DNA of 64,000 nt from an uncultured Flavobacteriales bacterium (GTDB lineage Bacteria > Bacteroidota > Bacteroidia > Flavobacteriales > UBA1820), in assembly GCA_902478645.1 (NCBI GenBank), contig CABSLV010000007.1:5504-69503 (forward strand). The letters run 5' to 3'. The notes beneath the pieces are model-generated. The model was given only the letters and a program-made list of their open reading frames with translations. It was not told the DNA's origin and ran no database searches. The stretch's first letter is position 1. Each line of letters starts with the position of its first letter. The position numbers and the translations under genes were made by a program. This document shows positions 1 to 64,000 of this stretch, in pieces.

Positions 1-349
1 GTGTGCGGGGACTTCAGATAAAAATAGCACCCGACGACCTGCTGGCCTATACGGGTGCCACTTTGTCCGATCTGACGGCGGAATAGTTTTTACCGGCCCT
101 CCGTCCGTGCCGTTTTCGTCCGCAAAGCCAGTAAACATCCGGCTGCCGATTTTCTCATCCAGCCCCCTATCTGCAGATGCAAGGGTGAGGCGGAAACTTT
201 TCCAACGGCAATACCGCCCGAGAGTATCCCCTATCTTTCAGGCGATTTCGCAGAAGTACTTCAAGCGTTTCAGGAAATACGTTCTCCCCCGAAAGCATTT
301 TTCCCTGCCATTGCCCATTCCCGGAGGGAAAGACGGGAAACGTTGAAAA

Positions 350-1138
350 TCAGAAAATACCGTGGAGCTTGCGCTCGAAGATCACTTTCTGCAACACCTC
401 GGGGTAGTCGGTCGTGATGAAATCGACACCCAGGTCGAGCATCTGGTTCATCAGCTCCTCGGTATTTACCGTCCACACATTGACGTTGAGGCCCAATTCG
501 TGGCATTCCCGCACCCAAAGGGGATTTTTCTGAAACTGGGAATAGTGAAAATCGACCCCGGTGTAGCCCCGTTCCTTTACCTGCCGGGGCGTCATCTTGT
601 TGCTCAGGTAAGCGACTTGGGATTTGGGAGCTATCCGCACCAGTTCGTCGCAGATGGTGGGCATGAACGAGATATAATACACTTTCTTCTTCAGCCCCAT
701 CCGGTTGACCATCTTGACGATGTCGCGGGTGGCGCGAAGCATCTTCTGGTCGGTGGAATGTTCCTTGATCTCCAGTACGAGCAAGGTGTTCTTGCACTTC
801 TTGAGTTCCTTGAGATACTGCTGGAGGGTAGGAACGGTCTCGCCGTTGGACAGGACGATGTCCTTGATCTGGTCATAATCGGCCTCTTCGATCAGGATCT
901 TGTCCGGGCCTATGTGTGCATCGTGATTGACCACCAAAACCCCGTCGCGGGTCTGCAACACATCGCATTCCGAACCGAAGCATTTGATCTGGTCGGCGCG
1001 CTGCAAGGCGACGATGCTGTTTTGCGCTGCCCCGGGAGCACGCCAGTACCCGCGGTGGGCGATCACTTGAGTTTGCGCCGAAAGCGCGGCCGTAGCCACG
1101 AGAAAGGCCAGAAGAGCCAGGAAGTTTTTACGTTTCAT
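350..1138 (-). CDS. Glycerophosphodiester phosphodiesterase (GDPD family), exported
   Basis: ORF 350..1192 trimmed to the internal ATG that yields signal peptide MKRKNFLALLAFLVATAALSAQ. GDPD-type N-terminal block VIAHRGYW...QNS; length ~260 aa fits the GlpQ/UgpQ family. Confidence 0.85.
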   Translation of the reverse strand: MKRKNFLALLAFLVATAALSAQTQVIAHRGYWRAPGAAQNSIVALQRADQIKCFGSECDVLQTRDGVLVVNHDAHIGPDKILIEEADYDQIKDIVLSNGETVPTLQQYLKELKKCKNTLLVLEIKEHSTDQKMLRATRDIVKMVNRMGLKKKVYYISFMPTICDELVRIAPKSQVAYLSNKMTPRQVKERGYTGVDFHYSQFQKNPLWVRECHELGLNVNVWTVNTEELMNQMLDLGVDFITTDYPEVLQKVIFERKLHGIF

Positions 1139-1211
1139 ATTCCGATGGATTGATTTTCGTTTCTCCGGGCTAAAATTACGAAAAGCCACCACGCAGCGTG
1201 TTTCCCCCGGT

Positions 1212-1808
1212 TTAAATTTCCACCCTGCGGCACGTTATTTTCCCCTGCGGGGTAAAACAAACATCGAGCGGGACATCGTCCGGGGTCGCATCGTCGATGG
1301 GGTCGGAGCAAGGCGGGAAGAAAGACAGCCCCGCCTTGACCGCATCGGGGCGGCAACAACGCAAGAAGCGGTCGTAAAATCCCCGTCCGTATCCCACCCG
1401 GGTTCCCTGCGCATCGTAGGCCAGCAGCGGCACCAGGATCAGGTCGATCGCCTCCGGGAGGACGCGCTCCAAGGCCTCGGGGTGGAGCGGCTCGGGAATA
1501 CCGAAGCGGTTCTCGGCCAAGGGGTCTTCCCGGCGCAGGCGGTAGTGTGCCAACTCCCCGGTCGAAAAGTCCGAGACGGACACCACCGCGGTCTTTCCCC
1601 GGCGGAAGATCTTCTCGAGGATCGGGAAGGTATCGATCTCCCCCTGGCGGCGGATGGGCAGAAACAGGTGCACGGTCGTTGCCGAGCGAAATTCCCGGCT
1701 GCGCACTACCGCTTGGCCTACGGCGGCGGAAAGCTCCGCCGCCTTCCCGGACGGAAGTTCCCTGCGGAGCTGCTTGTACTGCGCGCGAAGTTCTTTCTTG
1801 GTAGCCAT
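1212..1808 (-). CDS. 5-formyltetrahydrofolate cyclo-ligase
   Basis: 198-aa ORF with family block LILVPLLAYDAQGTRVGYGRGFYDRFL (G-x-G-x-G-F-YDR). Confidence 0.85.
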   Translation of the reverse strand: MATKKELRAQYKQLRRELPSGKAAELSAAVGQAVVRSREFRSATTVHLFLPIRRQGEIDTFPILEKIFRRGKTAVVSVSDFSTGELAHYRLRREDPLAENRFGIPEPLHPEALERVLPEAIDLILVPLLAYDAQGTRVGYGRGFYDRFLRCCRPDAVKAGLSFFPPCSDPIDDATPDDVPLDVCFTPQGKITCRRVEI

Positions 1809-2009
1809 GGCCCGTTTTGTGTCTTTTTATGTCGTCGCGTGTGTCTTTTTATGCATTTCCTGTTCGTATCTATCCCCTCCGGGGTGTCTTTTCCGGCCAT
1901 CCATTCCGGTGCTTTCCCCCTCCGATGCGGACAGCGCGGCGCAAAAACAAAGGGAGGCAGGGTGGATTTTGCACAAAAATCGCTAAATTAGCTATCCGAA
2001 TCCATCCCT

Positions 2010-2342
2010 ATGTCAGACATGATCCTTACTACCACACCTTGCATCGAAGGCCGGAAGGTCCAGGACTACCTGGGCATCGTCTCCAGCGAGACCATCATCG
2101 GGGCCAATGTATTCCGCGACTTTTTTGCCAGCATCCGCGATATCGTGGGCGGCCGGTCCGCTTCGTACGAGGAGGTCCTCCGAGAGGCCAAGAACCATGC
2201 TTTGCGGGAACTGGAAGAAAGAGCACGCGCTTTGGGCGCAAACGCCGTGGTCGGCATCGACCTGGACTACGAAACGGTAGGCGAGCGGGGCAGCATGCTG
2301 ATGGTAACCGCTTGCGGTACCGCTGTCCGGGTGGAGGACTAA
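2010..2342 (+). CDS. YbjQ/UPF0145 family protein
   Basis: 110 aa; resembles YbjQ-type proteins along its whole length ([24 protein letters not shown]). Confidence 0.8.
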
Positions 2343-2629
2343 AGCCGGATCACGCTGGGAATGTCCGCCGTCGCTTTGTATTTTTCCAGAATATCGTCCG
2401 CCGACGAAGCCTTCAGGACGATCGTCAGGCTGACGTAGTTCCCTTTGGAGGATGGGGTTTCCGTTACGGTAGTGGCAGAACCCTCGAAGGCTTTTTCGAT
2501 CTGCGCCCGGGCGTCGGTATCGGCGCGGACGATGAACTTGAAGGGATACTCTCCCGGGAAACTCATTCCTTTTTCCAGACTCTGGCGGAATTTCTCGCTG
2601 TACAACTGGTCTTTTACGCTTTCTTCCAT
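2339..2629 (-). CDS. DUF493 (YbeD-like) small protein
   Basis: 96 aa; [11 protein letters not shown] and [12 protein letters not shown] blocks match the YbeD/DUF493 signature. Confidence 0.8.
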
Positions 2630-2635
2630 AGCAGT

Positions 2636-3898
2636 TTACTTTTTATCGGTCAATTCTTCCACCAGCGCCTCGACGATCTTCTGGGTGGCACCGGCATTGT
2701 TGCGTACAAAATCGCGGGAAGCCATCGCACTGTGGGAAAATGCTTTGGGGTCGTCCAGGAAACGCCCCACGGCTTCGATAAACTCTTCGGAGTCGCCCAC
2801 TACCGTCAATCCCCCGCAGCCTTTCAGTCCCACGGCTTCGATGTAGTCGGCATAGTTGGGTCCGCACAGCACCGGACGGCCGAACACGGCCGGCTCCAAC
2901 ACGTTGTGGATCCCGGAGCGGGTAAAGCCTCCCCCGATCAGGGTCAGGTCGGCATACGAATAGACCTTGGTGAGGATGCCTACCGTATCGAGCACCAGTA
3001 CCCGGGCTGAAGCCAGGTCGGCTCCTTCGCGTTGGGTATACAGCACCGCACCGGGCAGGGCAGCGCACAAGCGGCGTATCCGCTCGGGATGGATGTCGTG
3101 CGGAGCGATGAGGTACTTGACGCCCGGATCGGAGGCTCGCGCGGTGATGAGTGCTTCCATGAGTTCCTCGTCCTTTTCCCAGGCCGAGCCGGCTACTACC
3201 AGTTTTTTCCCGTCCTTGAAAGCCTCCATGAACGGCAGGGTGTTATCCCGCTTGAGGATGTCCGCCACCCGGTCGAAACGCGTGTCGCCCGCTGCCCGGC
3301 AATTTTTGATCCCGATCGAGCGGAGCAGGGACACGCTCTCTCCGTCTTGGGTGAAGATCCGGGTAAAGAGCGGCAGCAGACGCCGCATGAAACGTCCATA
3401 GGGTTTGAAAAATGCCTGACGGGCATCGAAACGCGCGCTGATCAGGTACAGGGGGATGTGTTCCCGATGGATGCGCTGGAGGAAATTGCCCCAAAACTCG
3501 TACTTGATAAACACGGCTGCGGCCGGACGTACCATCCGTACGAAGTCGCGCGCCGCGCTGGGCGTATCGAAAGGCAGGTAAGTTACAATATCGGCTCCCG
3601 GATAGTCCTTGCGCACGTTGTACCCCGAGGGGGAAAAGAACGTCAGCAGGATCCGCACCTCGGGCATGCGACGGCGCAGGGTCTCCAAGACGGGACGACC
3701 CTGTTCGAACTCTCCCAACGAGGCGGCATGGAACCACACGATGCGGCTGCCCTGAGGCAAGGCGGCCAAACGCTGGCGAAGCGTACGCCGCCAATGGTTG
3801 CGCCCGGCAGCTGCCTGACGGCTCTTGGTGTTGAACACCCCATGCACACGCAGCAAGCCCGGAAGGGTACGCATCGAGAGGTTGTAAAAAATATTCAT
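2636..3898 (-). CDS. waaA: 3-deoxy-D-manno-octulosonic acid (Kdo) transferase
   Basis: 420 aa; WFHAASLGEFEQGRPVLE N-terminal block and GGGFTRSGIHNVLEPA C-terminal block typical of GT30 Kdo transferases. Confidence 0.85.
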   Translation of the reverse strand: MNIFYNLSMRTLPGLLRVHGVFNTKSRQAAAGRNHWRRTLRQRLAALPQGSRIVWFHAASLGEFEQGRPVLETLRRRMPEVRILLTFFSPSGYNVRKDYPGADIVTYLPFDTPSAARDFVRMVRPAAAVFIKYEFWGNFLQRIHREHIPLYLISARFDARQAFFKPYGRFMRRLLPLFTRIFTQDGESVSLLRSIGIKNCRAAGDTRFDRVADILKRDNTLPFMEAFKDGKKLVVAGSAWEKDEELMEALITARASDPGVKYLIAPHDIHPERIRRLCAALPGAVLYTQREGADLASARVLVLDTVGILTKVYSYADLTLIGGGFTRSGIHNVLEPAVFGRPVLCGPNYADYIEAVGLKGCGGLTVVGDSEEFIEAVGRFLDDPKAFSHSAMASRDFVRNNAGATQKIVEALVEELTDKK

Positions 3899-3993
3899 GA
3901 CTGTATCGATCGATTAGATTTTTTCCACATATTCCGTTGTGCTTTCCCTTTCGCTCTGTTCCCGGCAGAAAGGCTCCGCAACACTGCATCCCG

Positions 3994-5973
3994 TTACACC
4001 ACGCGATTGCCCAGTTCCTTGCTCAAACGGGTGCGGATCTCGAGCAAGGTCTTCCACTCTTCCATGAGGGCTTCCCGCTGCGTGTCGGACAAAGGGTTCT
4101 CCTGGGAAAACTCTCCCTGGATCTCCGCCATGCGGGTGCGCAGGTACGCATCCTGATAGCGCAGGACCAGATCCCGCGTATAGGCAGCCGCTACGGCTGA
4201 AAAGTCGCGCACCGGAACCCCCATGCGCTCCCACCCATCCAAACGATATTCCTCGGCCAGCAGCGACGAGACAGCCTCGACCATCGCCTGATCCTCGCTG
4301 CGCAGCAGGGCGGAGACATCGATGGCGCAACCGGCCCCCACCTGCACCCGGATGGCCTCGTAGATGGCATTGAGCGTGGCGTCGCGCAGGGAAAGTCCCT
4401 CGGCCGACAACGAATCGACGATCTCCCGGGCTACGGTGGTCCGTTCGGTCTCCAGGTGCTCGGTGGTCGTCCCGTCGGGATTGTCGTCCAGCACGGGTTC
4501 TTCGACCTCGATCTCCATGTCCCCGTAACGGAGCATCGTGGCTACCATGTCGCGTTCGAGGGCGGAAAAAGGATCGGCCGAGGGGCGGGGTTCTCGGTCC
4601 ACCTCCAGGCGCTCGCGCATCCGGGCTGCCTGGGCGGCCCGGTCGGCCGCAGCGCGGTATTCCTGGCGGTTGTGTTCGTCGATCTGCGCCAGCTCGCGAA
4701 ACAGCGAACTCTCCGAGACGTCCATGATGCGGGAAGCCTCGCGCAGGTACACCTCGCGCTTGATGTAGTCCGATATTTTCGAGATGGACACCACGATGTC
4801 CCGCACCAGACGGGACTTGAGGATGGGATCGCCGGAGGCTTCCTCGAGCAGCATCCGCGCCTTGAAATCGATGAAGTCCGTCCGGTTCTTCTCCAGATAG
4901 TCCTTGAGCTGCTCAGCGGTGTGCTTGCGCGCGAACGAATCGGGATCGTCGTTGTCCGGAAAGGTGAGCACGCGCACGTTCATGTCGGCCGCCAGTAGCA
5001 TGTCGATGCCCCGGAACGAAGCCTTGATGCCGGGGGTGTCCCCGTCGTAGAGCACGGTGATGTTCTGGGTGAGGCGTTTGATCAGGCGGATCTGCCCGTC
5101 GGTGAGCGAGGTGCCGGAGGAGGCCACCACGTTTTCCACCCCGGCCTGGTGCATGGATATGACGTCCGTATAACCTTCCACCAGGTAGCACGAATCCTGC
5201 CGCACGATGGCGTTTTTGGCCTGATAGAGACCATAGAGGATGTCGCTCTTGTGGTAGATGGGGTTCTCGGGCGAATTGAGGTACTTGGCAATGGTCTTTT
5301 CGGTCTGCATCGTCCGCGCGCCGAAACCGGCCACGCGCCCCGAAAACGAGTGGATGGGAAAGACCACGCGCCCGCGGAAACGGTCGGTATAGCGTCCGTC
5401 GTCCCGTCGGATGGACAGCCCGGAGGTTTCGAGGTATTCGGCCTGATACCCGGCCTTGAGCGCCGCTTCGGTGAAGGCGGACCAAGCTTCGGGGGAGTAT
5501 CCGAGGCCGAATTTTTCGATCGTAGCGTCGGAAAATCCCCGCTGGCGGAAATACGTCAGTCCGACATTGCGCCCTTCGGGGGTCTGGTGCAGCTGCTCGC
5601 GAAACCACTGGGCGGCGTATTCGGTAACCACGTACAGGCTCTCGCGTTCGTCGGCTTCCTGTTTGGCCTGGGGAGAGAGCTGGGTTTCCTCGATCTCGAT
5701 CCCGTATTTTTTGGCGATATGACGGATGGCTTCGGGATAAGAGCAATGCTCGATCTCCATGATGAAGGTAACCATGCTGCCTCCCTTGCCCGAGGAGAAG
5801 TCTTTCCAGATACCCTTGGAGGGAGATACGACAAACGAAGGGGTCTTTTCGTCGTTGAACGGAGAAAGGCCTTTGTAGTTGGCCCCGGCACGTTTGAGCA
5901 CGACGAAATCGCCCACCACTTCCTCGATGCGCGCTTCGGAAAACACCCGGTCTATCGTCTGGCGGGAGATCAT
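3994..5973 (-). CDS. dnaG: DNA primase
   Basis: 659 aa. N-terminal primase block GLSPFNDEKTPSFVVSPSKG; TOPRIM block VEGYTDVISMHQAG...LYDGDTPG. The Zn-ligand positions are substituted (see findings). Confidence 0.95.
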   Translation of the reverse strand: MISRQTIDRVFSEARIEEVVGDFVVLKRAGANYKGLSPFNDEKTPSFVVSPSKGIWKDFSSGKGGSMVTFIMEIEHCSYPEAIRHIAKKYGIEIEETQLSPQAKQEADERESLYVVTEYAAQWFREQLHQTPEGRNVGLTYFRQRGFSDATIEKFGLGYSPEAWSAFTEAALKAGYQAEYLETSGLSIRRDDGRYTDRFRGRVVFPIHSFSGRVAGFGARTMQTEKTIAKYLNSPENPIYHKSDILYGLYQAKNAIVRQDSCYLVEGYTDVISMHQAGVENVVASSGTSLTDGQIRLIKRLTQNITVLYDGDTPGIKASFRGIDMLLAADMNVRVLTFPDNDDPDSFARKHTAEQLKDYLEKNRTDFIDFKARMLLEEASGDPILKSRLVRDIVVSISKISDYIKREVYLREASRIMDVSESSLFRELAQIDEHNRQEYRAAADRAAQAARMRERLEVDREPRPSADPFSALERDMVATMLRYGDMEIEVEEPVLDDNPDGTTTEHLETERTTVAREIVDSLSAEGLSLRDATLNAIYEAIRVQVGAGCAIDVSALLRSEDQAMVEAVSSLLAEEYRLDGWERMGVPVRDFSAVAAAYTRDLVLRYQDAYLRTRMAEIQGEFSQENPLSDTQREALMEEWKTLLEIRTRLSKELGNRVV

Positions 5974-7658
5974 CGTGCGAAAGAGATTTGCGGGAGAATC
6001 TTCCCGAGTATTTTTTCAGTAACCAGGTACGTAGGCCGCACCCCTGCCTCGCCCAAAGGCCCGGAAGCCAGGGTGAGGGAAGTGTCCAGGGGATTGTCCG
6101 AAGCGTAATACGCGTAGTTCAACTGCACGTCCCGCGAGATGTTGCCCCGGATGCGCGAATGGGCCTGGATGGCCTTCTGGTAGTGTGCACCTTCCATTTC
6201 CAGCCCGATGGCACGCCAGGAGGAACGGTGGAAAAACTCCAGCACGTCCTTGTTCTGCAACGAAGTCCCCAGCACGGTGATCAGCGGCCCTTCGAACACG
6301 CGCAGGCCGCACCCCTGAAAGTCGTCCTCGGAAAGCGCGTTGTCCAGCGGATAGTTGTCCGCCGTCCCCTCGAAGATATAAGCGGTAGGCACCATGATGT
6401 CGCCCTTGCCGCCTTCCAGAATGCCGGCTTTTCCCATGATGGATACCGAACGTACATCCAGGTATTCCTTTCCGCCCTGCGGCCGGTCGATGGGCTTGAG
6501 CAGTTCGTCCATGATCTCGAACGCCTGCTCGCCGAAAGCGTAGTCCAGCACGAACAGCACGGGGGCCTGGTCCTCGGGCAGTGCTTCAAAATGCTTTGCC
6601 AGCAAGGGGACCACCCGGATGTCGAAGATCTGCACATCGACGCTGGCTCCGGTGGCATCGGCCACATAGGTCATGCCGTGGGATTCCGCATAGCGCGAAA
6701 CGAGTTCGCGCAGCGCATGGTTCTTTTCCCGGGAAAGGGTGAGGTAGAGCCCCTCCGGCACTTTCTTTCCGGACTGCTCCAACGCATCCCGGGCATAGAG
6801 GATGTTCATCACGCTGTGCATGTTGGCACTGATGATGTGCAAGGGGCGTTTTTCCAGCCCGAGTTCCACCAGGCGGTTCTTGACCTGGACGGCCCAGCGT
6901 TCTCCGTGCACATGGTGCCCGATCCGTTCACGAAGCAGGGAGGAGAAGACGATCTCACGATCTTTGCCCTCGGCAGCTTCCTGCAGGGACAGCCGCCCCA
7001 TGTGGTACACCAGGCGGAAGATGCGGTCCGGATCGTCCGGGGTGGCAAACTTGTCGTACACCGCCCGGATCTCCTCGAACGAGCGTCCCAGGAGGATGGA
7101 CAGATACGAGAGATACACCTCGCGGGTGTTCTCGTCCAAAGCGGCTGGCTGGCAGACGAGCTGCTCGATCTTGCGCCACTCGCGGGAGGTGCCTCCTTCG
7201 GGCAGGCGGGCATGGCGCATGATCTTGTCCGCTTCGTTGTACAAAAAAGTAAGATGGGTGAGCGCGTCGTAAATCTCGGACCGGCCGTGCGTCACCTGGA
7301 TGTTCATCTGGTCGGCGTCGATGCGGAAACACAAGTGGCGGCGGCGTGCAGGGACGATGGGCTCGAAGGCGGTCTCGAAGCCTTCCTCGGAAGTGAAGTG
7401 GATGTAGCGGCACTCCTCGATGCCTCGGGGCAAACGATCCACGACGTAGGTCAGTCCGTTGAGTTCCACCTTGTCCGGATCGGCGATCGAGCCGTAGATC
7501 TCGGGGGAGAGTTCCAACAGGCTGCTCCGAAGGGACTCCCCGGAAACGCCTCCCGGTTTGTAAAAGCCCCGGTTGAACAAATGGCGCATGGTGATGTACA
7601 GTCGCTCGATGGCACTGCTGGATTCCTGCGCCCGGGTTCGTTTCTTTTGCGGCAACAT
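5970..7658 (-). CDS. Conserved hypothetical protein with a C-terminal nucleoside-phosphorylase-like region
   Basis: ORF 5970..7925 trimmed to ATG at 7658 (MLPQKKRT...); the upstream part is R/P/W-rich junk. The C-terminal ~200 aa (IMGKAGILEGGKGDIMVPTAY...GLEMEGAHY) resembles the PNP/UDP/AMP-nucleosidase fold. The stop overlaps the dnaG start (ATGA). Confidence 0.6.
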   Translation of the reverse strand: MLPQKKRTRAQESSSAIERLYITMRHLFNRGFYKPGGVSGESLRSSLLELSPEIYGSIADPDKVELNGLTYVVDRLPRGIEECRYIHFTSEEGFETAFEPIVPARRRHLCFRIDADQMNIQVTHGRSEIYDALTHLTFLYNEADKIMRHARLPEGGTSREWRKIEQLVCQPAALDENTREVYLSYLSILLGRSFEEIRAVYDKFATPDDPDRIFRLVYHMGRLSLQEAAEGKDREIVFSSLLRERIGHHVHGERWAVQVKNRLVELGLEKRPLHIISANMHSVMNILYARDALEQSGKKVPEGLYLTLSREKNHALRELVSRYAESHGMTYVADATGASVDVQIFDIRVVPLLAKHFEALPEDQAPVLFVLDYAFGEQAFEIMDELLKPIDRPQGGKEYLDVRSVSIMGKAGILEGGKGDIMVPTAYIFEGTADNYPLDNALSEDDFQGCGLRVFEGPLITVLGTSLQNKDVLEFFHRSSWRAIGLEMEGAHYQKAIQAHSRIRGNISRDVQLNYAYYASDNPLDTSLTLASGPLGEAGVRPTYLVTEKILGKILPQISFAR

Positions 7659-7743
7659 AGGATGGTTTCTTTCGGTAAAGGTACGAATTTTTGCGGCGTG
7701 CCGGACAGCCCGTTGCGGGCGGCGGCCAGGGGGTGGCGGCGGA

Positions 7744-8679
7744 TCAGTCCAGCGCGCGGATCTTCTCCAGGATGGCGCGAGCCATCTTGCGGTTGGATTC
7801 GTGGGTCCACCCGGCGATGTGGGGGGTGAGCACCACCCGGGGCGAATGCACCAGGTAGGAGAACTCCTCGGGCAGCTCCCCTTGAAAGAAGTCCTCGAAC
7901 GAGGATTTTTCGTACTCCAGCACATCGAGCGCCGCTCCCGTTACCCGGCCTTGTTCCATGGCCCGGACCAGATCGCGGGTGACGCAGCAGGCGCCCCGTG
8001 CCGTATTGATGAAATAGATCGGTTTTTTGAACCCTTCGAAAAACGCCCGGTCGGCCATCGCCCGGGTGAGCGGGGTGAGCGGTACATGGAGGCTGACGAT
8101 GTCCGCCCGCTCGAACAGTTCGTCCATCGAAGCGCGGCGGGCATACGCATCGGAATAGTCCCCTTCCTTGATGTCGTACGCGAGGGTCTCCACGCCGAAG
8201 CCCGAAATGCAGCGGGCGAACGATCCGCCCATGTTTCCGTAACCGATGATGCCTACGGTGCGTCCCTGTATTTCGTACCCGCGGTTGCCTTCGCGGATCC
8301 AGCGGCCGCTGCGCACCTGGGCGTCGGCGATGGCGATGCGGCGCATCAGGGTAAGCAGCATCCCGACGGCGTGTTCGCCCACTGCCTGGCGGTTGCCTTC
8401 GGGGGCGGCGATGAGCCGAATGCCTTTCGAGGCGGCGTATTCGGTGTCGATGTTTTCCAGTCCGGCGCCTACCCGGGCGATAAAGCGCAGGGAAGTCCCG
8501 GCGTCGATAAACGCGCGGTCTATCTTGAAACGGCTGCGGATGATGATCCCCTGGTAGCGTCCCAGGGTGGCTTGTACCGCTTCCTTGGGCGAAGTATTGT
8601 CCAGGGTGCAACGATGCCCGTCGGCGGTGAGCTGCTCCCACAGCCAGGGATCGGTCGTGTCAATAAAAAGAATGTCCAT
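7744..8679 (-). CDS. NAD-dependent D-isomer-specific 2-hydroxyacid dehydrogenase (phosphoglycerate dehydrogenase-like)
   Basis: ORF trimmed to MDILFIDT; Rossmann motif GIIGYGNMG; C-terminal LTPHIAGWT catalytic-His block. Confidence 0.85.
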   Translation of the reverse strand: MDILFIDTTDPWLWEQLTADGHRCTLDNTSPKEAVQATLGRYQGIIIRSRFKIDRAFIDAGTSLRFIARVGAGLENIDTEYAASKGIRLIAAPEGNRQAVGEHAVGMLLTLMRRIAIADAQVRSGRWIREGNRGYEIQGRTVGIIGYGNMGGSFARCISGFGVETLAYDIKEGDYSDAYARRASMDELFERADIVSLHVPLTPLTRAMADRAFFEGFKKPIYFINTARGACCVTRDLVRAMEQGRVTGAALDVLEYEKSSFEDFFQGELPEEFSYLVHSPRVVLTPHIAGWTHESNRKMARAILEKIRALD

Positions 8680-8705
8680 GTCTTTTCGTGTTTTTATCTC
8701 TTTAC

Positions 8706-8759
8706 AGCAGGTTTCCGCCCGGGAAAGGATCATCATCCCTTCCCGGGCGGAAACCTGCT
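8706..8759. terminator. 54-nt near-perfect palindrome (20-bp outer stem plus 4-bp inner stem) between the DUF4301 gene and the dehydrogenase gene
   Basis: AGCAGGTTTCCGCCCGGGAA a GGAT catc ATCC c TTCCCGGGCGGAAACCTGCT. A T-run follows only on the + strand (TTTTTCCCGTTCTTTTTT). Confidence 0.4.
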
Positions 8760-8877
8760 TTTTCCCGTTCTTTTTTCAAAACTTTTTCACCGCTCTCCTG
8801 CTCCTTTTCCTCTCTCTTCTCCCCCCCCTTTGGCGCAGGGAAAAACGGCAGGGTTTCACGGGGCAAGGGCAGAGCGA

Positions 8878-10443
8878 TCACGCCTCGGGCTGATGCGCAG
8901 GGCGCAACAGGTCGTTTACCGTCTTGACCGGGTTGAAGGTCTCCACAGGCACCTCGACGAAAACGGTCGTCCAGCGGCTCATCGCGCCGTTCCACAGCCC
9001 CGGGCGTTCCAAAGCCTTGATCTCCCGCCCTTCGAGGCTCTTGTGGGAGATAAAGCCCGTCTGCGGATCGACGTAGCGGGACAAGTCGTAGCGACAGCCT
9101 TGACGGTCCTTCAGGGCACAGACCAGATCGACCGGATTGAAATGGGTCGAAGCCTCGAAGATGCGGCGTTTTTCAGGATCGGACAGGTCGATCTGCGCGC
9201 TTTCCACCACCTGCAAGGTCTGTTCGCCACCGGATCCCCGCACCCAGAAGGGGCCTCCCCCCGGTTCGCCTTCGTTGATCACCATCCCGCATACGCGGAT
9301 CGGGCGATCGAGCACCTGGAGCAGGCAGGCTTTTCTCTGGTCGGAAGTGCCGTCGAAATAGGCCGGAGGCAGCTTGTAGCACAGTTTTTCCTGAACAAAA
9401 TCCTCGGCACGGGACAGGTTTTCCTCGGAGGTCTCGAACTCGAAGGCCGAGAGATACTCCTGCACCTGCTGTTGGAGTTCGAGCAGGTATCCGCCCAAAG
9501 CCTGTTTGTAGAGCACCGTAGGCTCTTTCAGATGGTCGGGCACCACGTTGTCGATGTTCTTGATGAAGACTACGTCGGCATCCACCTCGCCCAGGTTTTT
9601 GATCAGGGCACCGTGCCCGCCCGGACGGAAGACCAGCCGTCCCTGTGCGTCGCGCACCGGGCGATTGTCCGCATCGACGGCAATGGTATCGGTCGAGGGA
9701 CTCTGTACGGAAAATTCGGCCTCGACACTTACATGGTGCGTGCGTTCGGCTTCGGGCGAAACGGAACGCAACAAGGCTTCGAAGAGCGGCTGGTGCTCGG
9801 GCGAAACGGTAAAGTGCAGGCGTACTTTCCGCGAAGCGCCCACCGCGTATTCCACCCCTTCGGCCAGATGCTCCTCGGCGGCTTTGCGCACTTTGTGCGG
9901 ATACCGGTGGAAGGAGACCAGTCCTTTGGGCAACTGCCCGTAACCCAGCCCTTCGGTGGTGAGGACCTTGCGTACGATGTCGGCATAGTCCCCCCGGGCC
10001 AGGCGTTTTTCGAGGTCGTCCCCGCCAGCGGCATAGACAGCGGCCAACTCGTCGAAGAATGCAAACCGGCGGATGTTTTCAAAGAACTTGGCCACCCCGG
10101 ACAGCTTGCGCTGCTCGACGAACTGCTCGAACGAAAGCCCGCTGGCGGGGTACTCTTCCAGAAAGACGAAAAGGTCCTTGAACATGCGGGTGGCGGCTCC
10201 GCTGGCCGGAACGAATTTCAATACGTCCAAGCGGGGCGAGCGTTCGGCGTAGAGACTGCGGTAATGCTCGGCTTGAGCGGCATCCATCCGTACGATACCG
10301 TCCCCGACGGTAGCCGGCGCGGTGATGTCCAACGCAGGGAATCCTTGGCGGAAACATTCCACCTGGCGTTCTACCTCCTGGGGAGTGATGCCCTTCTCCT
10401 GCAACTGTTCGAGATCCTGCTCGGTAAGTAAATCCATGTTCAT
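8878..10443 (-). CDS. DUF4301 family protein (possible NDP-sugar pyrophosphorylase-like enzyme)
   Basis: 521 aa; the N-terminus MNMDLLTEQDLEQLQEKGITPQEVERQ... is typical of DUF4301. Blocks VPASGAATRMFK, RPGGHGALIKNL and IKNIDNV resemble UDP-sugar pyrophosphorylase motifs by eye. Confidence 0.8.
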   Translation of the reverse strand: MNMDLLTEQDLEQLQEKGITPQEVERQVECFRQGFPALDITAPATVGDGIVRMDAAQAEHYRSLYAERSPRLDVLKFVPASGAATRMFKDLFVFLEEYPASGLSFEQFVEQRKLSGVAKFFENIRRFAFFDELAAVYAAGGDDLEKRLARGDYADIVRKVLTTEGLGYGQLPKGLVSFHRYPHKVRKAAEEHLAEGVEYAVGASRKVRLHFTVSPEHQPLFEALLRSVSPEAERTHHVSVEAEFSVQSPSTDTIAVDADNRPVRDAQGRLVFRPGGHGALIKNLGEVDADVVFIKNIDNVVPDHLKEPTVLYKQALGGYLLELQQQVQEYLSAFEFETSEENLSRAEDFVQEKLCYKLPPAYFDGTSDQRKACLLQVLDRPIRVCGMVINEGEPGGGPFWVRGSGGEQTLQVVESAQIDLSDPEKRRIFEASTHFNPVDLVCALKDRQGCRYDLSRYVDPQTGFISHKSLEGREIKALERPGLWNGAMSRWTTVFVEVPVETFNPVKTVNDLLRPAHQPEA

Positions 10444-10503
10444 ACGTTTTTTCAGTCGTTTTCTCCCATTACGCGGGGATACGAACTCCCCGCGCGGAAG
10501 GAT

Positions 10504-12330
10504 TTATTTTATTTTCCCTTTTTCCACGCCGCAGATGTGGTCGTAGATGTCGAAGTAGTAACGGATGAGGTTTTTCCAGTCGAATTCCACCGAAAAATCC
10601 TCGGCTCCGCTGCGCAAAAGCAGGCGTTCGCGCGGGATGGAGGTGGCGAAACGCAACATGTAGTTGGCCAGGTCTTCGGCTGCCTGACCGAACGAGTGGT
10701 TCTTGCGGTGGAGGACCTTGATGCCCCGGGATTCGTCGCCCGAGGTAAAATTTTCCACATAATCGCCAAACCCGGCCAGATCCGAGGTAACGGCCGGTAC
10801 GCCGCTGGCTATGCTCTCGCAAGGAGTATAACCCCAGGGTTCGTAATAGCTGGGGAATACGCCCAGGTGGCATCCGCGGACAAACTCGCTGTACTCCATC
10901 CCGAAGAGCGGGTTGTCCGGCGAGATGAACGCCGGATGATATACGATCTTCACCCGGTCTTCCTTTTTGTTCACCAGCCCCGAGGAGCGTAGGAAGTTCA
11001 GGATGTCGTCCTTGTAGTCGTCCACGATATTGTGCGTAACCACCGGCGGAAGGGTATTGGTCTTCCAGGACTGCAGGGTGCGTTTGATCCGGAAACGGAT
11101 CGTCTCGTTCACAAAGTCGTTCATGTCGGGAAGGTCCGTTCCCCGGGCATGGGAGGCCAGGTAGTTGAACAGGTCTTCGCCCATCTGCGCGCCGAGCCCC
11201 TGGGTCGTCTTGCGCAACTCCTCCATCACCCCACGGGCATTGAGCACGTCGGGATTGATGCTGTGCACCGGCCGGTTGGTGATGAAGAACATCACTACCG
11301 TGATGTCCGAACCGATCATCTTGAGTTTGTAATTCAACTGGGCGAGGGCTTCGAGGGTCAAGTCGAAACCTTTGTTCTTGTATTCGTAACGCCCCGAAGT
11401 AAAGAAATACAGAGTGCGGGACAGATCGAAGGAATACGAACCGAAGAAATGCCCGCGGATGAACTGGTGGATCCTGGACTTGAGCTCCTGATGGAGGATC
11501 TCGACCTTGTAGAACGAGGAAAACTTATTGATATTCAGTCCATTTGGCGTAATATGCCCGGGTTTTCTCCCCAGCAGGTATTCGCATTCGGGGTCCATCA
11601 CCCGGCTGACGGTCGAGAAGGCATCGGCCGATCCGGCGGCTGCGCGTTCCAACTGGACCTCGGTGAGAATGTTGAAATACACCGCTTCCTTGTGCCAATC
11701 CACATAGGGCAAACGCGCGTAGTAATCGGGATCGTTGAACGCCAGATAACGCCCCAGCAGGGTGGCATGCGTGGTGAACACCGTCTTGTATGGCATCCTT
11801 TCGCTGCGGATAAAGGGCAAGGGCACCCCGGCCATCCATTCGTGGAACTGGAGCATTACCGGATTGTTGAAGTACGATTTCTTCGCCGCCAATTTCTTGA
11901 AGAACGTATAAACCGCATACCCGAACGAGATCACGTCCGATGCCAAAGGCGAAGCACTGCCCGAATCGACTCCATGATCCTTCCACAGATAGTAGCGGAA
12001 ATCGCCGCTGCGTTCGGCCAATCCGGCGGTATTGAACAGGATGGTCTTGGGTTTTCCGGTGATCAGCCATGTGCCGTAATGCACGTCGAAACCTTCATCC
12101 CACATCTCCCGGATAGTCTGCCCCACTTCGTCGTCCGGCAGGTCGTTGTACTCGAATTCGGCGCGGGCTTTCTCCGAGAAAGGCCCGATGGCATGGTAAT
12201 TGTCCGTAAAGTATTCGGAAACCGACGGCATCTTCGAACGGAGAACCGTGTAGATACCTCCTACCTGATTGCACACCTCCCACGCTATTTCAAACAGCTT
12301 ACGGGAATCCTTGGCCTGTAATTTCTGCAT
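10504..12330 (-). CDS. Glycogen synthase, eukaryote-like GT3 type
   Basis: 608 aa; the N-terminal FEIAWEVCNQVGGIYTVLRSK is almost the same as the animal/yeast glycogen synthase motif FEVAWEVANKVGGIYTVL. Confidence 0.9.
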   Translation of the reverse strand: MQKLQAKDSRKLFEIAWEVCNQVGGIYTVLRSKMPSVSEYFTDNYHAIGPFSEKARAEFEYNDLPDDEVGQTIREMWDEGFDVHYGTWLITGKPKTILFNTAGLAERSGDFRYYLWKDHGVDSGSASPLASDVISFGYAVYTFFKKLAAKKSYFNNPVMLQFHEWMAGVPLPFIRSERMPYKTVFTTHATLLGRYLAFNDPDYYARLPYVDWHKEAVYFNILTEVQLERAAAGSADAFSTVSRVMDPECEYLLGRKPGHITPNGLNINKFSSFYKVEILHQELKSRIHQFIRGHFFGSYSFDLSRTLYFFTSGRYEYKNKGFDLTLEALAQLNYKLKMIGSDITVVMFFITNRPVHSINPDVLNARGVMEELRKTTQGLGAQMGEDLFNYLASHARGTDLPDMNDFVNETIRFRIKRTLQSWKTNTLPPVVTHNIVDDYKDDILNFLRSSGLVNKKEDRVKIVYHPAFISPDNPLFGMEYSEFVRGCHLGVFPSYYEPWGYTPCESIASGVPAVTSDLAGFGDYVENFTSGDESRGIKVLHRKNHSFGQAAEDLANYMLRFATSIPRERLLLRSGAEDFSVEFDWKNLIRYYFDIYDHICGVEKGKIK

Positions 12331-12552
12331 AGTTCGTCGCGTTTTTTAGTAGCACGGGCGCCCCTGCTGCCGGCTCCGGCCGCCCGGAAAATAACAAGAA
12401 ATACCGGCTGGTTAAATATCCGAATTTTTTGCAAACCGTGTACACCCCGGGCAATATTTTTCGGTGATGTCTCTAGCGGATATTGCCTGCAGCGGACGCC
12501 TTTCCTACCCCCCGGGAAGCCCTCCTTTCCTTATATGTGCGAAACAGAGTGC

Positions 12553-12605
12553 ATTCAAAAACGTGCGGGCAAGCGTTCGGCCGGAGGCCGGACGCTTGCC
12601 CGCAC
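12553..12605 (-). terminator. Intrinsic terminator of asnB (end of the gltB-gltD-asnB operon)
   Basis: GTGCGGGCAAGCGT t CGGCC gga GGCCG g ACGCTTGCCCGCAC (14+5 bp stem), followed on the minus strand by GTTTTTGAA; lies 29 nt after the asnB stop. Confidence 0.8.
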
Positions 12606-12633
12606 AATAGAAAAGAGAAAGAGTCGGACGGAC

Positions 12634-14301
12634 TCAATACGCGTTGTCGTGAACCCCCTTCACGGCACGGCCGCTCGGGTCGTTCAGGTTGCGGAACGAT
12701 TCGTCCCAAGCCAAGGCTTCCGCCGTGGAACAAGCCACCGAAGGCACCGAAGGCACGGTCAATGCCGCACTGCCGCTGGGGAAATGCTCCTCGAAAATGC
12801 TGCGGTAGAAGTACTCCTCCTTGTTGCGGGGCGGATTGACCGGAAAACGCCGGGCTGCCGAAGCCATCTGCTGGTCGGAGACCTGCGACGTAGCGATCGC
12901 CTTGAGCGAATCGATCCAGTTGTATCCCACGCCGTCGGAGAACTGCTCCTTCTGCCGCCATACCACCTCGCGGGGCAGCATATCCTCGAAAGCCTCGCGG
13001 AGGATCTTCTTTTCGATCGTCTTTCCGGGAGCCATCTTCGCCGCAGGGTTCAACCGCATGGCCACGTCCAGGAATTCCTTGTCCAGGAAAGGCACGCGCC
13101 CCTCCACGCCCCACGCCGCCAGGCTCTTGTTGGCCCGCAGACAGTCGTAGAGGTACAGCTTGCCGATCTTGCGCACCGTCTCCTCGTGGAAAGCCCGGGC
13201 GTCGGGCGCCTTGTGGAAATACAGATAACCGCCGAACACCTCATCCGCACCCTCGCCGCTGAGCACCATCTTGATCCCCATGCTCTTGATCACGCGGGCC
13301 AGGAGGTACATCGGGGTCGAAGCGCGCACGGTGGTTACGTCGTACGTCTCGATGAAGTAGATCACATCGCGGATCGCATCGAGCCCCTCCTGCACCGTGT
13401 AGTGGATCTCATGATGCACCGTTCCGATGTGTTCGGCCACCTTTCTGGCTGCGGCCAGATCCGGAGCCCCTTTCAGCCCCACGGCAAACGAGTGGAGCTG
13501 CGGCCACCACGCCTCGGTGCGGCCTTCGTTTTCGATACGCTTGGAGGCGTATTTCTTGGCTACCGCCGAAATGATGGACGAGTCCAGTCCCCCCGAAAGC
13601 AGCACTCCGTACGGCACGTCGCTCATCAGTTGCCGGCGGACCGCCTCTTCGAGTGCGTGGCGAAGGCTTGCCACATCGGCCGGGTTGTCCTTCACGTTGT
13701 CGTACTCCATCCAATCGCGGCGATACCAGCGGGTCATTTTCCCTTCCCGGCTCCAATAGTAATGTCCCGGGAGGAAGACTTCGTACTCGTCGGCAAAACC
13801 TTCCAGACCCTTGAGTTCCGAGCAGACCATCACATGCCCTTCGCGGTCGCGGCCGATGTACAGGGGGATCACCCCGATGGGGTCGCGGGCAATGAGGTAT
13901 TCGTCCTTTTCCTTGTCGTAAAGGGCAAAAGCATAGATCCCGTTGAGGTCTTCCAGGAAGTTGATGCCCTTTTCCCGGTAGAGCGCCAGGATCACCTCGC
14001 AGTCCGAGCCGGTCTGGAACTCGTATTTTCCCTTCAACTGCTCGCGCAATTCGCGGTGGTTGTAGATCTCTCCGTTCACGCACAGCACCTGTGCCCCGTC
14101 GGGGCTGATCAGGGGCTGTCCGCCGGAAGCCGGGTCCACGATCGAAAGGCGCTCGTGAGCCAATACGGCCGAACCGCCGCAGTAGATACCGCTCCAATCC
14201 GGTCCGCGATGGCGGATGGTTTTACTCATCTGCAGGGCCTTGCTGCGCATGGATTCCGCTTGCCCTGTCTGAATATTGAAAATGGCTGTAATTCCGCACA
14301 T
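12634..14301 (-). CDS. asnB: Asparagine synthase (glutamine-hydrolysing)
   Basis: 555 aa; N-terminal MCGI nucleophile; PP-loop LLSGGLDSS. Confidence 0.95.
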   Translation of the reverse strand: MCGITAIFNIQTGQAESMRSKALQMSKTIRHRGPDWSGIYCGGSAVLAHERLSIVDPASGGQPLISPDGAQVLCVNGEIYNHRELREQLKGKYEFQTGSDCEVILALYREKGINFLEDLNGIYAFALYDKEKDEYLIARDPIGVIPLYIGRDREGHVMVCSELKGLEGFADEYEVFLPGHYYWSREGKMTRWYRRDWMEYDNVKDNPADVASLRHALEEAVRRQLMSDVPYGVLLSGGLDSSIISAVAKKYASKRIENEGRTEAWWPQLHSFAVGLKGAPDLAAARKVAEHIGTVHHEIHYTVQEGLDAIRDVIYFIETYDVTTVRASTPMYLLARVIKSMGIKMVLSGEGADEVFGGYLYFHKAPDARAFHEETVRKIGKLYLYDCLRANKSLAAWGVEGRVPFLDKEFLDVAMRLNPAAKMAPGKTIEKKILREAFEDMLPREVVWRQKEQFSDGVGYNWIDSLKAIATSQVSDQQMASAARRFPVNPPRNKEEYFYRSIFEEHFPSGSAALTVPSVPSVACSTAEALAWDESFRNLNDPSGRAVKGVHDNAY

Positions 14302-14334
14302 GGTGTTTGAAAGAGTGTTTTGCGTTGCGTATTC

Positions 14335-15768
14335 TTATCGTTCGTGTTGTTTTTTCAGATAACGGTCGATCTCCCGGGCCGCTTTTTGGCCCGAAGCCAT
14401 CGCCCGCACCACCAGCGAAGCGCCGCTGACGGCATCGCCCGCCGCGAACACCTTGTCCGTACCGGTGAAAAGCGAGGCATCCACCGCAATGTTGCCCCGG
14501 GCGTCCGTAGCCAGGGAGAGCTGTGAAACCGGACCGTCCTGACGGGGCGAAACGAAGCCCATGGCCAAAAAGACCAGATCGGCAGGGATCACTTCCGTCT
14601 TTCCCGTTTTTTTCATCTGCGGCCGTCCGCCCTGCGCAGGGGTTTCCCAGACGACCTGTTCGACCTCCACTCCGACGAGTTTTCCTTCTTGCCCGACAAA
14701 ACGGTTGGTAGCCAAACTCCAACGGCGGGTACATCCCTCCTCGTGGCTGCTGGAGGTCTTGAGTACCTGCGGATACATGGGCCAGGGGGTTTGCGGATTG
14801 TAGCCCTGCGGGGGAGCCGGCATGATCTCGATCTGGGTAATGCTCTTGGCACCATGGCGTACAGCCGTCCCCACGCAATCCGAACCGGTATCCCCACCGC
14901 CGATCACCACCACGTGCTTGCCCCGGGCGTCGATCCGTTTCTCGGATGGCAGGTCGATGCCTTGCAGTACCCGGTTCTGCATGCCGAGCAATTCCAAGGC
15001 GAAATGCACACCCGGAAGTTCCCGTCCCGGCACCGGCAGGTCACGCGGCACTTCGGCACCGATGGCCAGGCATACCGCATCGTATTCGTCGATGAGCGCC
15101 TCCATCGGGATATCTTTTCCCACGGCCGCCCCGGTCTTGAACACGATGCCTTCCTGCTCCATCAGGCGGATGCGGCGGTCGATGATCTTCTTGCTCAACT
15201 TGAAGTTCGGTATCCCGAAGCGCAGCAGTCCTCCGGGCAGTTCGTCCTTTTCATACACCGTAACGGTGTATCCCTTGCGGTTCAAGCGGTTGGCAGCCGC
15301 CAGTCCGGCCGGTCCGCTGCCCACCACCGCTACCTTCAGGCCGTTGCGCACCGGCTCGACCGGCTTGACATAGCCCTCGCGGAAAGCTGCCTCGGCAATG
15401 GCCGCTTCGTTTTCGCGGATGGTAACCGGTTCGTCGGCCGAGAGTTTGAGCACGCAGCTCTTCTCGCACAGCGCCGGACAGATGCGTCCGGTGAACTCCG
15501 GAAAATCGCAGGTCTGTTCCAGGATGCGGTAAGCCTCCTCGATACGCCCCCGGTAGAGCAAATCCTGCCATTCGGGCTGACGGTTGCCCACCGGGCAGGC
15601 CCAGTGGCAAAAAGGAACTCCACAGTCCATGCAGCGCGAAGCTTGCGTACGGCGGTCGGAGGTATTGAGGGTCTGTTCGACTTCGCTGTAATCGTGTATG
15701 CGGTCGTGTACCGGACGGTAACCTGCTTCGAGACGGTGCACGGTCAGAAATGCTTTCGGATCTCCCAT
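14335..15768 (-). CDS. gltD: Glutamate synthase small subunit
   Basis: 477 aa; Fe-S Cys cluster region (CMDCGVPFCHWACP) and FAD/NAD Rossmann motif VAVVGSGPAGLAAA. Confidence 0.95.
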   Translation of the reverse strand: MGDPKAFLTVHRLEAGYRPVHDRIHDYSEVEQTLNTSDRRTQASRCMDCGVPFCHWACPVGNRQPEWQDLLYRGRIEEAYRILEQTCDFPEFTGRICPALCEKSCVLKLSADEPVTIRENEAAIAEAAFREGYVKPVEPVRNGLKVAVVGSGPAGLAAANRLNRKGYTVTVYEKDELPGGLLRFGIPNFKLSKKIIDRRIRLMEQEGIVFKTGAAVGKDIPMEALIDEYDAVCLAIGAEVPRDLPVPGRELPGVHFALELLGMQNRVLQGIDLPSEKRIDARGKHVVVIGGGDTGSDCVGTAVRHGAKSITQIEIMPAPPQGYNPQTPWPMYPQVLKTSSSHEEGCTRRWSLATNRFVGQEGKLVGVEVEQVVWETPAQGGRPQMKKTGKTEVIPADLVFLAMGFVSPRQDGPVSQLSLATDARGNIAVDASLFTGTDKVFAAGDAVSGASLVVRAMASGQKAAREIDRYLKKQHER

Positions 15769-15819
15769 ATTTTCGGATGATGTTGTCTAGATTCGTTTTT
15801 CCCTTTTAATTTGTCTGGA

Positions 15820-20355
<4,536 letters not shown>

Positions 20356-20390
20356 ACACTCTGAGATTGATGTTTTTCCCCTCGGGAGGC

Positions 20391-20441
20391 AAAACCCCGA
20401 AAAGAGAAAATGCCTGCCGCAAGTGCGGCAGGCATTTTCTC
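20391..20441 (-). terminator. Strong terminator-like hairpin inside the gltB leader (candidate attenuator)
   Basis: Minus-strand RNA GAGAAAAUGCCUGCCGC acuu GCGGCAGGCAUUUUCUC (perfect 17-bp stem) followed by UUUUCGGGGUUUU; lies 49-73 nt upstream of the gltB start. Confidence 0.6.
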
Positions 20442-20462
20442 CAAATGAACACGAACCACAAC

Positions 20463-20537
20463 TTACGGCCGGGCGTCCGGGACGGACTTCCTGGTGGAAT
20501 TATTGTTGTTCATAATATTCATTGTGGAGGTTTTCAT
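20463..20537 (-). CDS. Candidate leader peptide, 24 aa, Asn-rich (MKTSTMNIMNNNNSTRKSVPDARP)
   Basis: Hand translation of the minus strand: ATG at 20537, TAA at 20465..20463, four consecutive Asn codons AAC AAC AAT AAT. Sits between a -7 box and the terminator hairpin. Confidence 0.4.
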   Translation of the reverse strand: MKTSTMNIMNNNNSTRKSVPDARP

Positions 20538-20560
20538 TTCCTTCGTTGTTGAACCGGCAA

Positions 20561-20568
20561 CAAATGTA
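20561..20568 (-). promoter_or_regulatory. Bacteroidota-type -7 promoter box TACATTTG (TAnnTTTG)
   Basis: The + strand reads CAAATGTA; it lies 24 nt upstream of the leader-ORF ATG. Confidence 0.45.
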
Positions 20569-20800
20569 CGGAAATATTGGAATGCGAGGAAAATTTTTTA
20601 CAAAAAATCGACAACGAATCATTGTTTTGTGTTTTTTAACATAAAAAATTCATCCCTATCCGGCTGATTCCGCCCTATTTTCCCCGCCCGGGAGTATGTT
20701 TTCCGGGAAAAAATCCTCAATTTTGCGGAAGAAAAACAGCGCACACTGCGCGTTTTATACTTACATTGCCAACAAAACAAAGAGCAGAACGAAAAAAACC

Positions 20801-22228
20801 ATGAAACGCACCGAGGTAAAGGACATCCTCGCGGGAGGATACGTAGGAAAGCAGGTAAAGGTAATGGGATGGGCACGGACCTTCCGCAACGACCGGTTTA
20901 TTGCCCTCAATGACGGATCGAACGTTCAAAACCTGCAATGCGTCGTGCCCGAAGGCCTGCTGACCCCTCAGCAGAAGATCTATGCCGGCACGTGCCTGGC
21001 CGTCGAAGGAACGGTAGTCGAGAGCCAGGGAAAAGGCCAGGCGTACGAGGTGCAAGCCACCGGCGTCGAGATCCTCGGCCAGGCCGATCCTGCCGAATAT
21101 CCCCTGCAACCCAAAGCCCATTCGATGGAATTCCTCCGCGAAATCGCCCACCTGCGTGTACGCACCAACCTCTTCGGAGCGGTGATGCGCGTGCGCTCCG
21201 TTACGGCGCAGGCCGTCCACCGGTATTTCGCCTCGAAGGGTTTCTTTTACTTCAATGCCCCCATCATCACCGGCTCGGACTGCGAAGGTGCCGGCGAGAT
21301 GTTCGGCGTATCGGTACTCTCCCACGACAACCCTCCGCGCCGCGAGGACGGCAAGACGGATTTCTCGAAAGACTTCTTCGGGCGGCAGACCAACCTGACG
21401 GTGTCCGGTCAGCTCGAAGCCGAAACCTATGCCCTGGCACTGGGCAAGGTGTACACCTTCGGGCCGACGTTCCGCGCCGAAAACTCCAACACTTCGCGCC
21501 ACCTGGCCGAGTTCTGGATGATCGAACCCGAAGTGGCGTTCCTTGAACTGGAAGAAAACATGGACCTGGCCGAAGACTTCATCAAGAGCGTGATCCGCGA
21601 CGTGATGGAACACTGCAAGGACGACCTGGCCTTCCTCGACGAGCGTTTCCTGAAGACCGAAAGCCAGAAACCCTCGTCCGAACGCTCGGAGATGGGGCTG
21701 CTCGAAAAATTGAACTTCGTACTGCAACACGATTTCCAGCGGGTAAGCTACACCGAGGCCATCGACATCCTGGCTTCGAGCAAACAAGCCAAAAAGAACA
21801 AATTCAAATTCCCCATCACCGGTTGGGGCATGGACCTGCAGAGCGAGCACGAACGCTACCTGGTGGAAAAACACTTCGGTCGTCCGGTCATCCTGTACGA
21901 CTACCCGGCCGAGATCAAGGCTTTCTACATGCGGATGAACCCCGACGGGAAAACCGTCCGCGCCATGGACGTGCTGTTCCCCGGAATCGGCGAGATCGTC
22001 GGCGGAAGCCAGCGTGAGGAGCGTCTGGATGTGCTCACCCAGCGCATGGAAGCCCTCGGCATGAACCAGAAGGAGCTCTGGTGGTACCTCGACACCCGCC
22101 GCTTCGGCACCGCTCCCCACTCGGGATTCGGACTGGGCTTCGAACGCCTGGTACAGTTCGTTACCGGCATGAGCAACATCCGGGATGTCATCCCGTTCCC
22201 GCGCTATCCCCAGAACGCCGAATTCTGA
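20801..22228 (+). CDS. asnS: Asparaginyl-tRNA synthetase
   Basis: ORF 20696..22228 trimmed to [10 protein letters not shown]; class II motif [19 protein letters not shown] and C-terminal GFGLGFERL. Confidence 0.95.
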
Positions 22229-22334
22229 TCGCAGCCCGCAAGAGGGCGGAAAGAAGGGGGAGGGAGAAGGAGCAGGAAGAAAAGAAGGGGCGGAAAGAAA
22301 AACAACCCTTGAACAAGAAAAATACCCGGCAGAT

Positions 22335-23066
22335 ATGAAAAGGATGTGGAAAAAGACCGCATGGCTTCTGGCCTTGTCCCTGATGGCGGGGACGGCGCTT
22401 CCGGCCTGCGCACAGGATACGGAAAGCCTGGTGCGCAACCTGGTGAGCGGAAAGGGAGGCAACTACCTGGACGACCAGTTGTACATCTCCCTGGCATACA
22501 ACATCCTCGTATCCACGCCCAAGGATATGAAAACCTACTCCTTTCCCAATACCCTGTCATTGGGATACATCCGCGACATTCCGCTGAACGCGCGCCGGAA
22601 CATCGGTCTGGGAGCCGGTATCGGACTCTCGTACCACCAGTACTATTCCAACCTGGCCATGACCCGGGATGCCAGCGGAGTTCCCCAGATCGCCATGATG
22701 GAGAGCGACGAATACAAGTCCAGCCGCTTTGCCCTGCAAACGCTCGACATCCCGATCCAGGTGCGTTTCCGGGGTTCGACGGCCGAGCGGTACGATTTCT
22801 GGCGGGTGTATGCCGGCGTAACCGTCTCGTGGGTCATCAAGGACTACGCCACCCTGAACAACGGCACTTTCAAAGTGCGGTATTACAACCTTCCATACCT
22901 GCAAAACTGGCTCTTTACAGCCAATCTTCAGGTAGGCTACGGAAAGTTCACCCTTCGGGCCGACTACACGCTCAACCCCTTGTTCCGCTCCTCCCGCACG
23001 GGCGACATTCCGGGACTGGGCGATACGCGCAGCATCAGCCTGGGTCTGCTGGTCTATATCCTGTAA
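22335..23066 (+). CDS. Outer-membrane beta-barrel protein (PorT/OMP_b-brl-like)
   Basis: ORF trimmed to MKRMWKKTAWLLALSLMAGTALPACAQ (signal peptide); alternating amphipathic strands rich in Y/G/L. Confidence 0.6.
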   Translation: MKRMWKKTAWLLALSLMAGTALPACAQDTESLVRNLVSGKGGNYLDDQLYISLAYNILVSTPKDMKTYSFPNTLSLGYIRDIPLNARRNIGLGAGIGLSYHQYYSNLAMTRDASGVPQIAMMESDEYKSSRFALQTLDIPIQVRFRGSTAERYDFWRVYAGVTVSWVIKDYATLNNGTFKVRYYNLPYLQNWLFTANLQVGYGKFTLRADYTLNPLFRSSRTGDIPGLGDTRSISLGLLVYIL

Positions 23067-23088
23067 CCCGAACGAAGAACTCCCTGTC

Positions 23089-23388
23089 ATGACACGCTCT
23101 GAAAACAAAACACCCGGATGGATGACTGCAACCCTTTGGGGAGCTGTCCTTTCTGTAGCTCTGCTGGCTATCCTGCTTCCGTTTTTTTCCTCGTCCGCTT
23201 CGCAGCAGAAAAGCGGAGACATCTTTACCCTGCCTTTTCTGCTGATGTGCATCGCCGGTGGGGTCGGAGGGGCTTTGTACCACCGGATTGCCGAGCAGGA
23301 AAACCCGCGCGGATGGCATCGACCGGCAGGGGTTTTGGTTTACTTGCTCCTGGTGGCAGCGGCGTTTGCTCTGTCGATGAACGTATAA
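23089..23388 (+). CDS. Hypothetical small membrane protein
   Basis: 99 aa with three hydrophobic segments (ATLWGAVLSVALLAILLPFF, FLLMCIAGGVGGALY, VLVYLLLVAAAFAL); no recognisable family. Confidence 0.45.
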   Translation: MTRSENKTPGWMTATLWGAVLSVALLAILLPFFSSSASQQKSGDIFTLPFLLMCIAGGVGGALYHRIAEQENPRGWHRPAGVLVYLLLVAAAFALSMNV

Positions 23389-23422
23389 ACGAAACGATCC
23401 TTCGCCTCTGCGTCAGGCGTTT

Positions 23423-24040
23423 TTACCACACCCATCCCAACAGCACCAGTTGAGGCAGCGCCCCGAACAACGTCCCCAAGATAATCTGCCGGACATTGTG
23501 CCGGCCGAGTTCCAGGCGCGCCATCACCACCAGATCGTACACCACCCACAGCGCCGCCACCACCGGAAGCGCGTAGGAGAGCGGAGCCCCCCAACGGATC
23601 ATCAGCACCATCGTAAAGACCAGCAGTGCGGATATGCCCATCGCATGCAGGCTCACCTTGTCCCAAAACAGCGACACATACGCCAGCAGCAGCGAGATCA
23701 CCGCCCCGTACATGGCCAGGGAAACCGGCGGGGAAACGCGCCCCGAAAGGTAAATCCTGTCGCCGGCTGCCAGCAACAGCAGCACCAGCAGCAGCGGCAA
23801 CCGCCGTTCGTAAGTCTGGGGCAAGGACAGGCTCTCGATCTTTCCGCTCACCTTGAGCACCAGCAAGACCGGAAAGGGGATCACAACCGTAGCCACCGCT
23901 ACCACGATCGCGGTATATATCGCTTCCAAAGGGATAAAGGGCTGCGGAGTGAGCAGGTAGTACAGCACCACACACCACAGAGGCATCGACATCGGGTGGA
24001 ACACCCGCGATACGATCCGCCAAAAGAGGTTCTTTTTCAT
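23423..24040 (-). CDS. PAP2-superfamily membrane phosphatase-like protein
   Basis: 205 aa polytopic protein; SLHAMG and ARLELGRHNVRQ resemble the PAP2 PSGH and SRx5Hx3D motifs (the last D is Q). Confidence 0.55.
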   Translation of the reverse strand: MKKNLFWRIVSRVFHPMSMPLWCVVLYYLLTPQPFIPLEAIYTAIVVAVATVVIPFPVLLVLKVSGKIESLSLPQTYERRLPLLLVLLLLAAGDRIYLSGRVSPPVSLAMYGAVISLLLAYVSLFWDKVSLHAMGISALLVFTMVLMIRWGAPLSYALPVVAALWVVYDLVVMARLELGRHNVRQIILGTLFGALPQLVLLGWVW

Positions 24041-24055
24041 CTTTTCATTCTTCGG

Positions 24056-25546
24056 TTATACCTGTCGGCGCAAACGGGCGGTGGGCAGCCCGAGCGCTTC
24101 CCGGTATTTGGCCACCGTACGGCGAGCCACGTTGTATCCTTTTTCGGAAAGCAGAGCGGTGAGTTGTTCGTCGGTATAGGGCGAGCGTTTGTCCTCGCCC
24201 TGCACGAGTGCCTCGAGGCTCTGCTTGATCTCCCGGGTAGAAATATCCTCCCCGTTCCGATTGACCGACCCTTCACTGAAAAAATCCTTGAGCCGCATCA
24301 CCCCGTACGGCGTATCGGCATACTTCTGCGAAGCCACCCGCGACACGGTGGAAATATCCATCGACACATCGGAGGCAATGTCTTTCAGGCCCAGGGGGAC
24401 CATGTCGGCCACATCTCCGGAAAGCAAATATTTCTTCTGCCGCCGGGCGATGGCCTGCATGATGCGAAGCAAGGTAGCCCGCCGACCGGCCACCGCGTCG
24501 ATAAACCAACGCGCCGCATCGATCTTGCTGCGCACGAAGGCGGCGGTTTCCTGCTGGCTCCTGGTCGGTTTGGCGATCCTCGACAAGCCGTCGAGCAGAT
24601 CCGTATATTGGCGGGACACCCGCAGGGCAGGCAAACTGTCCGCTTCGCAAAGCGAGACCTCCACCTGGTCGTCTTCCACACGGATGATGAAATCCGGCGT
24701 TACATCCAGCGAGGACTCTTCCTCCGCTCCCGAATAAGCGCCCCCCGGCTTGGGGTTGAGCCGCGCGATTTCCTCCACCGCCCCGGCCAATTCTTCCCGG
24801 GAACATCCCGTCCGTTCCTGGATCTGCGCATAGTTCTTTTTGCCCAACGCCGGGAAAAAGTCCGATACGATGCGCCGGGCCAGCCGTACGGAGGGCGTAT
24901 CCTCCATCTGCCGCAACTGAAGCGACAGGCAGTCCTGCAGCGAATGCGCCCCCACTCCCGGCGGATCGAAGCCTCGGATCACCTGCAGGACTTGCTCCAC
25001 CTGCTGCGGGGAGGCGTTCACCCCGACGGAGAATGCCAAATCGTCCGCAATGGCCTCCGGCGTGCGGCGCAAGTAACCGTCGGCATCGAGATTGCCGATG
25101 ATGTAGCACCCGATGGTCATCTGGTCTTCGGAGAGGGGTTCCATCCGGAGCTGGTCCAACAGGTGCTCGACAAAGGTGTTCTGTGCGCTTTGCGCTGCGA
25201 TGAAAGTATTGCGGTCGCTCTGCGGCGGGTCGTCCCGCTGGGAGGAAGTCGGTACGTAATCCGGCGCTTCGTCCTCGTACATGTAGTCCGCAAGGTCGAA
25301 GTCGTCCCGATCCTCACCGGAGGCCTCGTCTGCCCCCGCGGTGTTTTCCCCCGCTGCCTCGTCCGAAGGCGTGTCCTCGGAAGACGTTTCGGGGGTATAG
25401 TCGGCATCGAGAGCCGGGTTGGACTCGATCTCGTTGGCCAGGTACTGTTCAAAGACCAACGCAGGCATCGCCAGCATGTTCATCAGCTGGATCTGCGAGG
25501 GGGAAAAGCGTTGAGCGAGCTTTTGTTGTTGGATATTCTTTATCAT
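24056..25546 (-). CDS. rpoN: RNA polymerase sigma-54 factor
   Basis: 496 aa; N-terminal MIKNIQQQKLAQRFSPSQIQLMNML, acidic linker, C-terminal RpoN box ARRTVAKYREALG. Confidence 0.95.
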   Translation of the reverse strand: MIKNIQQQKLAQRFSPSQIQLMNMLAMPALVFEQYLANEIESNPALDADYTPETSSEDTPSDEAAGENTAGADEASGEDRDDFDLADYMYEDEAPDYVPTSSQRDDPPQSDRNTFIAAQSAQNTFVEHLLDQLRMEPLSEDQMTIGCYIIGNLDADGYLRRTPEAIADDLAFSVGVNASPQQVEQVLQVIRGFDPPGVGAHSLQDCLSLQLRQMEDTPSVRLARRIVSDFFPALGKKNYAQIQERTGCSREELAGAVEEIARLNPKPGGAYSGAEEESSLDVTPDFIIRVEDDQVEVSLCEADSLPALRVSRQYTDLLDGLSRIAKPTRSQQETAAFVRSKIDAARWFIDAVAGRRATLLRIMQAIARRQKKYLLSGDVADMVPLGLKDIASDVSMDISTVSRVASQKYADTPYGVMRLKDFFSEGSVNRNGEDISTREIKQSLEALVQGEDKRSPYTDEQLTALLSEKGYNVARRTVAKYREALGLPTARLRRQV

Positions 25547-25700
25547 ACCGCCGGCCTGTTTGCAGGGTTCTGCCCGAACCCGTGTGTACGAAAAGTAAAA
25601 ATACGAAAAACTCCCCCTTTCCCAGGCCTTTCCGATAGTTAAAAAGCGAAAGGACCCGTCAAGGAGGGAGTTGTTCTTTCCCGAACCGAACGCCCCGGGG

Positions 25701-26807
25701 TTATCGCGCGTGGCGACGAAGAATGCGTTCGAGCACCGGATACAGGTTGTCGCTCATCCGGACAAAACCCAGGTCGGTAAAGTGCGTACCATCCACCGTC
25801 GCCTCGTCGTCCAGACCGATGAGCCGTTCTCCGGGTACGTAATACAGGTTTTTATCCTCGCGGCTCATCTGGCGGAACAATTCCCGCAGACGGGCATCCT
25901 TTTCCGCCACTTCTCCCGCGCTGACCGTATTGAAGCGCACGTAGGTGTAATGCGAATTTCCCAGCAGGACGATCGGCGTATCGGGATGCGCCTTCCACAG
26001 GATACCGACGAACTCCTCCAGGCGGTCGAGCATCTGCGTGGTGCAGTTGGCCATGTTGTCCAACACGTAGCACGAAGCGTCCACCTGAGCCATCAGCCGC
26101 GCAATCTCCGGGTCCAGACGCCCGTTCCCGGAAAATCCCAGGTTGATGAACTCGCGGTTCATTCGGCGCGAGAGGATCGAAGTATAGGCCATCCCCGGAC
26201 GATTGGCACATCCGCCCTGGGTGATGCTGGTCCCGTAAACCACCACCGGTTTTTCCTCCACCGGACTCAGCAGTTCCGGGCGTTCGATCCGCGCACGGCC
26301 CAGTACGCCGATCTCGACCTTGGTAGCGCAGTCGTACAGCGGGAGGTACAGCATGTATTCCCGCATCTGCCCATCCATGTTGGAGATGAACGTGCTGGTA
26401 AACGTTCCCTTGGAATACCCCGGACGCCCCGAGCCGACGAAGATCCAGCGGCCTTCGTCCCAGGCATACAAGTCCAGGCCTTTGATCCCGGTAGGGGTCA
26501 TGTGGTTCATCCAGGTATTGTTCAGCACTTCCCAGCGGGCGGTTATCTTCTTGGAATCCGTGCGGAAGCGCACGGCGATCCCGGCCGAATTTTTGCCCAG
26601 CGCCCAAAGTTCGGCCCGGATGGAATCCTTCAGGTAAGCCGGGAGGCGGTCATAGGGGTTCTCCAGGCCTTCGGTCGTTACCTGCCCCAAACGGGGAAAA
26701 TCGGCCGCATCCACATACCGGATGGTATCCTCCGTTGCCGTCTGCCCGGCAAGGGGCGCGAGCCACAGAAAGGCTTCCACGGCCAACAAACGTCTGATCG
26801 TTCTCAT
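25701..26807 (-). CDS. SGNH/GDSL-type hydrolase (carbohydrate esterase-like), exported
   Basis: Signal peptide; SGNH blocks GTSITQG (Ser), GFSGNG and DGTHFTDLG (D-x-x-H). Confidence 0.75.
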   Translation of the reverse strand: MRTIRRLLAVEAFLWLAPLAGQTATEDTIRYVDAADFPRLGQVTTEGLENPYDRLPAYLKDSIRAELWALGKNSAGIAVRFRTDSKKITARWEVLNNTWMNHMTPTGIKGLDLYAWDEGRWIFVGSGRPGYSKGTFTSTFISNMDGQMREYMLYLPLYDCATKVEIGVLGRARIERPELLSPVEEKPVVVYGTSITQGGCANRPGMAYTSILSRRMNREFINLGFSGNGRLDPEIARLMAQVDASCYVLDNMANCTTQMLDRLEEFVGILWKAHPDTPIVLLGNSHYTYVRFNTVSAGEVAEKDARLRELFRQMSREDKNLYYVPGERLIGLDDEATVDGTHFTDLGFVRMSDNLYPVLERILRRHAR

Positions 26808-26923
26808 TTTTCTTCTGATGATTTTATCGTTCGTATCTTTTTGTTAGGGTCTTTTTCCTTCTCATTCCTTCTCATGGCCAGAGCCGCATCCAGGCGCTCC
26901 GAAAAGCGCTCCCCGTAACCGCA

Positions 26924-27448
26924 TCACTCCCCGGCGGAGGCCGCCAAAGGCTTTACCCGCAGCGTCCCCTCCGTCAGCCGGGCGATGATCGTCTCCCAGC
27001 CGGCGCAATAATCCTCCAGGAGCCTTTCGAGCACCAAGGTCGTCTTCTTATCCTCCACCCAGAGGTGTTTCCCGGGAGTGTCCCCGGCTGCCAACCACAG
27101 GTGCGGACTGCCCACAGCCAAATGCGTGAGGCTGGAGCGCAGGTTGCGGTAGAGGAAGTCGCGCCCGTTGAGTTGGGCATAGCGGGGCGGAAAGAGTTCG
27201 CTCAAGGCACGGGAAAAGCGTTCGCGCGACTGCCCTTTCGCCCGGAAAGGTTTCCGGTCGAGGAAGGCCCCCATCGTCTCGATGCCTTGTCCGATGACCA
27301 GAAAAGCGATGTCGGGAAAGCCCTGCTCCACCAGGCGGCGCGTCTGGTCGATAAACATGCGGCGTATCCACTCGGCCTGCCGGTCAGCGGTGTCGAGCAA
27401 GGTCCCCTTCGTTTCTTCCGGGGAGGCGGAAAGACCACAGGTGCTCAT
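26924..27448 (-). CDS. Hypothetical cytoplasmic protein (174 aa) with an Rx4H motif
   Basis: No signal peptide; predicted helical; YRNLRSSLTH contains R-x4-H. Its start overlaps the stop of the upstream GH18 gene (ATGA). Confidence 0.5.
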   Translation of the reverse strand: MSTCGLSASPEETKGTLLDTADRQAEWIRRMFIDQTRRLVEQGFPDIAFLVIGQGIETMGAFLDRKPFRAKGQSRERFSRALSELFPPRYAQLNGRDFLYRNLRSSLTHLAVGSPHLWLAAGDTPGKHLWVEDKKTTLVLERLLEDYCAGWETIIARLTEGTLRVKPLAASAGE

Positions 27449-28503
27449 TTCTTTTTCCCGTGTTTTTCCTCCTTCGACGGGGAAGCATCTTCTTGGCTCT
27501 GGACCTGATCGTAGGCCGCGGCTACCAGCGAAAGGTCGTCGTGGCGGTCGCCGGCGATCTCCCAGAACATCACTCCGCCCAGGCCGTTGCCCAAGGCATA
27601 GGCTGTCTTGGCCCGGATGGTCCGGATGCCGTTGTAGTACACCGGGTAAGGCGAGGGATGCTGCGTACTGGTGATCATCGCCACGTCACCCATGCAACTG
27701 CCCCCCGCACGGATGATACCGTTGTAGTCGCGCGTGTTGCCGCTGCGGCGGATGCCCGACGGCACCCCGTAGGCAGGAAGCCCGACCACGAATTTGGACA
27801 AGGGAAGCCCGCGCTGGCCGACCCAGTAGTTGACGCTCTCCAGCATCAGGTCATAGGTCGAGTGGTGCATCCCCTCCCGGGTTTCGGAATAGTCGTCGTA
27901 CACCATCACGTTGAACCAGTCCACGTAGTCGAACAACTCGTCGGGGAGCCCCGCTGTGGCATTGCCCACATACTTGCCGGGGGTAATGGCGGCCGTAAGG
28001 TAGTACTGCCGACGTCCCTCGCGGCATTTCTTGGCCAGTTCCTTCATCAGCAGCAGGTTGCCCTGTCCCGATCCGTCGCTGCCCAAGGGGTATTCCCAGT
28101 CGTTGTCCACACCCGCCAAGCGGTATTTCTTTACCAGATGCCAAAGGGCGTCGATGAACCGTTCCCGGCTCTGCGCCGAAGAGACCATCCGGGCGTAGTA
28201 CGCATGGCGGCCGTTGAAGCTGAGCATCACCTCAACCCCCGCCCGGCGCGCCTTGCGCACGAAACGGCGCAGGTGTTTTTCGTCCCGCACCCGGGGGATC
28301 TCCGTAGAATCGATCGTGGCGAAGGCGTAGCAGGCGATGTCCAGTTGGGCGAGTGAACGGTCGGGAATGGCGTCCAGGTTGCGGTAGGACGGAGCGTAAC
28401 CGATGATCCGAAAGCGCGTGTTTTCCGGAGCCTTATACTCCTGCTGTGCCTGCAAGGGCGAGAAAACCGCCAGGGACAGGAGAGAGAAAATCCATTTTTT
28501 CAT
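27445..28503 (-). CDS. Glycoside hydrolase family 18 protein (GH18-A), secreted
   Basis: ORF trimmed to MKKWIFSLLSLAVFSPLQAQ; catalytic motif LAGVDNDWEYP (DxxDxDxE); Lys-rich C-terminal tail. Confidence 0.85.
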   Translation of the reverse strand: MKKWIFSLLSLAVFSPLQAQQEYKAPENTRFRIIGYAPSYRNLDAIPDRSLAQLDIACYAFATIDSTEIPRVRDEKHLRRFVRKARRAGVEVMLSFNGRHAYYARMVSSAQSRERFIDALWHLVKKYRLAGVDNDWEYPLGSDGSGQGNLLLMKELAKKCREGRRQYYLTAAITPGKYVGNATAGLPDELFDYVDWFNVMVYDDYSETREGMHHSTYDLMLESVNYWVGQRGLPLSKFVVGLPAYGVPSGIRRSGNTRDYNGIIRAGGSCMGDVAMITSTQHPSPYPVYYNGIRTIRAKTAYALGNGLGGVMFWEIAGDRHDDLSLVAAAYDQVQSQEDASPSKEEKHGKKK

Positions 28504-28519
28504 CGTCGAGACAGAGATA

Positions 28520-29566
28520 TTATTCTTCCTTGTTTTTCCACTCGAAACGGGCGGCATCGCAGGCCGCCTTGACCAGCGAAGCCCCTTCGGTCGTGTCCTG
28601 GCTCACTTCCCAGAACATGATCCCGCCCAGACCTTTGTCCACACTGAAAGCCACCTTGCGATAGATGGTGGGCAGGCCGTTGTAGTACACCCAGTAAGGC
28701 GTGGTATGTACGCTGTTCACCACCAGGGCCGAGTCGCAAACCATGGCCTGCGGACCGTTTTGCCGCAGGATCGTAGCATAGGAGGCCGACGAGGTCCTCT
28801 TGGGGAGCCCGGACGCCAGACCGTACACCGGCAGCCCGGCAACGAACTTGCGGGGATCCATCCCCCGGCGGACGATCCAGTAGTCGTAGCTTTTTTCCAA
28901 CATCGAATACGTGGAATGCTGCTGATAAGGACGTGTCTCGGAAAAATTGCCGTACACCATCACATTGAGCCAATCCACCAGCGCGATCAACTCGTCGGAA
29001 ATGGCATCCGAACGGTTGCCCGGGTACAAGCCCGAGGTAACAGCCATGGTGAGCAGGTATTGTTTCTCCCCGCCCCGACACAGGCGCGCAAGGTCTTTCA
29101 TCAGCGCGAGGTTGGATTCGGCCGTGCCGTCGGTCGTGCGGGGAAATTCCCAGTCGTTGTCCACCCCGTCCATGCGGTATTTCTGAACCAAACGCCAGAT
29201 TTCGTCCACGAAAGCCTTGCGTTGCCGATCGTCGGAAGCCATCTGGGCAAAACGTGTATGTTTGCCGTTGAAACTGAGCATTACTTTCACGCCCAAACGA
29301 TGGGCCCGGCGGACAAAACGGGCCAGTTGTTTTTCGTTGGCCACCCGGGGAATGCCCGTGGAGTCGATCGTAGCAAAAGCGTAGCAGGCGATGTCCAACT
29401 GAGCGAGTGTCCGGTCGGGGATCGCATCCAGGTCGCGGTAGCCGGGGACATATCCCACCACGCGGAACTGCGTGTTTTCCGGAGCTACGTACTCCATACG
29501 AGACTGCGCCGCACAGCTCGAAATCCCGATCCAGCATGCGGCCAGAAAAAGGCCTAATTTTTTCAT
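28520..29566 (-). CDS. Glycoside hydrolase family 18 protein (GH18-B), exported
   Basis: 348 aa; signal/lipobox-like MKKLGLFLAACWIGISSC; catalytic motif MDGVDNDWEFP; clear paralogue of GH18-A. Confidence 0.85.
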   Translation of the reverse strand: MKKLGLFLAACWIGISSCAAQSRMEYVAPENTQFRVVGYVPGYRDLDAIPDRTLAQLDIACYAFATIDSTGIPRVANEKQLARFVRRAHRLGVKVMLSFNGKHTRFAQMASDDRQRKAFVDEIWRLVQKYRMDGVDNDWEFPRTTDGTAESNLALMKDLARLCRGGEKQYLLTMAVTSGLYPGNRSDAISDELIALVDWLNVMVYGNFSETRPYQQHSTYSMLEKSYDYWIVRRGMDPRKFVAGLPVYGLASGLPKRTSSASYATILRQNGPQAMVCDSALVVNSVHTTPYWVYYNGLPTIYRKVAFSVDKGLGGIMFWEVSQDTTEGASLVKAACDAARFEWKNKEE

Positions 29567-29593
29567 ATCGTTTGTAGTTTTTCAGAAACAGCC

Positions 29594-29601
29594 CAAAGGT
29601 A
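29594..29601 (-). promoter_or_regulatory. -7 box TACCTTTG upstream of GH18-B
   Basis: The + strand reads CAAAGGTA, 28 nt upstream of the ATG at 29566 and just downstream of the GH18-C terminator. Confidence 0.4.
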
Positions 29602-29613
29602 ACCAAAACCAAA

Positions 29614-29653
29614 GGGAAAAAAAACCCCGGAATTCACATTTCCGGGGCTTTTT
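29614..29653 (-). terminator. Intrinsic terminator after GH18-C
   Basis: A-run, CCCCGGAA ttcacat TTCCGGGG, T-run; begins about 20 nt after the GH18-C stop. Confidence 0.75.
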
Positions 29654-29671
29654 GTAAAGAAAACATATCGT

Positions 29672-31243
29672 TTACGGCAAGTCGGTATAATCGCCCGCTT
29701 CGTCGCAGGCAGCCTTGATAAGCGAACGGTCGTCCTGCGTATCCTGGCCGGCATCCCAGAACATCACCCCACCGACACCCTGGTCGATGCAGTAGCGTGT
29801 TTTGGTCTTGACAAAAGGCTGTCCGTTGTAGTAAACCGTCCCGGTGTACTTCGTGGTGGACACCTCTGCCTTGTAACCATCGGAACTTCCTCCCTGGCGC
29901 AAAATCTCCGCATAGGAGACCGGCGTGCCGTTGTGTTCCTCATCGGAGGGACGGCCATACGCGGAAATGCCGCCGACAAACTTGTATTTGGGCATTTTCC
30001 GGGTACCTACCCAGTAGTTGTACCCGATGCTCATCATGTCCAGAGCCAGATTCTTGGGGTCCATATCAGCCCAACCCAGGTAGTTGTCGTAGCACATCAC
30101 GTTAAACCAGTCCACATAGTCGAAGCATTCCGTTTCGATGGCGCTGGCTACGGCTCCCGTGTATTTTCCGGAGGTGATGGCCATCGTGAGCAGTTTGTTC
30201 TCCGCCGGATCGTGCAGCCAGGTACTCAATTCACGCATCAGGGCCGTATTGCCTTTGTCCGATCCGTCCGTGGTGCGGGGATATTCCCAGTCATTGTCCA
30301 CGCCATCGAGATCGTACGTTTCCACGATGGATTTAAGCGAAGCGATGAACTTGGCTCGATTTTCCGGCGAAGCCGCCATGGCCGCATACGAACCATCCGC
30401 GCCGCTGCCTCCGCCTCCGAAGCATATCAGCACCTTTATCCCCAGCGACTTGCAACGGGTGACAAATTCGCGGAGCTTGTCGGGTTTTTCTACCGTGAGG
30501 GTATAATCGGCATTCAGGGTGGCGAAAGAATAGCAAGCCACGGTGTACATCTGGAGGAATTCATCGGGCATGGCGGCCAGGTCGCGGTACGAGGGGAAGT
30601 AACCTACTTTCTGGAACTGGGTATTCTTCGGGGCCTTGTACAGCGGCTTTACCGTCAGGGTAAACTCGGCCTTGATATCAGGATGCTCCTTGACCGTAGC
30701 GGTGATGACGGTCGTTCCGGCTTCCAAGGCCGTAATGTATCCCGTCTGGGTGATCGTCGCTACCTCTGTCTGGGAGCTGGCGTACTCCAGCGTACCGGCT
30801 TCGGTCGCATTTTCGGGGAGAACCTTCGCGGTGATCGTCGTGGTTTCCCCCATGTAAAGGGCGTCGACCTTTTGGGTAAATTCTACCCCGGTGATCCGGA
30901 TGGTCTCCACCGTCAGGGTAAACTCGGCCTTGACCTCCGGACGGTCTTTCAGGCTCACCGTGATCACGGTCTGGCCATCCTGGAGAGCGGTTACCGTCCC
31001 CTGGGCATCGACGGAGGCTACCGTGGGCTTCGAACTGGTGAATACCAGCGTGTAAGGCTCGTCCGCATCGGCCGGAAAAGCCTTTACCTGCAGTTTGTGC
31101 GTCTGGCCGGGAGCCAGCGAAGAGGGCGTACTCGAGAACGAGAGGGAAGATACTTGCGTGAACTTGTCTTCCTTGGCGCAGGAGGTCAGCAGTCCTACAA
31201 AAGCCGCAAGACCCAACAGATACAAAAATAGCCGTTTTGTCAT
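29672..31243 (-). CDS. Lipoprotein with two Ig-like (Big_2-type) repeats plus a GH18 catalytic domain (GH18-C)
   Basis: 523 aa; lipobox LLTSC; repeats ...TVTALQDGQTVITVSL... and ...YITALEAGTTVITATV...; catalytic LDGVDNDWEYP. Confidence 0.85.
   Translation of the reverse strand: MTKRLFLYLLGLAAFVGLLTSCAKEDKFTQVSSLSFSSTPSSLAPGQTHKLQVKAFPADADEPYTLVFTSSKPTVASVDAQGTVTALQDGQTVITVSLKDRPEVKAEFTLTVETIRITGVEFTQKVDALYMGETTTITAKVLPENATEAGTLEYASSQTEVATITQTGYITALEAGTTVITATVKEHPDIKAEFTLTVKPLYKAPKNTQFQKVGYFPSYRDLAAMPDEFLQMYTVACYSFATLNADYTLTVEKPDKLREFVTRCKSLGIKVLICFGGGGSGADGSYAAMAASPENRAKFIASLKSIVETYDLDGVDNDWEYPRTTDGSDKGNTALMRELSTWLHDPAENKLLTMAITSGKYTGAVASAIETECFDYVDWFNVMCYDNYLGWADMDPKNLALDMMSIGYNYWVGTRKMPKYKFVGGISAYGRPSDEEHNGTPVSYAEILRQGGSSDGYKAEVSTTKYTGTVYYNGQPFVKTKTRYCIDQGVGGVMFWDAGQDTQDDRSLIKAACDEAGDYTDLP
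30885..31066. repeat. 182-nt block 100% identical to 32705..32886 (copy 1, inside GH18-C)
   Basis: Direct line-by-line comparison of the two gene copies at offset 1820; the flanks carry scattered mismatches. Confidence 0.9.
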
Positions 31244-31416
31244 TTCATTTGTTTTTTAGTGGTTGTTATGATGTTGTAATATCCGATCCCTAATACCCGT
31301 CTGCAGCCGGTCGAAAAACCGCCCGGGGCAGGAGATGGCTGTCTTCAAAAAACATGATTTCCTTCCATCGAAGGAAAGACTCGTATAGGTATTGTCCGTA
31401 ATTTTTTAGTGCTGTT

Positions 31417-31424
31417 CAAAAGTA
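31417..31424 (-). promoter_or_regulatory. -7 box TACTTTTG upstream of GH18-C
   Basis: The + strand reads CAAAAGTA, immediately downstream (minus sense) of the GH18-D terminator and about 174 nt before the GH18-C ATG. Confidence 0.35.
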
Positions 31425-31438
31425 AAATAAAGAACGGT

Positions 31439-31477
31439 AAAAAAAAAAGCCGGGAATTCACATTCCCGGCTTTTTTT
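31439..31477 (-). terminator. Intrinsic terminator after GH18-D
   Basis: A10, GCCGGGAAT tcac ATTCCCGGC, T7; the hairpin is a near copy of the one after GH18-C. Confidence 0.8.
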
Positions 31478-31494
31478 GTCAAGAAAAATGTCCT

Positions 31495-33063
31495 TTACGG
31501 CAAGTCGGTATAACCGTTCAGTTCGTCGTAAGCCGCCTTGACCAGCGAACGGTCGTCCGGGACATCCTGCCCGACTTCCCAGAACATGATGCCTCCTACT
31601 CCCTGGTCGATGCAGTAGCGCGTTTTCTTTTGAACGAAGGTACGTCCGTTGTAGTACACGTCGCCCGTATAGGACGAGGAGCTCACATGCGCCTTGTAGC
31701 CGTCCGGATCGCCACCCTGAGCGAGAATGCCGGCATAGGTGAATGCCTTTCCGTTGTTTTGGCTGTCAGACGGACGGCCATAGACCGAAATACCCCCGAC
31801 GAACTTGTATTTGGGCATCGATCGTTTGACCACCCAGTAATTGTACGAGATGGTCAACATCTCCAACGGCAGATCCTCCGGTTTCTTGTCGGCCCACCCC
31901 AGGTACGAGTCGTAGCACATGATATTGAACCAGTCCACATAGTCGAAGCATTCGGTTTCGATACCGTTGGACACCGCACCCTCGTACACTCCAGGGGTGA
32001 TGGCCATCGTGAGCAGTTTGTTCACTGCAGGGTCGTGCAGCCAGGAGCTCAACTCGCGCATCAGTGCCGTATTGCCCGTATGCGAGTTGTCCGAAGTCTT
32101 GGGGTATTCCCAGTCGTTGTCCACCCCATCGAGATCATACGTCTCCACGATGGTTTTGAGCGAAGCGATGAACTTAGCCCGATTTTCCGGGGAGGCCACC
32201 ATCTTGACGTATTTCTCATGAGAACTTCCGCCGCCATAGAAGCAGATCACCACCTTCACACCCAACGACTTGCAACGATCGACCAGTTGCTGGAACTTGG
32301 CCGGCTGCTGGATGGTGAGCGTATAGTCGTCGTTCATCTCGGCAAAAGCATAACAAGCCACATCCAGCATCTGGAGATATTCGTCCGACATGGCCGTTAT
32401 GCTGCGGTACGAGGGGAAATAACCCACTTTCTGGAACTTGGTATTCTTCGGGGCTTTGTACAACTGTTTTACTTCCAAGGTAAACTCGGCCTTGATCTCA
32501 GGATGCTCCTTGACCGTAACCGTGATGATGGTCGTTCCGGCTTCCAGAGCCGTGATGTATCCCGTCTGGGTGATCGTAGCTACCTCAGGCTGGGAACTGG
32601 TGTACTCCACCGCCCCGCTTTCCGTTGCATTCTCGGGCAGGACTCGCGTAGAAACCGAGAAGGTCTGCCCGATAAAGAGGGATGCTACCTTTTCGGTAAA
32701 CTCCACCCCGGTGATCCGGATGGTCTCCACCGTCAGGGTAAACTCGGCCTTGACCTCCGGACGGTCTTTCAGGCTCACCGTGATCACGGTCTGGCCATCC
32801 TGGAGAGCGGTTACCGTCCCCTGGGCATCGACGGAGGCTACCGTGGGCTTCGAACTGGTGAATACCAGCGTGTAAGGCTCGTCCGCCCCGGCCGGGAATG
32901 TCTTCACCTGCAGTTTGTGCGTCTGGCCGGGCGCCATCGAGGAAGGGGCTCCGGAGAACGACAAGGACGAAATCTGGGTAAACTTGTCTTCCTTGGCGCA
33001 GGAGGTCAGCAGCCCCATGGCGGACACTAACCCCAACAGGTACAAAAACAGTCGTTTTGTCAT
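31495..33063 (-). CDS. Lipoprotein with two Ig-like (Big_2-type) repeats plus a GH18 catalytic domain (GH18-D)
   Basis: ORF 31495..33207 trimmed to MTKRLFLYLLGLVSAMGLLTSC (the same start as GH18-C); 522 aa; catalytic LDGVDNDWEYP. Confidence 0.85.
   Translation of the reverse strand: MTKRLFLYLLGLVSAMGLLTSCAKEDKFTQISSLSFSGAPSSMAPGQTHKLQVKTFPAGADEPYTLVFTSSKPTVASVDAQGTVTALQDGQTVITVSLKDRPEVKAEFTLTVETIRITGVEFTEKVASLFIGQTFSVSTRVLPENATESGAVEYTSSQPEVATITQTGYITALEAGTTIITVTVKEHPEIKAEFTLEVKQLYKAPKNTKFQKVGYFPSYRSITAMSDEYLQMLDVACYAFAEMNDDYTLTIQQPAKFQQLVDRCKSLGVKVVICFYGGGSSHEKYVKMVASPENRAKFIASLKTIVETYDLDGVDNDWEYPKTSDNSHTGNTALMRELSSWLHDPAVNKLLTMAITPGVYEGAVSNGIETECFDYVDWFNIMCYDSYLGWADKKPEDLPLEMLTISYNYWVVKRSMPKYKFVGGISVYGRPSDSQNNGKAFTYAGILAQGGDPDGYKAHVSSSSYTGDVYYNGRTFVQKKTRYCIDQGVGGIMFWEVGQDVPDDRSLVKAAYDELNGYTDLP
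32705..32886. repeat. 182-nt block 100% identical to 30885..31066 (copy 2, inside GH18-D)
   Basis: Same comparison as for copy 1. Confidence 0.9.
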
Positions 33064-33320
33064 CTTTTTTTGTTTTTTAGTGGTTGTTATGATGTTTTGT
33101 TTCTCTGATAGGCATGTTCCGGAATCCCACGTGCCCTTTCGGACTCCCCGTCCCTGACAAAATATCCCGCCGAATGCCCTTTCGCCTATCTCCTTGCATC
33201 CCTGCAAAGAAACATGCGAAAAAACATTCGGCGGGACAAGATTGAGTTTATCAAGACAGAGGCGGCCACGGGCAATTACTTTGTCGTTCCGTATCTGAGC
33301 GGAGATAAAGTTATGTGGTT

Positions 33321-34973
33321 CTATTCCCTCATGGACTTGTAGGCATTGATCAGCCCGTTGGTCGAACTGTCGTGCGAAGCCACAGGACGATCGTCGCGCA
33401 ATTCGGGAAGGATCCTTCCGGCCAGTTGTTTACCCAGTTCCACACCCCACTGGTCGAACGAGAAGATATTCCAGATGACCCCCTGCACGAAGATCTTGTG
33501 CTCGTACATGGCGATCAGCGACCCGAGGGTACGGGGAGTGAGCATCGGGAAGAGAATGGAATTGGTCGGGCGGTTGCCGTCGAATATCTTGTATTCTTTC
33601 AGGAAGTCGATCTCCTGCTGTGTCTTGCCAGCCTGACGGAGTTCCTCTACCACCACTTCTTCGGATTTGCCGAAAGCCAGCGCCTCGGTCTGGGCGAAGA
33701 AATTGGACAGGAGTTTGAGATGATGATCGCCTACCGGGTTGAGCGAACGGGCCGGTGCAAGAAAATCGGCCGGGATGAGTTTTGTCCCCTGATGGATCAG
33801 CTGGTAGAAGGCATGCTGGCCGTTGGTGCCGGGTTCTCCCCAGACGATGGGACCGCTCTGGTAATCCAGCGGCTGACCGTCGCGGCTCACCGACTTGCCG
33901 TTGGACTCCATGTTCCCCTGCTGGAAATAGGCGGCAAAACGGTGCAGGTACTGGTCGTAGGGCAGGATGGCCTCGGTCTCGGCACCGAAAAAGTCCGTGT
34001 ACCAAATCCCGATGAGTGCCAGGGTAACCGGTATGTTCTTTTCGAAAGGCGCCGTGCGGAAATGTCGGTCCATCTCGAAAGCTCCCTCAAGCAACTCCTC
34101 GAAACGCTCGAAACCCACCGCCAGTGCTATCGACAAACCGATCGCGCTCCAGAGCGAATACCGGCCGCCGACCCAGTCCCAAAATTCGAACATGTTGGCC
34201 GTATCGATGCCGAACTTTTCCACTTCCGCCGCATTGGTGGACAACGCCACAAAATGCCGCGCCACATCCTGGTGCCGGGCTCCGGAAGCGAGGAACCAAT
34301 CCTTGGCCGTGTGGGCGTTAGTCATCGTCTCCTGCGTGGTGAAAGTCTTGGAGGCGATGATGAACAGCGTGGTCTCGGGATCCAATCCCCGCAGCGTTTC
34401 CATGATATGCGTCCCGTCCACATTGGAGACGAAATGCATGTTGAGCCTGGTACGGTAATATTTCAAAGCCTCGCATACCATGTTGGGGCCCAGGTCCGAC
34501 CCGCCGATGCCGATATTGACCACATCGGTAATCTCCCGCCCGGTATAGCCTTTCCACTGTCCGTCGATGACCTTTTGGGAAACATCCTTCATCTGTCCCA
34601 ATACGCGGTTCACGTCGGGCATCACATCGCGGCCATCGACATACACCGGAGTATTGGCCCGGTTACGTAAGGCCGTGTGCAACACCGCACGGTTTTCCGT
34701 CTGGTTGATCTTATCGCCGGTAAACATCTTTTCGATGGCATCGCCCACTTCCGTCTCACGAGCCAAGTCGTAGAGCAGGCGCATCGTCTTGTCGGTAACC
34801 AGGTTTTTGGAAAAATCCACCAGGAGATCGCAAGCCTGAAGATGGTATTTGTCGAAACGGGAAGGATCGGTTGCGAAGAGTTCCGAGAGGGAAGTATCGT
34901 CCAGTTCGTCGATGTGTGTTTCGAGTTCCTCCCAAGCGCGGGTGGTCGTCGGATGGATGGTTTTCAAAGGCAT
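33321..34973 (-). CDS. pgi: Glucose-6-phosphate isomerase
   Basis: 550 aa; PGI signatures [15 protein letters not shown] and [30 protein letters not shown]. Confidence 0.95.
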
Positions 34974-35021
34974 AAGGTCAGTAGTATTTGTATTCTGGCA
35001 CTAAAAATAGCATAAAAAAGC

Positions 35022-35029
35022 TATATTTG
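35022..35029 (+). promoter_or_regulatory. -7 box TATATTTG upstream of comF
   Basis: Matches TAnnTTTG; 56 nt upstream of the ATG at 35085. Confidence 0.35.
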
Positions 35030-35084
35030 TTCTTAAAAAAACACCCTCGCCTCATTTTTTTCGCTCCCCCGAAAAGCCCCGGCC

Positions 35085-35801
35085 ATGAACCCCCTGCAAA
35101 CTCTCGGCAAGACTCTCTCCCGGCTCTGCACCGATATGATGAGCGTAGTAGCTCCCCCGGTGTGCCCGGTATGCGGAGCGGTGCTCGTACAAGGGGAGGA
35201 ACACCTGTGCGCCGGATGCCTCTCCCGCCTGGAACACACCGGATACGCCACCGTCCCCGGCAATCCCATGGAGCAACGCCTGGAACGCCTCACCGGAAGA
35301 CACGTCCCCGCCCTGGCACTCTCGGTGTACACCCACGGAGAAGTATCGGGCCGGATGGTCGCCGCCTTCAAATACGGTGGGGCGCGCACCCTGGCCGTGT
35401 ACGCCGGCGAGCTCCTCGGGGAAGTGCTCCAGGCCTCGGGCCGCTTCGAAGGATACCACGCCCTCGTCCCCGTTCCTCTGCACCCCCGCCGCCAGCGCAG
35501 CCGGGGATACAACCAGGCCGCCGAATTGTGCCGGGGCATGCAGCACACCTGCGGAATCCCCCTCGAAGAACTGCTGGTGCGCACCCACGCCACCCGCCAG
35601 CAAGCCTCCTTGGGGCGGCAGGCACGCTTGCAGAATCTTCAGCACGTCTTTGCCGTGCGGAAAGGCACCCATGTACAAAACGGACGGTACATCCTGGTGG
35701 ACGATGTCTTCACCACCGGCATGACTACCGCCACGGCCGTCGATGCCTTGTATCGCGCCGGAGCACGGGAAGTCGCGGTGGCCTGCTTGTGCGCCGGGTG
35801 A
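35085..35801 (+). CDS. comF: ComF-family phosphoribosyltransferase
   Basis: 238 aa; N-terminal Cys4 ribbon PPVCPVCG...CAGCLSRL; PRTase motif ILVDDVFTTGMT. Confidence 0.85.
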   Translation: MNPLQTLGKTLSRLCTDMMSVVAPPVCPVCGAVLVQGEEHLCAGCLSRLEHTGYATVPGNPMEQRLERLTGRHVPALALSVYTHGEVSGRMVAAFKYGGARTLAVYAGELLGEVLQASGRFEGYHALVPVPLHPRRQRSRGYNQAAELCRGMQHTCGIPLEELLVRTHATRQQASLGRQARLQNLQHVFAVRKGTHVQNGRYILVDDVFTTGMTTATAVDALYRAGAREVAVACLCAG

Positions 35802-35873
35802 TCTTTTTGAACGAAACGGCTGCTTCGGCTTCTTATTGCTTTTGCTCTTTCGCCCTCTTGCTTTCCCCTATGC

Positions 35874-35912
35874 CGATAAAAACGAAAACCGCCCGAGGCA
35901 GACCCGGGCGGT
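35874..35912 (-). terminator. Terminator after the DUF4293 gene (the hairpin may also serve convergent comF)
   Basis: ACCGCCCG aggcagac CGGGCGGT; minus-strand T-tract TTTCGTTTTTATC follows. Confidence 0.6.
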
Positions 35913-35941
35913 AACGCATTTAACTAAGTATCGTTATGTCC

Positions 35942-36343
35942 TCATCGCAATCGGTCGGCCGATTTTACGATCCGCAGGTCCTTTTTTACGGCACGCGAAG
36001 CGCACAGCGCAGCGACCGTAGAAGCGAAAAGCAGCAAAAGGCCCCACGTCTCAATACCCTTCTCAGGGGACGAAGCCCCTCCGGATAGATTCAGCCCGCG
36101 AAGAACGAAGATGACAAAAACAATCGCATTGATCAGGATAACCATCCGTGCCAACACGTGCTGGAGGGCAAGGTGCTTGAACAGAAAGATGGTTACCAGC
36201 GACACAGCGGCCGAAATCCATATCAAGACCTCAGCCAGGGAGTTGTCGGCCACCCACCGGGGGGAGAAACCCCACAGGACAGACCCCGCCGCCAGCAGAG
36301 CTGCTGCCAGAAAATAAAGTGCCTGTACCCGTTGCAGGATCAT
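35942..36343 (-). CDS. DUF4293-family membrane protein
   Basis: ORF trimmed to MILQRVQALYFLAAALL (typical DUF4293 N-terminus); four hydrophobic helices. Confidence 0.6.
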   Translation of the reverse strand: MILQRVQALYFLAAALLAAGSVLWGFSPRWVADNSLAEVLIWISAAVSLVTIFLFKHLALQHVLARMVILINAIVFVIFVLRGLNLSGGASSPEKGIETWGLLLLFASTVAALCASRAVKKDLRIVKSADRLR

Positions 36344-36616
36344 CCGATGGATTCCGATTGGTTTTTCGGGTACAAATATAGTGAAAGGCGAGCGCAGCAG
36401 CAAATCGAAAACAACGTTTTCGCATTTGACAAATGCCGAAGACCCATGAAAAAACAGAATAAAATATTGGCCTCTTTCCTTATTTTTTCTCTAAATTAGA
36501 AACCGATATGCCACCCGGCCCTACTCCGGCCGACTTCAATGGCTGAAACAGGAGGAGGCACGTCTCTTTCACCGAAAAACTACCAGAAACAAATCCTCAC
36601 ACCAATCATTGACATC

Positions 36617-37270
36617 ATGAAAAACAAGTACTTTTTAGAGGCTCTCGGCACCATGGTACTGGTGCTGATGGGCTGCGGCGCTGCCGTGATGAACGGTGGT
36701 GCATCCACTGTAGCTGCGGTACTGACCATTGCCTTTGCCTTCGGACTTTCGGTCGTCGCCATGGCTTATGCCATCGGGCCTGTGACGGGATGCCACATTA
36801 ACCCTGCCATTACGCTCGGAGTATGGCTTTCCGGCCGGATGAAAACCGGCGAAGCATTGGGTTACATGGCGGCACAAGTCGTCGGCGGGATCGTTGGCTC
36901 GGCTATTCTCTATGCCCTCACACACAGTGGGAATACGGTCATCGAAGCGACGGGAGCCAACAGTTTTGCCGAGGGGCAGCTCGTTCCGGCTCTGATCGCC
37001 GAGATCGTATTTACCTTTATCTTCGTATTCGTGGTGCTGCGCTCCACCGCCCAAAAGAACGGAGCCGGCAATTTTGCCGGTTTGGCCATCGGCCTGATGC
37101 TGGTCCTGGTACACATCGTCTGCATCCCCGTTACCGGTACTTCGGTCAATCCGGCGCGTTCGATAGGGCCGGCTCTTTTTGAAGGCGGAGTTGCCCTCCA
37201 ACAGCTTTGGCTCTTTATCGTAGCTCCCCTGATCGGCGGCGCACTGGCCGCCCTGGTAGGCAAGGAATAG
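36617..37270 (+). CDS. aqpZ: Aquaporin Z
   Basis: ORF trimmed to MKNKYFLEALGT; two NPA boxes (HINPAITLG, SVNPARSIG). Confidence 0.9.
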   Translation: MKNKYFLEALGTMVLVLMGCGAAVMNGGASTVAAVLTIAFAFGLSVVAMAYAIGPVTGCHINPAITLGVWLSGRMKTGEALGYMAAQVVGGIVGSAILYALTHSGNTVIEATGANSFAEGQLVPALIAEIVFTFIFVFVVLRSTAQKNGAGNFAGLAIGLMLVLVHIVCIPVTGTSVNPARSIGPALFEGGVALQQLWLFIVAPLIGGALAALVGKE

Positions 37271-37291
37271 CCAGCAGACCTTCACCCACCC

Positions 37292-37331
37292 AAAAGCGGC
37301 GGCATTCCGGGTCCGGAATGCCGCCGCTTTT
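37292..37331. terminator. Bidirectional terminator between convergent aqpZ and yidD
   Basis: AAAAGCGGCGGCATTCCGG gt CCGGAATGCCGCCGCTTTT, a perfect 19-bp arm palindrome with A/T runs on both sides. Confidence 0.85.
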
Positions 37332-37475
37332 GCATATTGCCGATAAATCCTTCTCCTTCTCTTTTCCCCAAACCCATACACTCCTTCCGTCCCGAAAGCA
37401 AACCAAACCTTCTCCTCGGGAAACACGAGAAACAACCCTCCAAATACCCCACCGCCTTACAGAGAAGGAAAAACG

Positions 37476-37697
37476 CTACGGTACCGGATCGTAACCCGAC
37501 CCGCCCCACGGATTGCACCGCAGGATACGCCGCAGCGCCAGCCACGAACCCTTGAGCAGCCCGTGCTTTTGCAACGCCTGGATCGCATACGCCGAACAAG
37601 TGGGCGTGTAGCGGCAGTTCGCCCCCAGATGCGGGGAAATAACCTGTTGGTAAAAACGGATCAGCAGGATCAGCGGATAGGTCAGTACGCGCTTCAT
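37476..37697 (-). CDS. yidD: Membrane protein insertion efficiency factor YidD
   Basis: ORF trimmed to [17 protein letters not shown]; signature [21 protein letters not shown]. The ATG overlaps the cysS stop (ATGA). Confidence 0.85.
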
Positions 37698-39196
37698 CGT
37701 TCGATGGAATAGGTCGTACCGTCCTTGCCATCCTTCAGGGCGATGCCCAAGGCAGCCAGACGGTCGCGTATCCGGTCGGAAAGTGCCCAATCGCGCGCCG
37801 CACGGGCCGCATTGCGCTCTTCGATGAACAGACCGATCAACGCATCGGTGAGCCCCTGGTCGCCGGCCCGGTCGATGTTTTCGATGCCCATCACCTGATA
37901 GACGAATCCCTCGAAGGTCTGGCGCAGCAGAGCGATGTCATCGGCCGTAAAGCCCGCTTTGCCGTCGTAGGCCTTGTTGATCTCGCCTACCGCCTCGAAC
38001 AGGTGTGCGATGAGTACCGGAGTGTTGAAGTCGTCGTTCATCGCAGCAAAGCAACGCTCGCGCCAAGCCCCTACGTCGAACGTGCTTTCCGCAGAGGGTT
38101 TGAGAGCCGAAATGCGGTCGATGCCTTCCATCAAGCGGTAGTAGCCTTTCTCGGCCGCCTCCAGCGCATCCGACGAGAAGTCCAACACCGAGCGGTAATG
38201 CGCCTGCATGACGAAAAAGCGCACCACGGCCGGCGGGAAAGCTTTGGTGAGGATGTGGTTCTCGCCGGTGAAAAGTTCGTCGGGATTCAGGATATTGCCG
38301 GTGGACTTGCTCATTCTCCTCCCGTTGAGGGTCAGCATATTGGCATGCAGCCAATAGCGGGCACCCCGGCTGTGGTTATGTACCTGGTTTTGGGCGATTT
38401 CGCATTCGTGATGCGGGAACTTCAGATCCATCCCCCCGCCATGTATGTCGAAGGTCTCTCCCAGATACTTGGTACTCATGGCCGAGCATTCCAAATGCCA
38501 ACCGGGGAAGCCTTCGCTCCACGGCGAGGGCCAATGCATGATGTGCAGCGGGGAAGCTTTTTTCCACAGGGCAAAATCGCGGGGAGAACGCTTCTCGTGC
38601 TGGCCTTCCAGTTCGCGTGTAGCGTCCATCAGTTCGTCGATGTTGCGTCCCGAGAGTTCCCCGTAAGGCCCGGCCCCGAAGGGATGCTCGCGGTTGTATT
38701 TTTCCACGTCGAAATACACCGATCCGTTCGACACGTAGGCATAACCCTTGTCCAGGATGTCCTGCGTGATGGCGATCTGTTCGAGGATATGCCCGGTGGC
38801 CGTCGGTTCGATGGAAGGGGGCAGGTTGCCCAAAAGGCGCATCACCCGGTGGAAATCCTCGGTGTAGCGCTGGACGACCTCCATCGGTTCGAGTGCCTCC
38901 AGACGGGCTTTCTTGGCGATCTTGTCCTCGCCCTGGTCGGCATCGTTCTCCAGGTGTCCGGCATCGGTGATGTTGCGCACATAGCGCACCTTGTAACCCA
39001 GGAAGGTGAAATACCGGAATATCATATCGAACGACATGAAGGTGCGACAGTTGCCCAAGTGCACATTGGAATACACCGTCGGACCGCATACGTACATGCC
39101 CACCCGGCCTTCGACCGTGGGGACGAAACGTTCCTTTTTGCCCGTGAGGGAATTGTACACCCAGAGTTCGTTTTGCTGATACAGAGCTGTTGCCAT
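37694..39196 (-). CDS. cysS: Cysteinyl-tRNA synthetase
   Basis: 500 aa; class I motifs VHLGNCRTF (HIGH-type) and RMSKSTGN (KMSKS). Confidence 0.95.
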
Positions 39197-39248
39197 CGTC
39201 TTGTCGTTCTTTTTGTTTGTTTGCTGAAAAATGGATCGAGCCGCTTTG

Positions 39249-39923
39249 CTACTGGTAACGGGTCTCCAGTTCGATAAAACGGAGGAATTCCCGACGGACG
39301 GCCTCGTCCTTGAAGGAGCCGCCGTATTCGGCCGTTACGGTAGCCGAAGCCACATCGCGGATGCCGCGCGAATTGACACACAAGTGCTTGGCATCGATCA
39401 CACAGGCTACATCCTCGGTGCCCAAGGCCTTCTGGAGTTCCCGGACGATCTGCATGGTCAGGCGTTCCTGCACCTGCGGACGGCGGGCATAATAGTCCAC
39501 GATGCGGTTCAACTTCGAAAGTCCGATCACCGACCCGTGCGAGATATAAGCCACGTGCGCCTTGCCTACGATGGGCAGAAAGTGATGCTCGCACGTGGAG
39601 TACAACGTGATGTTCTTTTCCACCAGCATCTGTCCGTAGCGGTATTTGTTTTCAAAGGAAGACATCCGCGGTTTTTTCTGCGGGTCCAGCCCGGAGAAAA
39701 TCTCCCGGACGTACATTTTGGCCACCCGATGCGGGGTATTGCGCAACGAGTCGTCCGTCAAGTCCAGCCCCAGGGTGTGCATGATATGACGGAAGTCTTT
39801 CTCGATGGCTTCTATCTTGTCCTCCTCGCTCATCTCGAACGCATCGGGACGCAGCGGGGTTGCTTCGGCGGGAGCCGCAGGGCAATCGCGGCATATTTTC
39901 GCCTTTTCCTGTTCCTTTTTCAT
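39249..39923 (-). CDS. folE: GTP cyclohydrolase I
   Basis: ORF trimmed to MKKEQEK (a -7 box lies 23 nt upstream); active-site block [19 protein letters not shown]. Confidence 0.9.
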
Positions 39924-39945
39924 TTCTTTCTTCTGATACAAAATG

Positions 39946-39953
39946 CAAAGATA
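39946..39953 (-). promoter_or_regulatory. -7 box TATCTTTG upstream of folE
   Basis: The + strand reads CAAAGATA; its position supports the 39923 start. Confidence 0.45.
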
Positions 39954-40167
39954 GTGAAAGCCGAGTGCAAAGCCGCGAGGGGAAACGAAGTTTTTCCTCG
40001 GAGGTTTTTCCAAAGCACATGCTCATCTTACCCCCTTATCTTTCTCTGAAGGCTTTTTGAAAAAGCCGCATCCCCCCTCCCACGAGCCAGCGCAGGAGGG
40101 AATTGAAACTTTTTCCCCTTTTTTCAGGTCTAATGAAGCGTAACCATCTTAAAAAAACACGCCAACC

Positions 40168-41223
40168 ATGAAATCTTCCGTACTTCCCCTCGCAGCAGCT
40201 TCCCTGCTCGCCGCATTGTCATTCACAGCCTGCCAACCCTCCGCCCCGCAAGACCCCTTTACCCGGACGCAACTTTTGCAGGCGGACAGCATCCGCATCG
40301 AACAAGTCCTCTCGCCCCGCACGTGGACCGTGGCCGACGATCGGGCGATCGTCGCCTCCTTGTCCCAAGATTCGGTACTCTATGCGTACCGCCTGCCCGA
40401 CTTCGAATACCTTTACAGCGGACTTCGCGCCGGAGGAGGACCGGACGAACTGTCGAACATCTACGGGAGCTTCCTGCGAAGCTATCCCGACGGGACCTTC
40501 GTGCTGGAAGATTACGGGCGGCGGAACATGATCCTGCACGCCGCAGACAAAGACTTTGCCCTGTTGCGCACGGCTTCCACCCGGCAAAAGACCGCCCGGG
40601 ACGGGGATCCCGTCCCGGGCGACTCGGTGTACGCTGCGGTGGACTACCCCCCTTGTGAACAAGGATCCGCTCCGGGGCGCCTGCTGCTGCAGGACTTCTA
40701 CGGACGGACACTCGATTCCGCCGCCTGCCGCTCGTTCGTCACCACCCTCACCCACGAGGGAGAACGATTTTCCATGGGGATGAACTGGCCCAACTTTGCC
40801 TACGCGGGGCAGACCCTCGCACTCGTCTATTACGAAACCGGACGAGTGGAATTTTACGACCTCTCCCGCGGAAAACTCTCCCTGAAAAAAGCCGCCGGCG
40901 ACTCCACCCCGGTAGAGGAACTGATGGAAGCCGACCTGACCCGGCGGAACTTCCAAGGGGTCAAGTACGACGCGATCGTCTCGGACGGAAAATATTTCTA
41001 CGTACTGGCCAACGATTACCGCTGCACCGGTCCCCAACCCGACCCGTCGAACATCCGCTTCACCTCCTGCATTCTGGTGTATTCCCGCCAGGGAACCCCG
41101 CTCAGGAAATACGCACTCGACCATCCGGCCAGCGACATTCTGGCCTATCGGGGTGCCATTTACGCTTACAACCGGTGGAAAGACTTCGAGCAGGTGTACG
41201 TCTACCGCCCGGATGAAAAATAA
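40168..41223 (+). CDS. Hypothetical lipoprotein (possibly beta-propeller type)
   Basis: 351 aa; lipobox LSFTAC. Repetitive Y/D/G-rich strands are reminiscent of Bacteroides 6-bladed beta-propeller lipoproteins; the function is not supported beyond that. Confidence 0.6.
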   Translation: MKSSVLPLAAASLLAALSFTACQPSAPQDPFTRTQLLQADSIRIEQVLSPRTWTVADDRAIVASLSQDSVLYAYRLPDFEYLYSGLRAGGGPDELSNIYGSFLRSYPDGTFVLEDYGRRNMILHAADKDFALLRTASTRQKTARDGDPVPGDSVYAAVDYPPCEQGSAPGRLLLQDFYGRTLDSAACRSFVTTLTHEGERFSMGMNWPNFAYAGQTLALVYYETGRVEFYDLSRGKLSLKKAAGDSTPVEELMEADLTRRNFQGVKYDAIVSDGKYFYVLANDYRCTGPQPDPSNIRFTSCILVYSRQGTPLRKYALDHPASDILAYRGAIYAYNRWKDFEQVYVYRPDEK

Positions 41224-41301
41224 ATCCCACGCTCCAACCGGACATCCCGCACTCTCTCCCCACCCGAAAGAGGACATAAAGCAGTATTCCCTAAAAATCA
41301 C

Positions 41302-41309
41302 TACCTTTG
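41302..41309 (+). promoter_or_regulatory. -7 box TACCTTTG upstream of argS
   Basis: Matches TAnnTTTG; 68 nt before the ATG at 41377. Confidence 0.4.
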
Positions 41310-41376
41310 TCCCCGCGCACAAAAAGCGCACTCACCACAAAAAAAACACATCATACACAAACGATACGACAGTTTT

Positions 41377-43155
41377 ATGGACATTCTTTCGGTACTCAAA
41401 GAAAACATAGCCGGGGTGTTGGATTCGCTCTACGGCCTCTCCGATGCCCGGATCGACCTCCAGGCTACCCGCGAAGAATTTGCCGGCGACGTAACCCTGC
41501 TGGTATTCCCCTACGCGAAGGCTTCGCACAAAGCCCCCGAAGAGACCGCCCGGGAGATCGGCGAAGCGCTGGTGCAGCGGATCCCCCACGTGGTGAGCGG
41601 ATTCAACGTCGTGAAAGGTTTCCTGAACATCGAACTCTCGCAGGATATTTTCGCCGACGAGTTTGCTGCAGCATATAGCACCAAGGACTTCGGATGCCGC
41701 CCCGCCGACCCGAAAGCGCCGGCGGTGATGGTGGAATACTCCTCGCCCAATACCAACAAACCCCTGCACCTGGGCCACATCCGCAACAACCTGCTGGGAT
41801 TTTCCGTCGCCCGCCTGCTGGAGGCTTCCGGAAAACGGGTGATCAAGACCCAGATCGTCAACGACCGAGGCATCCATATCTGCAAGTCGATGCTCGCCTG
41901 GCAACGGTTCGGCCACGGAGAGACCCCCGAAAGTTCCGGCATGAAAGGCGACCATCTGGTGGGAAAATACTACGTAGAATTCGACAAGGCTTACCGACAG
42001 GAAGTGGCCGAGCTGAAAAACCAGGGCATGGACGAGGATGAGGCCAAGAAAAAAGCCCCGCTGATGCTCGCCGCCCAAGACATGCTCCGCCGCTGGGAAG
42101 CCCGCGACCCCGAAGTGCGCGCCCTGTGGGAAATGATGAACGGCTGGGTGTTCGAAGGTTTTGCCCAGACGTACCGTCGGCTGGGTGTGGAGTTCGACAA
42201 GAACTACTACGAGAGCGACACCTACCTGCTCGGAAAGGACATCGTGGAGGAAGGATTGAACAAAGGCGTGTTCTACCGCCGGGACGACGGCTCGGTCTGG
42301 ATCGACCTGACAGCCGACGGACTGGACGAAAAACTGGTACTGCGCGCGGACGGAACGTCGGTGTACATCACCCAGGACATGGGTACGGCCGTTCGTCGGT
42401 TCGAGGAGTTCGACATCGACTCGCTCATCTACACCGTGGGCAACGAGCAGGACTACCATTTCAAGGTATTGTTCCTCACGCTCAAGAAACTGGGCTACCC
42501 CTGGGCCGACAAACTGTACCACCTTTCCTACGGCATGGTGGACCTGCCTTCGGGCAAAATGAAGTCCCGGGAAGGCACCGTGGTGGATGCCGACGACCTG
42601 ATGGACGACATGTACCGCACAGCCAAGGAAATCTCCGAGGAGTTGGGCAAACTGGACGGCCTCTCCGACCAGGAAAAAGACCACCTGTACCACATCATCG
42701 GCATGGGTGCGCTCAAGTATTTCCTGCTGAAGGTCGATCCCCGCAAGCGCATGATGTTCAACCCGCAGGAATCCATCGACTTCAACGGCAATACCGGCCC
42801 GTTCATCCAATACACCTACGCCCGGATCCAATCCATCAAACGCCGGGCGGGACAGTTGCCCGAAAAGCCGGAAAGACCCTCCAGTCTGCAGGATCGCGAA
42901 GTGGAACTAATCAAGAACATCGCCGAATTCCCCGCCCTGATCCAGAAGGCCGCCGCCGCACATTCGCCGGCACTGGTAGCCAACTATGTCTATGAACTGG
43001 TGAAAATGTACAACTCGTACTACCAGAACGTCCCGATGCTTTCGGCCGAAGACGCCTCGGTGCGTACCTTCCGCGTGCAGTTGTCCGACCTGGTGGGACG
43101 CGTGATCCGCACCGGCATGTACATCCTGGGCATCGAAGTTCCCGAGAGGATGTAA
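41377..43155 (+). CDS. argS: Arginyl-tRNA synthetase
   Basis: 592 aa; PNTNKPLHLGHIRN (HIGH) and GKMKSREG (KMSK-like); C-terminal anticodon-binding domain. Confidence 0.95.
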   Translation: MDILSVLKENIAGVLDSLYGLSDARIDLQATREEFAGDVTLLVFPYAKASHKAPEETAREIGEALVQRIPHVVSGFNVVKGFLNIELSQDIFADEFAAAYSTKDFGCRPADPKAPAVMVEYSSPNTNKPLHLGHIRNNLLGFSVARLLEASGKRVIKTQIVNDRGIHICKSMLAWQRFGHGETPESSGMKGDHLVGKYYVEFDKAYRQEVAELKNQGMDEDEAKKKAPLMLAAQDMLRRWEARDPEVRALWEMMNGWVFEGFAQTYRRLGVEFDKNYYESDTYLLGKDIVEEGLNKGVFYRRDDGSVWIDLTADGLDEKLVLRADGTSVYITQDMGTAVRRFEEFDIDSLIYTVGNEQDYHFKVLFLTLKKLGYPWADKLYHLSYGMVDLPSGKMKSREGTVVDADDLMDDMYRTAKEISEELGKLDGLSDQEKDHLYHIIGMGALKYFLLKVDPRKRMMFNPQESIDFNGNTGPFIQYTYARIQSIKRRAGQLPEKPERPSSLQDREVELIKNIAEFPALIQKAAAAHSPALVANYVYELVKMYNSYYQNVPMLSAEDASVRTFRVQLSDLVGRVIRTGMYILGIEVPERM

Positions 43156-43179
43156 GCCTCCTCCTGTTCTGACAAACCG

Positions 43180-43512
43180 ATGGAACACATCTACAACATC
43201 ACCGCCGCCGTCGATACGGCCATTGCCGCGCAATGGGTCGAGGAAGCCTGCGCATCGTTCCTTCCGGCCCTGGCAAAAGCGCCGGGCGTATCGGCGGTAG
43301 AACTCATCGAGGTACACTCGGATGACGCTCCGGCCGATACCCGCTCGTACACCGTACAAGTGCGCTTTTCCGGGAAAGACTCCCTCGAAGCCTTCCTGGG
43401 AGCCCTCGAACGCGAGGCCGAAAGCCGGCTTTTCGAGCGTTTCGGGCAGCGTTACCTCACCTTCCGCCTGCAACTCGACAGCCTGCACAAGATCGCCTCG
43501 GCCGAGGAATAA
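43180..43512 (+). CDS. DUF4286-family protein
   Basis: 110 aa; N-terminus MEHIYNITAAVDTAIAAQWVEE is typical of DUF4286; tightly follows argS. Confidence 0.6.
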   Translation: MEHIYNITAAVDTAIAAQWVEEACASFLPALAKAPGVSAVELIEVHSDDAPADTRSYTVQVRFSGKDSLEAFLGALEREAESRLFERFGQRYLTFRLQLDSLHKIASAEE

Positions 43513-43574
43513 CCGCTCCCGGACGTCCGCCGACAGACCCTCGGGACAGACCGCACAAAAAAACAGGAAACCCT

Positions 43575-44348
43575 GTGGAAAAAGTAAAAGCCAAAAAAGC
43601 CCTCGGGCAACATTTCCTCACCGACCGCTCCATCGCGCGGCGTATAGCCGATACGGTGGATGGCGCCCCCAACGGCAATGTGCTGGAAGTAGGGCCCGGG
43701 ATGGGTATCCTGACCGAATGCCTGCTGGAAAAAGGGTGCAATGTCCTGGCGGCCGAGATAGACTCCGAATCGGTGGAATATCTGCTGGGGCACTTCCCCG
43801 CACTGGAGGGACGGATCGTCCAGGGAGACTTTCTCAAGATGGACCTCTCGGGGCTTTTCGCAGGGGAAAACTTCACCCTGATCGGCAATTTCCCGTACAA
43901 CATCTCCTCGCAGATCATGTTCCGGGCCTTGGAGTACACCGACCGCATCCACCGCATCGGCGGGATGTTCCAGCGGGAAGTCGCCCAACGGCTCACCGCC
44001 CCTCCGGGGAGCAAAGTGTACGGCATCCTGTCGGTGCTACTGGACGTGTATTACCGTCCGGAGTACCTGTTCACCGTACCGGAAACCGTCTTCTCCCCTC
44101 CCCCGAAAGTGAAGTCGGGCGTCATTCGGCTGGAACGCCGGGAAGACATCCCGCAGGACTTCAAAGCGGAAGCCCTGCTGCGGGTGGTCAAGGCCGCTTT
44201 CAACCAGCGCCGCAAGACGCTGCGCAATGCGCTGCGCCCGCTGGGAATCCCGTCCGGACTGGCGGACCATCCGCTGCTGGACCGCAGGGCGGAACAGTTG
44301 TCCTCGGCGGAATTTTTGGACCTGAGCCGCTGGAAGTGGGGCAACTGA
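43575..44348 (+). CDS. rsmA: 16S rRNA (adenine1518/1519-N6)-dimethyltransferase
   Basis: 257 aa; KALGQHFL start block and SAM motif VLEVGPGMGILT. Confidence 0.95.
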   Translation: MEKVKAKKALGQHFLTDRSIARRIADTVDGAPNGNVLEVGPGMGILTECLLEKGCNVLAAEIDSESVEYLLGHFPALEGRIVQGDFLKMDLSGLFAGENFTLIGNFPYNISSQIMFRALEYTDRIHRIGGMFQREVAQRLTAPPGSKVYGILSVLLDVYYRPEYLFTVPETVFSPPPKVKSGVIRLERREDIPQDFKAEALLRVVKAAFNQRRKTLRNALRPLGIPSGLADHPLLDRRAEQLSSAEFLDLSRWKWGN

Positions 44349-44353
44349 AGTTT

Positions 44354-44389
44354 GCGGCCCTTGGGGCCGCAGCGCCGCTTTCGCGGCGC
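44354..44389 (+). terminator. Two short GC hairpins just after rsmA (possible terminator)
   Basis: GCGGCC ctt GGGCCGC and GCGCCGC tttc GCGGCGC; no immediate T-tract, so the call is weak. Confidence 0.3.
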
Positions 44390-44448
44390 ATGCTTGGGGA
44401 GCGAGCTTTTTTATTGCGGCAAATCGTTCTCGTGGAGGATTTTTTGCC

Positions 44449-44456
44449 TACCTTTG
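44449..44456 (+). promoter_or_regulatory. -7 box TACCTTTG upstream of pnp
   Basis: Matches TAnnTTTG; about 90 nt before the ATG at 44546. Confidence 0.4.
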
Positions 44457-44545
44457 CACGCAAAACATTTAAGGAGTAAATAATTAAGGCAGAACACCTG
44501 CCGCCCTTTCCAAGCGGGAAAGGGAACAAAAACCAAGAACGCACC

Positions 44546-46858
44546 ATGCAGGTTCCACAACCTCTTTCGCAGACCGTTACCCTCAAGGACGGTCGCACCA
44601 TCACCATCGAGACCGGTGTATGGGCCAAACAAGCCGCCGGAGCCGCTGTCGTACGGATGGGCGGCACGGTCGTGCTGGCCACCGTAACCACAGCCGATGA
44701 AGGCAAGGAAGGCGCCGATTTCCTTCCCCTGACCGTCGAGTACAAAGAATCGTTCACCGCAGCCGGCCGCTTCCCCGGCGGATTCATGAAACGCGAAATG
44801 CGCCCCAACGACGAAGAGATCCTCGTCGCCCGTCTGGTGGACCGCATCCTGCGCCCCATGTTCCCCTCGGACTACCACGCCGAGACGCAAGTCATCGTCC
44901 AGCTGCTCTCCTACGACGGACAAACCCAACCCGATTCGCTGGCCGGACTGGCCGCTTCGACGGCCATCGCCGTTTCGGACATCCCGTTCGAAGCGCCCAT
45001 CTCCGAAGTACGCGTAGCACGCATCGACGGACAGTTCGTGATCAACCCCACGCTGGATCAGATGGCCGATGCCGACATCGAACTGATGGTAGGTGCCACC
45101 GCCGATTCCATCGCGATGGTGGAAGGTGAGATGAAGTTCGTCTCCGAAGCCGAAATGATCGATGCCCTCAAGGCCGCCCACGAAGCTATCAAGGATCAGG
45201 TAGAGGCACAGAAAGCCCTCGCCGCCCAAGTGCCCAAAGCCGCTCAGAAACGCGTCTACTGCCACGAGACCAACGACGAGGAATTGCGCGAGAAAGTTCG
45301 CAAGGACACTTACGACAAGGTATATGCCGTAGCCAAAATGGGGCTGGGCAAACAGGAACGCAGCGAGAAATTCTCGGAAGTGATCGACGAATTCATCGCA
45401 GAGAATTTCCCCGAAGAAGGGATGGACAAGGACGAACGGGCACAGAAAGTCGCCTTGGCCAAACTGTATTACCACGATGTGGAGCGCGACGCCGTTCGCC
45501 GTCTTATCCTGGACGAAGGCATCCGTCTGGATGGCCGCAAGACCACCGAAATCCGCCCCATCTGGTGCGCAGTCAACGTGCTGCCCATGCCGCACGGATC
45601 GTCCATCTTCACCCGCGGCGAGACCCAGGCACTGGGTACGGTCGCCCTGGGAACGAGCCTCGACTCGAACGAAGTGGACGGAGTATCGTTCCGCTACAAA
45701 CAGAATTTCTACCTCCATTACAACTTCCCGCCCTATTCCACGGGTGAAACCAAACCCATGCGCGGCGTTTCGCGCCGGGAGATCGGCCACGGAAACCTCG
45801 CCTACCGGGCTCTGAAACAGGTCATCCCTGCCGACTGCCCCTATACGGTACGCGTGGTATCGAACGTACTGGAGTCCAACGGCTCCTCGTCGATGGCCAC
45901 CGTATGCGCAGGAACCCTCGCGCTGATGGATGCCGGTATTCAGATCTCGAAACCCGTTTCGGGTATCGCCATGGGTCTGATCACCGACGAACAGACCGGT
46001 CAGTACGCCGTGCTGTCGGATATCCTGGGCGACGAAGACCACCTGGGCGACATGGACTTCAAGGTAACCGGTACCGAAGACGGTATCACGGCTTGCCAGA
46101 TGGACATCAAGGTCAAGGGACTTTCGTACGAAGTGCTCACCAAAGCCCTGGCACAGGCTCGTGAAGGCCGCATGCACATCCTGGGCAAGATCAAGGAAGC
46201 CATTGCCGAGCCCCGTCCTACGGTCAAGGAACACGCACCGAAGATCATCACCATGGAAGTACCCAAAGATGCCATCGGAGGCATTATCGGCACGGGCGGC
46301 AAGGTTATCCAGCGCATCCAGGCCGAAACCGGCACGACTGTTACCATCGAAGAGGAAGGCAACGTGGGCAAGGTACAGATCCTCGGCACTTCGTCCAAGG
46401 GCATGGAAGATGCCGTCAATATGATCAAGCTCATCGCATACGACCCGCAGATCGGCGACGAATTCGATGTAACGGTAACCGAAGTGCGCGACTTCGGTGC
46501 CATCGTCGAACTGGGCCCCAACCGGGATGCGATGTTGCACATCTCGGAACTCGACTGGAAACGGGTGGACAACGCCGAAGCCTACGTACACGTAGGCGAT
46601 CGCATCCACGTACGCCTGATCGAAATAGACAAGGAAAAAGGCCGTCTGAAGGTATCCCTTCGCGCCCTGAAGGAAAAACCCGCCGACTGGGTCGATCGTC
46701 CGGCACGTCCGCGCGATGACCGTCGCGGAGGTCCTCGTGGCGGAGACGACCGCCGTCGCAATGCTCCTCGTGGTGGAGACGACCGTCGTCGCAACGCTCC
46801 CCGCGGTGGCGACCGCCGTCGCAGCGAAGGCCGCGACGAAACTTCCTCGGAAGAGTAA
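44546..46858 (+). CDS. pnp: Polynucleotide phosphorylase with a C-terminal Arg/Gly/Asp-rich repeat tail
   Basis: 770 aa; two RNase PH domains, KH ([15 protein letters not shown]), S1 ([20 protein letters not shown]), then about 60 extra residues of [11 protein letters not shown] repeats. Confidence 0.95.
46736..46834 (+). repeat. 33-nt in-frame tandem repeat (about 3 units) encoding [11 protein letters not shown]
   Basis: Units at 46736..46768 and 46769..46801 differ at a few synonymous positions; a degenerate third unit follows. Confidence 0.85.
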
Positions 46859-46886
46859 AGAACATCACGTATCTTATGATACTTTG

Positions 46887-46923
46887 CAGGCGCATCCCTT
46901 TTGGGATGCGCCTGTTTGTTTTT
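46887..46923 (+). terminator. Intrinsic terminator of pnp
   Basis: CAGGCGCATCCC tttt GGGATGCGCCTG followed by TTTGTTTTTG. Confidence 0.85.
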
Positions 46924-46991
46924 GTCAAGAAAACGTACTGAAAAACCCTCAATGAAACACCCTGGAAAGGGGAATGCCTGCAAAAGGTCAT

Positions 46992-47035
46992 AAAAAATCC
47001 CCGCAAATCGTCGGATTTGCGGGGATCGTTTTTTT
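46992..47035. terminator. Bidirectional terminator adjacent to tRNA-Ser
   Basis: A6, ATCCCCGCAAATC gtcg GATTTGCGGGGAT, cgT7; lies 20 nt after the tRNA 3' end in minus sense. Confidence 0.8.
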
Positions 47036-47054
47036 CAGAACCAATCGGTTCTCC

Positions 47055-47142
<88 letters not shown>

Positions 47143-47215
47143 TATTCGAGGAGCAAAGGTAAAAATTATTTCGCGCGCACGCAAAAAATACGCCCCCTCT
47201 TTTTTCTTTCGGGAG

Positions 47216-47947
47216 TTAAAAGCCCCGCTCTTTCTTTATCCGCTCGTAGGCATCCTGGATCTCGATGAACTTCTCCTTGGCGATCTGCTGCTCCTCGGGC
47301 GGGTATTTCACCAGACGGTCGGGGTGATATTTTTTAGCCAAAATGCGGTACGATTGCTTGATCTCAGCCACGCTCGCTGTCGGACTGACCCCCAATACCT
47401 CGTACGGAGAGCGACCGGCCGAAGCCCCTTTCGGTACTCTCTGCTGCGAACCGGAACGCTGATACGCCCCTTGGGCAAAAGCCGAATAAATGTATTGAAA
47501 ATGCTGCTGCGCAACCCCCATCCAACCGGCAATCCGAGCCATCAGCCGTACCTCATCGTCGCTGATCTGCCCGTCGGAAGCTGCCACCTGGAAGAGAAAT
47601 ACCAGGATGCTCTGGCGGGATTGGTAACTGGTAGTAAACATCAGTTCCCGACAAATGTGTTCCAACGAATCCTTGTAGGTGAATGTCTTGTAGTTGGAAA
47701 AGGCTTTCTCGGCCCGAGCCTGTCCAAATTGGCCGATGAACTGCGTACGCACAAAACGGACCTCCTGGTCGCTGATCTTGCCGTCCGAACGGATCACCGC
47801 CGCTGCCAGGGCAAGGATACGCACGTCTATCTGGTCGTAGGTAAATCCGGCACCCACTCGGGACGAAAAACCCGACGAACCGGCCGAAGACCCCCGAAAC
47901 ATGAAATACAAAGCAATAACGAGAAGGAAAAGCCAAAAAGACAACAT
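47216..47947 (-). CDS. DjlA-like co-chaperone (N-terminal TM, TerB-like repeats, C-terminal J domain)
   Basis: 243 aa; [19 protein letters not shown]; DGKISDQEV and DGQISDDEV repeats; J domain SPYEVLGV...KKYHPDRL (HPD). Confidence 0.8.
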
Positions 47948-48027
47948 AGTTCTGTTTCTTTGCAGAATGGTTTGGTTTGCGAGGACAAAAATACGCTTTT
48001 TGCCCTTTTATTTGGCCGCTGGCGCAC

Positions 48028-48067
48028 AAAAAAAGCAAAGGTGATAAATTTATCGCCTTTGCTTTTT
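48028..48067 (-). terminator. Second hairpin downstream of the nuo operon
   Basis: AAAAAGCAAAGG t GATAAATTTATC g CCTTTGCTTTTT; a palindrome flanked by A/T runs. Confidence 0.6.
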
Positions 48068-48100
48068 CGTGGACTCTGCGGGCTAAAAACAGCTTCTCGG

Positions 48101-48156
48101 GCGCGCAAGCAAAAAGGGGTCGGCCCATCAGGGCCAACCCCTTTTTGCTTGCGCGC
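48101..48156 (-). terminator. Terminator of the nuo operon (56-nt palindrome)
   Basis: GCGCGCAAGCAAAAAGGGGT c GGCCC atca GGGCC a ACCCCTTTTTGCTTGCGCGC (20+5 bp); starts 10 nt after the nuoN stop. Confidence 0.75.
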
Positions 48157-48165
48157 ATGCCCGAA

Positions 48166-49593
48166 TTACAGGATGCCGAAGCCCAGGGAACTGATCCCCG
48201 TATAGATGCAGCTAACGATCCCCGCCAGCAGCACACCGGCTATACAAACCACCAGGCTCAAAGCCATCGGGCTGTCGGAACGGAAATAAGGGATCGGATT
48301 TTCGTTTTTCTTGATAAACATCGCCTTGACTACCAGCAAATAGTAGTACAGAGAGATCACCGTGTTGATCAAAGCGATGAGCACCAGCACGTAATACCCT
48401 TGAGATGCGGCCGCTGCGAAGATAAAGAACTTCGAGAAGAACCCGGCAAAAGGCGGAATACCACCCAGGGAGAACAACGCCAGCATCATCACCACCGCCA
48501 GACGCGGATTGGTGGAGTACAACCCGTCGTAGTCCGAGATATTGACCTTGCCCGTGCGGGTATCGATGGCCGAGATCACACCGAAGGCTGCCATGTTGGA
48601 CAGGACATAGATCAGCACGTAGTACACCAGCGAAGCCATACCTTCCGCATTGCCGCCCATGATACCCAACATGATGTAACCGGCCTGCGAGATGGACGAG
48701 AAGGCAAAGAAACGCTTGATGTTATTCTGACGGATGGCAAACAGGTTGGCCACGGTAATGGTTACGATGATCAGCCCGTACATCAGGTCTTTCCAGATGT
48801 AAGCCAAGGGAGCGAACACCTTGAACAGCACCAGCATCAGCACAAAGGCAGCCGAGCCCTTCGATACGACCGAAAGATAAGCCGTGGTCGACGTCGGGGC
48901 ACCCTGGTAAACGTCGGCCGTCCACAAGTGGAAAGGCACCAGAGAGATCTTGAATCCCAACCCGGCCATGAAGAAGACCAGTCCGGCGATCTGCATGGCG
49001 GACATGTCGAGCAGGTAAGGCACATCGGCGAAGTAAAGCGTGCCGCACGTGCCGTAGATCATCGAGATACCGTAGAGCAACACCCCGGAGGAAAGAGCCG
49101 CCGTGAGGATGAACTTGGCACCGGCCTCGGCCGAATGATGTTTGTACTTGTCGAACGCTACCAGGCAGGCCAGCGGCACGGATGCCGTCTCCAGACCCAG
49201 GTAGAGCATCAGGAAGCTGCCCGAGGAGATCATGATGTACATGCCGAAAAGCGTAAAGAGCGTCAGCACGTAATACTCGCCCATCTTGTACTCGCTCTCC
49301 TGCTTTTTGAGCGACTCGCTCACCTGCAGGAACACCAGCAGCGTTCCCAGGCTCAGGATGGCCTTGACCAGCGTACCCATGCGGGTCGTCTGGAACATCC
49401 CACCGAAAAGTTCGCCTTCCGGCACGGGGAAAAAGCTGCCCGCTACGTGCAGGGCTACCAGCACGAAAGCGACCGTCTGGAAATATTTCCGCCCGGCGGG
49501 TCCGGCCACCAAGTCGTACACCAACAGGATGAGGGTTACCGCCAACAGCGAAATCTCGGGTCTGAGAAGCGTAAGTATGCTATTGAAATCCAT
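48166..49593 (-). CDS. nuoN: NADH-quinone oxidoreductase subunit N
   Basis: 475-aa polytopic antiporter-like subunit; last gene of the nuo cluster. Confidence 0.9.
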
Positions 49594-49621
49594 TTGTATT
49601 TTCCGGTCTAATTATCCGCCT

Positions 49622-51115
49622 TTATTTTACCAACTGTCCGATGATCGGAGCCACACCTCCGTCTATCATGTTCGAGATCCACAACGGAGCCATACCGATG
49701 GCTGCGATCACCACGATGAGCGTGATCACCGGCAGACGCTCGTGCCAAACGGCATCCGTGAGGGTGAGGTGGTGTTTGTTCTCCACTTCCCCGTAGAGTA
49801 CCTTGCCCACCACGCGCAGGATGTACACCGCCGTAATGACGATCGAGCAGCACGCAATGGCCGTAAATACGCGGTGGAACATATCCGTGTGTTCCCACGA
49901 ACCTACGAAGATGGTCATCTCGGCCACAAATCCCGACAAGCCGGGAAGTCCGAGCGAAGCCAGACCCGCTATCACGTAGCACACCGCCAGGAAAGGCATC
50001 ACCTTCATCAGGCCGCTCATCTCCCGGATATCGCGCGTATGGGTACGTCCGTAGATCATTCCGATCAGGGCAAAGAAGAGAGCCGTCATCAGACCGTGCG
50101 AAAGCATCTGAAGCACGGCACCCGTCATGGCCGTCTGGTTGATCATCAGGATGGCGAAGAGCACCAAACCGCAGTGGCTCACCGAAGAGTAGGCGTTGAT
50201 GTACTTCAGGTCGGTCTGCATGATCGCACCGAATGCCCCGTACACCACACTGATACCCGTAAGGATGATAAAGATCCACGCCAGTTCGTTGGCTGCCTCG
50301 GGCATCAGGAACATCGCTACACGGAAGCAACCGTAACCACCCAGCTTCATCAGCACCCCGGCGTGCATCATCGACACGGCCGTCGGCGCGGAAGCATGAC
50401 CGTCAGGGCTCCATGTATGGAAGGGGAACATCGCTCCCAGCACCCCGAATCCTACGAAGGTCAGCGGGAAGAACAAGCGCTGAGCCGACATCGGGATCGT
50501 GTATTGCGATATTTCGAGGATGTTCATCGTGTATTGCCCTCCCTCGGGTGCGGAGTGGAAATAGATTCCCAGGATTCCCACCAGCAGGAACGCCGAACCA
50601 CCCATGAGCATCAGGGTAAGTTTCATCGCCGCGTACTCCTTGCCGCCCGAACCCCACAGACCGATCAGCAGGTACATCGGGATCAGCGCGATCTCGTAGA
50701 ACATGAACATCGTGAACAGGTCGATCGAGATAAAGAACCCGAACACGCCCAGCGAAAGGAGCACCAGCCACATGTAGTATTCCTTGGTCTGGTCCTTGAT
50801 GGTCCACGAGGCAAACACACCGGTGAAAAGGATGATGGCCGAAAGCATCAGCATGGCTACCGAAATGCCGTCCACTCCGATGGCGTAATGGATATTCAAC
50901 GGAGCGAACCACAGGATGCTGTCGGTGTACAACATCGGCGCATCGGCTCCCGCCGCCCGATCCGAGAGGAACGATACGGTCAGGTAAATGGCTGTCGCCA
51001 GCACGGCGCTGGCTCCCGTTACGGCCACCGCATGCACCTGTTTGATGCTGCGGCAAAACAACAGCGCCAGGAGCATCAATACCGGTATGACAACAAAAAG
51101 GGAAAGGAAATTCAT
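49622..51115 (-). CDS. nuoM: NADH-quinone oxidoreductase subunit M
   Basis: 497-aa antiporter-like subunit (FPFHTWSPDGHASAP block). Confidence 0.9.
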   Translation of the reverse strand: MNFLSLFVVIPVLMLLALLFCRSIKQVHAVAVTGASAVLATAIYLTVSFLSDRAAGADAPMLYTDSILWFAPLNIHYAIGVDGISVAMLMLSAIILFTGVFASWTIKDQTKEYYMWLVLLSLGVFGFFISIDLFTMFMFYEIALIPMYLLIGLWGSGGKEYAAMKLTLMLMGGSAFLLVGILGIYFHSAPEGGQYTMNILEISQYTIPMSAQRLFFPLTFVGFGVLGAMFPFHTWSPDGHASAPTAVSMMHAGVLMKLGGYGCFRVAMFLMPEAANELAWIFIILTGISVVYGAFGAIMQTDLKYINAYSSVSHCGLVLFAILMINQTAMTGAVLQMLSHGLMTALFFALIGMIYGRTHTRDIREMSGLMKVMPFLAVCYVIAGLASLGLPGLSGFVAEMTIFVGSWEHTDMFHRVFTAIACCSIVITAVYILRVVGKVLYGEVENKHHLTLTDAVWHERLPVITLIVVIAAIGMAPLWISNMIDGGVAPIIGQLVK

Positions 51116-51147
51116 AGTATTTCTTTTTTATCCGATTCTCAATTCCG

Positions 51148-53058
51148 TTAGATCAGTATGGCGATAATGACCAGCAACAGGGCACCCAGGACGAACACAT
51201 ACGCGTACTGCTGTACCTGTCCCGACTGCAGCCCCCGGATGTCGTACGACACGCGATTGGCTCCCCAAGCCAGGAAATTCATAAAGCCATCCACCACATG
51301 GCGGTCGAACCAAGCGATGCTCTTCGACACACCGTTGAAGATAATGCGCTTGGTGATGAACATGTACACCTCGTCGATATAGAAACGATGGTATGCCGCA
51401 CGGGCGAAAGCCGTCATCGACGCCTCGTTCACCGCCGGTTTTTCGTGTTCCTTGAAGTACTTGAACGCCGCGATGCCGATACCCACCACCGCTACGCCGA
51501 TGCTGGCAAAAGCAATGGGCCACGTAGTGTGGATGTGCAGCGTCTGCCCGTCGGCCGAAACGAAATCGCCGAAGGGAATAAAGCCGGCCACGCACGTGAT
51601 CAGCGCCAGGATCGCCAGCGGAACGGTCATCACCGCCGGGGATTCATGAGGCGTATGGTGAGACAGGTCGGTCGGAGTGCTCCAGAAGATACGGAAGTAC
51701 AGACGGAACATGTAGAACGCCGTCAGACCGGCCGTGACATACATCCAGGCAAACATCCAAGGGCTGAACATGTAGGTAGCCACCAGGATCTCATCTTTGG
51801 AGAAGAAGCCCGAGAACGGAGGGATTCCCGCAATGGCCAAGCACGCTACCACGAACGTGATGTGCGTAACGGGCATGTACTTGCGCAAACCACCCATCTG
51901 CGCCATCTCGTTGGAATGCACCGCATGGATCACCGAACCGGCACCCAGGAAGAGCAGTGCCTTGAACATGGCGTGGGTAAACAAGTGCCACATACCGGCC
52001 GTATAACCCAGAGCGTCGTGCCCGTTCATGCCGGATACGCCCAAAGCAACGATCATAAAGCCGATCTGGGAAATGGTCGAGAAGGCCAGCACGCGTTTGA
52101 TATCCGTCTGGAAGCAGGCGATCACCGCGGCAAAGAGCGAAGTGAAAGCACCCACGTAGGCGATGTACGACAACACCTCCGGTGCTGCCTCGATGTACAG
52201 CGGGAACATGCGCGCTACCAGGAACACACCGGCTACCACCATCGTTGCGGCATGGATCAAGGCCGAAACAGGGGTCGGACCTTCCATCGCGTCGGGCAGC
52301 CAGATGTGCAAGGGGAACATTGCCGACTTACCGGCACCGCCGATAAAGATCAGGCTCAAGCCCCAGGCTGCCGCCGAAACACCCAGGAAGCTGGCTCCGG
52401 CTGCCGAAGAAAGTGCCGTGCCGCCCGGAGCGGTCAGGTCGATGAAGTTGAACGACTGGGCATAGAAGGACAATACCAGGATACCCAGCAGGAAGCCCAG
52501 GTCGGCAAAGCGGGTAACGATAAAGGCTTTCTTCGAAGCAGCGATGGCTGCCGGACGGGTGTAGTAAAACCCGATGAGCAGGTACGAGGATACACCCACC
52601 AACTCCCAGAAGATGTACATCTGGAAAATGTTGGTAGCCACCACCAACCCGAGCATCGAGAAGGAGAACAACGAGAGGAAGGCGTAGTAACGCGCAAAAC
52701 CCCGCTCGCCCTTCATGTAACCCAGGCTGTAGAGGTGCACCATCAGCGACACGGTGGTGATCACCACCAGCATCATGCACGAGATGGGATCCAGCAATAC
52801 GCCCAGGTCGATGTGCAGGTTTTCGGTAAAACGAAGCCACACCCAGTTGTACTCGGTGATCTTCTGGTAAACGCCGTCGGCGCCTTTTCCATCTATGAAG
52901 AAGTAATCAAATGCGGCCCAGTATGCCAATACTGTGGTAACGGCCAGTCCCGCCGTACCGATCAGTCCGGCCGAGCGTCCCTTGAGCTGTCCCTGGAAGA
53001 GTCCCAAAAACAGGAACATCACCATGGGAATGAGCAAAACGTATATCGAGTATTCCAT
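51148..53058 (-). CDS. nuoL: NADH-quinone oxidoreductase subunit L
   Basis: 636-aa antiporter-like subunit with a C-terminal lateral-helix extension (MFPLHIWLPDAMEGPTPVSALIHAATMV). Confidence 0.9.
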   Translation of the reverse strand: MEYSIYVLLIPMVMFLFLGLFQGQLKGRSAGLIGTAGLAVTTVLAYWAAFDYFFIDGKGADGVYQKITEYNWVWLRFTENLHIDLGVLLDPISCMMLVVITTVSLMVHLYSLGYMKGERGFARYYAFLSLFSFSMLGLVVATNIFQMYIFWELVGVSSYLLIGFYYTRPAAIAASKKAFIVTRFADLGFLLGILVLSFYAQSFNFIDLTAPGGTALSSAAGASFLGVSAAAWGLSLIFIGGAGKSAMFPLHIWLPDAMEGPTPVSALIHAATMVVAGVFLVARMFPLYIEAAPEVLSYIAYVGAFTSLFAAVIACFQTDIKRVLAFSTISQIGFMIVALGVSGMNGHDALGYTAGMWHLFTHAMFKALLFLGAGSVIHAVHSNEMAQMGGLRKYMPVTHITFVVACLAIAGIPPFSGFFSKDEILVATYMFSPWMFAWMYVTAGLTAFYMFRLYFRIFWSTPTDLSHHTPHESPAVMTVPLAILALITCVAGFIPFGDFVSADGQTLHIHTTWPIAFASIGVAVVGIGIAAFKYFKEHEKPAVNEASMTAFARAAYHRFYIDEVYMFITKRIIFNGVSKSIAWFDRHVVDGFMNFLAWGANRVSYDIRGLQSGQVQQYAYVFVLGALLLVIIAILI

Positions 53059-53078
53059 TTTCTTGACGCGGTTTTAGA

Positions 53079-53390
53079 CTAATATTTCATCGAGTCCATA
53101 CGGTCCGTCTGGACGCTCTTGAGGTTGCGGTACACGTTGATGATGATGGCGATCGCCACGGCTGTTTCCCCGGCGGCCACCCCGATGACGAACAGGGTAA
53201 AGAAAAAGCCTTCGAGCGCCTCGGGATACAGAAAGCGGTTGAACACCACGAAGTTCACATTGACCGCATTGAGGATCAGCTCCAGCGAAACGAGCATGGC
53301 CAACAGGTTGCGGCGTGTGATGAAACCGTAAACGCCCGCGAAGAACATCACGGCTCCTACGAGCAGGTAAAATTCCATTGGTATTTCCAT
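53079..53390 (-). CDS. nuoK: NADH-quinone oxidoreductase subunit K
   Basis: ORF trimmed to ATG at 53390 (alternative 53378); about 100 aa, 3 TM, LELILNAVN block. Confidence 0.85.
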   Translation of the reverse strand: MEIPMEFYLLVGAVMFFAGVYGFITRRNLLAMLVSLELILNAVNVNFVVFNRFLYPEALEGFFFTLFVIGVAAGETAVAIAIIINVYRNLKSVQTDRMDSMKY

Positions 53391-53394
53391 TGTC

Positions 53395-53910
53395 CTATCG
53401 TTTTCTTGCAATTAATATTCCGCCGATGATGCAAGCCAGCAAAAAGACGCTGATCACTTCGAAAGGCAGCAGATAACCGTACTTGTAAGGACTCATCAGC
53501 ATCTGTCCCACCACATTCATATCGGGATCCGTTCCCCAGACCACCGACGGGGCGAAACGCTCGGAAAAGATGAGCCATCCGCAAACCACCAGGCCCACCA
53601 GCGCCCCGATCAGGGCCGGCACCACCTTTTTGGTTTCCGGTTTTTCGGTCTTTTCGCCGACCCCGCTGGTAAGCAGGATCGAGAATACGTACAACACGAT
53701 GATACCGCCAGCGTAAATAGTCAGCTGCACCGCACCGAGGAACTGGTAATCCAACTGGAAGTACAGACCTGCCGTAGCAAAGAGTACGAACAGCAGGTAC
53801 GTTACCGCACGCAGGATGCGCCGCGAAGTAACCGCCAGAAAGGAGAACACGACTATGATCAGCGCCAGGACGGCAAATACGATCAATCCGGATGTTATTT
53901 CCATTGTCAT
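53395..53910 (-). CDS. nuoJ: NADH-quinone oxidoreductase subunit J
   Basis: 171 aa, 5 TM; its start overlaps the nuoI stop by 1 nt (TGATG). Confidence 0.85.
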   Translation of the reverse strand: MTMEITSGLIVFAVLALIIVVFSFLAVTSRRILRAVTYLLFVLFATAGLYFQLDYQFLGAVQLTIYAGGIIVLYVFSILLTSGVGEKTEKPETKKVVPALIGALVGLVVCGWLIFSERFAPSVVWGTDPDMNVVGQMLMSPYKYGYLLPFEVISVFLLACIIGGILIARKR

Positions 53911-54431
53911 CAGTTATTTTCCTGTTGTTTTTCTTCTGTCTTTGCCGCAGCGCTTTCGGGGGCTGCTTCAGCCGGTTTGGGAGCGACCACCGGATCGAGG
54001 CGCAGCACGAGTTTGGTGCGGTTGAACACCGCATTCTCGAACGTATTGCGGAATTCGATGGCATTGTGCGGACAACTGTTCACACAAAGCTGGCAATAGG
54101 TGCAACTGCCCAGGTCGTAGATATACTCGTCGAGGACTTTCTTGGGTTTTCCGGTAGCCGGATTTACCTCCATGCGGGTCTTGACCGTAATGGTGCCGTT
54201 GGGGCAGGCATTCTGGCAAATCCCGCAGCCGATACAACGGCTGGGGCCATCCTCGTTCAGGGGCATGTACAATTCGCCGCGAAAACGTTTGGCGATCTGG
54301 AGCGTAGCCCGGTTTTCAGGATACTGGTCGGTGGTGTTCTTTTGCAGGAACACCTTCATCGTGGTCTTCAGACCGGTGCACAACGAACCGATCCCCCGGC
54401 AAATAGAACCTATGTAATTAACGAAACCCAT
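53910..54431 (-). CDS. nuoI: NADH-quinone oxidoreductase subunit I (2x[4Fe-4S])
   Basis: CIGCGICQNACP and CTYCQLCVNSCP ferredoxin motifs. Confidence 0.9.
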   Translation of the reverse strand: MGFVNYIGSICRGIGSLCTGLKTTMKVFLQKNTTDQYPENRATLQIAKRFRGELYMPLNEDGPSRCIGCGICQNACPNGTITVKTRMEVNPATGKPKKVLDEYIYDLGSCTYCQLCVNSCPHNAIEFRNTFENAVFNRTKLVLRLDPVVAPKPAEAAPESAAAKTEEKQQENN

Positions 54432-54455
54432 TTCTTCTCTGTCTTTATCTTAAAC

Positions 54456-55532
54456 TTAGAAATGCAAACCGAATATCACCACGATGGCCATCAGCATCAG
54501 GTTGACCAAACCGATGGGCAAAAGGTATTTCCACTCCAGAGCCAGGATCTGGTCCACACGCAGACGCGGGAACGTCCACTTGAACCACATCAGCACGAAG
54601 ATCAAAAAGAACGTCTTGCCGAAGAACCATACCACCGAAGGGATGTAGTCCATCACGGCGTTGAAACCGTCCAGCCCGCTGATGTGCAAAGGCATCCATC
54701 CGCCCAGGAAGATCGTCGCAGCCACAGCCGCTACGATAAACAGGTTGAGATACTCGGCCAGGTAGAAGAAACCGAACTGAATACCGGAATATTCGGTGTG
54801 GTAACCGGCCGTCAGCTCACTCTCGGCTTCGGGCAAGTCGAACGGTCCGCGGTTGGTCTCGGCATTGCCGGCGATCAGGTAGATGATGAAAGCGATCACC
54901 GCCGGAATATGTCCCTTGAAGATGAACCAGCCGTCGGCCTGCTCGGCCACGATGGTCGAGAGCTGCATGCTGCCGCACAGGATGACCATCGTCAGGATGG
55001 ACAAGGTAACGGACAACTCATAGCTGATCATCTGCGCACCGCTTCGCATGGCGCCGATCAGGGAAAACTTGTTGTTGGACGACCAACCGGCCAGCAGGAT
55101 ACCCAGCACCCCGATGGCCGAAACGGACAGCAGGAAGAAGATACCGATGTTGAAATCCAACACCTGGAGTCCGCGTCCGAAAGGCAGGTTGCTGAAGGCC
55201 AGCACCGAGGCCACGATAACGATAAAGGGCGCCAGAATGAACAGGAAGCGGTCGGAACGGTCGATGAAGATCAGTTCCTTGATAAGCATCTTGATCATAT
55301 CGGCCACACTCTGGATCGTTCCCTTGGGTCCTACCCGGTTCGGCCCGATACGGCACTGGAACTTTCCGCACACGCGGCGCTCCATGTAGATCAGGATCAG
55401 GGCGATCACCGCGTAGAGTGCCAGAATGGCCGCGCCGATCAGGATAAATTCGATGGCCAGCGCCGCCCACGAAGGCATTGCAGCGCGCAGCGTTTCGTCT
55501 ATCCAACCAGTGACTATTGAAAAATCGAACAT
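54456..55532 (-). CDS. nuoH: NADH-quinone oxidoreductase subunit H
   Basis: 358 aa polytopic; NuoH/ND1 blocks [13 protein letters not shown] and AEY. Confidence 0.9.
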
Positions 55533-55570
55533 ATCGCTTTCTATTTGTTTTTGTTTCCTTGATTATTGCG

Positions 55571-57202
55571 TTAGCGGTCGATGTCCGGGACGATGTAGTC
55601 CAGCGAAGCTCCGATGGCGATCAGGTCGGCGATCTTGTGTCCACGGGAGAGTTGATCGACTACCGAGATCTGCGGCAGACCGGTCGAGCGGAACTTCAGG
55701 CGGTAAGGATACTTGTCCCCGCGGGATTCGATATACACCCCGAAATCGCCGCGTGCAGCCTCCACATGGGAGTAGTACTCGCCTTCCGGCAACTTGATCA
55801 CCGGCTTGGTCTTGACCTGGATGTCTCCCTCCGGAATGTTGTCGATGAGCTGTTCGATGATATGGAGCGACTCGTAGATCTCGTCCATACGCGCCATGTA
55901 GCGGTCGAACACATCGCCACCGTGGTAGATCACCTGTTTGAAATCCACCTTGTCGTACATCGCATACGGATCGGTCTTGCGCACGTCGCACGCCCAACCG
56001 GAAGCACGGCCCGAAGGACCGGATACTCCGTACGAAATGGCCGTCTCCTTGGGCAGGACACCGATGCCCTTCATACGGTTCTGAGCGATGATATTGCCGG
56101 TAAAGACATTGTGATAGTCCGGCAGTACGGTCGGCAGGTATTTGAGGAACTTCTTGACTTCCTTGACAAAATCGGGATGCAGGTCGGCCTGCACGCCGCC
56201 GATGGTGTAGTAGTTCTGGATCAGACGGCCGCCCGTGGTTGCCTCGAAGATATCGAGAATCTTTTCGCGGTCGCGGAAACCGTAGAAGAAAGCCGTCAGT
56301 GCGCCGAAGTCCATGCAGAAGGTCGCATAGAACAACAAGTGCGAATCGATGCGCTGCAACTCGTCCATGATGGTGCGGATGTACTTCACCCGATCCGACA
56401 CCTCGATACCCATCGCCTTTTCGATGCAGTTGCACAAGGCATGGCGGTTCATGTGCGCCGAAAGATAGTCCAGACGGTCGGTAAAGGCCAAAGTCTGGGG
56501 ATAGGTCTTCGACTCGCTCAGTTTTTCGATCCCGCGGTGGATGTACCCGCAGTTCGGGTCGATCTTGCGGATGATCTCACCGTCGAGCGACACGCGGAAA
56601 TGCAACACCCCGTGCGTAGCCGGGTGCTGAGGCCCGATATTGACCACGTATTCTTCCTTGGAGAAAATAGTGTGGGGCACGGCCTTGAGTGTACCGTCCG
56701 CTTGCACCTGATATCCGACGGTTTCGTCCACGCCGTCTTCCACATGGAGGTTCAACTCCTTGTTGGCGTTCATGTCGTAGTCCTTGCGCAAAGGATATCC
56801 GACAAAGTCCCGACGCAGGTACAGACGACGCATGTCCTGGTGTCCGGCAAATTTGACGCCGAAATAGTCGTACACCTCGCGTTCGTTGAGTTCCGCCGTG
56901 CCCCAGATGTCACTCACGGTAGGCAGCATGGGGTTTTCCCGGTCGGTAGTAAAGGTCTTGAGCACCACCCAGTGGTTGTGTACCGAGGAAGTAAGGTGGT
57001 ACACCACGCCCAATCCTACCTCGGGACCTTCGTCCACTCCGGTGAGGCTCACCAGATAGTCGAACGCCATCTCGGAGTCGTCCTTGAGCATACGGGCTAC
57101 TTCGCGCAGTTTGTCCGAGGGGACGGTGAAGGTGGGATACTGCCCTTCCTTGTATGCCGCATCGGGGGCAAGGGCTGTTATTTTTTCTTGTATTGCGCTC
57201 AT
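55571..57202 (-). CDS. nuoCD: NADH-quinone oxidoreductase fused subunit C/D
   Basis: 543 aa; the N-terminal ~170 aa is NuoC-like (ELNEREVYDYFGVKFAGH). The remainder is NuoD-like (NIGPQHPATHGVLH ... the C-terminus ends PDIDR). Confidence 0.9.
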   Translation of the reverse strand: MSAIQEKITALAPDAAYKEGQYPTFTVPSDKLREVARMLKDDSEMAFDYLVSLTGVDEGPEVGLGVVYHLTSSVHNHWVVLKTFTTDRENPMLPTVSDIWGTAELNEREVYDYFGVKFAGHQDMRRLYLRRDFVGYPLRKDYDMNANKELNLHVEDGVDETVGYQVQADGTLKAVPHTIFSKEEYVVNIGPQHPATHGVLHFRVSLDGEIIRKIDPNCGYIHRGIEKLSESKTYPQTLAFTDRLDYLSAHMNRHALCNCIEKAMGIEVSDRVKYIRTIMDELQRIDSHLLFYATFCMDFGALTAFFYGFRDREKILDIFEATTGGRLIQNYYTIGGVQADLHPDFVKEVKKFLKYLPTVLPDYHNVFTGNIIAQNRMKGIGVLPKETAISYGVSGPSGRASGWACDVRKTDPYAMYDKVDFKQVIYHGGDVFDRYMARMDEIYESLHIIEQLIDNIPEGDIQVKTKPVIKLPEGEYYSHVEAARGDFGVYIESRGDKYPYRLKFRSTGLPQISVVDQLSRGHKIADLIAIGASLDYIVPDIDR

Positions 57203-57233
57203 AAAACTGTCTTCTTTTATACGATTACAGGCA

Positions 57234-57836
57234 TCAGTCCTTGTCTTCGACCAGATCGGCCGGTTTTTCCTGATGGGCGCCGGCGCCGTGCTTGCCGAAA
57301 TACCGCTCGGCTTTTACCTTGCGCTGGAGCTGCATCATCCCATAGAGGAATGCCTCCGGACGGGGCGGGCAGCCGGGAATGAACACATCCACCGGAACGA
57401 TCTTGTCGATGCCTTCCACCACGTGGTACGAACCCTTGAACGGACCTCCCGATATGGTACATCCGCCCACGGCGATGACGTATTTCGGTTCGGCCAACTG
57501 GTCGTACAGACGGCGGAACACCGGGGCCATCTTGGGAACGATGGTACCGGCCACGACCATCATATCGGCCTGACGCGGACTGGCACGTGCTACCTCGAAA
57601 CCGAAACGCGCCATATCGTGGCGAGCGGCTCCGACGGCCATGAATTCGATACCGCAGCAGCTGGTAGCGAACGTAAGGGGCCAAAGCGAATTGGAGCGTC
57701 CCCAGTTGATCACATCGTCGGCCAGACCGACGAATACGTTGGCCTTGCCGTCCTTGTTTATCTCCTTTACGAGCTCCTCGAGGCTTTCATTGTCCTTGAA
57801 ATCCTCGTATTCCATCGATTTGATTTTTATTTCCAT
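57234..57836 (-). CDS. nuoB: NADH-quinone oxidoreductase subunit B
   Basis: ORF trimmed to ATG at 57836, overlapping the nuoA stop; N2-cluster motifs [10 protein letters not shown] and PGCPPRPE. Confidence 0.9.
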
Positions 57837-58177
57837 TGCAATGCTCCTTTTCTCCATGCGTATGCCAGACCGAGTACCAGTACCAGCATAAAGAACAATA
57901 CGTTTACCAGAGCCATTACGCCGAGTTCTTGCACAGCCACTGCCCAGGGGAACAGGAACACAGCTTCCACATCGAACATCAGGAACAAAATGGCGAAAAG
58001 ATAGTAACCTACCTTGAACTGCATCCAGGACGTCCCCCGGGTAGGCACACCGCACTCGTACGGAAGTCCCTTCTGCCGGTTGTAGGAGCGGGGAGCGATG
58101 AGCCACGCAATGGTCAATGCGGCGCTCACCAACACCAATGCAGTAAAAAATACTACAATAAGCAGCGTAGAATTCAT
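57827..58177 (-). CDS. nuoA: NADH-quinone oxidoreductase subunit A
   Basis: ORF trimmed to [11 protein letters not shown]; 116 aa, 3 TM, YECG and FDVE blocks. Confidence 0.85.
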
Positions 58178-58346
58178 ATATAAAAGCGTTTGTTTTTCCC
58201 CTGAAAACAGCATCATGCCCCACAAAACACTTCACGGCCAGGCCTTACGCGCCTTCTTCCCGCTTCATCCCCCCTCTTCTTTTCTCTCCACCCCCATTTT
58301 CCTTCCTCTTCTCCGCGCGAAAAACAGCCTACGATGCAGGGCGCTG

Positions 58347-58354
58347 CAAAGGTA
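58347..58354 (-). promoter_or_regulatory. -7 box TACCTTTG upstream of the nuo operon
   Basis: The + strand reads CAAAGGTA; about 170 nt before the nuoA ATG, and the leader contains a long polypurine tract. Confidence 0.4.
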
Positions 58355-58363
58355 CGTAAATAA

Positions 58364-58405
58364 ATGAAATACAAAAACCCGAATCGGCAAAAAACCGTTC
58401 GGGTT
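58364..58405 (-). terminator. Intrinsic terminator of gltX
   Basis: AACCCGAA(t)CGG caaaaaa CCG TTCGGGTT; minus-strand T-rich tail TTTGTATTTCATTTATTT. Confidence 0.7.
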
Positions 58406-58459
58406 CGAAGCCCTCTTTCCAGAGGCCGCTATTGTTATTTTCACATCTTGTTCTCCGCC

Positions 58460-59983
58460 TTATCGCCGGACTGTCTCGACCGCCCGGGCGATCCGCTCGC
58501 AAGTCTGTTCCGCACCGAGTACCTCGATGATGTCGAAGATCTCCGGCCCCACAGCGCGGCCCACCAGAGCAATGCGCAACGAGTTCATGATCGCCCCCAG
58601 AGGCAACCCCGTACCACCCGCATAAGCGAGTACCGCATCGTGCATCGCCTGCTTGCCCTGCGGGAACATCGTACGGATGATCTGCGCCATCTCCAGCAAA
58701 TGGGCCGAAGTACCATCCTTCCAACGTTTCTTCAAATCGCCCTCGTCGTACTGCTGCGGCGCACGGAAAAAGTATCCGGCATGCTCCACGATGTCGCTGG
58801 CAAACGAACAACGCTCCTTGACCAAAGCGCACACCCGGCGCGCATAGTCGTCCGTGGGGAAACCTTCGGCCTGGAGCACCGGACGGACATACTCGAAAAA
58901 GTCCTCGTCGGAAAGGGCGTGAACGTACTGCTGGTTGAACCAACGCGCCTTTTCCGGATCGAAACGGGACCCGGACTTGCCCACCTTTTCCAGCGAAAAA
59001 GCCTGGATCAACTCGTCCATCGTATAGATTTCCTGGTCGGTACCTTCGTTCCATCCCAGCAGAGCCAGCATGTTGATGAAGGCTTGCGGCAAGTAGCCTT
59101 TTTCCCGATAACCGGAAAAGACCTCGCCCGAGGGAGCGTGCCATTCGAGAGGGAACACTGGGAAACCTCCCTGGTCGCCGTCGCGTTTGCTCAATTTTCC
59201 CTTGCCCGAAGGCTTGAGGATCAGGGGCAGGTGGGCAAACTGCGGTGCCTGCCAACCGAAAGCCTCGTACAACAATACGTGCAAGGGCATCGAGGCAAGC
59301 CATTCCTCTCCGCGGATCACATGGGAGATGTCCATCGTGTGGTCGTCCACGATGTTGGCCAAGTGGTAGGTCGGCATGCCGTCGGACTTGTACAGCACCT
59401 TATCGTCCAGTTCACACAGCCGGAAGGTGATGTCGCCCCGGATCATGTCGTGCACCGTGATTTCCCCTTCGGCGGGTATCTTGAAGCGCACCACGTAATG
59501 CTGCCCGGGGTCGGAGAGGCGCTGCTGCACCTGCTCGGGAGAAAGGGTGAGCGAGTTGTTCAACCCTTCCCGCGTGGCGGCATTGTAGGTGAATACTTTT
59601 TTCTCGGCTTCGGCGGCCTTGCGAAGGGCGTCGAGCTCCTCCGGGGTGTCGAAAGCATAATACGCATGACCGCTGCGCACCAACTGCTCGGCATATTCGC
59701 GGTACATGGCCTTGCGCTCACTCTGACGGTAGGGGCCGTAGGCACCGCCGAGATCGTCCGGACCTTCGTCGGGCACCAGTCCGCACCAAAGCAGGGATTT
59801 GATGATGTATTCCTCCGCGCCGGGAACATACCGGTTCTGGTCGGTGTCCTCGATACGGAGCAGGAAGTCCCCGCCGGCATGTTTGGCAAAAAGATAGTTG
59901 TAAAGCGCCGTACGCACCCCGCCCATGTGCAGGGGGCCGGTGGGACTGGGGGCGAAACGCACCCGTACTTTTCGATCGGTCAT
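58460..59983 (-). CDS. gltX: Glutamyl-tRNA synthetase
   Basis: 507 aa; RFAPSPTGPLHMGGVRTAL (HIGH-type) and KLSKRDG (KMSKS). Confidence 0.95.
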   Translation of the reverse strand: MTDRKVRVRFAPSPTGPLHMGGVRTALYNYLFAKHAGGDFLLRIEDTDQNRYVPGAEEYIIKSLLWCGLVPDEGPDDLGGAYGPYRQSERKAMYREYAEQLVRSGHAYYAFDTPEELDALRKAAEAEKKVFTYNAATREGLNNSLTLSPEQVQQRLSDPGQHYVVRFKIPAEGEITVHDMIRGDITFRLCELDDKVLYKSDGMPTYHLANIVDDHTMDISHVIRGEEWLASMPLHVLLYEAFGWQAPQFAHLPLILKPSGKGKLSKRDGDQGGFPVFPLEWHAPSGEVFSGYREKGYLPQAFINMLALLGWNEGTDQEIYTMDELIQAFSLEKVGKSGSRFDPEKARWFNQQYVHALSDEDFFEYVRPVLQAEGFPTDDYARRVCALVKERCSFASDIVEHAGYFFRAPQQYDEGDLKKRWKDGTSAHLLEMAQIIRTMFPQGKQAMHDAVLAYAGGTGLPLGAIMNSLRIALVGRAVGPEIFDIIEVLGAEQTCERIARAVETVRR

Positions 59984-60014
59984 TTTGCTTGTCTTTAGCT
60001 GTTTTTACCGGATG

Positions 60015-60022
60015 CAAAGGTA
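60015..60022 (-). promoter_or_regulatory. -7 box TACCTTTG upstream of gltX
   Basis: The + strand reads CAAAGGTA, 32 nt before the ATG at 59983. Confidence 0.45.
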
Positions 60023-60044
60023 TGAAATATATCCATGTGCCGGG

Positions 60045-60080
60045 AAACAAATGCGGCGCTTCCTTTCAGGGAAGCGCCGC
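60045..60080 (-). terminator. Intrinsic terminator of the TonB-dependent receptor gene
   Basis: GCGGCGCTTCC tttcag GGAAGCGCCGC; minus-strand tail ATTTGTTTCCC. Confidence 0.65.
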
Positions 60081-60121
60081 ACTGCAGCGTGTTAATTGCC
60101 CGGAGAAATCCGGAGATTATC

Positions 60122-63100
60122 TTAGTTGAACATGTACTTCACGCCGATCTGCATAGCCCAACGGGACGAGGGGCTGATGTAGTCCTCGAAGGTGCTGGTG
60201 GGCACGGCTCCGTTCTTCTCCGGCATGGTAAAGCCCGGAGTGTAGTTGTTGGCGGCCGAAGGCTTCTCGGTCATCTGCAGGAACTGGTACTGCTGGTTCC
60301 AACCCGAAGGCGTGGACTGACGGACACCCCAGTTCTTGTTGAGCAGGTTGAGGAAGTTCGAGATATCGAGCGATACGCGGATCGTGTTGCGCTGACCGCT
60401 GGCCGTCTCCAGGAAGAAGTCCTGTGCAAAGTTCAGGTCGACCTGGTTTACATACGGGGCACGGCCGCCGTTGCGCTCGGCATATTCGCCGCGGTGGTAA
60501 CGCAGGTACGGATCCTGCTTGATGAACGAATAGATGTCATGCCAGATAGCCAGTTCGGAACGCTTGTCGCCGGCAGCCGGAACGATGCGGATGTCGCTCA
60601 TCTTTTCCGGAACAAAGATCAGGTCGTTGTACGAATAGCTGTCGTTGTTCACGTCGCCGTTGTACGTATAGGAGTAGCGGAACGGCATGTAGCGCTGATA
60701 GATCACACCGATAGAAGTAGCCATGCTCTTGGCATATTCGATGCGGTAGGATGCCTGCAGAAGGATACGGTCGGGGAACGAACCGGCCGAGTAGCCCAGT
60801 TCATCGGCATCCGGATTGACAGCCGGACGGTACTTGTAAGCCGAGGAAGCCACCGAGCTGGAACCGTCAGTTACGCTCTTGGATACACCGAAGGTATAAG
60901 AACCGTTCAGGTACAATCCTTTCAGCGGGCCGGTGAGGAAGTCCTTCTGCAACTGAAGGGTGGTGTAGAACGAGTAACCCTTGTTCGTATTGGTGAGCAT
61001 GATCACGTCGTAAGCCTCGGAGTTGAGTTTGTTCTTGATCAGGTACGGACGATTGTCGGCACCACCCAGGTTGGTTACCCAGCTACGGTCGTAGTTCGGG
61101 TGGTTGATGTCCGTGTGGTAGAGTGCGTGTACATCCTTGTTGTAAAGAAGTTCCACGGTAGCGATCCAGCCTTTTCCGAAGCGATAGTCCACAGCCAGGT
61201 CGGTCTTCCAGATCTGCGGGTATTTCAACTCGGGATCGGTAATGGCAATGGAAGCCTTGGCGGGCTGCCCATTGTCCGGCTTGGGCGCATTGACCTCGCC
61301 GCTGAAAGCATACCCGGTCTCTACCTGACCGAAGAGCAGACCGTTGTTACCGGCCTGGTTGCCGATCCACACGTAAGGCGGCGTGCCGGCGAACAGTCCC
61401 GAACCACCGCGGATCTGGAGCGTATGGTCACCCATTACATCCCAGTTGAAACCTACACGGGGAGAGAGCATCACATTGGTGCTGGGCAGTTTGGCCGTAT
61501 CGATGGTACGACCGTCACGGAAGATTACTCCGTCGAACACCGGGTTGTGATCCAGCTTGCTGGTAAAGATAGGAATATCGGCGCGCAGACCCAGCGTGAG
61601 GTTGAAGTTAGGCGTGATGGTCCAACGATCCTGTACGTAGAAGCCCAAGGTCAGCACGCTGGTCTTGGCATACGGGAAGGCATCGCTATCGGTAGCATTA
61701 TAGATCTGCTTGTAATAGATAGCGTTGGTCAGAGGACGGTCGGCCGGATTGGCTCCGGAAGCGATCCACTGTTTGTGGGCCAGTACGTCGGCGTAGAAAT
61801 CCTCGATCGACTGGTACTGGTACTGACCGGCGAAGGAGTTGGCAAAACCGTTCTTGAACGAACGATAGTCGGACTGCGTACCGAAAACCAACTGGTGATC
61901 GCCAACGGTCCAGGTAAAGTTGTCCTGAATCTGGTAAATATCGGAGTACAGCAGGTTGTTGTACGAGTTGGCTTCCGTTCCGAAAGTGGTAAAGGCCGTA
62001 CTCTTGGCCGGAGAAGCGGCATCACCTTGTCCGATATTCACCTCGGGGAAGAAACCGCCGTCCATATCGCGGAAGTCGCGCAGAGCCGAGTAACCCACCG
62101 TCAGCGCATTGGACATGTTGCTGCTGATGGTCGTATTGAGATCGGCGATAAAGATGTTGAAGTTGTTGTTCTGCCGGTAGTAGGACGAGGAGAACGGAAT
62201 AGCATTGGCGTTCGGTCCGCGGCCGCCGGGCAGGGCACCCGAAGTACTCGGGTTGTTGGTAACAAAGGATTTCAGGTAGAAATATTTAACACTCAGCGTG
62301 TTCTTGGTGTTGATATTCCAGTCCAAACGAGCGGTCAGACGGTCGGCTTCGACCGGAGTATTTTCTACATTGTAGCTTCCCGGATTGTAGTTGAAGTTCT
62401 CCATCAGGAAGTCAGCCAACTCCTGCAGGGTCTGCTGGTCGGCAAACGAATAGTCACCTTCCACCGGAGTATTCTTGTCCGGACGGGGACGATAGCTTAC
62501 CGGTGTGGACAGGCGGTCGAGTTCGCCGTTAAGGAAGAAGAAGAGTTTGTTCTTGATGATCGGTCCACCGATGCTCAAACCGTAGTGGTTTTCCTGGAAA
62601 TCACCTTTCTCTACCGTAACGTCTTTCTGACGGCGGCCCTCCAACGAAGGGCTCTTGGTGTACCAATATACCGAACCCACCCACTGGTTGGTACCGGACT
62701 TGGTTACCGTGTTGATACCGGCTCCGACAAAGGCACCGTTGCGCACGTCATAAGGAGCGATCATCACCTGGATCTGGTCGATAGCCTCCAACGAGATCGG
62801 CTGAAGATCACCGGCACCCAGTTTGCTGGACAAACCGTAAGAGTTGTTGAACGAAGCACCGTCCACCGTTACGTTGTTGAAACGGTAGCTGGCTCCGGCA
62901 AAACTGTTGCCGTTGGACATCGGGGTCAGGCGGGTAAAGTCTTCGATCGAGCGGTTGATCGCCGGCATGCGGTCGATCTTGTCGCGCGTGATAACCTCCT
63001 GTGCTCCCGTACGGTTGGCGCTGATGATAGGATTTCTGGTTCCTACCACAACGACTTCACCCAAATCCTGGGTATTTTCTTTGAGAACGACATTGAAGTT

Positions 63101-63412
63101 TCTGTCTTCCCCCAAGACCAAGGATACACCTTCGATCTTTTCCGGAACAAAGCCCACAAAAGAAATCTCGATCGTGTAAGGTCCGCCCACACGCATACCG
63201 TTGATGTTGAAACGGCCATTGGTCTGTGTAGCGACCATGTAAACGGTTCCCGAAGGAAGATGCGTAGCTTTTACGGTCGCTCCGGGCATCGTTTCCTTCT
63301 GCGAATCGGTTACCAATCCGCTGATGCTCGCAGTTGTCACCTGTGCCGTTGCACCGAGGGCAACCGCCACGAAAGCGACAATAAATGCAAAACTTCTCAA
63401 GAATGTTTTCAT
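60122..63412 (-). CDS. TonB-dependent outer-membrane receptor with an N-terminal carboxypeptidase-regulatory-like domain (Oar-like, no SusD partner)
   Basis: 1096 aa; signal peptide. CarboxypepD_reg block ISGLVTDSQKETMPGATVKATHLPSGTVYMVATQTNGRFNINGMRVGGPYTIEISFVGF, then a plug and a long Y/G/N-rich beta-barrel. Confidence 0.85.
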   Translation of the reverse strand: MKTFLRSFAFIVAFVAVALGATAQVTTASISGLVTDSQKETMPGATVKATHLPSGTVYMVATQTNGRFNINGMRVGGPYTIEISFVGFVPEKIEGVSLVLGEDRNFNVVLKENTQDLGEVVVVGTRNPIISANRTGAQEVITRDKIDRMPAINRSIEDFTRLTPMSNGNSFAGASYRFNNVTVDGASFNNSYGLSSKLGAGDLQPISLEAIDQIQVMIAPYDVRNGAFVGAGINTVTKSGTNQWVGSVYWYTKSPSLEGRRQKDVTVEKGDFQENHYGLSIGGPIIKNKLFFFLNGELDRLSTPVSYRPRPDKNTPVEGDYSFADQQTLQELADFLMENFNYNPGSYNVENTPVEADRLTARLDWNINTKNTLSVKYFYLKSFVTNNPSTSGALPGGRGPNANAIPFSSSYYRQNNNFNIFIADLNTTISSNMSNALTVGYSALRDFRDMDGGFFPEVNIGQGDAASPAKSTAFTTFGTEANSYNNLLYSDIYQIQDNFTWTVGDHQLVFGTQSDYRSFKNGFANSFAGQYQYQSIEDFYADVLAHKQWIASGANPADRPLTNAIYYKQIYNATDSDAFPYAKTSVLTLGFYVQDRWTITPNFNLTLGLRADIPIFTSKLDHNPVFDGVIFRDGRTIDTAKLPSTNVMLSPRVGFNWDVMGDHTLQIRGGSGLFAGTPPYVWIGNQAGNNGLLFGQVETGYAFSGEVNAPKPDNGQPAKASIAITDPELKYPQIWKTDLAVDYRFGKGWIATVELLYNKDVHALYHTDINHPNYDRSWVTNLGGADNRPYLIKNKLNSEAYDVIMLTNTNKGYSFYTTLQLQKDFLTGPLKGLYLNGSYTFGVSKSVTDGSSSVASSAYKYRPAVNPDADELGYSAGSFPDRILLQASYRIEYAKSMATSIGVIYQRYMPFRYSYTYNGDVNNDSYSYNDLIFVPEKMSDIRIVPAAGDKRSELAIWHDIYSFIKQDPYLRYHRGEYAERNGGRAPYVNQVDLNFAQDFFLETASGQRNTIRVSLDISNFLNLLNKNWGVRQSTPSGWNQQYQFLQMTEKPSAANNYTPGFTMPEKNGAVPTSTFEDYISPSSRWAMQIGVKYMFN

Positions 63413-63611
63413 AAAGTTGGTGTTATTGTGTTGGTATCTATTTTTTCAGCCGCGTAAAGGTATCCTGGTCCTTTTACCTTATTTCCCTCTTTCCTTTACC
63501 AAAACGTTAAATCCAAATCCTGTCCACACCCTCCTTCAAAAAAAGCTTTATACGCTAACAAACAGGATGTTGGCAAAATACTTGTGTTTATTCCTTCTTG
63601 TTTCGACACCG

Positions 63612-63619
63612 CAAAGTTA
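63612..63619 (-). promoter_or_regulatory. -7 box TAACTTTG upstream of the TonB-dependent receptor gene
   Basis: The + strand reads CAAAGTTA; this would give a leader of about 190 nt. Confidence 0.3.
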
Positions 63620-63708
63620 GCACTTTTAACATATATTTTTGTTAAAACCCTATTTTATTCGCTCATTTTTTTCTTCACACCCGGGAAAGATCGTACCAAA
63701 GCGTTTTG

Positions 63709-63716
63709 TACATTTG
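63709..63716 (+). promoter_or_regulatory. -7 box TACATTTG upstream of kbl
   Basis: Matches TAnnTTTG; 52 nt before the ATG at 63768. Confidence 0.4.
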
Positions 63717-63767
63717 TTCTGCAGTGCCATCCTCACACTGTACAAAACGATTCAAAAACACGAAAAC

Positions 63768-64000
<233 letters not shown>

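Follow-up and report, generated by a model that had tools for sequence, protein, structure and literature searches.

A candidate asparagine-responsive leader-peptide attenuator upstream of gltB-gltD-asnB in an uncultured Bacteroidota lineage

Leader-peptide attenuation of transcription is textbook biology, with known examples that respond to Trp, His, Phe, Leu, Thr and Ile/Val, and in the trp attenuator the antiterminator is weaker than the terminator. Asn-specific T-box leaders are found in Firmicutes, where they sit upstream of asnS/asnA, and the Bacteroid-trp motif has been taken to comprise a Trp leader peptide and a terminator. The latter motif is listed as a candidate cis-regulatory leader (Weinberg et al. 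2010, PMC2864571), and leader-peptide attenuators beyond the Proteobacteria include the Leu-rich peptide of Staphylococcus aureus ilv-leu (PMC5794164), the ilvBNC leader of Corynebacterium glutamicum (PMC11857589) and the His leader of Bacillus hisS/hisZ (PMC2965389). No described Asn leader, nor any attenuator of gltB or asnB, was found in the literature searched or in Rfam. Here we analyse the region between asnS and gltB in an uncultured bacterium, which on sequence grounds probably contains a ribosome-mediated leader-peptide transcription attenuator that would read charged tRNA-Asn and so set read-through into gltB-gltD-asnB. This reading was first put forward in an original prediction from the DNA letters, and both conservation among relatives and the competing RNA structure described below now favour it.

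Within the window (i.e. the whole stretch of 64,000 nucleotides analysed), Pfam identifies gltB (15820-20331), gltD (14335-15768) and asnB (12634-14301), all on the minus strand, with gltB the first and asnB the last gene of the proposed controlled unit (12634..20331, minus strand). The gaps between these genes are 51 and 33 nt, and a strong terminator 3' of asnB (12605-12556, minus strand) closes the unit. The order gltB-gltD-asnB is also found in a related locus (L149); the place of asnB in the operon is confirmed in the window clade only. The divergent neighbour of gltB is, from Pfam, a class-II Asn/Asp/Lys-type tRNA synthetase (asnS), and because this gene starts at the ATG at 20801 (giving 475 aa, as in all relatives) the intergenic region measures 469 bp, and not 445 bp as previously supposed. 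In Prevotella ruminicola under ammonium limitation gltBD and asnB are co-induced 27-38-fold (PMC5552732), a nitrogen response that makes an attenuator at this position physiologically plausible.

Relatives of the region were gathered with asnS as anchor, which gave a graded series of nine further variants of the homologous asnS-gltB intergenic region and thus, with the window, ten variants from six lineages (AsnRS identity 76-99%). Among the asnS-anchored loci, L200 and L203 (other synteny), L202 (upstream sequence too short) and L201 (a partial copy from the window clade) were left out. The leader elements are conserved in the six lineages while the flanking intergenic sequence diverges and gains insertions, and the mini-ORF, its reading frame, its enrichment in Asn and the hairpin that follows it are kept in all ten variants.

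The sequence TAnnTTTG is established as a promoter element in Bacteroidota. A -7 box of this type, TACATTTG, is read at 20561..20568 on the minus strand, exactly where it had been placed from the outset (20568-20561), and is taken as the predicted promoter; a TAnnTTTG box lies 21-24 nt 5' of the leader start codon in each of the ten variants. Conserved blocks are also present 5' of the promoter. A sigma-70-type promoter scan proved uninformative for this phylum, and the sigma-70-type scan also overlooked the 17-bp hairpin with its tail, UUUUCGGGG. Downstream, the gltB ATG (20331, minus strand) lies 72 nt past the terminator stem, within the range of about 50-75 nt originally estimated, and the distance between terminator and gltB reaches ~270 nt in L192/L193. 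Neither TAnnTTTG nor even nAnnTTTG occurs between the leader terminator and the gltB ATG in the nine sequences searched (37-270 nt, by a motif test only). Since a second promoter box is absent from this interval in any lineage, gltB expression must traverse the hairpin.

The predicted leader ORF, for which the name asnL is proposed, comprises 24 codons encoding MKTSTMNIMNNNNSTRKSVPDARP (20463..20537, minus strand), with its ATG at 20537 and a TAA stop at 20465-20463. It contains the five Asn codons, four of them consecutive, that were noted in the original prediction; the proposed regulatory codons (20499..20519, minus strand) are codon 7 (AAT, 20519-20517) and codons 10-13 (AAC AAC AAT AAT, 20510-20499). 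The run (AAY)4 occurs once in the window against 0.05 occurrences expected, and five Asn in 24 codons has a probability of 0.013 under the local base composition, or 9e-4 under the Asn frequency of the neighbouring genes. Across the ten variants the ORF spans 20-26 codons and begins with ATG in nine and with GTG in L197; frame 0 is open in all ten, as opposed to frames 1 and 2, each of which carries at least one stop in every variant. Stop codons swap between TAA, TGA and TAG at the same place, and an indel of 9 nt preserves the reading frame.

The encoded residues vary freely among variants, Asn aside. Asn is the commonest residue in every lineage, with 3-6 copies per 20-26 codons, and makes up 29 of 159 leader codons (18%), whereas its share in five neighbouring genes is 3.2% (binomial P=5e-14, a value that ignores the kinship of the lineages); counted by frame, AAY triplets are distributed 40:1:13 (Fisher P=2e-8). 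The number of Asn codons shifts even between close relatives, from three in L191 to six in L195 (AsnRS identity 95%), and is never reduced to none. Runs of four occur in the window and L195, of three in L149, L143 and L196, and of two in L001, L191, L204 and L197; in L192 the Asn codons alternate with Met (N-M-N-M-N), none being adjacent to another. Leader Asn codons are preferentially AAU (76%), whereas the coding genes favour AAC (69%). In the RNAalifold consensus fold the run at codons 10-13 falls within an unpaired internal loop, so that pairing cannot account for its conservation; codon 7 (AAU), however, sits within one of the predicted helices (1:2, below), and its conservation could accordingly be structural.

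The stop codon is separated by 21 nt from the stem of the terminator hairpin (3:4; 20404..20441, minus strand), in which the perfect 17-bp stem and four-nucleotide loop (ACUU) recognised initially at 20441-20404 have a predicted energy of about -34 kcal/mol. The stem is followed by TTTTCGGGGTTTT (20403-20391, minus strand), i.e. the U-rich tail UUUUCGGGGUUUU (20391..20403, minus strand). The hairpin is kept in all ten variants at -12 to -34 kcal/mol (-25 to -34 kcal/mol in most lineages), with 92.9% of cells paired, and a U-rich tail follows it in every lineage, reaching U9 in L197. The core of its 5' arm, CUGCCGC, is invariant whereas the 3' arm tolerates mismatches, a pattern suggesting that the 5' arm is doubly constrained. 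The leader as a whole folds with z=-4.5 relative to shuffles. A repeat or REP-like element was ruled out, the hairpin being unique in the window.

The original prediction had found no convincing antiterminator. That judgement is overturned by folding, in which the segment after the stop codon is predicted to pair either with the 5' arm of the terminator and its loop or with the ORF at its AUG-AAU codons. This segment 2, AAGUUGUGGUUCGUGUUCAUUUG (20442..20464, minus strand), begins within the stop codon, and in nine of the ten variants the stop is 0-5 nt away from where the G/U-rich segment first pairs. In the predicted antiterminator (2:3; 20421..20464, minus strand), 14 bp join 20464-20448 to 20436-20421 (AAUGC..GCCGC together with the loop ACUU) at about -10 kcal/mol; the alternative partner is segment 1, CCACAAUGAAUAU (codons 4-8; 20515..20527, minus strand), with which segment 2 is predicted to pair when no ribosome covers it. 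The three pairings 1:2, 2:3 and 3:4 would be mutually exclusive. For 1:2, the RNAalifold consensus of nine sequences contains 8 bp between AUGAAUAU (codons 6-8) and GUGUUCAU, together with 3 bp showing compensatory changes, and the helix also appears in single-sequence minimum free energy (MFE) folds. A further hairpin, P2 (GG..GUCCG-UCC-CGGAC..CC; 20472..20491, minus strand), is predicted within the coding sequence, 3' of the Asn codons and 5' of the stop. It is largely conserved, the differences affecting one side of the stem in some cases and both sides in others, and may act as a spacer or as a pause hairpin.

The antiterminator is predicted in nine of the ten variants at -9.6 to -16.1 kcal/mol, with 91.4% of its cells paired against 31-68% for controls in which the partner was slid, and three pairs change on both sides; out of 500 shuffle trials, 10-44 match what was observed. 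Compensatory changes replace U-A by C-G in L191, L204 and L195, which form a clade, and by A-U in L001, and in L196 segment 2 is wholly replaced (GCAGACAU:AUGUCUGC) and still forms 12 bp with its own terminator arm (P=0.009 against shuffles). Within the window clade, the energy of 2:3 does not surpass that of upstream segments after shuffling, 33-45% of which score as well, and support for the antiterminator therefore comes from its conservation across lineages, of which there are only six, all related. The pairing is also weak, at about -10 compared with -34 kcal/mol for the terminator in the window, and its internal loops could serve as toeholds for the terminator 3' arm.

Masking of the Asn run by a ribosome was simulated on nascent transcripts, and the MFE structure then contains 2:3 in five of seven lineages. 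For the window leader, 2:3 is obtained for stalls at codons 7, 10 and 11; for stalls at codons 12-13 it is not obtained, and the MFE structure retains part of 1:2. With no ribosome, 1:2 forms and the terminator arm is left free. L197 deviates from the other variants, with its GTG start, an ORF that runs through segment 2, a 2:3 pairing predicted even with no ribosome and a score of 15 bits with the leader model.

The resulting proposal is as follows; it infers that the leader ORF is translated, that ribosomes stall on it, that transcription ends at the U tail and that the physiology responds accordingly. Transcription would start a few nucleotides past TACATTTG, and the first ~150 nt of the transcript would encode the 24-codon peptide with its five Asn codons. 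With Asn plentiful, the ribosome would reach the stop codon and mask the adjoining segment 2, 3:4 would pair and polymerase would halt at the U tail; were the leader not translated at all, segment 2 would be locked to the Met-Asn codons by 1:2 and the terminator would again form. When Asn-tRNA is scarce, the ribosome would stall at Asn codon 7 or at codons 10-13, covering segment 1 and leaving segment 2, some 30-40 nt downstream, free to pair as 2:3. This pairing would take up the top of the terminator 5' arm and the loop, i.e. the nucleation site of the hairpin, and polymerase would continue into gltB.

Examination of the region for the components of an attenuator thus yields a maintained ORF, Asn enrichment, a terminator, a predicted antiterminator, a predicted 1:2 helix and an interval downstream that lacks a promoter box. 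The same components might nevertheless belong to a genuine attenuator, alternative structures included, that is governed by an RNA-binding protein, a small RNA, a metabolite (e.g. a nitrogen signal) or the general rate of translation, the ORF being incidental or a sensor of several amino acids. We regard this as unlikely, although the conserved nucleotide blocks in the ORF (AUGAAU, CCAGGAAGUCC and P2) resemble constraints of RNA structure, peptide substitutions among close relatives are without exception non-synonymous, the antiterminator energy alone is too weak to convince and the conserved blocks upstream of the promoter suggest further regulators. An open frame, stop-to-stop swaps, an in-frame indel and the frame bias of AAY triplets are hard to account for unless the leader is translated, and the Asn run, of variable length, occupies an unpaired loop; moreover, a stop codon abutting segment 2 (in nine of ten variants) matters only if a ribosome reads it. 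No Rfam family, riboswitches and T-box included, reaches threshold.

A different possibility is that the peptide of 20-26 aa, or a small RNA of ~150 nt, is the product of an independent small gene, with gltB expressed constitutively by polymerase leaking past the terminator, or else from a promoter that escaped recognition. Such a gene would give no reason why segment 2 should be complementary to the terminator arm, with conservation and covariation, and its peptide is not conserved apart from Asn; the nine sequences that lack even nAnnTTTG between terminator and gltB also speak against a separate promoter. Attenuator RNAs and leader peptides, once released, are able to act in trans in other bacteria, as for rnTrpL/peTrpL (PMC6614838, PMC7298713), in most lineages the hairpin counts as a very strong terminator, the spacing to gltB is long in L192/L193, and a conserved block beside gltB, UGUGUGUG..UAUAAAA, has no explanation, but we still judge this account improbable. 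That an AT-rich ORF and a hairpin have come together by chance, with no regulatory role, is very improbable indeed, since every element is conserved over six lineages despite diverging flanks, (AAY)4 is unique in the window and the fold departs so far from shuffles; what can be said for chance is that the energy of 2:3 in the window clade does not exceed that of shuffles and that other Bacteroidales gltB loci manage without the element. An attenuator responding to tRNA-Asn accordingly remains the reading we prefer.

A scan of GTDB genomes with the gltB N-terminus returned at least 80 loci, of which one among the matches listed (L001) has the leader. In 78 other usable Bacteroidales gltB loci among the matches listed, there was no strong terminator, Asn-rich ORF or match to the leader model, indicating that the element is specific to a lineage and not general for gltBD-asnB. 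A protein search with the GltB N-terminus gave no match between 73% and 100% identity and hence no useful relatives. Scanning metagenomes with a hairpin-anchored DNA pattern produced 108 matches, of which 105 are chance occurrences and the real ones are L143, L149 and L117 (identical with L001). From these sequence searches the element appears confined to one uncultured Bacteroidota lineage. An Rfam scan of positions 20100-20900 of the window (E<=10) found no match to Bacteroid-trp (RF01692), T-box (RF00230) or other leaders and riboswitches, and six related loci gave no family at gathering score. Thr_leader (RF00506) was rejected: its scores, 32.9 bits (minus strand) and 27.4 bits (plus strand, over the same hairpin), fall short of the gathering score of 55 bits, and the ORF contains no Thr/Ile run. 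That the opposite strand also scores 27 bits indicates that this match is driven by the hairpin.

The candidate would extend the mechanism to a new amino acid and to a new type of target, a central nitrogen-assimilation operon whose last gene alone makes the amino acid sensed. It is a possibility, put forward tentatively, that tRNA-Asn charging, sensed through the leader peptide, sets expression of glutamate synthase (the GS-GOGAT core) together with asparagine synthetase, with Asn, the product of the glutamine-dependent enzyme AsnB, as a sentinel of nitrogen sufficiency. On that reading the leader peptide would be the first specific for Asn, and the attenuator the first of the leader-peptide kind to act on an operon of central nitrogen assimilation; more speculatively, decoding by queuosine-modified tRNA-Asn could tune the switch, given the contrast in AAU and AAC usage between leader and genes. 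An attenuator of this kind would also imply tight coupling of transcription and translation in a member of the Bacteroidota that initiates translation without the classical Shine-Dalgarno mechanism, and the candidate would provide indirect evidence for such coupling in a phylum where it has been little studied. Such switches could evidently arise and persist in a narrow, partly gut-associated uncultured lineage, sister groups of which regulate the operon otherwise. For annotators, the leader model (R1, alignment A5) offers a handle on a leader that is missed by gene callers and by Rfam.

In its logic and in the order of its parts, i.e. promoter, codon-rich short ORF, the alternative pairings 1:2, 2:3 and 3:4, terminator and biosynthetic operon, the window leader resembles enterobacterial trpL, hisL, pheL, leuL, thrL and ilvL. 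As in those leaders, the stop codon is placed so that a terminating ribosome would mask segment 2, and, like that of trp, the predicted antiterminator is weaker than the terminator. The window leader differs from the enterobacterial ones in its amino acid, Asn, and in its target, chiefly GOGAT, the central enzyme of nitrogen assimilation, asnB being the last gene; it also has ~10-13 codons and the extra hairpin P2 between the regulatory codons and the stop, its host is a member of the Bacteroidota with TAnnTTTG promoters, and there is no sequence homology. The Firmicutes Asn T-box shares its putative signal, tRNA-Asn charging, and its terminator/antiterminator output. However, the T-box binds uncharged tRNA directly and involves no translation, whereas the window leader has a conserved ORF and neither a specifier loop nor a T-box sequence. 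The Bacteroid-trp motif is likewise a candidate leader, found in the same phylum 5' of an operon for amino-acid biosynthesis, although both amino acid and operon are different, and the leaders of S. aureus, C. glutamicum and Bacillus concern other amino acids, operons and phyla. Leader peptides have thus arisen repeatedly in separate phyla without sequence similarity, and a lineage-restricted origin for the one proposed here fits this pattern.

All of the elements named in the original prediction, which proposed an Asn-sensing attenuator ahead of gltB-gltD-asnB, are found on the minus strand where it placed them: a TAnnTTTG promoter box (TACATTTG, 20568-20561), a 24-codon leader ORF encoding MKTSTMNIMNNNNSTRKSVPDARP (ATG at 20537, stop TAA at 20465-20463) and, 21 nt past the ORF stop, a terminator hairpin with a perfect 17-bp stem and 4-nt loop (20441-20404), with the tail UUUUCGGGGUUUU directly 3' of the stem (20403-20391) and the gltB start ATG at 20331. 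These leader features exceed chance expectation. The 64 kb contain a single (AAY)4, where 0.05 would be expected; finding five Asn among 24 codons has P=0.013 under local composition and 9e-4 given the Asn content of neighbouring genes; the leader fold has z=-4.5, and the terminator hairpin sequence is single-copy within the window. By Pfam, gltB, gltD and asnB follow one another on the minus strand (gaps of 51 and 33 nt), with a class-II Asn-type tRNA synthetase gene (asnS) divergent from gltB. At 30 nt past the asnB stop lies a long, perfectly paired hairpin (GUGCGGGCAAGCG..CGCUUGCCCGCAC; 12605-12556, minus strand) with GUUUUUG after it, likely the operon terminator, so that gltB-gltD-asnB looks like a single transcription unit; asnB was seen downstream in the operon in the window and in the related locus L149, the only two loci verified. 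The mechanically called asnS ORF (510 aa, ATG 20696, plus strand) is too long by 20696-20800, all relatives starting at the equivalent of 20801; since alignment with them sets the asnS start at ATG 20801 (475 aa), the gltB/asnS intergenic region measures 469 bp rather than the 445 bp first reported.

Relatives came from three routes. With the GltB N-terminus as query, GTDB species genomes gave at least 80 loci; among the matches listed, only L001, from a MAG labelled Flavobacteriales, has a homologous leader, and no strong terminator or Asn-rich ORF precedes gltB in the listed loci of Parabacteroides, Tannerella, Bacteroides, Phocaeicola and Prevotellaceae. A hairpin-anchored pattern scan of metagenomes added two copies (L143 and L149, 94-95% identical), and the productive route was an asnS protein search, which returned graded relatives at 99, 95, 89, 86, 85, 81 and 76% identity, with divergent asnS and gltB and a homologous leader in contigs L191, L204, L192/L193/L194/L198, L195, L196 and L197. 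The ten distinct leader variants form six lineages by AsnRS identity (window/L149/L143; L191/L204/L195; L192; L001; L196; L197), and the ORF, its frame and the hairpin are kept throughout. As a covariance model built from nine leaders (R1) matched only expected sites, namely window 20397-20552 (minus strand, 174 bits), L001, the related locus L201 and, weakly, L197 (15 bits), with no further site in the window and none in 78 other Bacteroidales gltB loci, the element is confined to one uncultured lineage, in part gut-associated, that the submitters labelled Flavobacteriales. The closest GltB relatives among the matches listed are Parabacteroides/Tannerellaceae (~75%) and the closest named AsnRS relatives Flavobacteriales (~70%), so the two genes hint at different affiliations. 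L191, L192, L195, L196 and L197 share their synteny downstream of asnS, which is followed by a gene for an OMP beta-barrel protein (PF13568), then a small gene and, on the opposite strand, rpoN (sigma-54).

The ORF varies in the way expected of a translated leader peptide. It starts 21-24 nt downstream of a TAnnTTTG box in all ten variants and is 20-26 codons long; frame 0 is free of stops in all ten, and frames 1 and 2 each contain at least one in every case. The stop codon swaps between TAA, TGA and TAG at one position, and a 9-nt indel between window and L001 is in frame. Apart from Asn, residues are poorly conserved (MKTSTMNIMNNNNSTRKSVPDARP, MQTINMNINNRSRKSMSGYR, MQTLVMNTIDNNPRRMSVPHARR, MKTSNMNMNIKRSGRSVTDLRP, MKTPVMNPNNNNINPSRMSVPDAR, MIVSINMNNNWRPSLRNTQP); Asn, at 3-6 per leader, is the most frequent residue of each variant, contributing 29 of 159 codons across seven variants, one per clearly distinct leader, against 3.2% in five neighbouring genes, and AAY triplets are distributed 40:1:13 over the three frames. 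The count shifts rapidly, from three in L191 to six in L195 at 95% AsnRS identity, and is never zero; in L192 the Asn codons alternate instead of being consecutive. Base pairing does not explain conservation of the codon 10-13 Asn run, since this sits in an unpaired internal loop of the consensus fold. The Asn run lies 10-13 codons before the stop in most variants and the stop 0-5 nt from the segment that follows it (segment 2) in nine of ten, a placement that is, on the predicted structures, the geometry needed by a trp/his-type attenuator; the most distant lineage, L197, instead starts its ORF with GTG and continues it through segment 2. Leader Asn codons are 76% AAU (22/29), those of the five neighbouring genes 69% AAC, a preference that may reflect AT-rich or structural constraint or, alternatively, selection for the codon wobble-decoded by queuosine-carrying tRNA-Asn.

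All ten variants have the terminator (segments 3:4), with energies of -12 to -34 kcal/mol, U-rich tails and 92.9% of cells paired; the core of its 5' arm, CUGCCGC, does not vary. The original prediction found no convincing antiterminator; one can nevertheless be predicted, in nine of ten variants, between segment 2 and the terminator 5' arm plus loop. In the window this 2:3 helix (AAGU.GUGGU..GUGUU, 20464-20448, with AAUGC..GCCGC-ACUU, 20436-20421, minus strand) starts within the leader stop codon and comprises 14 bp at ~-10 kcal/mol, far weaker than the terminator and with internal loops. As 33-45% of shuffled upstream segments give energies as good in the window clade, the case for the putative antiterminator is comparative, drawn from six related lineages. 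In alignment A4, 91.4% of its cells are paired, against 31-68% with the partner slid by 1-3 columns, and three pairs are altered on both sides, values only moderately exceeding column-shuffle controls (reached in 10-44 of 500). The window AAGU:ACUU becomes AAGC:GCUU in the L191/L204/L195 clade, in L191 and L204 both strands of the helix also gain one matching nucleotide, and L001 swaps U-A for A-U, involving the first loop nucleotide. In L196 segment 2 is wholly different (GCAGACAU plus GAGC), its partner being the arm variant of that locus (AUGUCUGC plus GCUC), at -16 kcal/mol (P=0.009 against shuffles).

Segment 2 can alternatively pair with the ORF (1:2; AUGAAUAU, codons 6-8, Met-Asn-Ile, with GUGUUCAU), three base pairs alongside showing compensatory changes. 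The 1:2, 2:3 and 3:4 pairings predicted by folding are mutually exclusive; the original prediction had suggested seeking terminator and antiterminator helices that exclude each other. Minimum free energy (MFE) structures of the nascent transcript, simulated with ribosome masking, show the states expected of an attenuator. When no ribosome is present, the 1:2 helix forms and leaves the terminator 5' arm free; a ribosome at the stop covers segment 2; and one placed on the Asn run makes 2:3 the MFE structure in five of seven lineages, and in the window when the stall is at codon 7, 10 or 11. L197 is predicted to form 2:3 even in the ribosome-free state. The window clade alone has a second hairpin, UUUUCGGGG-UUUUGCC-UCCCGAGGGGAAAAA (20373-20403, minus strand), which overlaps the terminator U tract and might modulate termination or be merely a local insertion.

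Promoter, ORF and terminator could instead make up a small gene in its own right, terminator included. Against this, neither a TAnnTTTG nor an nAnnTTTG box occurs between terminator and gltB ATG (37-270 nt, nine sequences), leaving no bypass of the hairpin, so that, judged by these motifs, gltB transcription must pass through it. Nearly all leader-bearing lineages carry a conserved block, (A)GUGUGUG-N2-4-UAUAAAA, at 15-35 nt before the start of gltB (window 20343-20360, minus strand; also L001, L191, L204, L193, L195 and L197); it is not a TAnnTTTG box and may act in translation initiation or as a second regulatory site. It adjoins gltB even in L192 and L193, despite ~200 additional nt of GC-rich palindromes and inverted repeats after the terminator (GGGCCGGGTGACCCCGGGCCCAGTGACCTGGGC..., L193 ~256-520; likewise in L192, L194 and L198, the 86% lineage), which resemble the insertion of a repeat or of a miniature element. 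Three further blocks, read on the minus strand, are common to all lineages in the asnS-proximal half of the intergenic region: GCAAAATTGAKGATTTTT (20709-20726), TTTTTTATGTTAAAA (20634-20648) and GAAAATAG (~20672-20679). The first, ..CAATTTTGC on the plus strand, is a likely -7 box for asnS; the other two may act as operators, in which case promoter-level control would be added to attenuation.

We retain classical ribosome-mediated attenuation keyed to Asn codons as the probable mechanism; sequence analysis, as far as it reaches, supports the original interpretation. Joint control is physiologically sensible, since gltBD and asnB are co-induced under ammonium limitation in Prevotella ruminicola (PMC5552732). 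Bacteroid-trp (RF01692), a candidate cis-regulatory leader on an amino-acid operon, provides a precedent within the phylum (PMC2864571), yet does not match the window leader. The Rfam search reached no family threshold in the window leader or related loci, the top match being Thr_leader at 32.9 bits (gathering score 55), found also on the opposite strand, and, as the original prediction anticipated, neither a leader peptide for Asn nor attenuation of gltB or asnB is described in the literature searched. Firmicutes Asn T-boxes sense the same signal by another mechanism, and the Rfam search found no T-box in the window leader. An Asn-keyed attenuator on gltBD-asnB would be an undescribed case of a known kind of mechanism, unsurprising in principle, well backed by comparison and directly testable: it shares the architecture and logic of the enterobacterial leader-peptide attenuators, without homology to them.
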